Source of the DNA: Cyanobacteriota bacterium
GTDB taxonomy: Bacteria > Cyanobacteriota > Cyanobacteriia > PCC-6307 > Cyanobiaceae
Assembly (NCBI GenBank): GCA_046052125.1
Contig: JBJOMY010000005.1
Coordinates: 128,001-192,000 of the forward strand
DNA: 64,000 nt
Direction: 5' to 3'
Positions 1 through 64,000 of this stretch are shown one piece after another. Below the pieces are notes generated by a model. The model was given only the letters and a program-made list of their open reading frames with translations. It ran no database searches and had not been told where the DNA came from. Each line of letters opens with the position of its first letter. Positions within the stretch are counted from its first letter, which is position 1. The position numbers and the translations under genes are program-made.

Positions 1-22
1 CCAGGTGATCTGATCCAACCGG

Positions 23-1189
23 ATGCGCGAGCTCTGCCCCGCCCTCGCCAACAAGACCTATTTCAACTACGGCGGCCAGGGGCCGCTGCCCGCGCCAGCG
101 CTTGAAGCAATCACGGCGAGCTGGCAGCAGATCCAAGAGCTGGGCCCCTTCACAACCGATGTGTGGCCGTTCATCGAGCAGGAAACGGCTCGGGTGCGTA
201 GCCAGCTAGCGGCACTCTGTGGGGTTGGCCCCCATCGCCTGGCCCTCACCGAAAACGTGACCAGCGGCTGCGTGCTCCCCCTGTGGGGCCTGCCATGGCA
301 ACCCGGTGACGAGCTGCTGATCAGCGACTGCGAACACCCTGGCGTTGTGGCCGCCTGCCAGGAACTGGCACGGCGAGAAGGTCTGAACATCAGCACCCTG
401 CCGGTGTTGGAGCTCTGTTGCGCCACCCCCCAGGCCGAGCTCGATGCGGCAGTACTGGATGCCCTCGAGCAACGCCTAACGCCCCGCACCCGACTGGTGG
501 CGCTTTCCCACCTGCTCTGGAACAGCGGCAGTGTGATGCCCATCCCTGCCGTAACGGAGCGCCTGCGGCAGCACCCCCTTCAACCGTGGCTGCTGGTGGA
601 TGCGGCCCAATCCATGGGCAGCCTGCCGGTGCAGGAGGCCGCTACCGCGGCCGACATCTACGCCTTTACCGGCCACAAGTGGTGCTGCGGCCCCGAGGGG
701 CTCGGGGGTGTTGCACTTTCCGAACGGCTGCTAGAGCAGGCCCAGCCCACCCTGATCGGCTGGCGCAGCCTGCGGCATGAGGCTTCGGCCGGCAGCAGCT
801 TCCACAGCGATGCCCGCCGCTTTGAAGTGGCCACCTCCTGTGTGCCGCTTTGCAGCGGCCTGGCCACATCCCTTGAGCGACTAGCCGCCGAAGGTTCGCC
901 CGAGCAACGACTGCAGCAGATCCAGAAGGGCAGCCTGCAGCTCTGGCAGGGTCTGCAATCCATCGGCTCCGCTCGCACCTTGCTGCGCGAACCGCCACCA
1001 GCCGGTCTGGTGAGCTTCCACCTGGAGGGCCGCGCCACAGCCAGCGTGGTTCAGGAACTCGGTGCTCAGGGGATCTGGATCAGGCGTTTGGATGAGCCGG
1101 ACTGCCTACGGGCCTGCACCCACATCACCACCACAGCCAACGAGATCGAGACCCTGCTCACGGCGCTGCAACGACTGGCCGCTGGCTAA
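23..1189 (+). CDS. Class V PLP aminotransferase (cystine/cysteine lyase-like)
   Basis: [10 protein letters not shown]-terminus, VDAAQS and FTGHKW (PLP lysine) motifs. Confidence 0.85.
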
Positions 1190-2706
1190 CAGGGACGCTC
1201 CCGCAGGGCCTTTTCCGCCTCCTCGCGGTCATCGAAGTGAACCTTGGTGGTGCCAAGGATCTGATAGTCCTCGTGGCCCTTGCCAGCGATCAACACCAGA
1301 TCGTGACCACCAGCGGAGGCGATGGCAGAGGCGATCGCCTTGGCGCGATCCCCTTCCACCTGCAAGGCCGTGCCCTCAGGGATTCCAGCGATCACATCTC
1401 GGAGGATCTGCTGCGGGTCCTCCGTGCGCGGGTTATCGGAAGTGACCACCACCTGATCGGCGAGGCGGGCCGCGATCGCCCCCATCTGCGGCCGCTTGGT
1501 GCGATCGCGATCACCGCCGCAACCAAACACGCAGATCAACTGGCCGCTCGCGAACGGCCGGCAGGCCTTCAGCGCGCTTTCGAGGCCATCGGGAGTGTGG
1601 GCGTAATCCACCAGCACCGCCGGCAGGCTGCCCTCGCAACACTCCACCCGGCCCACCGCAACCCGCTCCATCCGCCCAGGAACCCCACGGAAGCTCGACA
1701 AGCCCGTGAGCAGATTGGCCAAAGGCAGGCCCTGCTGGAGCAGAGAGCCCACGGCCTGCAGCTGATTCATCAGGTTGAAGCGCCCGAGCAGGGGCGAGCT
1801 GAATGCCCCAGTGCCCATCGGGCTCACGAGCACGCCCGTCACGCCATCAGAGCTGAACCGCAACTGCTCCATGCGCAACTCCGCAGTGCTGCCCTCCTCG
1901 AGCGAGCAGCGCCAGCAGTGGCCGCCCAAACGCTCCGCCAGCTGCTGCCCCCAGGGGTCGTCCACGTTCACCACCGCCGTGGCCTGAGCGGGCTTGAGCT
2001 CCAGAAACGCTGCACTGAACAGCGATGCCTTGGCCTCGAAATAGGCCTGCATCGAAGGGTGGTAGTCGAGATGGTCCTGGGTGAGGTTGGTGAACACCGC
2101 TCCCGCATAGCGGCAGCCGCTCACCCGCTGCTGATCGAGCGCATGGGAGCTCACCTCCATCGCCCCCACCTGAGCACCAGCCTCCACCGCCTGGGCGAGT
2201 TGCCCCTGCAGCACATCAGCAAAGGCGGTGGTGTGCTGAGCCGTCACGCTGTGGCCCGGCCAGCGATTCACCAGCGTTCCAAACAGAGCCGAAGGCATGC
2301 CGCTGCTGGCGGCAAGGTGCTCGATCAGATGGGTGGTGGTGGTTTTGCCGTTGGTGCCGGTCACACCGATCAGATGCAGGCGCCGGCTGGGCTGCTGCCA
2401 AAACTCAGCCGCCAGCAAGCCGCCCCAACGGGCCACCGGATCCGCCACCACCAGCACCGGGTCGTGATCGGAAGGTGGGCACGCCTCGGCCGCAGCCGGA
2501 CCAATCACCGCCAACACCGCGCCGGCCTGCAGGGCTTCCGGCCAGAAGCTGCCGCCATCCACCTTTTCCCCGGGTAAGCCCACAAACAGCGTGCCTGGGC
2601 CCACCCGACGCGAATCACAGCTCACGCTGTTCACCTCTGCATTCACCAGGCCGGGGGGCACCGCCAATCCGACCTGTCGCAGCAGGGGGTGGAGGCGTTC
2701 AGACAT
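1186..2706 (-). CDS. murE: UDP-N-acetylmuramoyl-tripeptide synthetase
   Basis: [40 protein letters not shown] motifs. Confidence 0.97.
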
Positions 2707-2798
2707 GGCAGCGAAGCTGATGCGCCCGTTTTAAACGGATTGAGCGGCTGCAACGTCGTCCTGGCGACCAGTCTTGTGAGCCTCAGCCAAGACAGCTC

Positions 2799-3053
2799 TC
2801 AGAGGCAGCCCTGGCTCTGCAGCCAAGCCAGCAACTGCTGGGGAGGCAGCCGGGGGGAAACCCGTGGCAGCACCTGCTGGCTCAAGCCCTCACGCCGCAG
2901 CAGCACGGGCACATCCAAATCGAAACGAGCCAGCAGCTGCGGGTCTGCATCCACGTCGAGCCGCTCAAAGGGAACAGCCAGGGCTTTGAGCTTTTCCTCG
3001 AGGCCCTCGCAGAGGCAGCACCCCTGCCGGGTGATCAACACCAGATCCGCCAT
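2799..3053 (-). CDS. Glutaredoxin-like protein (DUF836-type)
   Basis: ITRQGCCLCEGL CxxC motif and VPVL cis-Pro motif; ATG at 3053 overlaps the yidD stop. Confidence 0.8.
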   Translation of the reverse strand: MADLVLITRQGCCLCEGLEEKLKALAVPFERLDVDADPQLLARFDLDVPVLLRREGLSQQVLPRVSPRLPPQQLLAWLQSQGCL

Positions 3054-3280
3054 CAATCGGGCACCGGGTCGCAGCCGCAGGGGGTGAAGGGATGGCAACG
3101 CAGCAGCCTGCGCAGCGTGAGCCAGCTGCCGCGCCAGGGGCCGTGGCGTTCAATCGCCTCAAGGCCATAGGCGCTGCAACTGGGGATGAAGCGGCAGCGG
3201 GGCGGCCCCAGCAGCGGCGAGATGAACTGCCGGTAAAAGCCGATCAGAGCCATCAGCAACCGTTGCAGCAGCAGGTTCAT
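3053..3280 (-). CDS. yidD: Membrane protein insertion efficiency factor
   Basis: [10 protein letters not shown]...RCHPF...GCDPVP signature; start taken at ATG 3280. Confidence 0.93.
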
Positions 3281-3438
3281 GAACAGCAGAAGGTGGGGCC
3301 TGGGCCGAGAGATAGGATCGCCAACTGGCGTGGCATCAGCCCGCTGGCTGAGCTGCTTCCTTCGCGAGATTCTCGCAAGGCCGCTCACCGGCATCCGGCT
3401 CGCCGCCTCGCCCGACTGCCCAACCATCACGGTTTTCT

Positions 3439-4047
3439 ATGTCTCGCTACCGCGGCCCTCGTCTGAGGATTACGCGGCGCTTGGGAGACCTTCCCGGTCT
3501 CACCCGTAAGTCCGCTAAGCGGTCTTATCCCCCCGGTCAGCACGGCCAAGCCCGTCGCAAGCGCTCCGAATACGCCATCCGCCTCGAAGAGAAGCAGAAG
3601 CTTCGCTTCAACTACGGCATCTCCGAGCGTCAGCTCGTGCGCTACGTGAAGAAAGCGCGCGCCCAGGAGGGTTCCACCGGAACCAACCTGCTGAAGCTGC
3701 TCGAGAACCGTCTCGACAATGTGTGCTTCCGCCTCGGCTTCGGCCCCACCGTTCCCGGTGCCCGTCAGCTGGTGAACCATGGCCACGTGACCGTGAACGG
3801 CCGCGTCGTGGACATCCCCAGCTACCAGTGCAAGGCCGGTGATGTGGTCGCCATCCGCGAGCGCAAGCAGAGCAAGAAGCTGGCTGAAGGCAACCTGGAA
3901 TTCCCCGGTCTGGCCAACATCCCGCCTCACCTCGAGCTCGACAAGAACAAGCTGGTCGCCAAGGTGATCAGCAAGTGCGAGCGCGAGTGGGTCGCCCTCG
4001 AAATCAACGAACTGCTGGTGGTCGAGTTTTACTCCCGCAAGGTGTGA
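3439..4047 (+). CDS. rpsD: 30S ribosomal protein S4
   Basis: [33 protein letters not shown]. Confidence 0.99.
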
Positions 4048-4096
4048 TCGAACGGCTGCTGGTTTCAGCAGCCCCGATCAACCGAATCAGTTCAGC

Positions 4097-4124
4097 AAGC
4101 CCGGCCAACCAGCCGGGCTTTTTT
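4097..4124 (+). terminator. Intrinsic terminator after rpsD
   Basis: AAGCCCGGC-caacca-GCCGGGCTT followed by a T run. Confidence 0.85.
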
Positions 4125-4155
4125 CATGGACTGCTGCTGATGCAGCGATCGCTGC

Positions 4156-5040
4156 TCAGCCGTTGATGAGCGTCTCGAGGGCATCAGTCACATCCGGCTG
4201 GCGCATCAGTGATTCGCCCACGAGCACCGCATCGGCGCCAGCGCTCTGTACGCGGTCGAGGTCGTCGCGCGTGAACAGCCCGGATTCGCTCACCAGCAGA
4301 CACCCCTTGGCGCGGATCTGCTCGCCGTAGCGCTCCGTGAGGGCTTCGGTGGTGGCCAGATCTGTGTGGAAGGTGGCGAGATCGCGGTTGTTGATGCCGA
4401 TCAACTGCACGCCATCGAGGGTCAAGACACGCTCGAGCTCGGCAGCGTCATGCACCTCCACCAGCACGGTGAGGCCCAGGGCCCGAGCCACCTTGAGGAG
4501 GTAGGCCATGTCCGCATCGCTGAGGATGGCGGCAATCAGCAGCGCAGCATCGGCGCCAGCCGCCCGGGCCTGATACAGCTGATAGGGGCTCAGGATGAAG
4601 TCTTTGCAAAGCAGCGGCAGATCCACCACCTGGCGCACCTGCACCAGGACCTCGAAGCCGCCCTGGAAAAACTGTTTATCCGTGAGCACCGAGAGGCAGC
4701 TCGCCCCGCCGGCTGCGTAGCCGCGGGCAATCGCCTCAGGATCGAAATCCTCGCGGATCACCCCTTTGCTGGGGCTGGCTTTCTTCACCTCAGCGATCAC
4801 CGCCGGTTTGCGGCAGGCCGCTTTGAGTGCCGCAAGAAAATCGCGAGGGGCCGGGAGCTCAGCCACCTGCTTCTTGAGCTGATCGAGGCTGACGCGCTCG
4901 CGGGCGACGGTCACCTCACGATCCTTCTCCCACACGATCTTCTCGAGGATGTTGCGCGGTTCGCTCTCCTCGTGGGGAATGGCGTATTCGAGGTGCGCCA
5001 CCTTCACCTTGGGGTTGGGCGGCCGGCGACGGATCTCCAT
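4156..5040 (-). CDS. trpC: Indole-3-glycerol phosphate synthase
   Basis: [33 protein letters not shown]; cyanobacterial [10 protein letters not shown] start. Confidence 0.97.
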
Positions 5041-5044
5041 GGAT

Positions 5045-6487
5045 TCAGGCTCCCACGGCCATGGCGGCCTGCTTGTACGCCACTTCCACCACTTCGCTGA
5101 GGGTGGGGTGGGTGTGCACCTCATTGGCCAGTTGCTTCACGCTCTGGCGGCGGGCCACGGCGTTCGCGATCTCCTGAATCAGATCCGCCGCGTGCAGGCC
5201 ATAGATATGGGCCCCGAGCACCTCACCGGTGCTCTTGTTGAACAGCAGCTTCATCAGGCCATCGCTCTCGAGCTCGGCCAGGGCCTTGGAGTTGGCCTTG
5301 AAGTAGCTGCGCACACTGCCCAGTTCAAAGCCATCTTTGGCGGCCAGCTCCTTGGCATCGGCTTCACTCAGGCCCACCGAGCTGATCTCGGGGTGGGTGA
5401 AGGTGGCGGCCGGAATCGAGCGGTAATCGATGGAGCGGGGGTGACCCAGGATGTTGTCCACCGCCACGGTGCCCTGGGCAGCAGCGGTGTGGGCCAGCAT
5501 CATCTTTCCGGTTACGTCGCCCACAGCCCAGAGGTGGGGCACGGGAGCGCCGTTCACCAGCACCCGCAGCTGGTCGTCCACGGGGATGAAGCCGCGGTTG
5601 GTTTCGATGCCACAGGCCTCGAGGTTGAGGCCCTTGCTGCTGGGCACGCGGCCGGTGGCCACCAGCACCGCATCCACCTCGAGGGTTTCCACCGGCTCGC
5701 GGGTCTGCATGTCCACCAGTTCGATCTGAACGGGGGCACCAGGCTTGATCGATTTCGCCAGCACGCCGGAGCGGGCATCAATGTCGCGGCCGTCGATCAG
5801 GTTGCGGGCGGCGATCTTGGCGATATCGGGATCGAAGGTGGGCATCACCCGATCGAGGGCCTCGATCATCGTCACTTCACAGCCGAGGGCTGTGTACACA
5901 TCAGCGAACTCCAGGCCGATGTAGCCGCTGCCGATGATCGCCATCCAACGGGGCAGCCACTCCAGGCTCACGGCCTCATCGCTGGTGAACACGGTGCGGC
6001 CGTCGGTTTCGATGCCGGGCGGCACAAAGGGATCGGAACCGGTGGCGATGATCACGTCGCGGCCGGTGAGCACGCGATCCACACCATTGATCTCGCGCAC
6101 GCCCACCTTTTGGGGGCCTTCCAGGCGACCGGTGCCCCGGATGATCGTGACGCCGGCGCGCTCGAGGGTTTTGGTGAGGTTGCCGCGGATCGTGGCCACC
6201 AGCTGATTGGCGTGATCGGCGATCTTCTGGCGCTCGAAACGCACCGGCGCAGCATGGATGCCGAAGCCTTTGAGGTGTTCAGCATCGGCCAGCTCGCGCA
6301 CGCGGCCGCTGGCGGCCAGCAGAGCCTTGGAGGGCACGCAGCCGCGGTTCACGCAGGTGCCGCCCATATCGCGGCTTTCGATGATCGCGGTGCGTAGTCC
6401 GTGATCGGCAGCGTGCTTGGCGGCATCGAAGCCGCCGTAGCCGGCACCGATGACGATCACATCAAAATCGAAGCTGCCGTCGCTCAC
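5045..6487 (-). CDS. lpdA: Dihydrolipoamide dehydrogenase
   Basis: [30 protein letters not shown] start at 6487 inferred. Confidence 0.96.
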
Positions 6488-6522
6488 CGGATGCCTGCAC
6501 AGTTGGCGGGCATTCTCTCCTG

Positions 6523-7323
6523 TCAGGGCGCCGCGGTCGCGCTGCGCTGCTGCCGGCAACGCTCCAGCAGCAACGGGGCCGCTGCCACGGCCACATTCAG
6601 CGACTCCACCGCCGCGCTGTGGGGGATGGTGACGCGGTGCGTGGCCAGCTCCGCCAACTCCGGATGGAGACCAGCACCCTCATTGCCCATGAGCAGCACG
6701 GTGGGCTGGGTCCAGTCCAACTGCCAGTAGGGCTCGGCGCTGAGATCCACCACGGTGGCCACCACCTGCTGACCGGCTGAGCGGGCCCGCTGCAGCAGTG
6801 GCAGCAACGCCGAGCGATCGGGCTCGCGCAGCAGCGGCAGAGCCAAGGCAACACCGGCAGAAGCGCGCAGCACCTTGGGCTGGAGCGGATCAGCGCCGCC
6901 ACCGAGCCACACCTCGTCGACGCCGGCCGCCAGGGCGGTGCGCAACAGCGTGCCGAGATTGCCCGGATCCTGCAGCTGATCCAGCGCCAGCACGAACCGG
7001 CCCTGGCCCCGAGCTGCGGGCAATGCGTCGCGCGCCAGGGTCGCCACCACACCATCAGGGCTATCGGTGGTGGCCACCGCCGCCAACACCGCATCACCCA
7101 CCGGCTGGGGACGCCAAGCCGCTGCTGCGATCAGATCGCCGTGGCGCTCTAACCAGGCCTCTGTAGCGAGCAACTGCTCTGGCCTGTGGCCGAGGCGCAC
7201 CAACTCCTGGATCTGATGGGTTCCTTCAAGCAGCAACAGCCCCAGCTCGCGGCGCCCCTTGGGCTGATGCAAGCTGCGCAGCCGCGCCACCAGCGGATTG
7301 CGGCGGCTGGTGATCAGCTCCAT
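6523..7323 (-). CDS. TrmH/SpoU family RNA methyltransferase
   Basis: LQDPGNLGTLLRTA, MGNEGAG, ESLNVA. Confidence 0.92.
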   Translation of the reverse strand: MELITSRRNPLVARLRSLHQPKGRRELGLLLLEGTHQIQELVRLGHRPEQLLATEAWLERHGDLIAAAAWRPQPVGDAVLAAVATTDSPDGVVATLARDALPAARGQGRFVLALDQLQDPGNLGTLLRTALAAGVDEVWLGGGADPLQPKVLRASAGVALALPLLREPDRSALLPLLQRARSAGQQVVATVVDLSAEPYWQLDWTQPTVLLMGNEGAGLHPELAELATHRVTIPHSAAVESLNVAVAAAPLLLERCRQQRSATAAP

Positions 7324-7571
7324 CAGAAGGTCTTGTGCTGGCGGACATGCAAGCCATCGCCCACCACCAACGAGCTCTCCTGCAGATCCAGACCGCGCAC
7401 CGCGGCCACCTCACCCTTGAGCCCCTCGGCCGAGAGGTTCTTGATCAATTCCTTCATCAGCACGTCTTCGATCGTTTGCTGATCGAGTGCATCCGGCGTC
7501 AGCGCCCCGAGCAATCGACCCAATTTGGAGGTCACCACTTCACGGGCATTGGTGATCTTGAGGACGAGCAT
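7323..7571 (-). CDS. Small conserved hypothetical protein
   Basis: Host-like codon usage; stop overlaps the next start; MLVLKITNAREVV start. Confidence 0.7.
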   Translation of the reverse strand: MLVLKITNAREVVTSKLGRLLGALTPDALDQQTIEDVLMKELIKNLSAEGLKGEVAAVRGLDLQESSLVVGDGLHVRQHKTF

Positions 7572-7670
7572 GACGGGAGGGTGCAGCGTGAACGATGAAA
7601 GCAGCCGCAAGGGCGCTGCCGCCGTGCCCTAAACCCTGACAACGGAGCGGTTAATCAGCAACGAATCGGC

Positions 7671-7700
7671 AAAAAAAAGCCCCCCTGCAATGAGGGAGGC
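7671..7700 (-). terminator. Terminator downstream of tRNA-Leu(CAG)
   Basis: GC-rich stem followed by T8 on the minus strand. Confidence 0.75.
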
Positions 7701-7707
7701 ATTTCAG

Positions 7708-7791
7708 TGCGGATGGGGAGACTTGAACTCCCACGACATTGCTGCCACTAGTACCTGAAACTAGCGCGTCTACCAATTCCGCCACATCCGC
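7708..7791 (-). tRNA. trnL: tRNA-Leu(CAG)
   Basis: GCGGATG acceptor stem, anticodon arm CTAGT-TTCAGGT-ACTAG, long variable arm, GTTCAAGT T-loop. Confidence 0.97.
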
Positions 7792-7941
7792 TTGGGCTGG
7801 CGTTGCCGCGTTTGCGACCCCGGAAATGTACCCCATCAAGGGTGATCCCCAGACCGTCAAGCCAGTTCCGGCGCCGGACGTCTTGCCGGTCTCAGTACAG
7901 ATTGTCAGGATGAGGCCTCTAGAGGCGGGACGTCCGAAGCC

Positions 7942-9237
7942 ATGACCGTGACCGTTGCCCCGTCTCAGCAGATTCTCAACCCTCAGCTTGAGATTGCGGG
8001 CAACCGTCGCCTGGCCGGCGAGCTGCGGGTGAGTGGCGCCAAAAACTCAGCCCTGGTGCTGATGGCCGCCAGCCTGCTCACAGAAGATCAGTTGCGGCTC
8101 CGAAACGTACCGCCACTCACGGATATCCAGGGCATGGGCGAGATCCTCGCCTCCCTGGGCGTAACGGTGCGCCGCGGCAACGACAGCCTGGAGATGAACG
8201 GCTCTGGGCTGAATCAATCCGCTCCGCCCTACGAGCTGGTGAACAGCCTCAGGGCCAGCTTCTTCTGCATCGGCCCCCTGCTTGCTCGTCTCGGAATCGC
8301 GCGGGTTCCCCTGCCCGGCGGCTGCCAGATCGGTACCCGTCCGGTGGTGGAGCACGTGAAAGGCCTGAAGGCGCTTGGAGCTCAGGTCACCATCGACCAC
8401 GGTGTGGTGTCAGCGGTGGTACCCGGCCGCGGCCACCGGCTCAAGGGTGGCCGGATCCACCTGGATTGCCCCAGCGTTGGAGCCACGGAAACATTGATGA
8501 TGGCGGCCGCCCTGGCGGAGGGCGAAACGGTGATCGAGAACGCCGCCCTTGAACCCGAGGTGGTGGATCTCGCCGGGCTGTTGCTGGCCATGGGCGCCAG
8601 GGTGCGCGGAGCCGGCACCCCCACGATCACCATCGTTGGGGTCGAGCGTCTGCACGGGGCCGATTACGCCGTGATCCCCGACCGCATTGAGGCCGGCACC
8701 TTCCTGCTGGCCGCCGCCATCACCCGCTCCACCCTCACGGTGGGCCCCGTGATCCCCGATCACCTGAGGGCCGTGCTCACCAAGCTGGAGGAGGCGAGCT
8801 GCCGTCTCAACATCGATGGCACGAGCGTGACCATCAGCGCTGAAGAGATTCAGGCCGTTGACCTGCGCACCCAGCCCTTCCCCGGGTTCCCCACCGACCT
8901 CCAGGCACCGTTCATGAGCCTGCTGGCCACGGCCAAGGGCACCAGTGTGATCACCGAGAACATCTTCGAAAACCGCCTGCAGCACGTGGCTGAACTGCAG
9001 CGCATGGGCGCCGCCATCCGCGTGCAGGGCAGCACCGCCTTCATTGAGGGAGTGGCCCGCCTCAGCGGTGCTCCGGTGCAGGGCAGCGATCTGCGCGCCT
9101 CGGCGGCGATGGTGCTGGCCGGTTTGGCGGCGGAGGGCATCACCACCGTTCAGGGCCTGGAATACCTCGATCGCGGTTACGCCGATTTCGAGGGCAAGCT
9201 CAACCGCGTCGGCGCCTCGATCCGTCGCGTGGGCTGA
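7942..9237 (+). CDS. murA: UDP-N-acetylglucosamine 1-carboxyvinyltransferase
   Basis: [35 protein letters not shown]. Confidence 0.98.
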
Positions 9238-9263
9238 GGGCTGGCCCTTACAGTCAGCCACGC

Positions 9264-9345
9264 GGGAGCGTGCCGGAATTGGTAGACGGACTCGACTCAA
9301 AATCGAGCGCCTTCGGGCATGTGGGTTCAAGTCCCACCGCTCCTA
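9264..9345 (+). tRNA. trnL: tRNA-Leu(CAA)
   Basis: GGGAGCG/CGCTCCT acceptor stem, anticodon arm CTCGA-CTCAAAA-TCGAG. Confidence 0.97.
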
Positions 9346-9386
9346 TAACCCCGCCCCTTCGAACCACTCCCGCCCAATCGGCGGTG

Positions 9387-10598
9387 ATGAACACCTACGG
9401 GCGCTTCCCCCTCGAACTGGTGCGCGGCCGGGGCGTCTGGGTGTGGGACCACCAGGGTCGCCGCTACCTCGATGGGGTCGCCGGCATCGCGGTGTGCACC
9501 CTTGGGCACAGCAACCCGGTGATGCGACGGGCGCTCGCTCGGCAGCTGCGCAAACTGCAGCACGTTTCAAACCTCTATCGGATTCCTGAACAGGAGCAAC
9601 TGGCGGCCTGGATCACAGCCAACAGCTGTGCCGATGCCGTGTTCTTCTGCAATTCCGGCGCCGAAGCCAATGAAGGGGCGATCAAGCTGGCCCGCAAGCA
9701 CGGCCATCAGGTGCGCGGCATCAGCAGCGAGGGTGCTGGGCCTCTGATCCTCACCGCCCAGGCCAGCTTCCATGGCCGCACGCTTGCGGCGGTGACGGCC
9801 ACAGGCCAGCCCAAATACCACCAGGGCTTTGAGCCGATGGTGCAGGGATTCCGCTACTTCCCATACAACGACACCGCCGCCTTCGAGGCTCTGCTGGCCG
9901 AGTGCGAGAAGGACGGCCCCAGGGTGGCCGCGGTGATGCTCGAGCCGTTGCAGGGCGAAGGCGGCGTGAACCCCGGCAACCGCGCCTTCTTCCAGCGGGT
10001 GCGCGAGCTGTGCAGCCAGCACAACATCCTGCTGATCTTCGATGAGGTGCAGGTGGGCGTCGGCCGCACGGGCCGGCTCTGGGGCTACCAGAAACTGGGC
10101 GTGGAGCCCGATGCCTTCACCCTGGCCAAGGGCCTGGGCGGCGGCTTTCCTATTGGCGCCCTCTGTGTGAAAGCGGCGGTGGATCACCTGCGCCCTGGCG
10201 AACACGCCAGCACCTTCGGCGGCAATCCTCTGGCCTGCCGCGCGGGCCTCACGGTGGCCGAAGAGCTGGTGCGCCGCAAACTTCCAGCCCACGCCGAAGC
10301 GATGGGCCAACTGCTTCAGGAGCAACTCAGCGCCCTGGTGGCCCGCCACCCCACGCTCGCCGAAGGCTGCCGTGGCTGGGGATTGCTCCAGGGCCTGGTG
10401 CTCAGGGCCGACGGTCCCGCCGCCATCGATGTGGTGAAGGCAGCGATGGGTCAGGGCCTGCTGCTGGTGCCCGCCGGCACCAATGTGGTGCGCTTCGTGC
10501 CGCCGCTCACCATCCAGCCCCGCCACATCCGCGAAGCGGTGAAGCGGCTGGAGACAGCTCTGATCGCGTGTCAGCCGCAGACCCCTTCAGCGACCTGA
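9387..10598 (+). CDS. argD: Acetylornithine aminotransferase
   Basis: MNTYGRFP, FCNSGAEANE, SFHGRT, EPLQGEGG, DEVQ, LAKGLGGG. Confidence 0.93.
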   Translation: MNTYGRFPLELVRGRGVWVWDHQGRRYLDGVAGIAVCTLGHSNPVMRRALARQLRKLQHVSNLYRIPEQEQLAAWITANSCADAVFFCNSGAEANEGAIKLARKHGHQVRGISSEGAGPLILTAQASFHGRTLAAVTATGQPKYHQGFEPMVQGFRYFPYNDTAAFEALLAECEKDGPRVAAVMLEPLQGEGGVNPGNRAFFQRVRELCSQHNILLIFDEVQVGVGRTGRLWGYQKLGVEPDAFTLAKGLGGGFPIGALCVKAAVDHLRPGEHASTFGGNPLACRAGLTVAEELVRRKLPAHAEAMGQLLQEQLSALVARHPTLAEGCRGWGLLQGLVLRADGPAAIDVVKAAMGQGLLLVPAGTNVVRFVPPLTIQPRHIREAVKRLETALIACQPQTPSAT

Positions 10599-11797
10599 TC
10601 GCTCCCTTCAGCCGCCGGGGCGTTGACCTCGGCCTCGACAGGCTGGAAGCCGCTTTGGCGGATCTAGGGCATCCCGAGCGCCGCTTCGCTGCGGTGCAGG
10701 TGGCCGGCACCAATGGCAAGGGCTCGATCAGCACGATGATCCACGCCATCGCCACGGCAGCCGGCATTCGCTGTGGGCTCTACACCTCACCCCACCTGCT
10801 GAGTTGGTGTGAGCGAATCCGTCTGCCCGAGGGCCTGATCAGTACGGAGCATCTGCAACGACTGTTGCGCGACTTACAGCCGGTGGCTCTGCGCCACGAC
10901 CTCACCCCCTTCGAGCTGGTGACCGCCGCTGCCATGCAGGCGTTCGCCGAGGCCGAGGCCGAGCTCGTGGTGCTGGAGGTGGGACTGGGAGGCCGGCTCG
11001 ATGCCACCACGGTGCACCCCAGCCGCCAGGTGCTCGCTTTCGCCAGCATCGGCCGCGATCACACCGAACATCTGGGCCCCACCATCAGCGCCATCGCGGC
11101 CGAGAAGGCGGGAGTGCTGCATGGCGCAGCCATCGCAATCAGCGGTCCGCAAGTTGGCGAAGCGGCCCAGGTGCTGACAGAACAGGCCCAACGGATCGGT
11201 TGCTCACTGCGTTGGGTTGCTCCGTTGCCTGCTCTTGGGGAGGGCGGGCCGGAACTGGGCCTGCGGGGAGATTTGCAGAGGCTCAATGGGGCCGTAGCAA
11301 CGGGCGCAGCTGAAGCGCTTGGCGAGCTCGGCTGGCCGATCGATGCAGCAGCGATCGCGCAAGGACTGAGACAAGCCCGCTGGCCAGGGCGGCTCGACCA
11401 TCGGCTCTTTGAAGGCCAGCCGTTGCTGCTAGACGGCGCCCACAACCCACCGGCAGCAGCAGCACTCAGACAGGAGCTGGATCAGCTGGAGCGCCAGGCC
11501 GGCGGCACCACACCCCGGCGCTGGCTAATCGGGATGCAGCGCCATAAAGATGCGCCGGAGCTGCTGCGCACCCTGCTGCGGCCGGGAGATCAGGTGCGGG
11601 TGGTATCCCTTCCTGAGGAGCACAGCAGCTGGAGCGCGGCAGAGCTGCAGGCCGCCACGGGTCTTGCCATGGAGCAGGGTGAGGGCCACCTCTGCGACCA
11701 GCTGCACTGGTTGATGCAATCGACAGCGCTGCCTGTGGCCTGCGGCTCCCTTTATCTCGTGGCGGAGCTTCTTCCTCTGCTCAAGGCGACAGACTGA
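10568..11797 (+). CDS. folC: Dihydrofolate/folylpolyglutamate synthase
   Basis: VAGTNGKGS, YTSPHL, EVGLGGRLDAT, DGAHN, GSLYL. Confidence 0.95.
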   Translation: MSAADPFSDLIAPFSRRGVDLGLDRLEAALADLGHPERRFAAVQVAGTNGKGSISTMIHAIATAAGIRCGLYTSPHLLSWCERIRLPEGLISTEHLQRLLRDLQPVALRHDLTPFELVTAAAMQAFAEAEAELVVLEVGLGGRLDATTVHPSRQVLAFASIGRDHTEHLGPTISAIAAEKAGVLHGAAIAISGPQVGEAAQVLTEQAQRIGCSLRWVAPLPALGEGGPELGLRGDLQRLNGAVATGAAEALGELGWPIDAAAIAQGLRQARWPGRLDHRLFEGQPLLLDGAHNPPAAAALRQELDQLERQAGGTTPRRWLIGMQRHKDAPELLRTLLRPGDQVRVVSLPEEHSSWSAAELQAATGLAMEQGEGHLCDQLHWLMQSTALPVACGSLYLVAELLPLLKATD

Positions 11798-11816
11798 GCG
11801 CAGACGCCCGGGCCCC

Positions 11817-12365
11817 ATGGAATTCCGCCGCCATCCCCATGGATTTGGCCGCTGGCTCACCGGTCTGCTCGCCGGTCTCTGGCTGCTGCTGCTCGCCCTG
11901 CCCGCCCAAGCTCTCGACACCAGCTCCGGTGTGGGGCTTCAGGATCGCGCCCTGTTCCAGGACACGGTGGATTACACCCTCACCAACCAGAGCGGCAAGA
12001 ACTTCTCCGGCCAGCAGCTGGCCAACACCTCCTTCGCCGGCGCCGTTGGCAAGGGCGCCAACTTTGCAGGGGCAAACCTGCACGGGGCGATCTTCACTCA
12101 GGGGGCCTTCCCCGAGGCCGACTTCAGCGGCGCTGACCTGAGCGATGTGCTGCTGGATCGCACCGACATGAGCCACACCAACCTGCGCAATGCCCTGCTG
12201 ATCGGTGTGATCGGCGCTGGAGCCAGCTTCACCGGCGCCGATGTCACCGGTGCTGACTTCAGCGATGCCTTGATCGACCGGGTTGATCAGCGCCAGCTCT
12301 GCACCCGGGCCAGCGGCACCAACCCCGTGACTGGGGTAGACACCCGCGCCAGCCTCGGCTGCTAG
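11817..12365 (+). CDS. Exported/lumenal pentapeptide repeat protein
   Basis: Signal peptide, A(D/N)(F/L)xx repeats, C-terminal CxxASGTNPVTGVDTRASLGC. Confidence 0.9.
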   Translation: MEFRRHPHGFGRWLTGLLAGLWLLLLALPAQALDTSSGVGLQDRALFQDTVDYTLTNQSGKNFSGQQLANTSFAGAVGKGANFAGANLHGAIFTQGAFPEADFSGADLSDVLLDRTDMSHTNLRNALLIGVIGAGASFTGADVTGADFSDALIDRVDQRQLCTRASGTNPVTGVDTRASLGC

Positions 12366-13759
12366 CGCTCAAGCCAGCCCCGCAGCTTCCCGGGATTCAG
12401 CAAGCCCGAGGGGTCGTAAAGGGCCTTGGCCGCCACCTGTTCGGCGTCTATGCCCCCCAGGCCTCCGTCCTCCACAGTGATCGCGTGGGGGTTGAACAGC
12501 AGGCAGCCGAGATCGCAGGCGTGCTCGATCAGGGTTTGCAACTCCTCGCGGCCGCGCCAGCGCACCAGAGGCAAACAGGCCAGCCGCTGCTGCCCCTGGG
12601 CGCGCACGGCCTCCAGATGCCAGAGGAGATCGTCGCCCCAACGCTCCCGCAAGGCCGACAGCACGGGAGCCTCCGGCTGCGGCAGCAGCAACTGCAGATA
12701 GGTGAAGGCCGGATCGTGGGCGCGGGCGTGCAGGGTGGTGTGGTTCCAGCACAGCTCCCGTAGGGGAATGCCACGGCTCTGGCCCTGGGGCGCCTGCCAG
12801 ATCAAGCGGGCACCCCAGCGGGGCAACAGCGCCTCAAGAGCCGGCAAAGCATCGGGGGCCGCCAGCACCAGCAGGCGGTGCCCATCGGCCGAAGCCGCCG
12901 GGCAACCCTGCGGCGAAGGCAACAGCCGGGCCACCGCAGCTTCCACCGCACACAGAGCATTGAGCAGCAGAGCCGCGGCCGGCAGCTGCTGGGCTGCCGC
13001 CAGGGCCGACTCCCAGGAGGGGAACTCCAACACCAGTTGCTGCCAGGGCACGGCGGCGGCGCTGGCCATGGTGACCGCGGTGATGATGCCGTTGCAGCCG
13101 TAGGCGTGGTTCACCGCCTGGGCGGCGGTGGCATCGAGCTGCAGCAGGCGCGGCTCCGCTTCCAGAGTGACAATCTCCAACCCCAGCAGATGGCCGGGGT
13201 CGCGGAGGAACCCCCAGCGCAGCGAGCCGATCCCGCTGGAGCCCCCGGCCAGATAACCAGCCAGGCTGGCGCTGCGCACGGTGCTGGGCAGCAGGCGCAG
13301 CTCGCGGCCATGGGCCTGCAGCTGCTGCTCCAGATCAGCCAGAAGGATGCCCGCTTCAGCGGTAAAAACGCCGCTGCCGGCCTCCACGTGCCGCAAGCGA
13401 TTCATGGCACTCAGCTCCAGCACCAGTCCACCCGCCAGGGGAATGGCCTGGCCGTAGTTGCCCGTGCCGGCTCCCCTCAGGGTGAGGCTCACCCCGTGAC
13501 GCGCGCAGGCAGCCGCCACCGCCAGAACCTCGTCGCTGCTGCTGGCGCGCACCCCCACCTGGGGCCGCAGCCCCTGCAGCAAGGGCTGCAGCACAGGCGA
13601 ATACACAAAGGCATCGGCAGCGAGCTGCTCGAGTTCACCGCTGCTGCGCAATGGCATCAGCCCCGCGGCTCGCAGATCAGCGGCGAGCTGCTCCAGCTTC
13701 TCAGGGCTGGCCGGCTGCGGCAGGGGCTGGGGCAGAGCGCTGGGCAGCAACAGGGCCAT
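12362..13759 (-). CDS. FAD-binding oxidoreductase (GlcD/VAO-like)
   Basis: RGAGTGNYGQ FAD loop; C-terminal DPSGLLNPGK. Confidence 0.88.
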   Translation of the reverse strand: MALLLPSALPQPLPQPASPEKLEQLAADLRAAGLMPLRSSGELEQLAADAFVYSPVLQPLLQGLRPQVGVRASSSDEVLAVAAACARHGVSLTLRGAGTGNYGQAIPLAGGLVLELSAMNRLRHVEAGSGVFTAEAGILLADLEQQLQAHGRELRLLPSTVRSASLAGYLAGGSSGIGSLRWGFLRDPGHLLGLEIVTLEAEPRLLQLDATAAQAVNHAYGCNGIITAVTMASAAAVPWQQLVLEFPSWESALAAAQQLPAAALLLNALCAVEAAVARLLPSPQGCPAASADGHRLLVLAAPDALPALEALLPRWGARLIWQAPQGQSRGIPLRELCWNHTTLHARAHDPAFTYLQLLLPQPEAPVLSALRERWGDDLLWHLEAVRAQGQQRLACLPLVRWRGREELQTLIEHACDLGCLLFNPHAITVEDGGLGGIDAEQVAAKALYDPSGLLNPGKLRGWLER

Positions 13760-13766
13760 CAGGGGC

Positions 13767-15062
13767 TCAGGGGGCAGCAGGAAGCCCCAGGCTGGCAAGG
13801 CTTGGCGTCGGCTGCTCGGCGATCGCGGGCGGCAGCCACTGGCCCGCGCGCAGCACCCGCCGCTGCGGGGGGCGCGCTAGCAACTCGCTCCAACTGCTGG
13901 CACTCGTTATTAAGAGATCCGCAGGCGCTCCATGGCGCACGATGCCGTCCCAAGTCAGCGCGAGCATTCGCGATGGCACGGTCGTGAAGGGCGTCAGCCC
14001 CTGGCGCTGCCAGGGGGGGCAATGCGCCACGCGGCTGGCGAACCGCAACAACTCCAACGGATCGAAATCACCGCCGGGATCCCAGGGATCCTGCACGTTG
14101 TCGCCGCCCACGGCCACGGCCACACCCGCCCGCTGCAGTTGCCGCACCGGAGCCAGCGGCCGCTGGGCGAGATCCTGATCCCCGCAGCGGCCGAGCAGCC
14201 AGAAGTTGGTGGTGGGTAGAGCCACCACCGCTACCTGCCGCTGGGCCAGTCGATCCGCCAGCCGCTGCTGGGCTGCCAGAGGAAGCAGGCCCATGCTGCT
14301 GGCATGGCTGCAGGTGATCGGCACCTCAGGCCGCAGGCGATCCAATTGATCCAACAGCAGGCGAATGCCAAGGCCAGGAGCATCGCCGCTCTCATCCACG
14401 TGCAAATCCACACCGCACCCCAGCTCCTCCGCCAGCTGCAGCAGCGCCTGAAGCGCCTGCGGATCGCGCCGCCCCCGCGGGTACGGCGGCCCCAGCACCC
14501 CACCCAACACCCCGCCGGCTGCAGCCACCCGGCGCGCCAAAGCCTGGCCCTCGGAGCTGCTCCAGTGATCGAGCGGCACGAGAGCCACCAGCTGCAGGTC
14601 CACGCGCCCGCGCCACTGCTGCTGCAACGCCAGCAAGGCTTCCCAACTGGGTTCCGCGGCCGGGCCGCCGCTATCCACATGGCTGCGGATCGCCCGCAGG
14701 CCGTAGCGCCAGGCTTGATCCAGAGCCCGCTCACCCCGTTGGCGGACCTGCTCTGCGCTGCGCTGCTGCCCCTCGTTGAGATTCACCTCAAGGGCAGCAG
14801 CCATGCCGCCGCTGCGATTGGGATGCCCAGCCCAGCTGAAGGCCTTATCGAGGTGGGCGTGGGCCTCCACCGGAGGCGTGATCGCCAGTGGCAGACCCCG
14901 CGCTGAAGGCAGGGGGCGGATGGCTGCGATGCGCCCATCCTCTAGATCCAGCTGCACCGGCAGCAGGCCCTCGGCATCGCCGCAGGGGAGATCCCGCTGA
15001 AGCGGATCGAGCAGCGCGCGCGACAGCTGCACATGCAGGCTGCGCGGCGATTCAGCCCCCAT
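13767..15062 (-). CDS. Cytosine deaminase-like amidohydrolase
   Basis: HAHLDK, LHVDES, SHA, GGDNVQDPW metal-binding motifs. Confidence 0.88.
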   Translation of the reverse strand: MGAESPRSLHVQLSRALLDPLQRDLPCGDAEGLLPVQLDLEDGRIAAIRPLPSARGLPLAITPPVEAHAHLDKAFSWAGHPNRSGGMAAALEVNLNEGQQRSAEQVRQRGERALDQAWRYGLRAIRSHVDSGGPAAEPSWEALLALQQQWRGRVDLQLVALVPLDHWSSSEGQALARRVAAAGGVLGGVLGPPYPRGRRDPQALQALLQLAEELGCGVDLHVDESGDAPGLGIRLLLDQLDRLRPEVPITCSHASSMGLLPLAAQQRLADRLAQRQVAVVALPTTNFWLLGRCGDQDLAQRPLAPVRQLQRAGVAVAVGGDNVQDPWDPGGDFDPLELLRFASRVAHCPPWQRQGLTPFTTVPSRMLALTWDGIVRHGAPADLLITSASSWSELLARPPQRRVLRAGQWLPPAIAEQPTPSLASLGLPAAP

Positions 15063-15462
15063 GGCTCGATGCGCTGAGCATCAGCAGCTGACCTGCAGCC
15101 CCGAGGGTGAGAACGCTGTAGCGCGGCAGGGTGAGACCCGGAAGCAGGGTCTGTCCACCCAGCTGGGTGCTGTAGAGGCTGAACAGGCCCGCGTTGGTGC
15201 GGCGGCTGCCGGCCAGAGCCAGCTGGCCCAGGGCAGCCTGCTGGCTCTGGATCAGCTCCGAGCAGTTCTGGATCAGCAGGCGAGCCACCATCGGCAGGCC
15301 GCCATTGCTGCAGAGCTCCTCGTCGGCGAGTTGCACCAACTGCTCGCCAGCGAACGCCTCGAACTCCTGCTCGCCTGGATTCGTCGCCACCAGGGCTCCG
15401 CCGAGCAGCAGCACCGCGATCCCCCAGCCCCATGGCCTGCTCGAACCGCCGCGCCAGTCCAT
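15052..15462 (-). CDS. DUF4359-type cyanobacterial protein
   Basis: TM segment then TNP...F..FA, two Cys, RRTNAGLFSLYST. Confidence 0.75.
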   Translation of the reverse strand: MDWRGGSSRPWGWGIAVLLLGGALVATNPGEQEFEAFAGEQLVQLADEELCSNGGLPMVARLLIQNCSELIQSQQAALGQLALAGSRRTNAGLFSLYSTQLGGQTLLPGLTLPRYSVLTLGAAGQLLMLSASSHGG

Positions 15463-15501
15463 CCGGAGCTTCAACTCACCTTGATAGGATCGCGCAGCCC
15501 T

Positions 15502-15575
15502 GGCGGGCGTAGCCAAGTGGTTAAGGCACCGGATTGTGATTCCGGCATTCGGGGGTTCAAGTCCCCTCGTCCGCC
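15502..15575 (+). tRNA. trnH: tRNA-His(GTG)
   Basis: Encoded G-1, anticodon arm CCGGA-TTGTGAT-TCCGG, C discriminator. Confidence 0.97.
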
Positions 15576-15582
15576 CCTGAAC

Positions 15583-15617
15583 GAAGCCCCTGTCACTCCC
15601 TGAGTGGCAGGGGCTTC
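15583..15617. terminator. Long hairpin between convergent tRNA-His and DUF1611 gene
   Basis: GAAGCCCCTGTCACTC-cct-GAGTGGCAGGGGCTTC (16-bp stem, one G-U pair); no clear U tract. Confidence 0.6.
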
Positions 15618-16686
15618 ACCCTTTGGCGAGCAGCGCATCCAGCAGGCCCTCGGCTCCGGAACGCACGGGATCGAGCACCGGCAGACCGGTTTCACGGGCC
15701 AGCCGTTGCGCCTGCTCAGCCGCAGCTTCGGCATCCAACAACGCTGTATTGAGGGCAACGGCCCGCACCCGCGGCCGCAGGCCATCGGGACGCCCCAGGG
15801 CCGCCAAGGCTTCGCAGGCAGCGATCAGCTCTGGCAGCGGCGGAATCGCCACGGGCTCCGCGCCAGGCCGAGTGCGCACATGGCTCTGACCAGCCCGGTG
15901 CACCAGCAGCAAATCCGTGGGCTGACTGCCGCGCATCAACGGCAGCGTGGCCGTGGAGCCGGGATGGGCCAACGAGCCCTGGCCCTCCACCAGCACCAGA
16001 GCCTCTGGGCCAGCCCCTTCCGCTGCAGCGAGCACCGCCGCCTCCACAGCACCACCGGCGTAATCCACCCGCACGGCATCCAGCGCCACCCCCTGGCCGC
16101 TGATCAGGATCCCGGCCTGACCGGTGCCCACGAAGCGCGCATCGATGCCGCGCCGTTGCGCCGCGGCGTGCAGCTCCAGGCAGGCGCTCATCTTGCCCAC
16201 GGCCATATCTGACCCCACCGCCAAAACGCGGCGGCAGGGCAACTGGGCGCAACGGGCCGTGGCCACCTCCAGATCCGCCGGCTCCTGGCGCAGATCCCAG
16301 ATCCACTGCTCTTGCGCCAGGGGCAGCGAGGCGAACTCCGGATCTTCAGCCAGGCGGCTGTGCAGACCGCTGGCCAAGCTCACCCCTGCCCGCAGCGCAG
16401 TCACCACATCAGCGCGCATCTCCGCAGGCAATCGGCCACCGGATGGCGCCAAACCCACCACCGCCACCGCAGGCCCGTAGGCCAGGGCAGCGGCCATGTC
16501 CTCCACCACCGGCACAGACCGTTCAATACCTGTGATCGCCCTCAGATCAGCTCCGGCATGGGCAGGATCAATCACCGCCACGATCGGCCCCTGGCGGTAG
16601 CGCAGCATCGCCAGACCGGTTTTGCCCGAGAGGTTGTCGAGACCGCCGTGCTGCAGCAACACCAGCGGAGCGTCGGCGCTGAGCAT
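15616..16686 (-). CDS. DUF1611 family P-loop protein (DgcN-like)
   Basis: GKTG, GSDMAVGKM, GTGQAG, VEGQGSL. Confidence 0.88.
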   Translation of the reverse strand: MLSADAPLVLLQHGGLDNLSGKTGLAMLRYRQGPIVAVIDPAHAGADLRAITGIERSVPVVEDMAAALAYGPAVAVVGLAPSGGRLPAEMRADVVTALRAGVSLASGLHSRLAEDPEFASLPLAQEQWIWDLRQEPADLEVATARCAQLPCRRVLAVGSDMAVGKMSACLELHAAAQRRGIDARFVGTGQAGILISGQGVALDAVRVDYAGGAVEAAVLAAAEGAGPEALVLVEGQGSLAHPGSTATLPLMRGSQPTDLLLVHRAGQSHVRTRPGAEPVAIPPLPELIAACEALAALGRPDGLRPRVRAVALNTALLDAEAAAEQAQRLARETGLPVLDPVRSGAEGLLDALLAKG

Positions 16687-17750
16687 CAGCCCACCTCCTG
16701 CAGTTGCTGAGCGCCAAGGCCTTGCCGCTCCGCCGGCTGGAGCAGATCCCCGTGGCGCTCGGGGCCGGCGAAGGGATCGTCAACCAAGTTGAGGTGGCTA
16801 TCGAGATCGGGCCAGCGCACCAGTGGCAATAGCTGGGCGGCTGCGCTGTTCAGAAGGCCGCCATCGGAATAGCAACCGAGCATCACCCCCAGCCCCAACC
16901 GGCGCGCCGTGCGAGCCATCAGCAAGCCCTCGCTGAGCCCACCGCACTTCACCAACTTGATGTTGATGCCATCCACGTGGGGGGCCAGACGCAGCAGATC
17001 CCGCAGATCCCAGCAGCTCTCATCGGCCACCAGCGGAATCGGTGCCAAGCCCTTCAGGGCCGCAAAGCCAGCGGTATCCGCCTCACGATCGTTCTGCGGT
17101 GGCAGGGGCTGCTCCACCAGCACCACCTCCTGATCCGCCAGCCAGGGGATCATCTGCCGGGCTCCTTCGAGCGTCCAGCCGCCATTGGCATCGATCTGCA
17201 GTTCATCGCCGGGGCGCAACGCGGCGCGCACCGCTTGCACCAAGGCGCGGTCGTGGTCGAGGCCATCGGGAGATCCCAGCTTGAGCTTGATGCGGGTGGA
17301 GGGCAGTTGCAGCCGCCAGCGCTCAAGCCGCGCCAGCACCGCCGAGGGCTCCCCAAGCCCGAGGGTGACGCTGGTGGCGACACAGGCTCCCGGATCCAGC
17401 CCCCAGAGCCGGTGCAGCGGCTGCTCCAAGCGCTGCCCCCACCAATCGTGCAAGGCCAGATCAAGGCCGCAGCGCGCCGGTGGACTGAGGGCCGCCAGCA
17501 GCGGTTCGAGCGCCTGCAGCGGCTGGGGCTCGAGGCACTCCAGCTGCGGCGCCAGGTGTTCCAGTTCCGCCGCGATCGCGTCCGTGCTGAAGGCGCGATG
17601 ACCCGTGTCGAAGCCGCCGGTTTCACCCCGGCCGATCCGCCCCTCGTGCTCCAGCTCCACCAGCAGATGCTCCACAGCCGTGGTGGTGCCGCGGCTGATC
17701 GCCAGAGGCACGGCCTTGGTCAGCGGAAAGCGATGCAGGCGAAGGCGCAT
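16686..17750 (-). CDS. Enolase-superfamily dipeptide epimerase (DgcA-like)
   Basis: ISRG, KLKLG, DANGGW, EQP, ADES, NIKLVKCGG, DLD. Confidence 0.9.
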   Translation of the reverse strand: MRLRLHRFPLTKAVPLAISRGTTTAVEHLLVELEHEGRIGRGETGGFDTGHRAFSTDAIAAELEHLAPQLECLEPQPLQALEPLLAALSPPARCGLDLALHDWWGQRLEQPLHRLWGLDPGACVATSVTLGLGEPSAVLARLERWRLQLPSTRIKLKLGSPDGLDHDRALVQAVRAALRPGDELQIDANGGWTLEGARQMIPWLADQEVVLVEQPLPPQNDREADTAGFAALKGLAPIPLVADESCWDLRDLLRLAPHVDGINIKLVKCGGLSEGLLMARTARRLGLGVMLGCYSDGGLLNSAAAQLLPLVRWPDLDSHLNLVDDPFAGPERHGDLLQPAERQGLGAQQLQEVG

Positions 17751-17854
17751 AGCCCCTCGGCGCTCTCATCAAGCTGGCACAGATCGGCCGCGCCAGCAGC
17801 TGGGCGGCAACACCCCTTGCACGCCCTCAACCAGCGATACCGGAAACTGGAGCG

Positions 17855-19252
17855 ATGACGGCGACACAACTCAGCGCACCCCCCGCACCGACGGCGGCAG
17901 AGAGCGGGCGCGGCAGCTACTGGATCACCACCTTCGGCTGCCAGATGAACAAGGCGGATTCCGAGCGGATGGCCGGGATCCTCGAATCGATGGGCTATCG
18001 CGAAGCCCAGGCCGAGCTCGAGGCCGATCTGGTGCTCTACAACACCTGCACAATCCGCGATAACGCCGAGCAGAAGGTTTACAGCTACTTAGGCCGTCAG
18101 GCGCAGCGCAAACGCAGCAACCCCAACCTCACCCTGGTGGTGGCCGGCTGCGTAGCTCAGCAGGAAGGCGAATCGCTGCTGCGGCGCGTGCCCGAGCTGG
18201 ATCTGGTGATGGGGCCGCAGCACGCCAACCGCCTCGATGTGCTGCTGGCTCAGGTGGAGCAGGGCCAGCAGGTGGTGGCCACCGAAGAGCACCACATCCT
18301 TGAAGACATCACCACCGCCCGCCGCGACAGCACGATCTGCGGCTGGGTGAACGTGATCTACGGCTGCAACGAGCGCTGCACCTACTGCGTGGTGCCCTCT
18401 GTGCGCGGTAAGGAGCAATCCCGCCTGCCGGAGGCGATCAAGCTCGAGATGGAAGGGCTGGCCGCCCAGGGGTTCAAGGAGATCACTCTGCTGGGCCAGA
18501 ACATCGATGCCTATGGCCGTGATCTCCCCGGCATCACGCCGGAGGGTCGCCGCCAGCACACCCTCACCGATCTGCTGCAGTTCGTGCACGACGTGAAGGG
18601 GATCGAGCGGATCCGCTTCGCCACCAGCCACCCGCGCTATTTCACCGAGCGGCTGATCGATGCCTGCGCTGATCTGCCAAAGGTGTGCGAACACTTCCAC
18701 GTCCCCTTCCAGAGCGGCGACGACGACGTGCTCAAGGCGATGGCCCGCGGCTACACGGTGGATCGCTACCGCCGCATCATCGAGCGCATCCGCGAGCGCA
18801 TGCCCGATGCCTCGATCAGCGCCGATGTGATCGTGGCCTTCCCCGGTGAAACTGACGCCCAATACCGCCGCACCCTCGATCTGATCGAGGAGATCGGCTT
18901 CGATCAGGTAAACACCGCCGCCTATTCCCCCCGCCCCAACACCCCCGCCGCCGATTGGCCGAACCAGCTGAGCGAGGAGGTGAAGGTGGAGCGTCTACGC
19001 GAGATCAATGCGCTGGTGGAGCGGGTGGCCCGGGAGCGAAGTGCCCGCTACGCCGGCCGCACGGAGCAGGTGCTCGTGGAGGGCATCAACCCGAAGGATC
19101 CCGAGCAGGTGATGGGTCGCACCCGCACCAATCGCCTCACCTTCTTCCCCGCCGCCAACAGCGCGGGCGGCCACTGGCAGGCCGGTGATCTGGTGGAGGT
19201 GCGCATCGATGAGGTGCGGCCCTTCTCTCTGAGCGGCACTGCCATTACCTAA
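17855..19252 (+). CDS. miaB: tRNA-i6A37 methylthiotransferase
   Basis: [25 protein letters not shown] radical SAM motif, TRAM domain. Confidence 0.98.
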
Positions 19253-19313
19253 AGCTCCAGGCCTGGTCAGGGCCTGAATCGCTGATACGTTTGGCCTCTC
19301 CTATCCGGTCCCG

Positions 19314-20408
19314 ATGAGCTCCGAACCCACGCAACTCGGCCTGGTGTTCGGAGGGGTGTCCGGTGAACATGCGGTGTCGATCCGTTCGGCGAACACCGTG
19401 GCTTCAGCCCTGCGGCGCGGCGCCAATGCCAGCCGCTACACGCTGAATTGCTTCTACATCGATCAATGGGGGCACTGGTGGCCTCCCGCCGTTGCTGAAG
19501 CCGTGCTGGCCAAGGGAACACCCGCCAGCCGCGCTGAACTTCCCGCCGCGCCGCTGCGCCCTGGCTTCCAGGGATTCCCGGAAGGGGCCATGGATGTGCA
19601 GGTGTGGCTGCCGGTGCTGCATGGCCCCAATGGCGAAGACGGCACGATCCAGGGGCTGTTCAGCCTGATGCAGGTGCCCTTTGTGGGCTCGGGGGTGCTG
19701 GGTTCAGCCGTGGGCATGGACAAGCAGGCGATGAAAGCCGCATTCGCAGCTGCCGGCCTCCCGCAGGTGCCCTATGCCTGCGTGAATGCTCAAGATCTCA
19801 GCACCAATCCCCAGGAGCTGCTGCTGCGCCTCGAGCAACAGCTGGGCTACCCCTGCTTCATCAAACCCGCCAACCTGGGCTCATCGGTGGGCATCAGCAA
19901 AGCCACCAACCGGGGTGAATTGCTGGCGGGCCTGGAACTGGCCGCCAGCCACGACCCCAGGCTGGTGGTGGAGCAAGGGGTGAATGCCCGGGAACTGGAA
20001 TGCGCAGTGCTCGGCGGCCGCAGCATGCAGGCTTCGGTGCTGGGGGAGATCTGCTTCGATGCCGACTGGTACGACTACGACACCAAATACAGCGAGGGCA
20101 AAAGCCACACGGTGATTCCCGCTGACGTGCCCGATCAACTCAGCGAGCGCGCCCGATCGATGGCGATCGCCGCCTGCAGGGCGGTGGCGGCCGAAGGCCT
20201 GGCCCGGGTGGACTTTTTCCTCGATCGCAACAGCGGCGAGCTCTGGCTCAACGAGATCAATACCCTGCCCGGCTTCACCAGCCAGAGCATGTACCCGATG
20301 CTCTGGGAGGCCACTGGGTTACCGCTCGAGGAGCTGGTGCACCAACTCGTGCAACTGGCGCAAGAATCGGGCCAACCGGCAGTCGGGAGGAGGGCTGAAG
20401 CCGCATGA
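19314..20408 (+). CDS. ddl: D-alanine-D-alanine ligase
   Basis: [35 protein letters not shown]. Confidence 0.97.
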
Positions 20409-20815
20409 GCCACGGGTTGCTTTGGCTGCCGCTACTGGTGGTCTTCCCGTTGATCACCGCCCTGGGCTGGCTGGAACGGCGCCGGCAGCGGCTGTTTCGC
20501 GACTGGGCTGCCGGCGCCGAACTCTCCAAGCTCGACGACTGCGGCGGCGCCCGATTGGTGAACGGGGTGCTGGCGTGGAGTGTGTTCGAGTCGGGGAAGT
20601 TGGTGGAAAAGGGGCAGTTCGAGGTGAAAACCCTCGAGAAGGTTGAGCTGCTGGCCCTCGGGTCCGGCGAAGCTCCCCTCACCGATGAATCCCAGGGCGC
20701 CTGCCGCCTGCGCCTGATCAGCGGCAGCGAGCACAAGGATGTGCCCTTTGCCGATGCCGATCGAGCCCGCGGCTGGATCGCCGAACTGATGGCGCGCTCG
20801 CGCTGCGAGCTGTGA
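20405..20815 (+). CDS. Conserved membrane-anchored hypothetical protein
   Basis: N-terminal TM; start and stop overlap ddl and ftsQ. Confidence 0.75.
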
Positions 20816-21720
20816 CCCGAAGCCCTGCGCGCCCGGTCATTGCTCCAGAGCGGCGCCGGCAACTGCGGCAACAACGCCGTCAAGAACGGCTCAGGCAGCT
20901 CTGGCGCATCAGCCTGTTCAGCGCGGCGGCAGCCGGCCTCGGCTACGGACTGCTGCGGGAAGGCTGGGTACTGCGCAACCCCAATCAGATCGAGGTGTTG
21001 GGCAGCTCTCAGGTGACCCGCGAGCAGGTGATCCGCGAAGCCGAGCTGCGCCTGCCCCAGCCCCTCCTCGGCCTCAAACCCCAGGAGCTCGCCCAGCGCC
21101 TCTCCACCAGCCTTCCCGTAGAGCAGGTGCAGGTGAACCGGCTCATGCTGCCGCCGCGGCTGCGGATCAGCCTGGTGGAACGGGAGGCGGTGGCCCAAGC
21201 CCAGCGGCGCGGCAGCCGAGGGATTGAGCGTGGCTACGTGGATCGGCTCGGCAACTGGATGACCAGCCGCCAGCAACGGGGCAGCGGCACAGCGCGCACA
21301 CCGCAGGTGATGGTGATGGGGTGGCAGGAGCGGCTGCGCACCCCCCTGGCCGATGTGTTGGCGCAGCAGCAGCAGTTGGGCAGCACCCTGCAACAGGTGC
21401 GCTTTGAAACCAATGGCAGCCTCTGGTTGCGCACCGCCGCCCTCGGTGATGTGCATCTCGGCCCCCCCGATGATCGGCTGCCCCGCCGGCTGGAGGTGTT
21501 GCGTCATCTCTCAACCCATTTGCCGAAACAGATCAAAAATCTGAAGATCCAATCGATCGATCTCAGCGATCCCGAGCAGCCTGAACTCGGCCTACCCGGG
21601 AAGAGTCGAATCAGCATCGCCACGCTGCAGCAAGCCACCGCCGCGGCGAACGCGCAGCGCACAGGCAACCGCCCAGCGCCCAATCGCGCCACCGCACCGG
21701 CAAATAGCTCAGTCGATTGA
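20812..21720 (+). CDS. ftsQ: Cell division protein FtsQ/DivIB
   Basis: Basic N-terminus, TM, POTRA-like region, IDL motif; directly upstream of ftsZ. Confidence 0.88.
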   Translation: MTRSPARPVIAPERRRQLRQQRRQERLRQLWRISLFSAAAAGLGYGLLREGWVLRNPNQIEVLGSSQVTREQVIREAELRLPQPLLGLKPQELAQRLSTSLPVEQVQVNRLMLPPRLRISLVEREAVAQAQRRGSRGIERGYVDRLGNWMTSRQQRGSGTARTPQVMVMGWQERLRTPLADVLAQQQQLGSTLQQVRFETNGSLWLRTAALGDVHLGPPDDRLPRRLEVLRHLSTHLPKQIKNLKIQSIDLSDPEQPELGLPGKSRISIATLQQATAAANAQRTGNRPAPNRATAPANSSVD

Positions 21721-21847
21721 TCGCTGCCGTTGGTTACCACCGGCCGTTGCCTTGAGCCCGGCGTGCAAACGGTGACAGGCCATTGCTTCGCCGATCTCGA
21801 CCGGCAAAGGTGTGGCGATTCCTGCGGCTGATCGAACAGATCAACGA

Positions 21848-21853
21848 CATAAT
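21848..21853 (+). promoter_or_regulatory. Candidate -10 element of ftsZ
   Basis: CATAAT hexamer ~20-30 nt before the ATGs at 21873/21885. Confidence 0.45.
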
Positions 21854-21884
21854 GCTGCGCAGCACCACAGGCATGGGACCTTCT

Positions 21885-22997
21885 ATGGAGATCGCAGCTG
21901 AAGGCCTCAGTGCCAGCAGCAACGGAGCGAGCGGGATCGTGCCCAGCCAGTCGGCCCGGATCGAAGTGATCGGCGTGGGCGGTGGCGGCAGCAATGCCGT
22001 GAACCGCATGATCGCTTCCGATCTGCAGGGAGTGGGCTATCGCGTGCTCAACACCGATGCCCAAGCGCTGTTGCAATCAGCTGCCAAGCAACGTGTGCAG
22101 TTGGGGCAGAAACTCACCCGCGGCCTCGGTGCGGGTGGCAACCCTGCAATCGGTCAGAAAGCAGCAGAAGAATCCCGCGCGGATCTCGCCCAGACCCTTC
22201 AGGGCACCGATCTGGTGTTCATTGCTGCCGGCATGGGTGGTGGAACCGGCACTGGTGCGGCGCCCGTGGTGGCCGAAGTGGCCAAAGAGTGCGGCGCCCT
22301 CACCGTGGGCATCGTGACCAAGCCCTTCGGCTTTGAAGGCCGCCGCCGCATGCGCCAGGCCGAAGAGGGCATTGCCCGTCTGTCTGAGCATGTGGACACG
22401 CTGATCGTGATCCCCAACGACCGCCTGCGCGAGGCGATCGCAGGAGCTCCCCTTCAGGACGCCTTCCGCGCCGCCGACGACGTGCTGCGCATGGGTGTGA
22501 AGGGCATCAGCGACATCATCACCAAGCCCGGCCTGGTGAACGTTGACTTTGCCGACGTGCGCTCGGTGATGACCGACGCCGGAACGGCTCTGCTGGGCTT
22601 GGGTGTGGGCTCCGGTCGCTCCCGTGCCACCGAAGCCGCTCAGGCAGCGATCAGCAGCCCCCTGCTGGAAGCCGCCCGCATCGATGGCGCCAAGGGCTGC
22701 GTGATCAACATCTCCGGCGGCAAGGACATGACCCTCGAGGACATGACCACCGCCTCGGAAGTGATCTACGACGTGGTGGATCCTGAGGCGAACATCATCG
22801 TGGGCGCCGTGGTGGATGAACGCCTCGAGGGCGAAATCCACGTGACCGTGATCGCCACAGGCTTTGAAGGTGGTGGCAGCTACCGGCCTGAGCGCAGCAT
22901 CGCCAGCTTTGCCACTGCTGCAACGGCCGCGTCTGAAGCGGATCAGTCGGGTGCATCGATTCCCTCGTTCCTGCTCAATCGCCAACGCGAGAGCTGA
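21885..22997 (+). CDS. ftsZ: Cell division protein FtsZ
   Basis: [17 protein letters not shown] tubulin signature, C-terminal IPSFL; start could be 21873. Confidence 0.98.
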
Positions 22998-23003
22998 GCA
23001 AAA

Positions 23004-23102
23004 GGGGTGACCCGGAGTCCACGCCTGCTCGGAGCATCCCGTGTGGCTGCTCCCTTCCGGTCCTGACCAGATTTGGGCGTCCGGGCCGCATGGGTCCGAG
23101 TC
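23004..23102 (-). ncRNA. ffs: Signal recognition particle RNA (small bacterial type)
   Basis: Minus strand contains GGTCAGGACCGGAAGGGAGCAGCC (domain IV, GGAA tetraloop) in a long hairpin. Confidence 0.93.
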
Positions 23103-23144
23103 CTTAAGATGCTAGCAATGGGCCTCGGCCACGAGGGCTCTGGG

Positions 23145-23966
23145 GTGCGACCTGCTGATCTGCTCACCTGTAAGCAGGAGGGCCGGCCCATCGCCGCCCT
23201 CACCGCCTGGGATGCGCTGTCGGCTGCACTGGTGGAGCAGGCCGGTGCCGATCTGATCCTGGTGGGCGATTCGCTGGCGATGGTGGTGCTGGGCCACGCC
23301 ACCACCCTGCCGGTCACGCTCGAGGAAATGATCCTGCACACCCGCGCGGTTGGGCGCGGCCTGCAGCGCCCAACCGCCCAGCAACCGCTGATCGTGACCG
23401 ATCTGCCCTTCTTGAGCTACCAGTGCGGGGTTGATGCCGCCGTCGCCGCCGCTGGCCAGGTGCTCAAGGACAGCCCCGCAGCGGCGGTGAAGCTTGAAGG
23501 CGCGGAGCCGGAAACCCTTGCCGTGGTGGATCGGCTCGTGCGCAGCGGCATCCCGGTGATGGGGCACCTGGGGCTCACACCGCAATCGGTGCATCAGCTG
23601 GGGTACCGGCGCCAGGCCAATGACCCCATCAGCCAGGAACGGCTGCGCCGCTCCGCCCGGGATCTCCAGGCAGCAGGTTGCTTCGCGCTGGTGATCGAGC
23701 ACGTCCCCGCCGAACTGGCTGCAGACCTCAGCCGGGAGCTCACGATTCCCGTGATCGGCATCGGCGCTGGCGAGCAGTGCGATGGGCAGGTGCGCGTGAC
23801 CGCCGATCTGCTTGGCCTCACCGAGAGGCAGCCACCCTTTTCCCCGCCGCTGCTCGCCGGCCGCAGCCTGTGCATCGAGGCCCTCAGAGGCTGGGTGGCA
23901 GGTCTGCAGCCCCAGACTCCTGCTCCTCCCACCACGCCAGAAGCTCCCGCAGCACCACATTGCTGA
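23145..23966 (+). CDS. panB: 3-methyl-2-oxobutanoate hydroxymethyltransferase
   Basis: [33 protein letters not shown] start inferred. Confidence 0.95.
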
Positions 23967-25107
23967 GTGCCAGCCCCTCGGGATCACTGAGCCTCCAGCG
24001 GGGCCCCTCCCGCAACAACAGCCCTGACTCCACAAACGGCTGCCAGCGGCGCTCCAGCTCTTCCGGAGCGCTCAGGGCGACGCCCTCCCGCCGCCTCAGG
24101 CCGACGATCAAGCGCTCATCCAGGGGCATGCCAGCAGCGGCTGACGCCCCCTGCTGCGGAAGCTGCTCCACCCACAGGGCGTAGCCCTCACGGGTGCGGG
24201 GCCGGGCCAGCCGCTCACCCCAGGGCGCGGAGGTGGCGCCCATCCCGAATCCCCACCAGCCGCCGCCACTCCAGTACACCCGGTTGTGCCGGGAGGCGTG
24301 ACCTGGCAGGGCGTAATTGGAGATCTCGTAGTGGCCATAGCCCGAGGCCGCCAGCCGATGGGCGGTGAGCTCCATCAGATCCGCCGCCAGATCGCTCTCC
24401 GGCAGGTGCAGAGCACCGCGCTGCTCGAGGCGCTCGAACACCGTGCCCGGCTCCACGATCAGGTCGTACACCGACAGGTGGGGCGGCTGCAGCGAGAGAG
24501 CCTGCTCCAGCTGCTCGCGCCAACCCTCCAGGGTTTGCCCCGGCAGCCCCTGGATCAGATCGAGGCTCCAGCTCTGGAGGCGGCTGCTGCGCTGGGCTTG
24601 CTGCAGCCAACCCGCCGCCTCCAGCAGATCGCTGCGGCGATGGCGCCGTCCGAGCTGCTCCAGCACCGCGTCGTTGAAGCTCTGGCCGCCCAGGCTCACC
24701 CGATTCACCCCCGCCGCCAGGTAGGCCGCCAAGCGCGCCTGATCGAAGCTGGCGGGATCGAGCTCGAGGCTCACCTCAGCAGCAGGGGCCAAGCCAAAGC
24801 GCCCACGCAGTGCCTGCAGCAACTCTCTGAGCTGCGCGGCGCTCAGCAGCGATGGGGTGCCGCCCCCCACGTACACGGTGGAGAGGGGTGGACCGGGGGG
24901 AGCTGCAGCGATTTCCCGATGCAGCAGCTGCAGGTAGTTCTGGATCGATGCACTGCCTGGGGCGCCAGGCTCGGCACTGGCGCGATCTCCCAGTGGCACC
25001 ACTGGAAAGTCGCAGTAGAAGCAGCGCCGGTGACAGAAGGGAATGTGCAGGTAGGCGCTGCGGGGCGGCCAACCGACCGGTTCACACCGGTTACCTCCCC
25101 GGGCCAA
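23884..25107 (-). CDS. hemW: Radical SAM heme chaperone HemW (HemN-like)
   Basis: [34 protein letters not shown]; start uncertain (TTG 25107 or ATG 25167). Confidence 0.88.
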
Positions 25108-25165
25108 AGCCCCCGGGATCAGGCATGCTGCCTCACTGAAGCCTTCGGCAGCCACAGCACCGGTC

Positions 25166-26317
25166 ATGGTGGACACCCTCATCCTGGTGCTGTTCGTGGT
25201 GTCGGGGGCCGCCGCTGGATGGCTTGGGGTTGATCTGCTGCCGGAGCAGCAGCTGATCCAGATCCAAAACCTCGAACAGCTGAGCTGGATCCTTGGGGCC
25301 GGCGGAGCTCTGGCGGGTCTGTTGGCGGGCTTTGTGTTCCAGCGGCTGCGCAAGCGGCTGATGGAGCAGGTGCGCACCATGCCCACCGACCTGCTGGTGA
25401 GCCGTGCCGTTGGCCTGATCCTGGGGCTCTTGGTGGCCAACCTGCTGATCTCACCGATCCTGTTCCTCTCGCTCCCCTGGGAGCTGGTGCTGGTGAAACC
25501 CCTGGCGGCGGTGGCCGCCAACGTGTTCTTTGGCGTGTCGGGCTACAACCTGGCCGAGGTGCATGGCCGCACGCTGCTGCGCCTGTTCAACCCCACCAGC
25601 ACGGAAGCACTGCTGGTGGCTGATGGGGTGCTGATGCCCGCCAGCGCCAAGATCCTCGACACCAGCGTGATCATTGATGGCCGCATCCGCGGACTGCTGG
25701 ATTCAGGCCTGCTGGAAGGGCAGGTGATCGTGGCCCAGGCAGTGATCGATGAACTCCAGGCCCTGGCCGATTCCGCCAATAACGAGAAACGCAGCAAAGG
25801 GCGCCGCGGCCTGAAGCTGCTCAGCAGCCTGCGGGAGCGCTACGGCCGTCGGCTGGTGGTGAACACCACGCGCTACGAGGGCAACGGCGTGGACGACAAG
25901 CTGCTCAAGCTGGCGGCCGACACCGGTGGCACCCTGCTCACCGCGGACTACAACCTCACCAAGGTGGCCGAGGTGCAGACCGTGAAGGTGATGAACCTGA
26001 GCGAGCTGGTGATCGCGCTCCGGCCGGAGGTGCAGCCGGGCGATGAGCTCAACCTCAAGATCGTGCGCGATGGCAAGGAAGCCAACCAGGGCGTGGGCTA
26101 TCTCGACGACGGCACGATGGTGGTGGTGGACGGTGCCCACGGCCGAGGCGGCGAGCGCCTGCCCGTGGTGATCACCGGTGCCCTGCAGACCCCCACGGGC
26201 CGGATGGTGTTCGGCAAGCTCGAGGGGGCAAGCGGGGCTGCAGGCGCGAAACCCAAATCGGGCAGCAAGAAATCCGCACCCGCCAAAGGCGATCCGGGCA
26301 CCTCCAACCCCCGCTAG
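25166..26317 (+). CDS. Membrane PIN/TRAM domain protein (Ycf81/YacL-like)
   Basis: TM helices, LDTSVIIDGR PIN motif, GVGYLDDGTMVVV TRAM region. Confidence 0.92.
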   Translation: MVDTLILVLFVVSGAAAGWLGVDLLPEQQLIQIQNLEQLSWILGAGGALAGLLAGFVFQRLRKRLMEQVRTMPTDLLVSRAVGLILGLLVANLLISPILFLSLPWELVLVKPLAAVAANVFFGVSGYNLAEVHGRTLLRLFNPTSTEALLVADGVLMPASAKILDTSVIIDGRIRGLLDSGLLEGQVIVAQAVIDELQALADSANNEKRSKGRRGLKLLSSLRERYGRRLVVNTTRYEGNGVDDKLLKLAADTGGTLLTADYNLTKVAEVQTVKVMNLSELVIALRPEVQPGDELNLKIVRDGKEANQGVGYLDDGTMVVVDGAHGRGGERLPVVITGALQTPTGRMVFGKLEGASGAAGAKPKSGSKKSAPAKGDPGTSNPR

Positions 26318-26348
26318 GCTCCCGGCTCAGGCCTGCAGTGATCCGCGG

Positions 26349-27050
26349 ATGTCGGTGTCAGCCCCCTACTACGGCGATTCCGCCGTAATGCGCACCCCGC
26401 CTCCCGATCTGCCCTCGCTGCTGCTGAAGGAGCGGATCGTGTATCTGGGCCTGCCGCTGTTCAGCGACGACGACGCCAAGCGGCAGATGGGCATCGACGT
26501 GACCGAGCTGATCATTGCCCAGCTGCTTTATCTGGAGTTCGACAACCCGGAGAAGCCGATCTTCTTCTACATCAACTCCACGGGCACCAGCTGGTACTCA
26601 GGCGATGCCATCGGCTTTGAAACCGAGGCCTTCGCCATCGCGGACACGATCCGCTACGTGAAGCCACCGGTGCACACCATCTGCATCGGCCAGGCCATGG
26701 GCACCGCGGCGATGATCCTGAGCGCCGGCACCAAGGGGCATCGCGCCGCCCTGCCTCACGCTTCGATCGTTCTGCACCAGCCCCGCAGCGGCGCCCGCGG
26801 CCAGGCCAGCGACATCCAGATCCGGGCCAAGGAAGTGCTGCACAACAAGCAGACGATGCTCGAGATGCTGTCGGCCAACACGGGCCGCAGCGTGGAGCAG
26901 CTCTCGAAGGATTCCGACCGCATGACCTACCTCACGGCCGAGCAAGCCGTGGAGTACGGCCTGATCGATCGGGTGCTCACCAGCCAGAAGCTCCCGAGCC
27001 CCCTACCGGCTGGCGCAGGCATCAGCCCTGGCAATCCCGGTATCAGCTGA
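26349..27050 (+). CDS. clpR: Non-catalytic Clp protease subunit ClpR
   Basis: TPPPDLPSLLLKERIVYLG; catalytic Ser replaced (GQAMGTAA). Confidence 0.9.
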   Translation: MSVSAPYYGDSAVMRTPPPDLPSLLLKERIVYLGLPLFSDDDAKRQMGIDVTELIIAQLLYLEFDNPEKPIFFYINSTGTSWYSGDAIGFETEAFAIADTIRYVKPPVHTICIGQAMGTAAMILSAGTKGHRAALPHASIVLHQPRSGARGQASDIQIRAKEVLHNKQTMLEMLSANTGRSVEQLSKDSDRMTYLTAEQAVEYGLIDRVLTSQKLPSPLPAGAGISPGNPGIS

Positions 27051-27123
27051 AACCGGCTGGGCCCCTGCATCGGCCTAGACCCAACCCCGTTCCTCTTCAC
27101 CACCGGCCACCCCCGCATCCGCC

Positions 27124-27738
27124 ATGCCCATCGGCACCCCCAGCGTTCCCTACCGCCTGCCCGGCAGCCAGTACGAGCGCTGGGTTGACATCTACACACG
27201 CCTGGGCGTGGAGCGGATCCTGTTCCTGGGCTCCGAGGTGAACGACGCCATCGCCAACAGCCTGGTGGCGCAGATGCTCTACCTCGACTCGGAGGACAAC
27301 TCCAAGCCGATTTACCTCTACATCAATTCACCGGGTGGCTCGGTAACCGCCGGCCTGGCGATTTACGACACCATCCAGTATGTGAAGAGTGAGGTGGTGA
27401 CCATCTGCGTGGGTCTGGCGGCCTCGATGGGCGCTTTCCTGCTGGGCGCCGGCACCAAGGGCAAGCGGCTGGCCCTGCCCCACAGCCGGATCATGATCCA
27501 CCAGCCCTTGGGCGGCACCAGTCAGCGTCAGGCCAGCGATATCGAGATCGAAGCCCGCGAGATCCTGCGCATCAAGGACATGCTCAACCAGAGCATGGCG
27601 GACATGACCGGCCAGGAGCTCATCAAGATCGAGAAGGACACCGACCGTGACTACTTCATGAGCGCCGCTGAAGCGGTGCAATACGGCCTGATCGACCGCG
27701 TGATCGCCCATCCCACCGAGGCGACAGCAGCGGCCTGA
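27124..27738 (+). CDS. clpP: ATP-dependent Clp protease proteolytic subunit
   Basis: [24 protein letters not shown] catalytic triad. Confidence 0.97.
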
Positions 27739-27762
27739 GGGGCGCGGCAGGCGCTTTCGTAA

Positions 27763-28794
<1,032 letters not shown>

Positions 28795-28814
28795 TTCAGG
28801 CCTCTCCCGCAGCC

Positions 28815-29897
28815 ATGACGCTGCTGCCTTTTGGGGTGGATTCCTTCACGGGGATCCACCCCTTTTTGCTGGTGATCGCTGCCGCCGCACTCGATCGGCT
28901 GGTGGGGGATCCGCGCTGGTGCCTGCATCCGGTGGTGGTGATGGGCTGGTGCATCAGCCGGCTGCGGCGGCTGGCTGAGCAGTGGGCCGGCGATCGCCCC
29001 TGGGCGCTGCGCTTGGGCGGTGGCTTGATCACGGCGCTGTTGGTGGGCGGCAGTGGCGCCAGCGGCTGGCTGCTGGAGCGATGGGCCCTTGGCTGGGAGC
29101 TGGCCGAGGCGAAGCCTGTGGCCCTGCTGCTGCTGTTGATCGCCCTAGCCAGCGCTCTGGCGGGTCGCAGCCTGGAGCAGGCAGTGAAAGCAGTGCTGCA
29201 GGCGCTGCCCCCCAGTGGGCAAGGCCTGGCAGCTGCGGATGACAACCAGCTCGAACCCGCCCGAACAGCCCTGAGCTGGATCGTGGGGCGCAGCACCGAG
29301 CAGCTCGATCGCGCCGGCATCCTGCGGGCCGCGGCCGAAACCGCCAGCGAAAACGCGGTAGATGGCTTGTTCGCGCCGTTGTTCTGGATGCTGCTGGGGG
29401 CAACGCTCTGGTCGACTGGCTTGTCCGCCGCTCCGGGCCCCCTGGCTCTGGCCTGGGCCTTCAAGGCAGCGAGCACCCTGGATTCCATGCTCGGCTACCG
29501 GCAAGGGCGGCTGCGCTGGGTAGGCACAGCGGGAGCACGGCTGGATGACCTGCTGGTGTGGCTGCCCTGCCGTCTGGTGGTGCTCAGCCTGCCGCTGGTG
29601 GCGGGTGTGGGGCCGCGCTGCAGCTGGCGGATGGTGCTGGCTGCGGAACGGGATGGCCGGCCCGACCCCTCCCCCAATGCGGGGCTCTCGCAGGCGATCT
29701 ATGCGCACGTGCTGCAGATCCAGCTGGGGGGGCTGAATCGCTACGGCGAGCAGCTCAAGGCCAAGCCTCTACTGGCAGCTGGCTGCCCGGCGCCATCGGC
29801 CGCCAAGGTGAACAGGATGTTTCAGCTGAGTCAGCGGTTGGAGCTGCTCTGGCTGCTGACCGGGCTCGGCGTGGGCTGGGCTGTGGCGAGCGCTTAG
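28815..29897 (+). CDS. cbiB: Adenosylcobinamide-phosphate synthase CbiB/CobD
   Basis: GDP..HPV, ETASENAVDG, TLDSMLGY, SPNAG. Confidence 0.93.
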   Translation: MTLLPFGVDSFTGIHPFLLVIAAAALDRLVGDPRWCLHPVVVMGWCISRLRRLAEQWAGDRPWALRLGGGLITALLVGGSGASGWLLERWALGWELAEAKPVALLLLLIALASALAGRSLEQAVKAVLQALPPSGQGLAAADDNQLEPARTALSWIVGRSTEQLDRAGILRAAAETASENAVDGLFAPLFWMLLGATLWSTGLSAAPGPLALAWAFKAASTLDSMLGYRQGRLRWVGTAGARLDDLLVWLPCRLVVLSLPLVAGVGPRCSWRMVLAAERDGRPDPSPNAGLSQAIYAHVLQIQLGGLNRYGEQLKAKPLLAAGCPAPSAAKVNRMFQLSQRLELLWLLTGLGVGWAVASA

Positions 29898-30589
29898 TAG
29901 GCGCCACGGTCCATAGGCAGCAGCACCACACCAATGGTGCGCAGCACGATGCCCAGATCCAGCCAGAAGCTGCGGTTGCGCACGTAGGTGAGATCGAGGC
30001 GCACCCGGGTGCGGTAGGTGAGGTTGTTGCGGCCCGACACCTGCCAGAGCCCTGTGAGACCGGGACGCACCGACAACACCTCATCCATGTTGCGGCCATA
30101 GCGGGGCAGCTCGTCCCACACGATCGGGCGGGGCCCCACAACGCTCATCTCGCCACGCAGCACGTTGATGAACTGGGGCAGCTCATCGAGGCTGGAGCGG
30201 CGCAGAAATTTGCCAAGGGGCGTGATGCGCGGATCGCGCTTGAGTTTGTGATCCCGCTCGAATTCAGCGCGCAGCTTGGGATCAGCCTCGAGCATCGAGG
30301 CCAGCACCCGGTCCGCATCGCGGCGCATGGTGCGGAACTTGAGACAGCCGAAGCCCTTGTAGCCGCGCCCAATGCGGCGTTGGCGATAGAACACCGAGCC
30401 GCGCGAGCTCAACTTCACCAACACCGCTAGCAGCAGAAACAGCGGCGAACCAAGAATCAGCACCAACAGCGAAAACACGATGTCGCCCCCGCGCTTGAGC
30501 ACCCGCCCACGCAACGACTGAGCCTCCAGCAGGCTGCTGGCCGTGGACTCAGCCGGGATGGAAACAGGGGACAAACGGGCCGTGATCAC
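29894..30589 (-). CDS. Polyprenyl-phosphate sugar phosphotransferase (priming glycosyltransferase)
   Basis: KFRTM, DPRIT, SLDELPQ, VGPRP, PGLTGLWQV. Confidence 0.93.
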   Translation of the reverse strand: MITARLSPVSIPAESTASSLLEAQSLRGRVLKRGGDIVFSLLVLILGSPLFLLLAVLVKLSSRGSVFYRQRRIGRGYKGFGCLKFRTMRRDADRVLASMLEADPKLRAEFERDHKLKRDPRITPLGKFLRRSSLDELPQFINVLRGEMSVVGPRPIVWDELPRYGRNMDEVLSVRPGLTGLWQVSGRNNLTYRTRVRLDLTYVRNRSFWLDLGIVLRTIGVVLLPMDRGAY

Positions 30590-30607
30590 AATCCGGTGTT
30601 GGCCTTA

Positions 30608-31792
30608 TTAAAGAAGTGCGCGGCGCCGATCCGCCAGCTGCCGTTGATGCCGGCTCCACACCTGCTCGATCAGGGCGCTCATCCGCTGCCGGAACCGCTC
30701 CGGCCCGAAGCGCTCAGCCCAGTTCCGCAACGACTCCGCCGGCAGCAGGGTCCACACCCGTTGCTGCTCGAAATGCTCCAGGGCCGCCACGAGCGAAGCC
30801 AACGTCTGCTCAGGGAACAGAAGGCCCGTGGGCTGATCGCAGCCGCTGCTAATGCAACGCACGCTGTCGAGCAAGCCCCCCTGACCCAGACCGATCACCG
30901 GAGCGCCTGAGGCCATCGCCTCCACCGGCGCGATGCCGAAGTCTTCCAAGCCGGCATAGACATAGGCGCGGCAGCGGGCCAACCACTGATTCACCTCGGG
31001 CTGCGGCAAGCGGCCCAGCAAGCGCACCGTCGGGCCAGCCATGGCCTCCAGGCGTTGCCGTTCGGGGCCATCGCCAATCACCACCAGCGGCAAGCCGGTG
31101 GCATTGAACGCTTCCACCACTAGATCAACCCGCTTGTAGGGCACCAGGCGGCAGAGGCAGAGGTAAACGTCGTCGCGGGGGTGATCCCAGCGGAAGCGCT
31201 CGAGATCAACCGGTGGGTGCACCACGGTGGAACTGCGGCCCCAGTAGCGGCGGATGCGGGCGGCGGTGAAGCGGGAGTTGGCGATCAGCGCATCCGGGCG
31301 CTGGGCGCTGAGCAGATCCCACTGGCGCAGCCGGTGCAGCTGCCAGCGAATCAGCGGCGAGAGGCCGCGCCGCGCCAGGGCCGACTGGCGCAGGTAGGCG
31401 TGCATCTGATCCCAGGCGTAACGCACGGGTGTGTGCACGTAGCTGAGATGACACTGATCAGGACTGGTGAGCACCCCCTTGGCCACCAGATGACTGCTGC
31501 TCAGCACCAGGGGAAAGCCAGCGAGATCGAGCTGCTCGATCGCCAGGGGCAGTAGGGGCAGGTACTGCTGCACATGGCTCACCCCCCAGGGCAAGCGCTG
31601 CACGAAGGAGGTGTGAATGGAACGCCCCGCCAACCAGCTCGCGGCGCGATTGCTTTCGCCATCCACAAGAGCCGCCAGCTGGGGGCGCTCCAGCAGGTCA
31701 TCGAGCTGTTGCACCACCAGCTCAGCACCACCCACCGAGCGGGGGGTGAACCACTCATGAACGAGTGCGGCGGGGCCCGGAAGATGTGCCAT
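30608..31792 (-). CDS. GT4 family glycosyltransferase
   Basis: GGAE, RLVPYKR, EDFGIAPVEAMASG. Confidence 0.92.
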   Translation of the reverse strand: MAHLPGPAALVHEWFTPRSVGGAELVVQQLDDLLERPQLAALVDGESNRAASWLAGRSIHTSFVQRLPWGVSHVQQYLPLLPLAIEQLDLAGFPLVLSSSHLVAKGVLTSPDQCHLSYVHTPVRYAWDQMHAYLRQSALARRGLSPLIRWQLHRLRQWDLLSAQRPDALIANSRFTAARIRRYWGRSSTVVHPPVDLERFRWDHPRDDVYLCLCRLVPYKRVDLVVEAFNATGLPLVVIGDGPERQRLEAMAGPTVRLLGRLPQPEVNQWLARCRAYVYAGLEDFGIAPVEAMASGAPVIGLGQGGLLDSVRCISSGCDQPTGLLFPEQTLASLVAALEHFEQQRVWTLLPAESLRNWAERFGPERFRQRMSALIEQVWSRHQRQLADRRRALL

Positions 31793-31908
31793 CGCAGCCA
31801 AGCTAAGGGCGGGATGTTGAAGAAGGATTGCTCAACAGATCACAAAAACTCTCAGCTGATTGCACTTCCAGCGCCAGATCTCGATGCTGACGCCAGAGCC
31901 CACCTGCC

Positions 31909-32151
31909 ATGGCGATCCGCGAGCTCCTGGAAGACGCCCTCGACGAACCCTCGATCGGGCAAACCGAACGGTTTGTCTGGCATGCAACGCCCGTGGGCAT
32001 CGCTGCCCTGTGGACCGATGGCAAGCCACCGACACCACCACCGTTTGACAACGCCCTTGAAGAAGGACTTCAAGTGGGACTGGACCTGAGCCGCGAAGAA
32101 CGGGAATTCCACCAGGTGAGCCGCGGCCTGGTACTGCTGTTTCACAGCTAA
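31909..32151 (+). CDS. Small conserved hypothetical protein
   Basis: Host-like codon usage; resembles a small picocyanobacterial conserved protein (from memory). Confidence 0.65.
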   Translation: MAIRELLEDALDEPSIGQTERFVWHATPVGIAALWTDGKPPTPPPFDNALEEGLQVGLDLSREEREFHQVSRGLVLLFHS

Positions 32152-32266
32152 GCCCCAGACATCTGGCACTAGCCGATCAGGATTAAGCAGCCTGCATTCC
32201 CAGGTCAGACCCAAACATTCAGGACCACCAAATAGCCGTTCCCCGGCAAGAAGAGGGGAGCGATTC

Positions 32267-32302
32267 AAAACAAGGTCTCAATAGACGGGTCTAACGACCT
32301 TG
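32267..32302 (-). terminator. Putative terminator downstream of tRNA-Ser
   Basis: CAAGGTC...GACCTTG stem with inner TAGAC/GTCTA, followed by TTTT on the minus strand. Confidence 0.55.
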
Positions 32303-32320
32303 CTTTGACGGCTTAAAAAA

Positions 32321-32405
32321 CGGAGAGGGTGGGATTCGAACCCACGGAAGGTTGCCCTTCAAACGATTTCGAGTCGTTCGCTTTCGACCACTCAGCCACC
32401 TCTCC
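32321..32405 (-). tRNA. trnS: tRNA-Ser(CGA)
   Basis: GGAGAGG acceptor stem, anticodon arm AACGA-CTCGAAA-TCGTT, long variable arm. Confidence 0.97.
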
Positions 32406-32441
32406 AGGCGACTGGGGCAGTGTAGAGACCGACTGGTCGCC

Positions 32442-34454
32442 TCAGGCCTGGTGCCAACCGCTGGCTGAACCGGCAGCCGGCCACCAGAGCTTCCCTTGTG
32501 CCAGGGCCGGGAGCTGGCGCTGCTCGGAAGGCCGTGGGCTGAAGCCCAACCAGAGCCCATCCACCCGCCGGGCAGCGGCCGCCTCATGCTCCCGCCAGCT
32601 CCACCACGACTGGCGATCGGGCAGCAGCCCCCAGCGCAACCGGCCAGCCGCGAGCACCAATGCCTGGCTGTCCGCCGCAACCGCCTCCACCCCCAGGCCA
32701 GCACTCGCCAACCGCTGGCCCTGGGCCAGGGCAGGACTGCCGTTCTGACCGGCTAACAGGCTGGGGGTGAGGGCCGCCCAGCAATCGGGTTGCTCTGGTG
32801 GCAGCGGATCCAGCAGAAGGGCCCAGTCGTAGCGGCGAATGCCCAGGCCCTGAGCCAGCTGGGCAGCGCGACTGCAGCTCAGGCCATCGCCCCGGCGACT
32901 GATCAGGGCAGATCGACCGGCGTGGCGGGCCACCAACCATTGGCGGCTGGCGTCGTGCACCAGCAACAGCTGATCGGCCAACAGCAGGTGCATCTGGGCC
33001 GCTGCCACCACCCCCAGCAACGCAGCTCCCCAACGGCGCCATCGCCGCGTAGACGGCAGCAACCAAGGCGCCAAGGCAACAGCGAGCAACAACGCGAGCA
33101 GCGGCGACAAACGTCCCAACGGGCACTCCGCCAGGGGTAACGCCGCCAGCTGGCGCACCAGCCACACAAACAACTGCGTGAGCGGCACCATCAGCCAACC
33201 CAGAGCCACGAGCAGCGGCGGGCACACCACAGCCGCAACCGCCATGGCCATGGCACCAAGGGTGAGCGGTGTGAGCAGGGGGGCCACCAGCAGATTCGAC
33301 GGCACAGCCCACAGCGGCAAAACGCCGAAGTGAAGGAGCTGCAGCGGCAGCGTCCAGAGCGAGGCGGCCACGGGCACCGCAAGGGCTCCTGCTGCCCAGG
33401 GCGGCCCCCAGCGCTGGAGCTGCTGCTCCAGAGGCCTGGCGCTGAGAATCAGGCCCGCCGTTGCCGCGGCGCTGAGCTGAAAGCCCACATCCAGCAACCA
33501 GGCGGGCCGGATCACCAACATCAGCAGCAGGCACAGCAGCATCACGGCGAGGGGACGACTGCAGCGCCCGCTCTCCTGCAACGCGAAGGCCACCGCCCCC
33601 ATCAACACCGCTCGAACCACCGACGGTTGCGGGCCGGCCAACAGCAGAAACCCCGCCATCGCCCCCAAGGCCAGGGCCCAGCGCAGGGGCGCCACCAGGC
33701 CCCGGGCCACCAGCATCACGGCCCCAAGCAACACCGTGAGGTGGTAGCCGCTGGCCGCCAGCGCATGGGACAAACCCGCCGCCCGGAACGCCTCCCGCAC
33801 CTCACTGGTCAATGGGCTCACCGCACTACCGAGCACCAAGGCCGACAGCACGCCACCGGCGTCTGGTCCGCCGATCGCTTGCAGAGCCGCGGCCATGCGG
33901 CGGCGCAGATCCGCCACTGGCGTGGCCTGGCGCTCCAGCACCCGCCAGCTCTCAACGCGCAGAGCGCTCCAGGCCTCCCGGCGCTGTAAGCGCTCGGCCG
34001 GCCCCGCCAGCAGCGGATGGGGAGCTGGCGGCAGCCGGCGCAACACACCCTGCAGCTGCAGCCGCCAGCCCTGGCGAAACGCCCCACAGGGACTGAACTG
34101 CAGTTCGCTGCGACCACCTGCCAGCGCAGCCAATGCCCGGCAACGCTGGCCCGAGGAATCGAGCTGGGGATCCTCGAGCAGCCGCGCCGTGACGGCGACG
34201 GGTTGCTCCATGGCGTCGGCTGGAATCCGCTGCACAGGATCGTTTGGGCCAGGCCGGGGTTGATTGAGCAGCCCCCAACCCCAGAGCAACAGCATCAGCA
34301 CCACCAGCGCGCAGCCCAGTCGTGGTTGGCGGCGAGCGAACCAGGCAACGCCACCTAGCAACAGGGCCAGCAAGCCGGCCTGGATCGGCCCAGCCAGTGG
34401 CAACACGCCGATGGCCAGCGCCAGCAGTGCACCGGCCAGAGCAAAGGCACCCAT
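32442..34454 (-). CDS. comEC: ComEC/Rec2 competence channel
   Basis: GLSHALAASGYH, PSVVRA, GFQLS motifs; multiple TMs. Confidence 0.92.
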   Translation of the reverse strand: MGAFALAGALLALAIGVLPLAGPIQAGLLALLLGGVAWFARRQPRLGCALVVLMLLLWGWGLLNQPRPGPNDPVQRIPADAMEQPVAVTARLLEDPQLDSSGQRCRALAALAGGRSELQFSPCGAFRQGWRLQLQGVLRRLPPAPHPLLAGPAERLQRREAWSALRVESWRVLERQATPVADLRRRMAAALQAIGGPDAGGVLSALVLGSAVSPLTSEVREAFRAAGLSHALAASGYHLTVLLGAVMLVARGLVAPLRWALALGAMAGFLLLAGPQPSVVRAVLMGAVAFALQESGRCSRPLAVMLLCLLLMLVIRPAWLLDVGFQLSAAATAGLILSARPLEQQLQRWGPPWAAGALAVPVAASLWTLPLQLLHFGVLPLWAVPSNLLVAPLLTPLTLGAMAMAVAAVVCPPLLVALGWLMVPLTQLFVWLVRQLAALPLAECPLGRLSPLLALLLAVALAPWLLPSTRRWRRWGAALLGVVAAAQMHLLLADQLLLVHDASRQWLVARHAGRSALISRRGDGLSCSRAAQLAQGLGIRRYDWALLLDPLPPEQPDCWAALTPSLLAGQNGSPALAQGQRLASAGLGVEAVAADSQALVLAAGRLRWGLLPDRQSWWSWREHEAAAARRVDGLWLGFSPRPSEQRQLPALAQGKLWWPAAGSASGWHQA

Positions 34455-34512
34455 CCGCGCCGCAGCAACAGCAGTACTGGGAGTGTTCCCCTAGGGTTCG
34501 ACCGCGATCTCG

Positions 34513-35202
34513 ATGGCGATGCAGCGGCGGGTTCGGTGGCTGGCTCTGGGGTGCGCGCTCGTGCTGGCAACCGCTGCACCGGCGTTGAGTGAGCCGCGCA
34601 CGATCCAGGTGGTGGAGGGCGACACGCTCGAGCAGCTGGCGTTGCGTTACCGCGTAAACCTGCAGGCTCTGATCGAGCTGAATGGCATCCGTGACCCCAC
34701 GCTGCTGCAGGTGGGCCAGGTGCTGAAGCTGCCGGGTGCCCCCAACAGCCCCCAACGCGCGACCAGCGGCGAACTGGCACCGCCTCCGCCCGAGGGCAGC
34801 GGCGGTGAAGCAGCGGCAGCGCTGTTACTGAGCCCAGCGGAGCGGCGCGATCGAGCCGAGCTGGAGTGGCGCGAACAGTCGGGCCAGGCCCGCTGGAAGT
34901 GGTTCAACAGCACCGCCGTGGATTGGTCGGGCTGGAAGCTGCACCCCGGCGGTGTGCGCATCACCCTGGTGAAGCCATCGATCAGCGACCTGGGCCTGCG
35001 GGGGTCCGCCGCCACGGCCGTGGCTGTGCAGTGCGAATCCCTGCGCCAGAACTGGCGCATTGATGGCAACTGGCAGGGCTGGGACACCCCCACACCAGGA
35101 TCGGTGGGTCAGCGAATCGTGCTCGACCTCTGCAGCAACACCCTCGACGGCCCGGCCGTGCCGGTGCCGCAGCCAGACAGCCCTAAGCTCGGTCCGGCAT
35201 AA
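34513..35202 (+). CDS. Exported LysM-domain protein
   Basis: Signal peptide; VVEGDTLEQLA...LIELNGI..PTLLQVGQVLKLP. Confidence 0.88.
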   Translation: MAMQRRVRWLALGCALVLATAAPALSEPRTIQVVEGDTLEQLALRYRVNLQALIELNGIRDPTLLQVGQVLKLPGAPNSPQRATSGELAPPPPEGSGGEAAAALLLSPAERRDRAELEWREQSGQARWKWFNSTAVDWSGWKLHPGGVRITLVKPSISDLGLRGSAATAVAVQCESLRQNWRIDGNWQGWDTPTPGSVGQRIVLDLCSNTLDGPAVPVPQPDSPKLGPA

Positions 35203-35210
35203 GGCACCCC

Positions 35211-35612
35211 ATGGGGTTCTCGCTTCAGGAGTTCTTCACCCCTTGGCTGAGGGGTACGCCGGATGCCCGCAAGCGGTTTCTACGAGATCCGCGGGGTGCC
35301 ATGTCCGAGATCGTCGGGGTTCCAAACGACATCGAGGTGGCGGTCTACACCCACGAGGGTGCTATCTGGTTCAGGGCCTCGATCCCTCGGGAACCCAGCC
35401 AAGAGGTGGGATCGCTAGGGGAGATGCGGATCAGCAATGAACGTCTACAGAAGTGCCCGGCGCTAGGGGTCTCCGGCAGCGAATTCATTGCCAACCACGT
35501 CGCGATCTTGGCGGAACACGGCATCCGGGTACCGGAGGACGTCCTGGTGGAGATCGATCCGACTCCGAAGGGCTTTATTCACTTCAAGGTTCCCCTCAAA
35601 CGCCTTATCTGA
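35211..35612 (+). CDS. Hypothetical protein with two NHLP-leader-like repeats
   Basis: 133-aa ORF fills the LysM-glyQ gap; internal repeats RFLRDPRGAMSEIVGVPNDIEV and EFIANHVAILAEHGIRVPEDVLV. Confidence 0.65.
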   Translation: MGFSLQEFFTPWLRGTPDARKRFLRDPRGAMSEIVGVPNDIEVAVYTHEGAIWFRASIPREPSQEVGSLGEMRISNERLQKCPALGVSGSEFIANHVAILAEHGIRVPEDVLVEIDPTPKGFIHFKVPLKRLI

Positions 35613-35616
35613 TTGT

Positions 35617-36489
35617 TCAGCTGGAGAGCAGCAGCGGGAAACCCAGCGCTTCGCGCTCTTCCAGCCAGGCCTCAGCCACCTGACGGGCGAGGTTGCGAAT
35701 GCGGCCAATGGTGGCGGTGCGCTCAGTGACCGAGATCACGCCACGGGCCTCCAGCAGGTTGAAGGTGTGGCTGCACTTGAGCACGAAATCCAGCGCCGGA
35801 GCAGGCAGCTTCTTCGCTACCAGATCCGCCGCCTCGGCTTCGTAGATGGCAAACAGCTGCTTGAGACGCTCCGGGTTAGAGGCCTCGAAGTTGTAGGTGC
35901 ACTGGCCCTTCTCAAACGGCAGCCAGATGTCGCCGTAGGAGCGCTTCCCATCCCAGGAGAGATCCCAGATGCTCTCCACATCCTGGAGATACATGGCCAG
36001 ACGCTCGAGGCCGTAGGTGATCTCGATTGACACGGGCCGGCAGTCGATGCCGCCGCACTGCTGGAAATAGGTGAACTGGGTCACCTCCATGCCATCGAGC
36101 CACACCTCCCAGCCCACACCCCAGGCACCGAGGGTGGGCGACTCCCAGTTGTCCTCCACAAAGCGGATGTCGTGGTCGGCGGCTTTGATCCCGAGGGCCT
36201 CCAGCGAAGCCAAATAAGTTTCCTGAATGCCGTCAGGGCTGGGCTTGATCAGCACCTGGTACTGAAAGTAGTGCTGAGCCCGGTTGGGGTTATCGCCGTA
36301 GCGACCATCCGTGGGACGCCGACACGGCTCCGGATACGCCACGGCCCAGGGCTCAGGACCGATCGCCCGCAGCACCGTATGCGGACTCATGGTGCCGGCG
36401 CCCTTTTCAGTGTCGTAGGGCTGCAGGATCAGACAGCCCCGCTCAGCCCAGAAGCGGTTGAGGGTGCTGATGATGTCCTGGAAATGCAC
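35617..36489 (-). CDS. glyQ: Glycine-tRNA ligase alpha subunit
   Basis: [41 protein letters not shown] start at 36489. Confidence 0.98.
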
Positions 36490-36733
36490 GAGTTGCTCCT
36501 GAAGGGGCCGGCGTGGGCGCGCTCGGCCACCGATTCTGCCCAGCGGCGGTTCCGCGCTAGGCACGAGCACCTACTGACGACCCCAGCAGAGCGCCGCAGA
36601 TTGAAAGCAGTTGCCGCTCTCAGATGGGACCCGACCTCGGACTCGCCATCCTGCTGCCCGCTGCCCTGTTCAGCCTCGTCACGATCATCTGTTCAGCGCG
36701 GCAGGAGAACGAGGTCGAGCAGCATCGCCAAGC

Positions 36734-37450
36734 TCAGGCCACCAGCTGCAGCAATCCCATCTGGCCGCCAGCCAACAACCGGTGACGCGCGTGGCTGAAG
36801 CCCGCCTCCTGAGCGAGAGCTTCCTGCTCTGAACCCGTGGGGAAGCGCTGCAGGCTGCGCTCGAGATAGGCGTATTGATCCTCCAGCCCGGCTTGCCGGG
36901 CCAATGGCACCACCAACTGGCGCAAGTAGAAGCGCTGAAAAGCAGCCGTGGCGCCGCGGCCATTCGCCGGGCGATTGAAATCGAGCACCGCCGCGCGGCC
37001 ACCGGTCCGCAACAAGCGCCGCAACTCCTGAAGCCCGGCCGCGGGATCCGGCAGGTTGCGCAAGCCGTAGGCCATCACCGCGCCATCAGCCCAGCCATCC
37101 GCCAGAGCGGTAGCCGCCGCATCGCCCTGCCTGAATTCCACAGGCAGCCAGGGCTGGCGCCCAGCCCGCTCGCGCGCCCGCTCCAGCGGAGCGGCGGCGG
37201 CGTCCAGCCCAAACACCAGCCCTCCCGGTCGAACTTTTTCTGCCAACACCAGGGCGAGATCACCCGTGCCGCAGCAGAGATCGAGCAGACGCTGGCCAGG
37301 GGCTGGATCGAGCCAGGCGACAGACTGTCGCTTCCAGAGGCGATGCAACCCCAGGCTGAGCAGGTCGTTGAGGTTGTCGTAAGCGGGGGCGATGCGATCA
37401 AACAGATCGCGAACCTGCTCAGGATCGCCGGGTTGAATCGACACTGGCAT
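36734..37450 (-). CDS. menG: Demethylphylloquinol/menaquinone methyltransferase (MenG/UbiE)
   Basis: FDRIAPAYD, SLGLHRLWK, LDLCCGTGD, YGLRN. Confidence 0.9.
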   Translation of the reverse strand: MPVSIQPGDPEQVRDLFDRIAPAYDNLNDLLSLGLHRLWKRQSVAWLDPAPGQRLLDLCCGTGDLALVLAEKVRPGGLVFGLDAAAAPLERARERAGRQPWLPVEFRQGDAAATALADGWADGAVMAYGLRNLPDPAAGLQELRRLLRTGGRAAVLDFNRPANGRGATAAFQRFYLRQLVVPLARQAGLEDQYAYLERSLQRFPTGSEQEALAQEAGFSHARHRLLAGGQMGLLQLVA

Positions 37451-37715
37451 CCCAGGGCAGGGAAATCGCATCGAGGCTGACACCTCCTGCTTGCAGCTGG
37501 GCCTCAATGCGATCAGCACTGGTGAAGGCCATCACCATCACCGCCGCCAAACCCACGGCGGCGGAGCACACCATGCAACCGGCCAACATCAAGGAGAACT
37601 CCTTGCGATCCGAGGCGGCCTGCATCAACTGCAGCGCCCAGGCCACCATCGCCACCACTACCAACACAATCACGACCGCCAGGGCCGTGGAGTGGGACTG
37701 GAGCAGGGCAGGCAC
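37419..37715 (-). CDS. Small two-TM hypothetical protein
   Basis: Two hydrophobic helices, EFSLMLAGCMVCSAAVGL. Confidence 0.65.
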   Translation of the reverse strand: MPALLQSHSTALAVVIVLVVVAMVAWALQLMQAASDRKEFSLMLAGCMVCSAAVGLAAVMVMAFTSADRIEAQLQAGGVSLDAISLPWDASVDSTRRS

Positions 37716-37777
37716 AGCCGGGCGCTTTGGGTCTCTGAGACAAATGTAACGGCGCGTAACGCTGGAGCGCGTCAGCG

Positions 37778-38572
37778 TCAGCCGCTCACGCCGGCGGGCC
37801 GCTCCAGCGGGCGGATCGTCAGACCACGACCGAGCAGATCCGTCTTGATCTGCTCCACGGTGAGCACTCCGTCGTGCAGCAGGGAGGCCAGCAGGGCCGC
37901 CGAGGCGTGACCGCCCTTGGGGCCTGCATCCAGAGCCTGAGCGATGTGATCGATGCAGCCGGCACCGCCACTGGCAATCACCGGCACCTCCACCGCATCG
38001 GCCACCGCCCGGGTGAGCTCGAGCTCGTAGCCCGCCTGGGTGCCATCGCCGTCCATCGAGGTGAGCAAGATCTCGCCGGCCCCCAGCTCCACCACCCGCT
38101 GCGCCCAGGCCACCGCATCAAGGCCTGTGTTTTCGCGGCCGCCTTTCACGTACACATCCCAGCCGCCCTCACGGCGCCGGGCATCGATGGCCACCACGAT
38201 GCACTGACAGCCAAAGCGCTCAGCACCCCGGGCCACCAGCTCCGGATCACGCACCGCCGATGAATTGAGGCTCACCTTGTCGGCACCGGCGCGAAGCAGT
38301 TCGGTGATGCCCTCCACCGTGCTGATGCCACCGCCCACGGTGAAGGGAATCGTGACGGCTTCAGCGGTGCGGCGCACCAGATCCACCAACGTGGCGCGCC
38401 CCTGGTGGGAGGCGGCGATATCGAGAAACACCAGCTCATCAGCACCAGAGGCGCTGTAGCGGCAGGCCAGCTCCACCGGATCGCCGGCATCGCGCAGACC
38501 GACGAAGTTCACCCCCTTCACCACCCGGCCATCGGCCACGTCGAGGCAGGGGATGATTCGTTTGGCGACCAT
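37778..38572 (-). CDS. hisF: Imidazole glycerol phosphate synthase cyclase subunit
   Basis: [33 protein letters not shown]. Confidence 0.98.
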
Positions 38573-38634
38573 GGGAGAGAAGGAACAGCCGTGTGTCCGG
38601 GGGCTAACCTGGCGCCACTTTTGTCGCGCTGGAC

Positions 38635-38847
38635 ATGTCCCAGGCTGCCATCACCGTCGGCTCGAAGGTGCGGGTCACCCGGGTGCGCGACCGCATTCCC
38701 GCTGATCTCGTTGCAGCCCTTCAGGCCGATGCCACCGGCACCGTGAAGGACTTCAAAGTGACCGACGGGAAAGGCATCGGTGTGGTGGTGGAGCTGGCCA
38801 ATGGCACCACCACCTGGTTCTTCGACGACGAAATCACCGCAGCCTGA
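38635..38847 (+). CDS. petP: Cytochrome b6f subunit PetP (DUF2862)
   Basis: [30 protein letters not shown]. Confidence 0.88.
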
Positions 38848-38857
38848 AGCCGCCACT

Positions 38858-39853
38858 GTGAGCGACTCCCCAAGCGACTCTCCCAATCCCACCGCCAGCA
38901 CTGGCGCGGGAGCGCGCCAACTGCTGGGCATGAAAGGTGCCAGCGGCACCTCCAACATCTGGAAGATTCGGCTTCAGCTGATGAAGCCGGTCACCTGGAT
39001 TCCACTGATCTGGGGTGTGCTCTGCGGCGCCGCGGCCTCAGGCAATTTCCACTGGACCTTCACCGAGGTAGGAGCATCCATCGCCTGCATGGTGATGAGT
39101 GGCCCGCTGCTGGCCGGCTACACCCAAACGATCAACGACTACTACGACCGCGAGATCGACGCGATCAACGAGCCGTATCGACCGATTCCCTCCGGTGCGA
39201 TTCCCCTCTGGCAGGTGAAAGCCCAGATCTGGGTGCTCTTGCTGGCCGGTCTGGGCGTGGCCTACGGCCTTGATCTGTGGGCTGCTCACACCACGCCGGT
39301 GCTGTTCCTGCTCGCGCTGGGCGGCTCCTTTGTGAGCTTCATCTACTCAGCACCGCCGCTCAAGCTCAAGCAAAACGGTTGGCTGGGCAACTACGCCCTC
39401 GGCGCCAGCTACATCGCCTTGCCCTGGTGGGCCGGACAGGCCCTGTTTGGCCAACTCACCTGGACCACGGCTCTGCTCACGCTCGCCTACTCCTTGGCCG
39501 GCCTGGGGATCGCGGTGGTGAACGATTTCAAGAGTGTGGAAGGCGACCGGGCCCTGGGCCTGCAATCGCTGCCTGTTGCTTTCGGCATCGAGAAGGCCAG
39601 CTGGATCAGCGCCGGGATGATCGATGTGTTCCAACTGGCGATGGTTGCCGTGCTGATCGCGATCGGCCAGCATTTCGCCGCTGTGCTGCTGGTGTTGCTG
39701 ATCATTCCTCAGATCACCTTCCAGGACATTTGGCTGCTGCGTGATCCCGTGGCATTCGATGTGAAATACCAGGCCAGCGCGCAGCCTTTCCTGGTGCTCG
39801 GCATGCTCGTGACCGCTCTGGCCATCGGCCATAGCGATCTGGTGGTGATGTGA
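38858..39853 (+). CDS. chlG: Chlorophyll synthase
   Basis: ARQLLGMKGA, MKPVTWIPL, NDYYDREIDAINEPYRPIPSG, NDFKSVEGD. Confidence 0.98.
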   Translation: MSDSPSDSPNPTASTGAGARQLLGMKGASGTSNIWKIRLQLMKPVTWIPLIWGVLCGAAASGNFHWTFTEVGASIACMVMSGPLLAGYTQTINDYYDREIDAINEPYRPIPSGAIPLWQVKAQIWVLLLAGLGVAYGLDLWAAHTTPVLFLLALGGSFVSFIYSAPPLKLKQNGWLGNYALGASYIALPWWAGQALFGQLTWTTALLTLAYSLAGLGIAVVNDFKSVEGDRALGLQSLPVAFGIEKASWISAGMIDVFQLAMVAVLIAIGQHFAAVLLVLLIIPQITFQDIWLLRDPVAFDVKYQASAQPFLVLGMLVTALAIGHSDLVVM

Positions 39854-41922
39854 CGGCCAAGCGCCGCCGCCCGCTGCTCCGAGCCGGCCTGATTGGGGCC
39901 GGAGCAGGGGTTGCCGTTTCCCTTGGCCAAAACCTGCTGGTGCAGGGGGTGGACGCGCTGCTACCCAACGTGCAGCGGGTGAGCAGCTACAACCGGCCCG
40001 GCACGGTGACGGTGCTCTCAGCGGACGGACAGGTGATCCAGAAGCTGGGCCCTGCCACGCGCGAGAAGTTGGTGAGCGGCCAGATGCCCCTGCTGGTGCA
40101 GCGGGCCTTCATCGCCGCTGAAGATCGCCGCTTCTACGAGCACGACGGCATCGATCCGGTGGGCATCGGCCGAGCGCTGATGCGCAATGTGAAACGCGGA
40201 TCGGTTGAGGAGGGTGCGAGCACGATCACCCAGCAGCTGGCGCGCACGGTGTTCCTGAGCCAGGACCGCACGATCATTCGCAAGCTGAAAGAAGCGCTGC
40301 TAGCCGGAAAGCTGGAGCGCCAGCTGAGCAAGCAGCAGATCCTCGAGCAATACCTCAATTACGTGTATCTGGGCTCGAGCGCCTACGGCGTTTCGGATGC
40401 CGCGTGGATCTATTTCTCCAAACGCCCCTCGGAGCTCACCCTGCCGGAGGCGGCCCTGATCGCCGGCCTGCCTCCGGCCCCATCGGTGTATTCACCGCTG
40501 GTGAATCCAGATCTAGCCCTGGAGCGGCGGGCCACGGTGCTGCGCCGCATGCGCGAAGCCGGTTTCATCGACGACCTGCAACTGCAAAGCGCCAGCGCCA
40601 GCCCCCTGCTGCTCAAGCCCGCTGAGCCGAAGTTCTGGACGAGCCGCGCTCCTTATTTCACCAGCTGGGTGGCGCAGGAACTGCCCAAGGTGCTCAGCCC
40701 TGAAGACCTCGAGGTGGGCGGCCTCACGATCCGCACCAGCCTCAACATGAGCTGGCAAGAACGAGCTCAGGCCACGATCAACAAGCACGCCCCCGGGGAT
40801 ATGGAGGGGGCGGTGGTGTCGATGGAGCCAGGCACCGGCCTGGTGCGCTCGATGGTGGGCGGCAAGGATTTCGACAAGAGCCAGTTCAACCGCGCCGCTC
40901 AGGCCCTGCGCTCTCCCGGCTCCACGTTCAAGTTGTTCGTGTATCTCACGGCCCTCAAGGAGGGCATGAAGCCGGAAGACGCGATCAACGACCGCCAGGT
41001 GTGTTACGCGGGCTACTGCCCGAAAAACTTCGGCAACCGCTACATGGGCACCGTGCCGCTCTGGGTGGCCCTGCAGAACTCGCTCAACACAGTGGCGGTC
41101 AGCCTGCTGAAGCAGATCGGCTTCGACAAGGTGATCGCCACCGCCAAGAGCCTGGGCATCACCCGTGAGCTGGGGCGCTTCTATCCCCTGGCCGTGGGCG
41201 CCACCGAGCAGACCGTGCTCGACATGACCGCCGCCTATGCCGCGATCTTCAACAGGGGCGTCTACGTGACGCCCACACCGTTTGAGGAAATCCTCGGCCC
41301 CAACGGCGAACTGCTCTGGAGCCGCCGCGTGGATGGCGACCGGGGCCGCCGGGCCGTACCAAGCGACATCGCCGACGCCATGCTCTGGATGCTGCAGCAG
41401 GTGGTGAAAGGCGGCACCGGCTACGGGGCCGTACCCCCCAATCGTCCGGCTGCCGGCAAGACCGGCACCTCCGAAGGGGGTCGCGACCTGTGGTTCATCG
41501 GCGGTGTGCCCCAGCTCGTGACTGGCCTGTGGCTCGGCTACGACAACAACAAGGAAACCAAGAGCACCAGCGCCGTCGCCGTGGTGGCCTGGGCGGACTA
41601 CATGGGCCCGATCCTCAAAGACCTACCGGTACGGCAGTTCCCACCCAAGCCGCAGCTGGCGGGCAAATTCGATCCACTCAAGGCGCTGAAGGGCAAACCC
41701 AAGGCGATGGAGCCCGCCGGAACGTCGGGAGCGACAACCGCACCCGCCACCACACCCGGCACGGCTCCCCAGGTGATCCCGGAAGGCACCCCCAGCGAAG
41801 CCAGCAGCGCAGAGCCTGCAACAGCCCCGGCTGGCGCAACCCCAGCGGCACCTCCTCCGGTGGACGCCGGGCCAACCCCGCCACCGCCGGTGGCACCAGC
41901 CGCACCACCGCCTCTGCCCTGA
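39850..41922 (+). CDS. Class A penicillin-binding protein with Pro/Ala-rich tail
   Basis: EDRRFYEH, GASTITQQ (transglycosylase); STFK, SLN, KTG (transpeptidase). Confidence 0.95.
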   Translation: MTAKRRRPLLRAGLIGAGAGVAVSLGQNLLVQGVDALLPNVQRVSSYNRPGTVTVLSADGQVIQKLGPATREKLVSGQMPLLVQRAFIAAEDRRFYEHDGIDPVGIGRALMRNVKRGSVEEGASTITQQLARTVFLSQDRTIIRKLKEALLAGKLERQLSKQQILEQYLNYVYLGSSAYGVSDAAWIYFSKRPSELTLPEAALIAGLPPAPSVYSPLVNPDLALERRATVLRRMREAGFIDDLQLQSASASPLLLKPAEPKFWTSRAPYFTSWVAQELPKVLSPEDLEVGGLTIRTSLNMSWQERAQATINKHAPGDMEGAVVSMEPGTGLVRSMVGGKDFDKSQFNRAAQALRSPGSTFKLFVYLTALKEGMKPEDAINDRQVCYAGYCPKNFGNRYMGTVPLWVALQNSLNTVAVSLLKQIGFDKVIATAKSLGITRELGRFYPLAVGATEQTVLDMTAAYAAIFNRGVYVTPTPFEEILGPNGELLWSRRVDGDRGRRAVPSDIADAMLWMLQQVVKGGTGYGAVPPNRPAAGKTGTSEGGRDLWFIGGVPQLVTGLWLGYDNNKETKSTSAVAVVAWADYMGPILKDLPVRQFPPKPQLAGKFDPLKALKGKPKAMEPAGTSGATTAPATTPGTAPQVIPEGTPSEASSAEPATAPAGATPAAPPPVDAGPTPPPPVAPAAPPPLP

Positions 41923-41931
41923 GCCAGTAGC

Positions 41932-43284
41932 TCAGGCTTGCCGCTTCAACACGGCAGCAAAGAAGCCATCGCCGCCACCATCCACTTCACCCGGCCACAG
42001 CTGCCAGCTCTCGATCAACTGCAGCTCGGGCTGATCGCCGAGGAGCGCATCGATCAGCTGCTGGTTTTCCCGTGGGTGCACGGTGCAGGTGGCGTAGACC
42101 AACCGACCTTGAGGCTTGAGCAAGGGGAGCAGCCCATCGAGCAGCTGGCGTTGCAACAACACCAGCTCATCGATCGCAGCCGGATCGATCCGCCAACGGG
42201 CATCGGCATGGCGGGCCAAGGTGCCAAGGCCCGAGCAAGGTGCATCCACCAGGATCCGATCCACGTGGCCCAACAACTCAGGCTGTTGGTTGGCCCAGGT
42301 GGTGGCATCGCCATGGCGCACATCAATGCAGTCGAGCCCCAGGCGCTCGGCGTTGCGGCTCACCCGCCGCAGCCGCGCTTCCCCGCGATCAAGGGCCAGC
42401 ACGGTGCCCTGATCCCCCATCAGTTCAGCTAGGTGGGTGCTCTTGCCACCGGGGGCGGCGCAGGCATCCAGGATGCGCTCACCTGGCTGCGGATCCACCA
42501 GCGGCGCTATGCGCTGGGCGGCTCGATCCTGCACACACCAATGCCCCTCGCTGAACCCAGGTAACCGGCTGAGATCACCGCTGCGGCCCACCAGCGTGAG
42601 CCCCTGCGGCACGCCCTCAATTGGCCGTGCCTCCACCCCAGCGGCGGCCAGTGCGGCCTGCACCTCAGCCGGCGTGGACCGCAACCGATTCACCCGCAGA
42701 TCCAAACCAGGCGGTGTGTTGCACGCCTGAGCGAACGCCTCGGCCCGCTCCGGCGGCAACCACTGCAGCAGGTTGCCAGTGAGCCAATCGGGCAGGGAAT
42801 ACCGCACCCCCAGTGCCACCGCCGGATCGGCCGCTGCCTGCGGGGGGAGCGGCAGGGTGTCGCCAGCCTCGCGGCGGCGCAGGAAGGCCCGAAGCATGCC
42901 GTTGGCCACTGGTGCCAGCCGCGCCAAGCCCCCACGTTTGGCCAGCTCAACGGTGGTGCTCACCGCTGCGGAGGCGGGCACCCGATCGCTGGCAATCAGC
43001 TGATAGAGGCCCAGATGGAGCAACCAGCGCAGCTTGGGGGGCTGGCGCTCCGCCGGAACTTTTCCCAACTGATCCAGCCAGGCATCCAACAAACGGCGCT
43101 GCCGGATCGCGCCGTAGGCGAGCTCCGTGGCCAGCGCCCGATCCAGGGGCGCCAGTTGAACCTTCCCTAGCTCCCGCTCGAGGGCCCCATCGGCATAGGC
43201 CCCCGCTGCCACGGCCTGCAGCACCTGCCAAGCCAGCTGGCGCGGCGCAAGACCCCTCGGTTCAGCAACAGCAGAAACGCTCAA
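41932..43284 (-). CDS. rsmB: 16S rRNA m5C967 methyltransferase (Sun)
   Basis: NusB-like N-terminus, DACAAPGGK, DAPCSG, YATCT. Confidence 0.95.
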   Translation of the reverse strand: MSVSAVAEPRGLAPRQLAWQVLQAVAAGAYADGALERELGKVQLAPLDRALATELAYGAIRQRRLLDAWLDQLGKVPAERQPPKLRWLLHLGLYQLIASDRVPASAAVSTTVELAKRGGLARLAPVANGMLRAFLRRREAGDTLPLPPQAAADPAVALGVRYSLPDWLTGNLLQWLPPERAEAFAQACNTPPGLDLRVNRLRSTPAEVQAALAAAGVEARPIEGVPQGLTLVGRSGDLSRLPGFSEGHWCVQDRAAQRIAPLVDPQPGERILDACAAPGGKSTHLAELMGDQGTVLALDRGEARLRRVSRNAERLGLDCIDVRHGDATTWANQQPELLGHVDRILVDAPCSGLGTLARHADARWRIDPAAIDELVLLQRQLLDGLLPLLKPQGRLVYATCTVHPRENQQLIDALLGDQPELQLIESWQLWPGEVDGGGDGFFAAVLKRQA

Positions 43285-43353
43285 CAGGCCCGCAGCTCAG
43301 ACATTGCTTCACAACTAGCGCCCGGCGGCAGCCAGCGATAGCGAGCCAGCGGC
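43281..43353 (-). pseudogene. Displaced original 3' end of the ATL/MGMT gene
   Basis: Translates as PLARYRWLPPGASCEAMSELRAC*, matching PLARYRWLP of the ATL C-terminus; its TGA overlaps the rsmB TTG start. Confidence 0.75.
43325..43353. repeat. 29-bp direct repeat, left copy
   Basis: GCGGCAGCCAGCGATAGCGAGCCAGCGGC; 27/29 identical to 43964-43992. Confidence 0.92.
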
Positions 43354-43402
43354 GACGTTCTGAAACAGGGGTGGCATTTCACCAACAAAGCCAGCCAGCC
43401 CC

Positions 43403-43660
43403 ATGCCGATCGTGAGCCGCTTTCTTGGCATCACCATCATGATGTTCTACGCCGACCATCAACCGCGTCACTTTCATGCGCGGTACGGAGCTGCGGAAGT
43501 GTTGGTGGAGATCGACTCGGGCCTTGTGCACGGGGCTTTTCCGCCTCGAGCGCTGCGATTGGTTCTTGAATGGAGAAGCCTCCACCTCAGCGAACTCCAG
43601 GAGGATTGGCAGCGATGCCAGGACCAGGAACCCCTCATCCCGATCCCACCCCTGGAATGA
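43403..43660 (+). CDS. DUF4160 protein (HicA-like putative toxin)
   Basis: MPIVSRFLGITIMMFYADHQPRHFHARY, LVLEW...EL..DW, IPPLE. Confidence 0.9.
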   Translation: MPIVSRFLGITIMMFYADHQPRHFHARYGAAEVLVEIDSGLVHGAFPPRALRLVLEWRSLHLSELQEDWQRCQDQEPLIPIPPLE

Positions 43661-43980
43661 GCACACCATTGCGAATTGAGGCGGTCGAACACCTGGAAGG
43701 AACCAGGATCCGTGTGGCCTTCAGCAACGGGCGCAGCGGAGTGGCTGACCTGCAATGGCTTCTGACTGGGCCTCTCCTAGAGCCCCTCAAGCAGCCCGGA
43801 TACTTTGCAGGCTTGGAACTCAACGCAGAGCTGGGCACCATCACCTGGCCGAACGGAGCCGATTTGGCACCGGAAGCGATTTACTTCCAAGCCTTCCAGG
43901 ACGACCCATCGCTGCAGGAGACATTCCAGGCCTGGGGTTATCGCTCGGCAGCCAAATCGGGCTGCGGCAGCCAGCGATAA
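43657..43980 (+). CDS. DUF2442 protein (putative antitoxin)
   Basis: IRVAFSNG, LGTITWPNGADLAPE; ATGA overlap with the DUF4160 stop. Confidence 0.88.
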   Translation: MSTPLRIEAVEHLEGTRIRVAFSNGRSGVADLQWLLTGPLLEPLKQPGYFAGLELNAELGTITWPNGADLAPEAIYFQAFQDDPSLQETFQAWGYRSAAKSGCGSQR

Positions 43981-44276
43981 CGCGCCAGCGGCAACCGGCC
44001 TTCCGCATCCACGGGGATGCCTTCGGCCAACAGCAACTCCCGTTGGATCCAGTCGGATCCCTCACGGCTGAGGCTCATGCTGATGCGGCCTTGGGCGTTC
44101 ACCACCCGATGCCAGGGCACGTCCGTGGGCAGGGCAAGCCGGCGCAGGGCCCATCCCACCTGCCGCGCACAGCCGTAGGCACCGATCAGCTCGGCGATCT
44201 GGCCGTAGGTGGCGAGCTGACCCGGCGGGATCTGGTTCACCACCGCCCACACGCGCTGATCAAAGCTCGGCTCCAC
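43938..44276 (-). CDS. Alkyltransferase-like protein (MGMT family, PWHRV)
   Basis: IPPGQLATYGQIA, ARQVG, VPWHRVVN (Trp in place of the catalytic Cys). Confidence 0.93.
   Translation of the reverse strand: MEPSFDQRVWAVVNQIPPGQLATYGQIAELIGAYGCARQVGWALRRLALPTDVPWHRVVNAQGRISMSLSREGSDWIQRELLLAEGIPVDAEGRLPLARYRWLPQPDLAAER
43964..43992. repeat. 29-bp direct repeat, right copy
   Basis: GCGGCAGCCAGCGATAACGCGCCAGCGGC, inside the ATL 3' end. Confidence 0.92.
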
Positions 44277-44348
44277 GGGGCAACGCTATCGGCACGAAGC
44301 GGCAGATCCGGCGATCCAGGACGATGGGACTGAGGCCTGCGTTGATCG

Positions 44349-45044
44349 ATGCCCCTACTGCCCCGCCGCTTCGAACGACTCCAGGCCGTGCTGAACCGCC
44401 GCATGGGCGATCTCACGGTGGTGCTTGAAGCGGTGGACAAGCCCCACAACCTCTCGGCGATCCTGCGCACCTGCGATGCCGTGGGCGTGCTGGAAGCGCA
44501 TGTGGTGAGCCTGCCGGGACGGCCCCGCACCTTCAATAAAACCGCCAAGGGCAGCCAGAAGTGGGTGCCGCTGCATCCCCACCCGAGCATCGAGGAGTGC
44601 CTGAGCGGCTTGAAGGCGAAGGGCTTCCGCATCTATGGCACCCACCTGAGCGTGGATGCCCGCGACTACCGCGACTGCGACTTCACCGGCCCCAGCTGCT
44701 TCCTGATGGGGGCCGAGAAGTGGGGAATGAGCGATGAGGCGCTCGCGATGGTGGATCAACCGCTGTTCATCCCGATGACGGGCATGGTGCAGAGCCTCAA
44801 CGTGAGCGTGGCCGCCGCCACCCTGCTCTTTGAGGCGCTGCGCCAACGGGAGCGCGCGGGACTGGTTCCCAGCAACGGCGAAGGCGTTCCCGGCGGCGAG
44901 GAGGCCTACCGCAAGCTGCTGTTCGAGTGGGCCTACCCCCAGGTGGCCGACTGGTGCCGGCGACAAGGGCGCCCCTATCCGCCCCTCAGCGAAGAGGGCG
45001 AAATCACCGAGCAGCTGCCCCGCACCTTGAAACTTCGCTACTGA
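44349..45044 (+). CDS. trmH: tRNA (guanosine-18-2'-O)-methyltransferase
   Basis: KPHNLSAILRTCDAVG, MGAEKWG, IPMTGMVQSLNVSVA. Confidence 0.93.
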   Translation: MPLLPRRFERLQAVLNRRMGDLTVVLEAVDKPHNLSAILRTCDAVGVLEAHVVSLPGRPRTFNKTAKGSQKWVPLHPHPSIEECLSGLKAKGFRIYGTHLSVDARDYRDCDFTGPSCFLMGAEKWGMSDEALAMVDQPLFIPMTGMVQSLNVSVAAATLLFEALRQRERAGLVPSNGEGVPGGEEAYRKLLFEWAYPQVADWCRRQGRPYPPLSEEGEITEQLPRTLKLRY

Positions 45045-45047
45045 GTC

Positions 45048-45947
45048 TCAGCTCTGCGAGCGCCCGCTGGAGCCGCTACCGCTCAGCCAGCTCTCGAGAC
45101 CTTCGCCCAGGAACGACAACCCCAACACCAGCACAAACATCGCCACCCCGGGATACAGAGCGGTCCACCAGATTCCCGTGGGCAGAGCGCTGAGCGCCTG
45201 CTGCAGATCGCTCCCCCATTCGGGCACGGTTTCAGGCAAGCCGAGGCCCAAAAAGCCCAGACCGCCGAGCACCAGAACCGCATCGGCGGCGTTAAGGGTG
45301 AGCAGCACCGGCACAGAGGTGATCACGTTGCGGAACAGGTAGCGGCGCAGGATCCAGATCGGGCCAGCCCCGAGCGAGCGGGCTGCTTCCACAAACAACT
45401 CGGCCTTCACTTGAGCCGTTTGATTGCGCACCACGCGGAAGTATTGAGGCACGTACACCACACACAACGCAGCCGCCGCATTGGGCAAGCCCTTGCCCAA
45501 GAGGAAGGCGAGCACCACCGAGAGCAGCAGCACCGGCAGTGTGTAGAGCGTGTCCATCAGCAGCACCAGGACCCGATCCAGCCAGCCACCCAGATAGCCG
45601 CTCACCATGCCCAGCGGCACGCCGATCATCAGGGCAGACACCAACGCCACGGCCACCACCTGCAGAGCCACGCCACTGCCGGCGAGGGTGCGGCTGCACA
45701 CGTCGCGTCCCAGGCGATCGGTGCCGCACCAGTGCTGAAGGGAGGGCGGCGCATAGATGGGGTTATCGAGGCCCGCATTCACATCCGGCAGCAGGCCGAG
45801 GTGGGTGAACAGGGGCGTAAGCAGGGCGATCAGCAAATACGCGAGCACGATCAATGCGCCCCAGCGCGCCATGCGTGCCGCCAGGTTGCGCGGGCGCCAG
45901 CTCAGCAAGCGCGATGCCGCAGATGTGGGTAAGACAGGGGGAGCCAT
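45048..45947 (-). CDS. Peptide ABC transporter permease (DppC/OppC-like)
   Basis: HWCGTDRLGRD, FVEAARSLGA (EAA loop), LGFLGLG, PEWG. Confidence 0.92.
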   Translation of the reverse strand: MAPPVLPTSAASRLLSWRPRNLAARMARWGALIVLAYLLIALLTPLFTHLGLLPDVNAGLDNPIYAPPSLQHWCGTDRLGRDVCSRTLAGSGVALQVVAVALVSALMIGVPLGMVSGYLGGWLDRVLVLLMDTLYTLPVLLLSVVLAFLLGKGLPNAAAALCVVYVPQYFRVVRNQTAQVKAELFVEAARSLGAGPIWILRRYLFRNVITSVPVLLTLNAADAVLVLGGLGFLGLGLPETVPEWGSDLQQALSALPTGIWWTALYPGVAMFVLVLGLSFLGEGLESWLSGSGSSGRSQS

Positions 45948-45958
45948 TGCGGCACACC

Positions 45959-46699
45959 ATGGCATCGATCCGCGATGGCGGCCAAGCCACCCGCGTGCTG
46001 CTGGCCGACGACGATCCCCGTCTGCGGCAGTTTCTCGAGCTGGAGCTGGGGGAAGAGGGCTACGCGGTGCTCAGCTGCAGCGATGGCATCGAGGCGCTGA
46101 CGGCGATTCGCCAGGAGTTGCCCGATCTGGTGATCCTCGATTGGATGCTGCCGGATCTCAGCGGTGTGGAAGTGTGCCAGCGCCTGCGCTCCACCGGCTT
46201 GCAACTTCCGGTGCTGATGCTCACCGGCCGCGATGCGGTGCGGGATCGGGTGGAGGCACTCGATGCCGGCGCCGACGACTACCTCGTGAAACCGTTCTCT
46301 ATTGAGGAGTTGCTGGCGCGGCTGCGGGCCCTGGCCCGGCGCGGGGGAACCCCAGGGGCAACCGGGCAATCAACGCGGGAGGTGATGGAGCTGGAGGATC
46401 TGCAGCTGAATCTGGCCAGCCATGAGGTGAGCCGCGGCGGTGTGCCCGTGCACCTCAGCCACACCGAATTCCAGCTGTTGCGCTGCCTACTGGCGGAGGC
46501 GGGTCGGGTGCAGAGCCGCCAGAGCCTGCTCGAGCAGGTGTGGGGCGACAACTTCGTAGGCGACGCCAATGTGCTCGATGTGTATGTGCGCTACTTGCGG
46601 CGCAAGCTCGAACCGCCCGGCAGGCCGACCCTGATCCAAACGGTGCGCGGCGTGGGCTTCCTGCTCAAGGCCGGTGCGATCAAGGAGCCGGCCGAATGA
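45959..46699 (+). CDS. OmpR-family response regulator
   Basis: LADDD, LDWMLP, GADDYLVKPF, VYVRYLRRKL, TVRGVGF. Confidence 0.95.
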   Translation: MASIRDGGQATRVLLADDDPRLRQFLELELGEEGYAVLSCSDGIEALTAIRQELPDLVILDWMLPDLSGVEVCQRLRSTGLQLPVLMLTGRDAVRDRVEALDAGADDYLVKPFSIEELLARLRALARRGGTPGATGQSTREVMELEDLQLNLASHEVSRGGVPVHLSHTEFQLLRCLLAEAGRVQSRQSLLEQVWGDNFVGDANVLDVYVRYLRRKLEPPGRPTLIQTVRGVGFLLKAGAIKEPAE

Positions 46700-47052
46700 G
46701 CGCTCCGCTGGTGGCCGTGGTGGACGATGACGCCCGCATCCGCGACCTGCTGGCAGCGGAGCTAGAAGACCTCGGAGCCGAAGTGCTGCGCTGCCGCGAC
46801 GGCAGCGACTTGCTGAATGCCGCCCAACTCAGCGCGGTGCAGCTGGTGCTGCTCGATTGGATGATGCCCGGCCTCAACGGCGAAGCCACGCTCCTAGGGC
46901 TGCGGGCACGCCAATTCAGCGGGCGCGTGGTGGTGGTCACGGCGCTGTGCGACCCGCAGGTGCAGGCCGCCGCCCAAGCCGCCGGTGCAGCGGCCACCCT
47001 GCTCAAAACCGAAGCGCTGGAGCAACTAGAGCACTGGCTCAACCAGGGCTGA
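46696..47052 (+). CDS. Single-domain (CheY-like) receiver protein
   Basis: VVDDD, LDWMMP, VTA and K conserved; ATGA overlap with the response regulator. Confidence 0.85.
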   Translation: MSAPLVAVVDDDARIRDLLAAELEDLGAEVLRCRDGSDLLNAAQLSAVQLVLLDWMMPGLNGEATLLGLRARQFSGRVVVVTALCDPQVQAAAQAAGAAATLLKTEALEQLEHWLNQG

Positions 47053-48520
47053 ACCAACGCCTGAGGCTCGCGCTGCGGCTGGCGCGCTCCTCCACCGGCG
47101 TGCTCAACACAGCAGGCAACCGCAACTGAAAATCGGCGCCTCCGCCCGGAGCATCTCCCACCGACGCCGAGCCACCCATCCGCTCCATCAGCGTTTTCAC
47201 CACAGCCAAGCCGATGCCATGGCCGCTGGTGTCGGCGCTGCCGCTGCCCCGGATGAACCGTCCAAAAATTTGCTCCCGCTCCGCGAGCGGCACTCCTGTG
47301 CCGTGGTCGCGCACGTGCAACACCACCTGATCGGCATCACTGCTGAGGGCCAGCTCAATCGGCAGGGTTGCGGGGCTGTATTTGAGAGCGTTCTCCACGA
47401 GGTTGGTGAGGCACTGACTCAACCGTTCGGGATCAGCGCACACATCGGCGTAGCTGCTGGGGAGCGGTTGAAGGATCAGGCGCCCGCTGGTGGTGTCTTG
47501 CAGGCGGCGGTGCACGTCTTCGAGCAGGGTGGCCGGATCGAGCTGGGCACTCTCCAGCTGCAAGCGGCCGGCGTCATCCCGGGCGATCTCGAGCAGATCG
47601 TTCACGAGGCGACCCATCGATTCGGCCTCAGAGGCCACCAACTCCAACTGCTCACGCTGTTCTGCGTTCAAGCCCTCGGCTCGGCGCAGCAAGCGGCGGC
47701 TGTAGCCGCTGATCAGGGTGATCGGTGTGCGGAGTTCATGCGACACGCCATTCACGAAGGTGCGCTGGTGCTCCCAGGCCTCCGCCAAGCGATCGAGGAG
47801 GTCGTTGAAGGCTGTGGCAATGGGATGGAGTTCAGCGGGTTGGCCCTTGAGGGAGAGCCGTTCAGTGCTCAGGGAGCGGGTGCTGATGCTCGCAAGCGTG
47901 GCGCTGAACAGATCCAGGGGCAGCAAGCCCCGATGAATCACCAGGCGCAGCAGTGCTGAAGTGAACAGAGCCGATGCACCGGCCACCGCCACCAAGAGCA
48001 GGCTGATCAGCTGCTCCTGTTCCGTTTCAAGGGTGAAATCCTGGAGGAAACGCAACTGATACGAACGGCCGGACAAACGCACCGGCATTGCACAGGTGAA
48101 ATAAGTGCGCCCGTTGAAGCGAAACTCTCGCGGCATCCCATCGGCCTTCAGGGCTGCATCAGCCGCACGCACCAAGGCATGGCCAACGTGAAACTCCTGA
48201 AAGGCCGCACCACTGGGCAATATCACCGGAGCGGTTGCGGGGCGGTCAGGCTCCAGCCAAACCATCCAGACCAATAAAGAGGGGCTGGCCAGATCAGCCA
48301 GGTGGCGCCGCAACTCAGCAGTGGTGTCGGTCTGCTCGGGCAGCAGCTCCTGCAACAGGCGCGTGGTTTCCTGCACCTGCGCGGCGTGGCGCTCATGACG
48401 CACCCGCGTTGACAGCTGCCGGTTCACCAGCAGCAACACCACATAGCCAGCCAGCACGGCCAACAAGCTGGTGGCCTGCAGGTGGCGGCGAATCGAAGCG
48501 GCCGGGCGAGCGGCAGGCAC
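47039..48520 (-). CDS. Membrane sensor histidine kinase (HAMP-HisKA-HATPase)
   Basis: Two TMs, SHELRTPIT, NLVENALKY, DHGTG, GHGIGL. Confidence 0.95.
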   Translation of the reverse strand: MPAARPAASIRRHLQATSLLAVLAGYVVLLLVNRQLSTRVRHERHAAQVQETTRLLQELLPEQTDTTAELRRHLADLASPSLLVWMVWLEPDRPATAPVILPSGAAFQEFHVGHALVRAADAALKADGMPREFRFNGRTYFTCAMPVRLSGRSYQLRFLQDFTLETEQEQLISLLLVAVAGASALFTSALLRLVIHRGLLPLDLFSATLASISTRSLSTERLSLKGQPAELHPIATAFNDLLDRLAEAWEHQRTFVNGVSHELRTPITLISGYSRRLLRRAEGLNAEQREQLELVASEAESMGRLVNDLLEIARDDAGRLQLESAQLDPATLLEDVHRRLQDTTSGRLILQPLPSSYADVCADPERLSQCLTNLVENALKYSPATLPIELALSSDADQVVLHVRDHGTGVPLAEREQIFGRFIRGSGSADTSGHGIGLAVVKTLMERMGGSASVGDAPGGGADFQLRLPAVLSTPVEERASRSASLRRWFSPG

Positions 48521-48578
48521 CCACAGGCGTCAGCTGCCACAACCGTAGGCAGGGGAAGCGGTCAGCACCACCAATCCG

Positions 48579-48596
48579 CTCTCAGAAAACTCTCAG
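48579..48596. promoter_or_regulatory. Tandem direct repeat, candidate OmpR-type operator
   Basis: CTCTCAG-AAAA-CTCTCAG, 11-bp period, between the kinase and pilin genes. Confidence 0.5.
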
Positions 48597-48673
48597 GCAA
48601 TCAACGGCCAACACTTCTGGTGCAGCAGATCTGCGCTGAATACGTTGAACACATGCCCCCGAGCAACCCCTCC

Positions 48674-49180
48674 ATGACCACGACCACTCTTCGCCCCCAG
48701 CTGCAAACAGCGCTGATGCGCCAGCTGGGTCAATCGTCAAGCCGCAAGAAGAACCTGCTTCAACAAGGCTTCACCCTGGTGGAGCTGATGATCGTGATTG
48801 TGATTGTTGGGATTCTGAGCGCAATTGCTCTCCCCAACTTCCTTAGCCAATCGGACAAGGCGAAAGCCACCGAAGCCAAGCAACAGTCATCTTCGTATCT
48901 CAAGCAAGTTTATGCCGCCTACCAAGAAGGCGGAACGACAACAGCCAACTCTGCCGAAGGGACCGGAAGCATCCCATGCCCACTAGCAACCGTGGCAGTA
49001 ACGGACAAGTTCTTCGCCTACGAATGCGACCCCTCAGCAGCCTCAATCAAGGCAACAGGCACAGCAAAGTCTGGCAGCCTTAACGGCAAAGCAATGACTT
49101 CATCCGTGAACTTAACAACAGGCGTGATAACAATGGGCACGCTAGCCGCCGCCGCACCCGCTGCACCCGCTGCACCATAA
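48674..49180 (+). CDS. pilA: Major type IV pilin (PilA1-like)
   Basis: Basic leader, QQG|FTLVELMIVIVIVGILSAIALPNF, Cys pair. Confidence 0.9.
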   Translation: MTTTTLRPQLQTALMRQLGQSSSRKKNLLQQGFTLVELMIVIVIVGILSAIALPNFLSQSDKAKATEAKQQSSSYLKQVYAAYQEGGTTTANSAEGTGSIPCPLATVAVTDKFFAYECDPSAASIKATGTAKSGSLNGKAMTSSVNLTTGVITMGTLAAAAPAAPAAP

Positions 49181-49249
49181 TCAAACAAATAGAACTAGAT
49201 ATCAATCAGATCTCATAGGCATGCCACAGATACTCAATAAGTACATACC

Positions 49250-50623
49250 ATGACTAAAGCCAAGTCACGGGAAGGCAGCGAAGGATTTATTCTCCCACTT
49301 GTTCTGATTGTCTCCCTAATCATCAGCACTGGGTTAATGGCTCTAGCAGCTCGTTCGTGGCTTGGACTCAATGGATCCATCCGCCAAAGCCAGTCCCGCC
49401 AAGCGCGAGAAATCGCCGAGGCGGGACTGGCCCGCTTAATCGAAAGCCTGAATTCGGATTACTCATATCTGCTGATCAAAGACCTGGGCGACTGGGGGGA
49501 TCAGTCGTACACCTCCTCGATCTGCACAAATTCGCAGATCGGATCACCCAGCACCACAGGAACGATTGGCAGCGACGGTCGTTACACCTTGGTGGATTAC
49601 GACTTCCAGGGCAGCCCCTTCTATGGCGGCAAAGCGATGATCAGGATGCGCGGGGAACGGTTACGCGGGAGCAACAGCGTTGCCGCAACAGCCATCGTGG
49701 ATCAAACCCTTGAGATCAAGCCGAAAAGCTGCACCACCTCATTCGGAGAACCAACAGTCACCAGCGGCTTCCCCGGGCTCCTCGGCCAGAGCATTGTCCT
49801 CGGAAATAATGATGTGTTCGGGAAGCTCTCAGGCAACGTTTTGTGCCTGCAGTGCTACAGCGGCACCGACTACGAAAACCTGACACGAGCACAGCAAGAA
49901 AATTATATCCAGATGAAAAATAATGGATCTGTTGCAGGCCAAATCTTTCTCGGACCTATCGATCTTCCACCAGTTCCGGAGCCGCCAGCAAGCCTAAGTT
50001 TCGGCACACCTGCAGACATCACAGCAACCAAAACACTCACTGCAGGAACCAATACAGGTGCATGCCGGGTAGAAAACCGCGGTGCAGGAACACCGATCAC
50101 CCACTGCGTCGTGAACTCGATCGATCTCAATAGCAAAAACAACATTCTTACAGTGGATACCACCGCAGGAGATGTTCGGATTTATGTCCGTGGTCCGCAA
50201 GTGACCCTGACTGGTGGAGCCGCCATCCGACACATCCCCCCGAATGCACCTGCAAGCTCCCTCGGATTATTTGGCCGACCAATCGATCCAACGAACGCCT
50301 ATCCCGATCAACTGGTCCGACTGGCCGGAGCATCCACAACCAATGCTCTTTGGGCATATTTCCCAGATGGCAACATGGGCATCAATGGAGGCTCGAAAGA
50401 AACAGCAGAATGCGACGGAACTGGCGAATGCACAGGAGGTGATATCAACGGCGCCGTGTGGGCTAAAGTGTGGAATGGCTCATCATCTAACGTCGCTCAA
50501 CTTGTGGTTCCGGCTGATATCGGCACACAGCTGTTCAACTCCTTTGGCCCACAATATGCACTTGGTATTCGCGACTATGTAGCACTGGGAATCTCCCATT
50601 GGAGTAGCTGGACAAAGCAATAG
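49250..50623 (+). CDS. Large PilX/GspK-like minor pilin
   Basis: EG|FILPLVL (no Glu5), AREIAEAG, large Cys-containing beta-rich domain. Confidence 0.75.
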   Translation: MTKAKSREGSEGFILPLVLIVSLIISTGLMALAARSWLGLNGSIRQSQSRQAREIAEAGLARLIESLNSDYSYLLIKDLGDWGDQSYTSSICTNSQIGSPSTTGTIGSDGRYTLVDYDFQGSPFYGGKAMIRMRGERLRGSNSVAATAIVDQTLEIKPKSCTTSFGEPTVTSGFPGLLGQSIVLGNNDVFGKLSGNVLCLQCYSGTDYENLTRAQQENYIQMKNNGSVAGQIFLGPIDLPPVPEPPASLSFGTPADITATKTLTAGTNTGACRVENRGAGTPITHCVVNSIDLNSKNNILTVDTTAGDVRIYVRGPQVTLTGGAAIRHIPPNAPASSLGLFGRPIDPTNAYPDQLVRLAGASTTNALWAYFPDGNMGINGGSKETAECDGTGECTGGDINGAVWAKVWNGSSSNVAQLVVPADIGTQLFNSFGPQYALGIRDYVALGISHWSSWTKQ

Positions 50624-50651
50624 ATGCCCACATGACACCAGAGAGGCAGCC

Positions 50652-51152
50652 ATGAAGAGGATTCCACGCTCACAGCCAGGCCAGACCGGCTTCAGCCTGC
50701 CTGAGGTGATGGTGGCCTCATTCATTTTGATCCTGGTTGTCCTCAGCAGCCTGCAAATGACAGGCTCTTCAATCCTTGGCATGGGGCGCTCTAAGCAGCG
50801 TGGACTGGTTGATGCAGATATCGCGTCCCATATGGAAACCCTCAGAGAAGGAGCTTTCCGCTATCTCTGCACTCAGGGTTGCGCCAATACTGAGCTCACC
50901 AAATCTCTTGCGTTCGATCTGGCCACTCTGAAGCCATTGTGCAGCGACAATAACCTGGGGCAAGGCCTCCTGAATGCTCTGCCGGCATCAGAAAAACCCA
51001 GCAGCTTCATCGTCAATAGTGTGCCTGCCGTAGAGGTACAAGTGGCATACAAACCTTTAGGAAATCAACTGAATGTGACCTTCACTGCCGCAGCATTACC
51101 TATGACTGTGAGCACCACCATCGTTCCCCACGCTCAAGGCTGGTGCCCATGA
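50652..51152 (+). CDS. PilV-like minor pilin
   Basis: QTG|FSLPEVMVA prepilin motif. Confidence 0.8.
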   Translation: MKRIPRSQPGQTGFSLPEVMVASFILILVVLSSLQMTGSSILGMGRSKQRGLVDADIASHMETLREGAFRYLCTQGCANTELTKSLAFDLATLKPLCSDNNLGQGLLNALPASEKPSSFIVNSVPAVEVQVAYKPLGNQLNVTFTAAALPMTVSTTIVPHAQGWCP

Positions 51153-51658
51153 TCAACACCTCAACAGCAGCAGAGGGGTTTTCACTGATTGAGCTGATGG
51201 TGATTGTCGCCATCGTAGGCATTTTAGCAGGGATTGCCATCCCAAATTTCACTCGCAACTGGGAAGATGAACGCCTGAACAGCGCCAGCAAACAGCTGGT
51301 CGCCTGGCTTGATGATCAGCGCAGAAAAGCCATTCAGCAATCAAGCCCCTGCAGGATTGCAATCACCACATCCACAGCCGATTTTAATGCGATCTGCGAT
51401 AACAACCCAAGCCAAATAGCAAACCTCAATCTTCGAAACGAAATCCGCAATAGCAGTTCGATCACCTTAAATCTGGCATACAACAACCCGACAACATGGG
51501 TCTTCACACCCCGTGGCACAACAACAACCGATTCCGAACTCCGAATCACAATGACAGGGAGTAATCTCGGTCGCTGCATCCGAATTCTCAAACCACTTGG
51601 GCTGATTCGCAGCGGAAAACTGCGTGCGGGCGCATGCATCTACACCACGAGCTACTAG
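51149..51658 (+). CDS. FimT/GspH-like minor pilin
   Basis: EG|FSLIELMVIVAIVGILAGIAIPNF, FTPRG, RCI...LG. Confidence 0.82.
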   Translation: MINTSTAAEGFSLIELMVIVAIVGILAGIAIPNFTRNWEDERLNSASKQLVAWLDDQRRKAIQQSSPCRIAITTSTADFNAICDNNPSQIANLNLRNEIRNSSSITLNLAYNNPTTWVFTPRGTTTTDSELRITMTGSNLGRCIRILKPLGLIRSGKLRAGACIYTTSY

Positions 51659-52863
51659 CGCTACGGCGCAACAACCGAGGGGGTTTTTCACTCGTTGAGG
51701 TGCTCTTGGCAGCATCCCTTGGAGGAATGCTCTGCATCATCGTAGCCGACGCGATGATTGTGCACTTGCGTTCTAATGCCAGCCTCGAATCCACAGAACG
51801 CCTGCGAAACGACTGGACGCGCAGCAGCCACTTCATCGAATCAGAAGTGGCACTCAGCGAGAGAGTTTTAACCAACGCTGACAGCGTCAACCTCAACCAG
51901 TGCACGCCCGGCATCACAGAGGATGAATTTCGATTCGCCCTGGAAATCCGCCGAGATCTACCACCAGCCATCTACTTTGTTCGCAATAACTCCGACGACA
52001 GCAGTCACCAGATCTGGAATAGCAGCCAAAGCCTGTTCCGCTGCGGACCAGGAATCAATGAGGAGGGAGACTATACCGACGTGATCACCGGCAGCAATCA
52101 ACTCTTAGGAGGGGCCGATCGAATCGTTGATGGACTAAGCGATGCCTGCACATTAAGCACCAGCAACGGCGCCAGCACGAGCAAATCCCTCAACTTCACC
52201 CTGTGCATCCAGGGGATCGGCACTCAGAAGTTTCAAGCATCAACAAGCACATACTCCCGCATCAGCCCCGTCTATTCCTACCCCAACTCCAACAGCCTAT
52301 GCAGCGACACCAATCTGAGTATTGAGGGATTTTACAAACTCAGTGGGGGCGACAGCAACGCCAACACACTCGAAGTCCCCCAAGGCGCTGTTCCCGCTGA
52401 TCAGGATGTGTTGATCTGCGGCTACGGAGGTGGAGACATCATCGAAGGATCAAGTTCAAACGATGTTCTCGAAGCAGGAGACCTACCAAGCAACACAAGC
52501 AACCCAACAGCCACACTCAGCGGACTTGCAGGTAATGATCGATTAGTAGGAGGCAAAGGCAACGATCAACTCAATGGCAATGATGGCGACGACATTCTGA
52601 TTGGCATGGACGGCAACGATACGCTGACAGGGGGGGCAGGCGAGAACCGCTATCTACCAGGCCTGGGCCAAGATTCCATTGTTGGCGGAAGCAATCTAGA
52701 TGTTGTTTTCCTCGACGGGGTGAGAACTAATTTTGCGGGCCTTAGTGCCTGCACACGCAGCAACTGCAGCCTCACTTACAACGAGGCGGGAGCTTCTCAA
52801 AGCATCACCGCCAGTAATGTAGAAGTGCTGATCTTTCGCGACGGTCGCTTCGATCTACGTTGA
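51634..52863 (+). CDS. PilW-like minor pilin with C-terminal RTX Ca-binding repeats
   Basis: GG|FSLVEVLLA; nonapeptides GLAGNDRLV, GGKGNDQLN, GNDGDDILI, GMDGNDTLT, GGAGENRYL. Confidence 0.82.
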   Translation: MHLHHELLALRRNNRGGFSLVEVLLAASLGGMLCIIVADAMIVHLRSNASLESTERLRNDWTRSSHFIESEVALSERVLTNADSVNLNQCTPGITEDEFRFALEIRRDLPPAIYFVRNNSDDSSHQIWNSSQSLFRCGPGINEEGDYTDVITGSNQLLGGADRIVDGLSDACTLSTSNGASTSKSLNFTLCIQGIGTQKFQASTSTYSRISPVYSYPNSNSLCSDTNLSIEGFYKLSGGDSNANTLEVPQGAVPADQDVLICGYGGGDIIEGSSSNDVLEAGDLPSNTSNPTATLSGLAGNDRLVGGKGNDQLNGNDGDDILIGMDGNDTLTGGAGENRYLPGLGQDSIVGGSNLDVVFLDGVRTNFAGLSACTRSNCSLTYNEAGASQSITASNVEVLIFRDGRFDLR

Positions 52864-52869
52864 CTCCGC

Positions 52870-53538
52870 TCATCCGCGCAAACCCATCACCTGCTCCAGA
52901 GCAATCCGCTGCACTGATTCACCCTGAACGCTTCCAAGCTGCTGCTCAATCCGTAGCGCCAAGAGACCCGCTTGGGAATCCAGGCAAACCGAAAACGGCT
53001 GAGTGAACGACTTGGCCAACTCAACAGCGGCAATGCCGCCCACAGAAGCGAAGTGGATTTGACATCCGCTCCAAACCTGAGGCTTCGCAGCCAACCCATC
53101 AATCACCACCCGATTGAGCGCCTGAGACCCACCACTGATCAAACCATCCAAACCAAACGCGGGCCCACAACGCATCAACACGCGGCCGCGCCAGATCGCG
53201 CTGGGGGCCGCGCCCACTGAATAGGTGATCGGCCCAGCAGCCGTGCGCAGATGCAACACGGGGATTCGGCCCGCCAGGCTGCACCCGTGCTGCTCCAGCT
53301 CCGGCGTTTCGCTCACAGCCGTGGTCTGAGCAAGATCGTGTTTCACCAGCTCAAGCGTGCGCCTCTGAGCGGCCCGTTCGCGCAACAGCCGCGAAAAGCG
53401 GGCTCCGTTTTGCCCTTCAGCCATCAGGCCCTGCAACATCACGCCGCTGAGCGCCAGGCCCAGGCTCAACGAGAGCATCAGCTCCACCAACGAAAACCCG
53501 CCCATGGCCCTACAGCGAAGGGTCGGGTTCACAGCCAC
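52870..53538 (-). CDS. PilW-like minor pilin
   Basis: GG|FSLVELMLSL, LMRCGPAFGLDG; start may be ATG 53505. Confidence 0.8.
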   Translation of the reverse strand: MAVNPTLRCRAMGGFSLVELMLSLSLGLALSGVMLQGLMAEGQNGARFSRLLRERAAQRRTLELVKHDLAQTTAVSETPELEQHGCSLAGRIPVLHLRTAAGPITYSVGAAPSAIWRGRVLMRCGPAFGLDGLISGGSQALNRVVIDGLAAKPQVWSGCQIHFASVGGIAAVELAKSFTQPFSVCLDSQAGLLALRIEQQLGSVQGESVQRIALEQVMGLRG

Positions 53539-54013
53539 CGTTGCGGTAGCGGCCCAGCCGCGTGATCCCGAGCGGCAACGCCATCACCAGGCAGCGCTGC
53601 AGCGTTGTGCCGGGGGAGCTGAGCACGGCTGTGCCCCCATCGAGCACCAGCCCATTGCTGCTGAAGCGCAGCACAGCCGGGAAGTTGTGCGCCAAGCGCA
53701 CCTCCCCAGCCGCAATGGGCTCCTTCAGGCTCTCGAGCGTTTGCAGGCAGGGCGACAGGCTGCTCTGAGCCGGCGGCATCCATCCCTCCGGCTGCAGGCT
53801 GAGGCCGCAGGGTCGCCCCAGCTTCTGAGCCTCGGCCCGGCCCCGCTGAACGCCCTGATCCAGGCGGCGCGTGGCTGCTTCGAGCCGCTGGCGGGCCAGG
53901 GTTTCGCTGCCGCCGCTCCAGCCCAACACAGCCAGCAGCCCAACAATGGCGATCCCCACGAGCAGCTCAGCCAACGAGAAGCCATCCGACTCCTGAGACC
54001 TGGCACGCGCCAT
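53510..54013 (-). CDS. FimT/GspH-like minor pilin
   Basis: SDG|FSLAELLVGIAIVG, RFSSNG, RCLVMALPLG. Confidence 0.8.
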   Translation of the reverse strand: MARARSQESDGFSLAELLVGIAIVGLLAVLGWSGGSETLARQRLEAATRRLDQGVQRGRAEAQKLGRPCGLSLQPEGWMPPAQSSLSPCLQTLESLKEPIAAGEVRLAHNFPAVLRFSSNGLVLDGGTAVLSSPGTTLQRCLVMALPLGITRLGRYRNGGCEPDPSL

Positions 54014-54435
54014 CACGGCAATCCCTCCACCTGGCTGTCGGTGAGGGGCGCGTTGGCCGTGCAGGAGGTACCCAGCCCCGCGGGGGTGACTAACCGCTCA
54101 CGCACCACGCCTGGCTCACCCACAAACCGCCAGCGCAGCCGCAGCTCATCCGGTTGCTCGCCCACCACCACCTCCCGCTGGAGCTGCGGTGGAGTTGGCA
54201 CAGCAGCAGCCAGAGCCTTCAGCTGCTCAGAGTTGATGGCACAAACCTCAGCTCCCGCCAACTCGCGATGCCAGTGGGCCTGCAACTGCAAGCGATCCAG
54301 CTCGATCCGCTCAAGGCGTTGCTGACGCAGCTCCGTTTGCTGCGAGCTGCTTGCTGCCTGAGCGAACAGCTGCAGGGAGCTGCCCGAGGCAGCGGTGAAC
54401 ACCGCCGCCGCCACCAGTACTTCCACCAACTGCAT
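54013..54435 (-). CDS. PilV-like minor pilin without leader peptide
   Basis: Starts MQLVEVLVAAAVF; overlaps both neighbours. Confidence 0.65.
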   Translation of the reverse strand: MQLVEVLVAAAVFTAASGSSLQLFAQAASSSQQTELRQQRLERIELDRLQLQAHWHRELAGAEVCAINSEQLKALAAAVPTPPQLQREVVVGEQPDELRLRWRFVGEPGVVRERLVTPAGLGTSCTANAPLTDSQVEGLP

Positions 54436-54884
54436 CAGCCCAGCTCCTTCACGCCTGACGTGCCCAGCCAGTAGCGGCGCGCCAAACCGCCATCTGGAAG
54501 CTCGAGCTGCAGGGCCCCTCCGCCCTCAGGCTGCGGCGTCCAACCCGCCAGCTGCAGCGGCTGCCCATCGATCCACAGCCGTTGCAGAGCATCGGGATCC
54601 AGCCCGGCAGGGCAAGGCTCACGCAACGCCTGCAGGCGCCAATCCGCCAGAGGCACCGCTTTGAGGCAGGCGAGGCGCCCCTGAAAATCGGCCGCCAGGC
54701 GCTGTGCCCCTGAGGCCAGGCGATCTTCCGCCTGCAGGCGCGTGCGCTCAGCCGCCTGCACCTGACGGGTGTGCAGCACCAGCGAGTGCAGCGACAGGCT
54801 GCTCAGCAGCAGCACCAGAGCCCCGGTGATCGACAGGGGCAACACAAATCCGGCATCCCGGGCCGGGTGAACACGCTGAACCAT
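54435..54884 (-). CDS. Short PilX-like minor pilin
   Basis: AG|FVLPLSI (no Glu5) plus hydrophobic helix. Confidence 0.72.
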   Translation of the reverse strand: MVQRVHPARDAGFVLPLSITGALVLLLSSLSLHSLVLHTRQVQAAERTRLQAEDRLASGAQRLAADFQGRLACLKAVPLADWRLQALREPCPAGLDPDALQRLWIDGQPLQLAGWTPQPEGGGALQLELPDGGLARRYWLGTSGVKELG

Positions 54885-54957
54885 GGAGCATTCCGGCAAA
54901 CCATGGGCTGAGCATTCCCCCCGCAGCTACAAAGGAGCCATCAGCAGCACCGCTGCG

Positions 54958-55701
54958 ATGGCCGAAGGGCTGGACCGCGAAATTGAACTGCTGGAGATCC
55001 ACGAAGTCTCCGCCTGGCGCCAGCAGCTCGGGGCGGCCGCCGCAGGCCTGGTCACAGCCGGGCCGATCGGCTTGATCGCGTCCCTGATCGCCTTTCGCAA
55101 GCTGGAAGGCAACTGGCTGCCCTGGGCTCTGATCGGTGTGCTGGCGGCCCCACCGCTGGCCTACGGCCAATGGCGCGGGGTGGAAGCACTGCAGCGCTTG
55201 CAAGCAGGCGCTGATGCAGCTGCCCTATCCGATCTGGCCGCAGCCCAGCTGATCACGGAAACCGATCGCATCGCACGCAGCTGTGCCCTGGCCCAGCGCA
55301 AGGGCGTCAGCGCCGGCCCCATCCGCAACCCCCTCGACGGCAGCGACCTGTTCTGCGATCCCAGTTACCCCGCCACCGTGGTGATCACCAGCCAGAGCTT
55401 TGCGCCGTTGCAGCAATCCCGCAGCTGCGGCAACAGCACCCTGACGCCGGGCACCAGCGCCGCACAATGGTTGGTGTCGCCAGCGGGCACCCTGGTATGC
55501 CAGGCCATTGCCAGCTCAGGCTTCTGGTGGTGGGAGCAGGCCACGATCAACCGCCAGATGCTCTACCGCCGCTGCACCGAGAACCTTCGCCAGGAGGCTC
55601 GCACCGGTTTCAGCCGCACCGCCCACCAGCTCGGCCTGCGCGACTACTGCGCTGAGGAGCGCGCTCTGCTGGCGCGCGACCGGATCAGGGGGCTGCCGTA
55701 G
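54958..55701 (+). CDS. Membrane-anchored Cys-rich hypothetical protein
   Basis: Two N-terminal hydrophobic segments, six Cys; host-like codon usage. Confidence 0.65.
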   Translation: MAEGLDREIELLEIHEVSAWRQQLGAAAAGLVTAGPIGLIASLIAFRKLEGNWLPWALIGVLAAPPLAYGQWRGVEALQRLQAGADAAALSDLAAAQLITETDRIARSCALAQRKGVSAGPIRNPLDGSDLFCDPSYPATVVITSQSFAPLQQSRSCGNSTLTPGTSAAQWLVSPAGTLVCQAIASSGFWWWEQATINRQMLYRRCTENLRQEARTGFSRTAHQLGLRDYCAEERALLARDRIRGLP

Positions 55702-56389
55702 GCACTGGCGCGTTGGTGGCTGCCGCCTGCAGGCAGGCCGGCAAAAACACCCACCAGCTCAGCGTGGAGGTGCACTGCTGGGGATTCAGGCAAGGCAGGC
55801 TCGAACAGCGCTGGGTGGGAGGGCCGCCCAGTACCACCACAAAAGAGGTGGGCAGTTCCCGCAGGATGCCCATCGCCGAGATGGTGCCGCCCTTGGCGGT
55901 GCGCAGAATCGCAGAGCGCAGGCCTTCCACCCGCAGATCGCGGCCTTGGGCGAGCAGCGGCCGATACGCCTGAGTTTGCTGCTTCAGGAACGCCACACCC
56001 GCCGGTGAATAGAGGAAGTTGGCGAGGGGCACCAGCTCCACCGCGTAGGGCTTTGCGAGGGCCACCCGCAGCTGATCGTCGGGCCAACCGGAATTGGCGG
56101 CCAGCTGCAACAGGCGCTGATCCGTGAACGTGCCATCAGCCACGAACTGCTGCAGGGCGGCGTAGGGGATCGTCCAGAGTTCGGCGCCGCTCGCCAGGCG
56201 CAGGGTCTGCGTGGCACCTGGAGGTTCAAGCGCAGCCGGCGGCACGATCACAGGACCAGCCGGCGCTGGAGTAGCGCCTGGGTTGGCGGTGGTGGGTTGA
56301 GGAGTCGGTTCCGCCCCGCGCGAAGAAGTGGCCCCCAGAAGGAGGCCAACTCCGAACAGCGCCGCCAGAGCCTCGGAGAAACGGCTCAC
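55685..56389 (-). CDS. Exported DUF1400-like protein
   Basis: Signal peptide, Pro-rich linker, [18 protein letters not shown]...L, LRSAIL. Confidence 0.65.
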
Positions 56390-58194
56390 TGGTTGAGCTT
56401 GAGCACGGCCATGAAGGCCTCTTGTGGCACATCCACCTTGCCCATCGCTTTCATGCGCTTCTTGCCCTTGGCCTGTTTCTGCAACAGCTTTTTCTTACGG
56501 GAGATATCGCCGCCGTAGCACTTGGCGAGCACGTCTTTACGCATAGCGCTGATGCTCTCGGAAGCGATCACTCGGCTGCCGATCGAAGCCTGAATCGGGA
56601 TCTTGAACTGCTGACGGGGGATCAATTCCTTGAGTTTCTCCACAAGGCCCTTACCCACGTTGTAGGCCTTATCGCGGTGCACAATCGTGGTGAGTGGATC
56701 CGCTTTTTCAGCATTGATTAATACGTCCAGGCGCACCAGATCGTTTTTGCGATAGCCGATCAGGGAATACTCCATCGAGGCATAGCCTTTGGTGCGGCTC
56801 TTCATCTGATCGAAGAAATCAGTCACCACCTCGGCAAGCGGCATCTCGTAGTGCAGGGTGACGCGATCGGTCGTGATGTATTTCATATCAATGAATTCAC
56901 CCCGCCGCTCCTGGCACAGCTCCATCAACGTGCCGTTGTAGGTGTTGGGGGTGTAGATCTCGAGCTTCACATAGGGCTCTTCGATCGATTCACGCTTCTG
57001 GGGATCCGGCAGCGTTGCGGGGTTATCCACCATCACCGTGGTGCCATCCAGCATGTTCACCTGATAGATCACCGATGGCGCGGTCACGATCAGATCAAGG
57101 TTGTATTCCCGCTCGAGGCGCTCCTGCACGATCTCCATGTGCAGCAGGCCAAGAAAGCCGCAGCGGAAGCCGAAGCCCATGGCGCTGCTGGTTTCCGGCT
57201 CGTATTTGAGCGCGGCATCACTGAGCTGCAACTTGTCGAGCGCTTCGCGCAGATCGGGGTATTGATCGGCGTCCGTGGGGAACAGGCCGCAGAACACCAT
57301 CGGCTTGGCCTCGGTGTAGCCGGGCAGTGGCTCTGAAGCCGGGTTGTTCACCAGGGTGATCGTGTCGCCCACGCGCGCATCGGCCACGGCCTTGATCGAG
57401 GCCGCGAGATAGCCCACCTCTCCGGCCTGAAGGCTGTCCACCTTGCGCTGATCCGGGGCCATCACGCCCACTTCATCGAGCTCATAGGTTTTCTTGCTGG
57501 CCATCAGCAGCACCTTGTCTTTGGTGCGGATCGAGCCGGAGATCACCCGGAAATACACAATCACTCCCCGGTAGGGGTCGTAATAGGAATCGAAAATCAA
57601 GGCTCGCAAAGGCTCATTCAGCCGATCGGGCGGCGGCGGCACCCGATCCACCACGGCCTGCAGGATTTCAGGAACGCCCAGGCCGCTCTTGGCGGAGCAG
57701 GGAATCGCGCCAGTGCAGTCGAGGCCGATGATCGCTTCGATCTCTTCGCTGATGCGCTCGGGATCGGCGCCAGGAAGATCGATCTTGTTGAGAACAGGAA
57801 TGATCTCGAGATTATTTTCGATCGCCAGATACACATTGGCCAGGGTCTGCGCTTCAACGCCCTGGCTGGCATCCACCACCAGCAGTGCGCCCTCGCAGGC
57901 CTGGAGGGAACGACTCACCTCATAGGAGAAGTCAACGTGGCCGGGGGTATCAATCAGGTTGAGGATGTAGGTCTCACCATCGGCGGCTTTGTATTCCATG
58001 CGCGCCGCCTGCAGCTTGATCGTGATGCCGCGTTCACGCTCGAGCTCCATGTTGTCGAGAAACTGCTCCTGCATGTCGCGGGCAGCCACGGTTCCCGTGT
58101 CCTGCAACAAGCGATCAGCCAGCGTTGATTTGCCGTGATCGATGTGAGCAATGATGCAGAAGTTGCGGATCCTCGAGGCGGGAACGTCGGTCAT
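56386..58194 (-). CDS. lepA: Elongation factor 4
   Basis: [36 protein letters not shown]. Confidence 0.99.
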
Positions 58195-58277
58195 TCGCTG
58201 CGTCTTCTCTGGTGGGGTCCCGGCGCGGGGCGGTGGATCTCGATGGGCCGATCCTAGGGAGAGACGCTGCTGCCCCC

Positions 58278-58616
58278 ATGCCGAACACCCCTGCCTGGCT
58301 GCTGTTGTTGCTGGCCATTGCTTCAGAGGTGGTGGGCACCTCCTGCCTCAAGCTCTCCGCCGGAATGAGCCGGCCCCTACCCACCCTGGTGGTGCTGGCG
58401 GCCTATGGCAGCTCGATGCTGCTGCTCTCCCGAGTGGTGCAGACCATCCCGCTCGGCATCACCTATGCGCTCTGGAGCGGAGTCGGCATCGTGGCCATCG
58501 TGCTGGTGGGGCTGCTCGCCTACCGGCAGGTGCCGAGCCCCGGCCAATTGGTGGGCATCGCTCTGATCGCCGCTGGCGTGGTGATCGTGAACCTCACCGG
58601 CCAACTGGAGGCCTGA
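58278..58616 (+). CDS. SMR family small multidrug transporter
   Basis: [10 protein letters not shown] (conserved Glu), YALWSGVG, four TMs. Confidence 0.92.
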
Positions 58617-58670
58617 GGCTGATCAACCCGTAAAAGGCGCTTCCTAAGCTCGTTTCAAAACAGAAACCCC

Positions 58671-58961
58671 ATGAGCACCGACACCACAGCCGCAACCCCC
58701 GAAGCAGCCGCCCCTGAGGCCAACGACCCCCGCGCCCTCACCCTCGAAAACGTGGAGCGCACCCTCGATGAGCTGCGCCCCTATCTGATGGCTGATGGCG
58801 GCAACGTGGAAGTGGTGGAAATCGATGGCCCGATCGTGAAGGTGCGCCTGCAGGGCGCCTGTGGCTCCTGCCCCAGCAGCACCATGACCTTGAAGATGGG
58901 CATCGAGCGCAAGCTGCGCGAAGCCATCCCCGAAGTGAACGAAGTGGTGCAGGTGCTCTGA
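58671..58961 (+). CDS. nfuA: NifU/NfuA-type Fe-S scaffold
   Basis: [22 protein letters not shown]. Confidence 0.92.
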
Positions 58962-59015
58962 GCTGGTCGCTCAGAAACCCTGGCCCGTAGGCTCGCCGCA
59001 CTTGCTTTAGGGCCC

Positions 59016-60299
59016 GTGCTGGATCAGCGCCTGCTGCGCGACAACCCCGAGCTGATCACTGCACAGCTCGGCCGTCGCGGCATGACGCTCGACCTCACGG
59101 GCCTTCAGCTCATGGCCCGCCAGGAGCGCGACCTGGAGGAGCAGCGCAGCAACCTGCAGGCCGAGGGCAACCGCATCGGTAAGGAGGTGGGCCTGAAGAT
59201 CAAGGGGGGTGCCGCCCCAAATAGCCCTGAGGTGCAGGAGCTCCGCAACGAAGGCAACCGCATCAAGCAGCAGGTGGCGGTGCTGGAAGAAGAGGAGAAA
59301 GCCCTCGAAGCCAAGCTGCGCGAGCAGCTGCTCACCCTCCCCAACCTCCCGTCGCCCGATGCCCCAGATGGGCGCAGCGAAGACGACAACGTGGAACTCA
59401 AGCGCTGGGGCACCCCGCGCGCCAAAGAAGACTGGCTCGAGGAGCACTGGCAGATCGCCGAACGGCTCGGCCTGTTTGAAACCGAACGCTCCGTGCGCAT
59501 CGCCCAGAGCCGCTTCGTCACGCTGATGGGCCAGGGCGCCCGGCTGGAGCGGGCCCTGATCAACTTCATGCTCGACCTGCACGGCGGCAAGGGCTACCGC
59601 GAGGTGCTGCCACCGATCCTCGTGAACAGCGCCAGCCTCACCGGCTCAGGCCAGCTGCCCAAATTCGCCGAGGAGAGCTTCCGCTGCGCTGAAGACGACC
59701 TCTGGCTCACCCCCACCGCTGAGGTGCCCGTCACCTCCCTGCACCGCGACGAGGTGATCCCGGCCGAGCAGCTGCCGCTGAAATACGTGGCCTACACCCC
59801 CTGCTTCCGCCGCGAAGCCGGCAGCTACGGGCGTGACACCCGCGGCCTGATCCGCCTCCACCAGTTCAACAAGGTGGAGCTCTACTGGTTCTGCCATCCC
59901 GACCACTCGGCCGAAGCGCATCAACAGATCACCGCCGATGCCGAAGCGGTGCTCGAGGCGCTGGAGCTGCCCTACCGCAAGATCGAGCTCTGCACCGGAG
60001 ACATGGGCTTCTCAGCCTCGCGCACCTACGACCTCGAGGTGTGGCTGCCCGGCGCCGGCGCCTACCGCGAAATCTCCAGCTGCTCGGTGTGCGGCGATTT
60101 CCAGGCCCGCCGCTCCGCCATTCGCCTGAAAGACGGCAAAGGCACCCAGCTCGTGCACACCCTCAACGGCAGCGGCCTGGCCGTAGGGCGCACCATGGCG
60201 GCCCTGCTGGAAAACGGTCAGCAAGTGGATGGCTCAATCCAGCTGCCTGCAGCCCTGGTGCCCTACTTCGGCGCCGAGCGAATCAGCGCGGTGAGCTGA
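59016..60299 (+). CDS. serS: Serine-tRNA ligase
   Basis: PTAEVP, FRREAGSYGRD, HQFNKVE, EISSCS, TLNGSG. Confidence 0.99.
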   Translation: MLDQRLLRDNPELITAQLGRRGMTLDLTGLQLMARQERDLEEQRSNLQAEGNRIGKEVGLKIKGGAAPNSPEVQELRNEGNRIKQQVAVLEEEEKALEAKLREQLLTLPNLPSPDAPDGRSEDDNVELKRWGTPRAKEDWLEEHWQIAERLGLFETERSVRIAQSRFVTLMGQGARLERALINFMLDLHGGKGYREVLPPILVNSASLTGSGQLPKFAEESFRCAEDDLWLTPTAEVPVTSLHRDEVIPAEQLPLKYVAYTPCFRREAGSYGRDTRGLIRLHQFNKVELYWFCHPDHSAEAHQQITADAEAVLEALELPYRKIELCTGDMGFSASRTYDLEVWLPGAGAYREISSCSVCGDFQARRSAIRLKDGKGTQLVHTLNGSGLAVGRTMAALLENGQQVDGSIQLPAALVPYFGAERISAVS

Positions 60300-61749
60300 G
60301 CTCCAGGCCGAGGGCGGCATTGCTGCGCTGGCGCAGGGCCTCGAGTTGGCCCTGATCAGCGCCGAGATCCGTGCCCCACGAAGGAATCAGAGCGCGCAAC
60401 TGCTGCTGCCAGCCGCTGCTGGCAAAACGCCCCGGCCAGCAGCGCTGCAACACCTCCACCATCGTTTGCACGGCGGTGGAGGCACCGGGGGAGGCGCCAA
60501 GCAATGCCGCTAGGGAGCCATCGGCGCTGCTCACCACCTCCGTGCCCATCTGCAACACGCCGCGGCCCTCGATCTGCTTGATGATCTGCACCCGCTGGCC
60601 AGCCACCGCCAGCTCCCAATCGGCCTCACAGGCCTGGGGCAAAAACTGGCGCAAGCTCTCCATCCGCTGCTCCTGGCTCTGGAGCACCTGCCCCACCAAG
60701 TACCGCACCAGATTGAAATTGGAGGCACCGGCCTGCAGGCTCGGAAGCAGGTTGTATGGCGTCACCGATCCCGCCAGATCCCAAAGCGAGCCCTGCTTGA
60801 GGAATCGGGTGCTGAAGCCCGCATAGGGGCCAAACAGCAAAGCCCGCTGCCCATCAATCCAACGGGTGTCGAGGTGAGGCACCGACATGGGGGGTGCCCC
60901 CACGGCCGCCTTGCCGTACACCTTGGCGTTGTGGCCGGCGATCACCGCTGGGTTACGGCACACCAACCACTGGCCGCTCACCGGGAACGCACCGTATTGC
61001 CGTGCCTCCGGGATCCCCGAACGCTGCAGCAGCGGCAGCGCTCCGCCGCCGGCTCCGAGAAACACAAACGGCGCCTCGAAGCTGGCCTTAGCGCCACCGG
61101 GCAGGCGGGCCTGCACCTGCCAGGCCGAGCCAACACGCTCCAGGCCCACCACCTCATGCTGCCGGCGTACGTCGATGCCCTCGAGCAAGGCTTCGGTGAG
61201 CGAGCCGAAATTCACATCCGTGCCGCGGGCCACCCGCGTGGCCGCCAGGGGCTGATCGAGGCGGCGGCCCTCCATAACCAGCGGCATCCATTCGCGCAGC
61301 TGCGCCGAATCGCCGCTCCACTCCATGCCGGCGAACTGAGGCGTGGCCTGGAGCGCCTCCCAACGGCGGCGCAGGAAGGCCACGTTGGCCTCGCCCCACA
61401 CAAAGCTCAGGTGCGGAACCGAGCGGATGAACCCTGCCGGATCCCGCAGCGCCCCCCGCTCCACCAGCGAGCTCCAAAACTGCAGGCTCAGCTCAAAAGC
61501 GCTATTGATCGCCAAGGCCTTGCCAATCGGCACCGAGCCATCAGCGGCCTGCGGGGTGTAGTTGAGCTCGCAATTGGCTGCGTGGCCGGTGCCGGCGTTG
61601 TTCAGAGGTGCACTGCTTTCAGCGGCCGTAGCCGGCAAGCGCTCGAGCACCACCACCTCCAGGGCGGGATCGAGCTGACGCAGCAACTGGGCCAGGGTGG
61701 CGCCCATGATTCCTGCCCCCACCAGCAGGGCGTCGCAGCGATGCGTCAT
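60283..61749 (-). CDS. mqo: Malate:quinone oxidoreductase
   Basis: GAGIMG, NNAGTGH..NCELNY, PPMSVPHLDTR, LLGASPGAST. Confidence 0.95.
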   Translation of the reverse strand: MTHRCDALLVGAGIMGATLAQLLRQLDPALEVVVLERLPATAAESSAPLNNAGTGHAANCELNYTPQAADGSVPIGKALAINSAFELSLQFWSSLVERGALRDPAGFIRSVPHLSFVWGEANVAFLRRRWEALQATPQFAGMEWSGDSAQLREWMPLVMEGRRLDQPLAATRVARGTDVNFGSLTEALLEGIDVRRQHEVVGLERVGSAWQVQARLPGGAKASFEAPFVFLGAGGGALPLLQRSGIPEARQYGAFPVSGQWLVCRNPAVIAGHNAKVYGKAAVGAPPMSVPHLDTRWIDGQRALLFGPYAGFSTRFLKQGSLWDLAGSVTPYNLLPSLQAGASNFNLVRYLVGQVLQSQEQRMESLRQFLPQACEADWELAVAGQRVQIIKQIEGRGVLQMGTEVVSSADGSLAALLGASPGASTAVQTMVEVLQRCWPGRFASSGWQQQLRALIPSWGTDLGADQGQLEALRQRSNAALGLELSSPR

Positions 61750-61796
61750 CTCGACGGGGCATCCCTCCACAATGGAGACACTTTGCACCTGCGCGG

Positions 61797-62885
61797 ATGG
61801 GGGTTCTCACGGCCCTGGCGATCCTGGCCGGCTTGATCGTGGTGCACGAGGCGGGCCATTTCTTTGCCGCCACCTGGCAGGGCATTCGCGTGAGTGGCTT
61901 CTCCGTGGGGTTCGGGCCGGTGCTGCTCGAACGCCAGCGCCGCGGCGTGCAGTTCGCCCTGCGGGCCATCCCCCTCGGAGGCTTCGTGTCGTTCCCGGAC
62001 GACGATGAAGAGAGCACCATCCCGGCGGACGACCCCGATCTGCTGCGCAACCGCCCGATCCCCCAGCGGGCCCTAGTGATTGCCGCAGGCGTGCTCGCCA
62101 ACCTGCTGCTCGCCTGGAGCGTGCTGGTGGCTCAGGGGCTGGTTGTTGGCATTCCCGCCGGTTTCAGCACCATCCCGGGCGTGCTCGTCTCCGGTGTTCA
62201 GTCCGGCCAGGCTGCCGCCGCTGCCGGCCTTCACCCCGGCGATCGCATCCTGGCGGTGGATGGCGTGGATCTCGGCGGCGGCCAGAGCGCCGTAGCCGAG
62301 CTGGTGGAGCGGGTGAAGGGCGCCCCCGACCAAACCCTGCGCCTGCAGGCGGAACGCGGCGGCAAACAGCTCAACCTTTCGCTCACCCCTGCCGATCTCA
62401 GCGGCATCGGCCGAATCGGCGCCCAGCTGCAACCCAGCGGCACGGAAGCCTTCCGGCGCGCCAAAGGTCCAGGCGAGATCCTGCGCCAGGCCAACCACGA
62501 TTTCGGCGCCCTCACCCAGCGCACGGTGGAGGGCTTCATCACCCTGGCCACCCATTTCGGTGAAACAGCCAGCCAGGTGTCTGGTCCGGTGAAGATCGTG
62601 GAAATGGGAGCGTCGCTGGCCAAGCAGGGGGGCAGCAGCCTGTTCCTCTACACCGCGCTGATCTCGATCAACCTGGCGGTGCTGAACGCCCTGCCCCTGC
62701 CGCTGCTCGATGGTGGGCAGTTTGTGCTCTTGATGATCGAAGGGCTGCGGGGCAAACCCCTGCCGGAGAAGTTCCAGCTGGCCTTCATGCAATCGGGCTT
62801 TGTGTTCCTGGTGGGTCTCAGCCTGGTGCTGATCGTGAAGGACACCAGCCAGCTGGCGGCGGTTCAGCAGCTGCTGGGCCGTTGA
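61797..62885 (+). CDS. rseP: Site-2 (M50) zinc metalloprotease with PDZ domain
   Basis: [22 protein letters not shown]. Confidence 0.94.
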
Positions 62886-62937
62886 GGTCACCCCGCGAGG
62901 TAGGCTCGTTCATCATTGCCCCACGAGTCCAGGCCGC

Positions 62938-63240
62938 ATGGCGAAGAAGTCGATGATTGCGCGCGACGTGAAGCGCCAGAAGATGGTTGAGCGCTTCGCT
63001 GCTAAGCGCGCCGCTCTGATGGCTGCCTTCGAAGCCGCTGCCGATCCGATGGAGCGCCTGGAAATCCACCGCAAGATCCAGGGTCTGCCCCGCAACAGCG
63101 CCAAGGTGCGCCTGCGCAACCGTTGCTGGGCCACCGGCAAGCCCCGTGGTGTGTACCGCGATTTCGGCCTGTGCCGCAACCAGCTGCGCGAGCGCGCCCA
63201 CAAAGGTGAGCTGCCCGGCGTGGTGAAGTCTTCCTGGTGA
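62938..63240 (+). CDS. rpsN: 30S ribosomal protein S14
   Basis: [26 protein letters not shown]. Confidence 0.99.
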
Positions 63241-63269
63241 GTTCAGGGCTCAGTCCTGTTCTGTCGTTC

Positions 63270-63293
63270 AAAAGCGCCGCAAGGCGCTTTTTT
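63270..63293 (+). terminator. Intrinsic terminator after rpsN
   Basis: AAAAGCGCC-GCAA-GGCGCTTTT followed by more Ts. Confidence 0.9.
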
Positions 63294-63479
63294 ATTGCCT
63301 AAGCAGCCAATCCATCCACCGATCCTGGCCCTGATTGGGTGGATGAAGGTTCACCACAACCCCCACGCGGAACACCCTGTCCTCAAAGAACGCTTTCCAA
63401 AGAGATTGCGGGCGTTCCCACAGCGTTCGGGGGCCAGATGCGAGAATCGCACTTGACAACAAAACAGACATAAGCCCAA

Positions 63480-64000
63480 GTGCAAGGTCACACTCAGTCG
63501 ATCTCCTTCGATGGTCGGGAGATCCGGCTGACCACCGGCCGCTTTGCCCCCCAGGCAGGCGGTTCAGTGATGGTCGAATGCGGAGATACAGCCGTTCTGG
63601 TCACCGCCACCCGCTCCGGCGGTCGTGAAGGGATCGACTTCCTGCCCCTGATCTGCGACTACGAAGAGCGCCTCTACGCCGCTGGTCGCATCCCCGGCAG
63701 CTTCATGCGCCGCGAGAGCCGTCCCCCCGAGCGCGCCACCCTGATCGCGCGCCTGATCGACCGCCCGATGCGGCCGCTCTTCCCAAGCTGGATGCGCGAC
63801 GACCTGCAGATCGTGGCCACCTGCATGTCGCTCGATGAGCGCGTCCCGCCCGATGTGCTCGCCGTGACCGGCGCTTCCCTGGCCACCCTGCTGGCCAAGA
63901 TCCCCTTCCACGGCCCAATGGCGGCCGTGCGTGTGGGCCTGCTGGGCGACGACTTCGTGCTCAACCCCAGCTACCGCGAAATCGAGCGCTCGGAGCTCGA
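63480..64000 (+). CDS. pnp: Polyribonucleotide nucleotidyltransferase (5' part, runs off the window)
   Basis: Own translation from GTG 63480: [17 protein letters not shown]...[21 protein letters not shown]...[11 protein letters not shown]. Confidence 0.96.

Follow-up and report, generated by a model that had tools for sequence, protein, structure and literature searches.

A putative toxin–antitoxin cassette occupies the end of an ATL gene

The window, the whole 64,000-nt stretch of a Vulcanococcus genome analysed here (contig JBJOMY010000005.1), holds an ATL (alkyltransferase-like) gene and the 16S rRNA methyltransferase gene rsmB on its minus strand, separated by a two-gene cassette on the plus strand (Table 1). 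The SpoU/TrmH-type gene on the right lies beside ATL in most relatives and served as synteny anchor. The ATL protein comprises 112 residues, comes without an N-terminal domain, and reads VPWHRVVN. PWHRV in place of PCHRV presumably means that the active-site cysteine is replaced, which we take as the mark of an ATL.

Table 1. Features of the ATL–rsmB locus in window coordinates
Feature	Position	Strand	Evidence or remark
rsmB, 16S rRNA m5C methyltransferase gene	41932..43284	-	Pfam Methyltr_RsmB-F E 3.8e-53, NusB E 2.3e-22; TTG start overlaps stop of displaced ATL tail
Displaced original ATL tail PGASCEAMSELRAC with stop, doubling as rsmB leader	43281..43324	-	Matches empty-site ATL C-termini
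Genus-wide nucleotide motif within displaced ATL tail	43305-43321		Unique in genome
Left repeat copy, dead copy of ATL codons (S)PLARYRWLP	43325..43356	.	Repeat search
Cassette leader, 46 nt, upstream of DUF4160	43357..43402	+	Alignment
DUF4160 gene, 85 aa, putative DhiT-like toxin	43403..43660	+	PF13711 E 4.7e-17
DUF2442 gene, 107 aa, putative DhiA-like antitoxin	43657..43980	+	PF10387 E 3.3e-14
Right repeat copy, live ATL codons (L)PLARYRWLP, also holding the DUF2442 stop codon	43964..43995	.	Repeat search
ATL (alkyltransferase-like) gene	43938..44276	-	PF01035 DNA_binding_1 E 2.2e-27, domain residues 5-87
SpoU/TrmH-type methyltransferase gene, conserved right-hand neighbour	44349..45044	+	Pfam SpoU_methylase E 4.5e-35

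Trimmed to its 46-nt leader and two overlapping genes, the cassette measures 607 bp. Both Pfam families are recognized with E-values that pass the curated cut-offs, and their genes (85 and 107 codons) lie adjacent on one strand with the putative toxin gene first. The DUF4160 stop overlaps the DUF2442 start in an ATGA at 43657-43660. By alignment, the leader sequence CTGAAACAG(G/C)GGTGGC is common to the G002 and G011 cassettes, and an inverted-repeat arm is present in the cassette leader at 43366-43377. A promoter scan found no consensus promoter in the 46-nt leader, and a scan of 43150-44400 returned neither promoters nor terminators. The genome holds a single DUF4160 match and a single DUF2442 match, so that a second cassette copy was rejected.

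In DUF4160, residues H19, P21, H23, F24, H25, and Y28 are invariant, and the histidines and the tyrosine are kept in 46 sequences. A complex of the two proteins is weakly predicted from alignments built for this analysis (score 0.44, best control 0.00), with at least 93% of contacts shared between runs and a partner pLDDT of at least 78. The mark of 0.44 is reached by 116 of 157 solved complexes and by 2 of 215 mismatched pairs; scores that reach this mark and do not exceed 0.60 come from only 18 of the 157 complexes, plus both mismatches.

The DUF4160 family is listed as a toxin in table 1 of PMC8198452 and in PMC12065111; the former table gives DhiTA as the DUF4160/DUF2442 pair of Dickeya dadantii 3937. 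In addition, a DUF4160/DUF2442 pair on Thermus thermophilus plasmids behaves as a toxin–antitoxin (TA) pair, as stated in a passage of PMC12724237. The pair in the window agrees with both in its Pfam families, in their order, and in the overlap of its genes, which have ~85-110 codons. It differs from them in an extra C-terminal extension of DUF2442 of ~24 residues, which runs antisense into ATL on the opposite strand and is missing from 43 more distant aligned homologues; toxicity and neutralisation are putative. The cassette is very probably a type II TA pair of the DhiTA kind, with DUF4160 as the putative toxin and DUF2442 as the putative antitoxin, sitting in the dispensable last codons of ATL.

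The cassette is bracketed by duplicated ATL codons

The original prediction had described direct repeats around the cassette that encode the same end of ATL, and its reading of the junctions was correct throughout. The 29-nt cores (43325-43353 and 43964-43992) agree at 27/29 positions. A repeat search extended the copies to 32 nt (29/32 identical, start-to-start distance 639), and by eye the maximum is 34 nt, giving an extent of 29-34 nt. Both copies encode PLARYRWLP on the minus strand, and the two core mismatches, GCT/GCG (Ala) and CGC/CGT (Arg), are synonymous. A mismatch position is also where the DUF2442 stop codon lies, TAA (43978-43980) at its own site and TAG in the left copy. The left copy runs on as PPGASCEAMSELRAC to a TGA stop (43281-43283), which overlaps the rsmB TTG start at 43284 (TTGA), while the intact ATL ORF has the C-terminus QPDLAAER. 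The flank-repeat score at the locus is 23 and the maximum among 198 mismatched flank pairs from other loci is 12; the repeat is therefore beyond chance.

The insertion point comes after the DNA-binding domain in ATL and immediately before the conserved rsmB leader. The new 8-residue ATL tail is an antisense read of the cassette 3' end, and the old 14-residue tail is stranded on the far side of the cassette, still fused to the rsmB start.

Other readings of the target were rejected: a known RNA, as Rfam at E <= 1 was empty for five loci, and a piece of tRNA, as ARAGORN was blank at the junctions. The single ARAGORN call, inside rsmB of locus L021, was taken as spurious. The motif GCGCTAGTTGTGGAGCA was likewise rejected as a dispersed regulatory site: even with as many as 3 mismatches allowed, it has no second occurrence in the genome, barring chance-level matches.

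Empty sites and three TA families are found in one slot

Among 38 Vulcanococcus loci, the window's own included, the ATL site is empty in 26. DUF4160-DUF2442 occupies it in six (G000, G065, G002, G011, G019, G025), RHH+PIN in three (G030, G012, G010), GNAT+TacA in one (G061), and ~200 bp of extra DNA in two (G032, G035). As anticipated for an empty site, the nearest relatives that lack an insert hold one repeat copy, and ATL passes through a tail resembling the window's remnant into rsmB. In G007, G017, G027, G021, G008, and G029, ATL ends in ...RYRWLPPGASCGATSxxLPC (stop) or a close variant, with the TGA overlapping the rsmB TTG. The other cargo that had been expected at the same site is represented by RHH+PIN and GNAT+TacA. 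All three TA cargos are convergent with ATL, break it right after RYRWLP or 4 codons beyond, and leave an ATL tail remnant adjoining rsmB. For the RHH+PIN and GNAT+TacA cassettes, the best flank-repeat scores of 10 and 9 lie inside the null range, with repeats of at most ~10 nt; target duplication is consequently not claimed around them, and the PLP... and ...GASCG remnants beside these cargos rest on protein-level likeness to empty-site tails.

The empty junction also occurs, as predicted, in other freshwater metagenomes. In unitigs of X4 (depth 101.6) and X5, the 8 nt preceding the left copy join straight to 43964 onward, a junction that offers only 8 diagnostic letters in mixed populations. 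In metagenomes of two other studies, summed contig depth, which pools mixed organisms and is no measure of allele frequency, amounts to ~100-300 in the flanks versus 7-122 (mostly 16-50) over 43359-43970.

Integrative elements are known that target the 3' ends of tRNA or protein genes, displacing the original end. The ATL cassette resembles them in its repeats, which come from the end of the target gene, in the displaced remnant on the far side, and in being reversible in principle. It differs from them in lacking an integrase, in that the original end of the gene is not rebuilt by the incoming DNA, and in a repeat length that varies between events. If the repeats were the attL/attR core of a site-specific integration, the cassette would be a satellite dependent on a tyrosine or serine recombinase that is encoded elsewhere and acts in trans, or the TA remnant of a decayed integrase island, of which an addictive TA pair would be the hardest part to delete. 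Beyond the geometry, this would suit the different cargos at one site, which recall integrase hotspots, the TA pairs that four genomes have stacked on the opposite flank of ATL, and genome G013, where three TA cassettes are stacked with ~100-nt repeats between them as if docked serially. We nevertheless regard such integration as quite unlikely. Neither an integrase nor a transposase is present in the cassette or among the ORFs listed for the surrounding 5.5 kb (41-46.5 kb), in agreement with the original prediction, and no integrase was found in the eight enlarged or rsmB-less ATL loci with ORFs listed (of 80 metagenome loci; Pfam on three ORFs). Across the whole genome, the search for tyrosine recombinases yielded a single weak hit to PF00589 (30.8 bits), which lies on a different contig. 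Moreover, the length of the duplication varies from ~10 to 135 nt by event and, at the ATL site, by cargo, the junctions of window-type and G002-type cassettes are offset by several nt, and no Rfam-known structure was found at the five loci searched. In the comparison with integron cassettes, the span between the conserved WGY codons and the RYRWLP codons of ATL is ~33 nt, shorter than any attC known to us.

Cassette divergence follows that of the flanks

In a tree of rsmB and trmH, all cassette carriers fall within one 15-genome clade. No fewer than 4 changes in cassette state are required, and well-supported branches force 3 of these. Cassettes diverge in the order of the flank tree, and the window and G065 share ~92% nucleotide identity in the cassette as well as in the flanks. 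After parting from G065, the window's lineage seems to have passed the cassette on vertically. Since the divergence of the cassette matches that of the flanks, the distribution can be explained by one old gain and several losses, without recent mobility. The ATL-side repeat copy of the window resembles G007-type alleles, and that of G065 is identical to the window's remnant copy over 30 shared nt; the neighbouring gene in the window, as this suggests, may later have been replaced by a diverged allele.

Flank duplications recur at other TA loci

A search of the genome for further small genes between duplicated gene ends had been suggested. A scan of all 2.64 Mb of the genome for direct repeats (at least 22 nt, at least 85% identity, 250-3000 nt apart) did return other repeats, and among the longer, higher-ranked candidates that were inspected, the ATL cassette was the sole case with small accessory genes between the repeats. 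The remainder comprised internal repeats of hsdS and dnaX, phycobiliprotein paralogues, one three-copy paralogous locus, and several that were taken as ABC-transporter motifs, judged by sequence alone.

At DUF4160-DUF2442 loci from many phyla, flank repeats score at least 13 in 12/66 cases, compared with 10/340 shifted windows and 0/198 mismatched pairs (Fisher p = 2e-5). Repeat length at the 12 loci ranges from 13 to 135 nt, and 3' ends as well as 5' ends of host genes are involved. The 12 loci correspond to ~9 independent events, as two of them represent the same ATL insertion and two more one shared layout. This recurrence across phyla, which includes tandem DUF4160-DUF2442 copies at one target (L119/L120), would be expected if DUF4160 itself, with its invariant H-x-H-F-H...Y, were a small nuclease or recombinase by which the two-gene element inserts itself, with DUF2442 as partner, and the conservation of His and Tyr noted above would fit a catalytic role of this sort. 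We consider such self-mobilisation very improbable. Flank repeats occur at a similar rate at RelE/ParE loci of cyanobacteria, where 4/29 score at least 13 (Fisher p = 0.77 against the 12/66), a control that is small, covers one class only, and has the HIP1 palindrome inside some of its repeats. DUF4160 is therefore probably not the cause of the duplications. Unrelated TA families also occupy the same ATL site, and the family behaves as a TA pair in the parts of PMC8198452 and PMC12724237 cited above.

The genus provides a second case, in which another DUF4160-DUF2442 pair lies between two copies of a 38-nt folP end; in this chlH-folP slot, the ends of two genes meet at a distance of 2 nt. The slot is empty in G068, which was rejected as a clean one-copy empty site: its junction lacks 13 nt present in both G025 copies.

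In three long repeats inside coding 3' ends, third codon positions account for 35 of the 53 differences that separate the copies (p = 1e-6), from which it follows that the copies diverged as parts of working genes. Later replacement of the neighbouring gene by a diverged allele is an alternative source of this bias. The bias bears on a further explanation, namely a single capture of foreign DNA, either while a staggered break was being repaired or through replication template switching at microhomology, in which ~30 nt of target were copied de novo; the recurrence of the site would then merely reflect the few insert-tolerant places in a compact genome. Such tolerance would suit the insertion interval, which lies exactly between the end of the ATL domain and the conserved rsmB leader, and the similar layout of the chlH-folP slot. 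De novo copying would also suit the near-identity of the copies in three lineages (29/32, 30/32, 25/28) and the microhomology-sized repeats of the other cargos at the ATL site. Mostly third-position differences are, however, unlike the decay of a dead copy, though later allele replacement could produce them, and de novo copying offers no reason why TA and restriction–modification (RM) units in particular should be affected. We judge it unlikely, if well within consideration.

Discussion

The analysis leads to a combined explanation, a DhiTA-type cassette in the ATL end together with host recombination at short homology, which we hold to be evenly balanced as a whole. For the mechanism taken by itself, we infer, tentatively and with slightly less than even confidence, that the host recombined short homologous stretches in a Campbell-type event and that selection fixed the site. 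Of the two routes offered by the original prediction, both of which remain matters of inference, short-homology recombination fits the data better than mobilisation in trans.

According to the short-homology route, no cassette-encoded enzyme would take part in movement. The donor DNA would consist of the cassette and a short patch of the neighbouring gene, for example as a small circle formed by recombination between the repeats in the donor, and would recombine with the chromosomal copy of the patch via the host machinery. One crossover of the Campbell type would in this way leave the patch in two copies. Surviving insertions would be chosen by TA addiction and by the need for an intact ATL core and rsmB leader, and such selection would turn the ~15-nt gap into a recurrent slot. 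Loss would proceed through recombination between the repeats or through replacement by an empty allele, either of which would bring back the ATL-rsmB overlap. The genome encodes ComEC and DprA. At 29-34 nt and with mismatches, the repeat is close to the lower limit of RecA-type recombination. Neither a circle nor an excision joint nor a donor was seen in the contigs, which cannot show rare forms. The entry of RHH+PIN and GNAT+TacA at the ATL site is left unexplained by a homology patch.

Insertion with long target duplication was reportedly described for RM units by Nobusato et al. in 2000 (Gene 259:99). In the relevant passages of Furuta, Abe and Kobayashi 2010 (PMC2853133), RM units without mobility genes are inserted with long, variable duplications, a working cut-off of longer than 30 bp is applied, and the repeats often span start or stop sites; the species are mostly competent and the mechanism is given as unknown. 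The same source suggests that breakage of DNA by the restriction enzyme drives the insertion (PMC2853133). Of the classes described, this one comes closest, and the layout of the ATL cassette matches it, with a TA pair instead of an RM unit as cargo. Both are small addiction-type units without a mobility gene, and their repeats are single-copy in a relative with the empty site. In both, the repeats are long, variable in length, and often placed over a gene start or stop, in several phyla and mostly in competent species. In contrast to the RM class, the cargo here is a TA pair, so that the restriction-breakage idea does not carry over, and the 29-34 nt repeat is at or below the 30-bp cut-off. 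Additionally, the insert lies within a coding region, the tail of the gene is swapped, and three TA families share one slot. In the literature searched, mostly titles and the starts of abstracts, we found no report of long target duplication around TA cassettes.

For ccdO157, Mine et al. in 2009 are said to have noted that duplicated intergenic sequence perhaps flanks it. The route by which chromosomal TA pairs enter is an acknowledged open question: in the passage of Fraikin 2020 on this subject (PMC7167474), the integration mechanisms are described as unelucidated and insertion sites as recurrent, with relA-mazG, dinB-yafP, and folA-apaH with ccdO157 as enterobacterial examples. As described there, these sites resemble the ATL site in that TA pairs lie between conserved genes forming an undisturbed unit in strains without TA, that different elements use one site, and that the integration mechanism is unknown. 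A duplicated target, mentioned here for the ATL case, is absent from that passage (PMC7167474).

The ATL locus offers a natural series within one genus, comprising the empty site, three unrelated TA families in the slot, and repeats in various states of decay. When the last codons of a gene receive an insert, the tail of its product is exchanged, and here the ATL-rsmB operon is split in two; consequently, annotation and expression of both neighbours differ between close relatives. More generally, TA pairs, RM units, and other small selfish or defence genes may be recombinase-free mobile cassettes that carry a piece of a neighbouring gene as a portable homology arm and are spliced in and out by the host as a small circle, a generalization that we put forward as doubtful but possible. 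If true, the duplicated end of the gene would serve as an att site of the host's making, which would account for the spread of such cassettes among related genomes and for their pile-up at few gene-end slots. The findings tie TA pairs to a signature so far described for RM units. If TA cassettes show this signature, it is unlikely to arise from cutting of DNA by the cargo, and a host process is indicated, an idea that is amenable to work in a transformable cyanobacterium.

A toxin-antitoxin pair inserted with target duplication

The cassette between ATL and rsmB is a toxin-antitoxin (TA) pair inserted with duplication of its target. Its two genes are bracketed by direct copies of an ATL segment with a 29-nt core (27/29 identical), and both copies encode PLARYRWLP opposite the cassette strand, the two core differences being synonymous. 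The right copy lies within the live ATL, which then gains eight codons (QPDLAAER) from the cassette antisense. The left copy belongs to the displaced remnant and reads on through PPGASCEAMSELRAC to a TGA that overlaps the rsmB TTG start. The original prediction, an attL/attR-like insertion into the 3′ end of ATL, holds in its observation as well as in its reading. The ATL Pfam domain covers residues 5-87, and PWHRV stands where the alkyltransferase Cys motif would be.

The repeat is beyond chance: its flank-repeat score is 23, whereas 198 mismatched flank pairs reach at most 12. The score rates the best direct repeat shared by two segments, one of 180 nt surrounding the first start codon and one of 210 nt surrounding the second stop codon. 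Among the candidates inspected in a repeat scan of the whole genome (2.64 Mb, completeness 99.96%), only the ATL repeat brackets small accessory genes.

Features of the cassette region and of the competence gene in the window
Feature	Position	Details
ComEC-type competence gene	33051-33818	minus strand; ~10 kb from the cassette
Motif GGCGCTAGTTGTGGAGCA	43305-43321	probable leader and start region of rsmB
Left repeat copy	43325-43356	32 nt; 29/32 identical to right copy
Cassette leader		46 nt, between left repeat copy and DUF4160 gene
DUF4160 gene	43403-43660	Pfam E 4.7e-17
DUF2442 gene	43657-43980	Pfam E 3.3e-14; ATGA overlap with DUF4160 gene
ATL gene	43938-44276	opposite strand to cassette genes; PF01035
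Right repeat copy	43964-43995	32 nt; 29/32 identical to left copy; spacing 639 bp

In Dickeya dadantii 3937, DUF4160 and DUF2442 are listed as the toxin-antitoxin pair dhiTA (PMC8198452), and on Thermus plasmids they are regarded as a stabiliser resembling a TA system (PMC12724237). DUF4160 has been described as a predicted effector that lacks structural relatives (PMC12065111). Its predicted structure (pLDDT 93.9) consists of five strands and two helices, and a comparison of the model with PDB structures gave no clear relative. Joint folding with DUF2442, using alignments made for this analysis, gave weak support for a complex, with a score of 0.44 (best control 0.00). Of 157 solved complexes 116 attain this mark, as do 2 of 215 mismatches; at 0.60 or under, only 18 of the 157 and both mismatches do. 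At least 93% of contacts agree between runs, and the partner pLDDT is at least 78. In an alignment, the ATL-site DUF2442 carries a C-terminal extension of ~24 residues that is missing in 43 more distant homologues; the end of this extension is ATL read in reverse up to a stop codon.

One junction, several cargos

Vulcanococcus is a genus of freshwater picocyanobacteria. We compared the ATL locus in 38 of its genomes, including the window's own (G000), by mapping six query proteins onto the loci and identifying cargo by ORF listing and Pfam checks. The ATL-rsmB site is empty in 26 of the 38 loci and holds DUF4160-DUF2442 in six (G000, G065, G002, G011, G019, G025). As anticipated, different cargo occupies the same site elsewhere, namely an RHH+PIN pair in three loci (G030, G012 and G010, with PIN partly deleted in G010) and a GNAT toxin with a TacA-type antitoxin in one (G061). 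The remaining two (L008 in G032, L031 in G035) have ~200 bp of extra DNA between ATL and rsmB, with TCTGTACAGGCTGTAC immediately after the ATL stop, which may be a small repeat element in the same slot.

The empty sites have the predicted form. Of the empty genomes, the six nearest have an ATL that ends in ...RYRWLPPGASCGATSxxLPC or a near variant, with its TGA overlapping the rsmB TTG, and this tail is the same as the window's remnant; in the rest, the tails are shorter or different. Each of the three TA cargos is oriented towards ATL, supplies a new ATL tail from the cargo's own antisense and leaves a remnant of the old one at rsmB. ATL is broken directly after RYRWLP, or four codons further for RHH+PIN. 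Every insert lies downstream of the ATL Pfam domain and immediately upstream of GGCGCTAGTTGTGGAGCA. This motif occurs once in the window's genome and is retained in 16 of 16 inspected empty sites regardless of the ATL reading frame; in some genomes it includes the ATL stop and is positioned on the rsmB start or immediately ahead of it.

The ATL-trmH interval, on the other side of ATL, carries HEPN + nucleotidyltransferase pairs in G030, G012, G010 and G016 (L021, L028, L030, L025), and in some of these genomes AbrB-like + PIN pairs as well. In this clade, the entire rsmB-ATL-trmH stretch gathers TA modules. On metagenome contigs of another picocyanobacterial lineage (L245, L256, L244, L242, L251), a 269-aa phycobilisome-linker gene is convergent to ATL and, where the contig holds both ends, is located between ATL and rsmB; thus, non-TA genes can also occupy the junction.

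The empty junction also occurs in natural populations. Metagenome contigs from three freshwater runs of two other studies, placed on window positions 42900-44400, have a summed depth of ~100-300 on the flanks versus 7-122 (mostly 16-50) on the cassette; a joint search in this contig layout reported none. Unitigs of two runs (X4, X5) read AGCGCCCG, the exact 8 nt preceding the left copy (43317-43324), straight into 43964, as predicted for an empty site. The X4 unitig (100 nt, 2 differences) has a depth of 101.6. These unitigs are short and come from mixed populations, which limits this reading.

The genus has a second slot for cargo at the junction of the convergent genes chlH and folP. Here, a 38-nt duplication of the folP end brackets another DUF4160-DUF2442 subfamily (L036/L176-L178; G025, G015, G019), a 219-aa ORF without Pfam match is present in G018 and G064 (L200/L203), and the site is empty in G068 (L180), where the gene ends are 2 nt apart. 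Further, an array in G013 (L065, contig C96, 4811-7122; GC 0.51-0.58 versus ~0.68 in adjoining core genes) stacks three TA cassettes, a higA-like gene, mazEF and DUF4160-DUF2442, set apart by three ~100-nt repeats with GCTAAC...GTTAGC-like ends; the contig stops within the array. These cassettes look as if docked sequentially, either in the manner of an integron or because one target was used repeatedly. Outside the window, G000 has three paralogous loci (C1:172155-172726, C3:37889-38460, C1:730225-730777) in which 22-28-nt direct repeats, 531-544 nt apart, enclose a 146-aa ORF with a conserved 151-aa ORF adjoining, forming a repeated three-gene module.

History of the insert and divergence of its repeats

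The window and G065 are alike over rsmB, cassette, ATL and trmH (~92% identity), and this uniformity over flanks and cassette suggests that both inherited the same insert. The DUF2442 genes of G002 and G011 are 52-68% identical to the window's in nucleotides over most of their length (78-82% in one 60-nt window), and their flanks are mostly 70-93% identical. On the rsmB+trmH tree the cassette state changes at least four times, three of these changes being forced by well-supported branches. All cassette carriers fall within one 15-genome clade, alongside eight empty genomes and the GNAT carrier, and cassette divergence follows the order of the flank tree. One old gain followed by at least five clean losses accounts for this distribution no worse than several gains do. 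All three RHH+PIN carriers group in a single clade.

Across three long repeats in coding 3′ ends, 35 of 53 differences between copies fall at third codon positions (p = 1e-6), and at locus L133 12 of 15 differing codons are synonymous. This bias argues against on-the-spot decay of a dead copy and for divergence inside working genes. Two routes could lead there: a diverged donor may have supplied one copy together with the cassette, or the live neighbour gene may later have been swapped for a foreign allele. The window hints at later replacement of ATL: its ATL-side copy has the CGTTAT form common in G007-type genomes, the ATL-side copy of G065 equals the window's remnant copy over the 30 nt in common, and the window's ATL protein is 93% identical to that of the empty G007 versus 87.5% to that of G065.

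Flank duplications around TA pairs in other phyla

We surveyed 80 DUF4160 loci on contigs from one genome per species across many phyla; the gene pair and enough flank were definable in 66. Scores of at least 13 and at least 18 were obtained for 12 and 10 of these loci, compared with 10 and 4 of 340 windows shifted by 900-1700 nt (Fisher test, p = 2e-5 and 4e-6) and, at 13, none of the mismatched pairs. The 12 include two Vulcanococcus ATL loci and two loci with one shared layout (L119, L120), which leaves ~9 independent events. The repeats are host gene ends of 13 to 135 nt, including the 3′ ends of lpd (113 nt) and of two further genes (124 and 89 nt) as well as the 5′ end of an XdhC-like gene (135 nt). 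In L119 and L120, both from MAGs belonging to two other phyla, the repeat is the 5′ end of a large methylase-like gene (copies of 110 and 85 nt). Both have two cassettes arranged in tandem with DUF2442 genes at their ends, and behind each cassette lies a separate copy of the methylase-like 5′ end, which would be accretion at one target.

RelE/ParE pairs from 151 cyanobacterial genomes reach 13 in 4 of 29 loci and 18 in 3 (one further locus lacked enough flank), two of the hits being one locus in two genomes and some containing the HIP1 palindrome. As this rate does not differ from that of DUF4160-DUF2442 (p = 0.77), the signature is probably general to TA cassettes rather than specific to DUF4160.

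Discussion

Furuta et al. 2010 (PMC2853133) described "insertion with long target duplication" for restriction-modification (RM) units: variable duplications of >30 bp, often spanning start or stop sites, without other mobile-element genes, in several phyla and mostly in competent species. The mechanism was unknown, and the authors suspected enzyme-made DNA breakage. Selected passages of Mruk and Kobayashi 2013 (PMC3874152) mention long target duplication for RM systems only; Fraikin et al. 2020 (PMC7167474) note recurrent TA insertion sites with an unelucidated integration mechanism. Our literature search, covering listings and selected passages, found no description of long target duplications around TA pairs. 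The window cassette resembles these RM insertions in layout; its cargo is a TA pair, and its duplication is close to the 30-bp mark.

The variable duplication length makes a transposase with fixed stagger unlikely. A recombinase acting in trans, or a decayed island, is an improbable source: the cassette encodes no mobility gene, and the window's genome has one weak tyrosine-recombinase match, on a different contig. That DUF4160 itself is the inserting agent seems very improbable; the layout is common to several cargo families. We infer that cassette DNA is joined to the chromosome by the host, through a process acting at short homology. The genome carries, besides the ComEC-type gene, DprA (contig C9).

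Tentatively, we favour a Campbell-type single crossover, in which a small circle comprising the cassette and a patch of the neighbour gene would enter the chromosome at that patch. Such a crossover would duplicate exactly the patch, be reversible via the repeats, require nothing from the cargo and fit repeats spanning gene starts and stops. It leaves the origin of the first duplication unexplained. A somewhat unlikely alternative for these direct repeats is that they were duplicated de novo in the course of repair or by template switching. The flank repeats of the RHH+PIN and GNAT+TacA inserts are at chance level, which places their entry outside the Campbell-type model; microhomology joining with selection for the sole permissive gap is the simpler reading for both.

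To the known kind of insertion, these loci add an insert within a coding tail, one slot reused by three TA families, and a signature that is overrepresented next to TA pairs across many phyla. The insertion mechanism is now testable.
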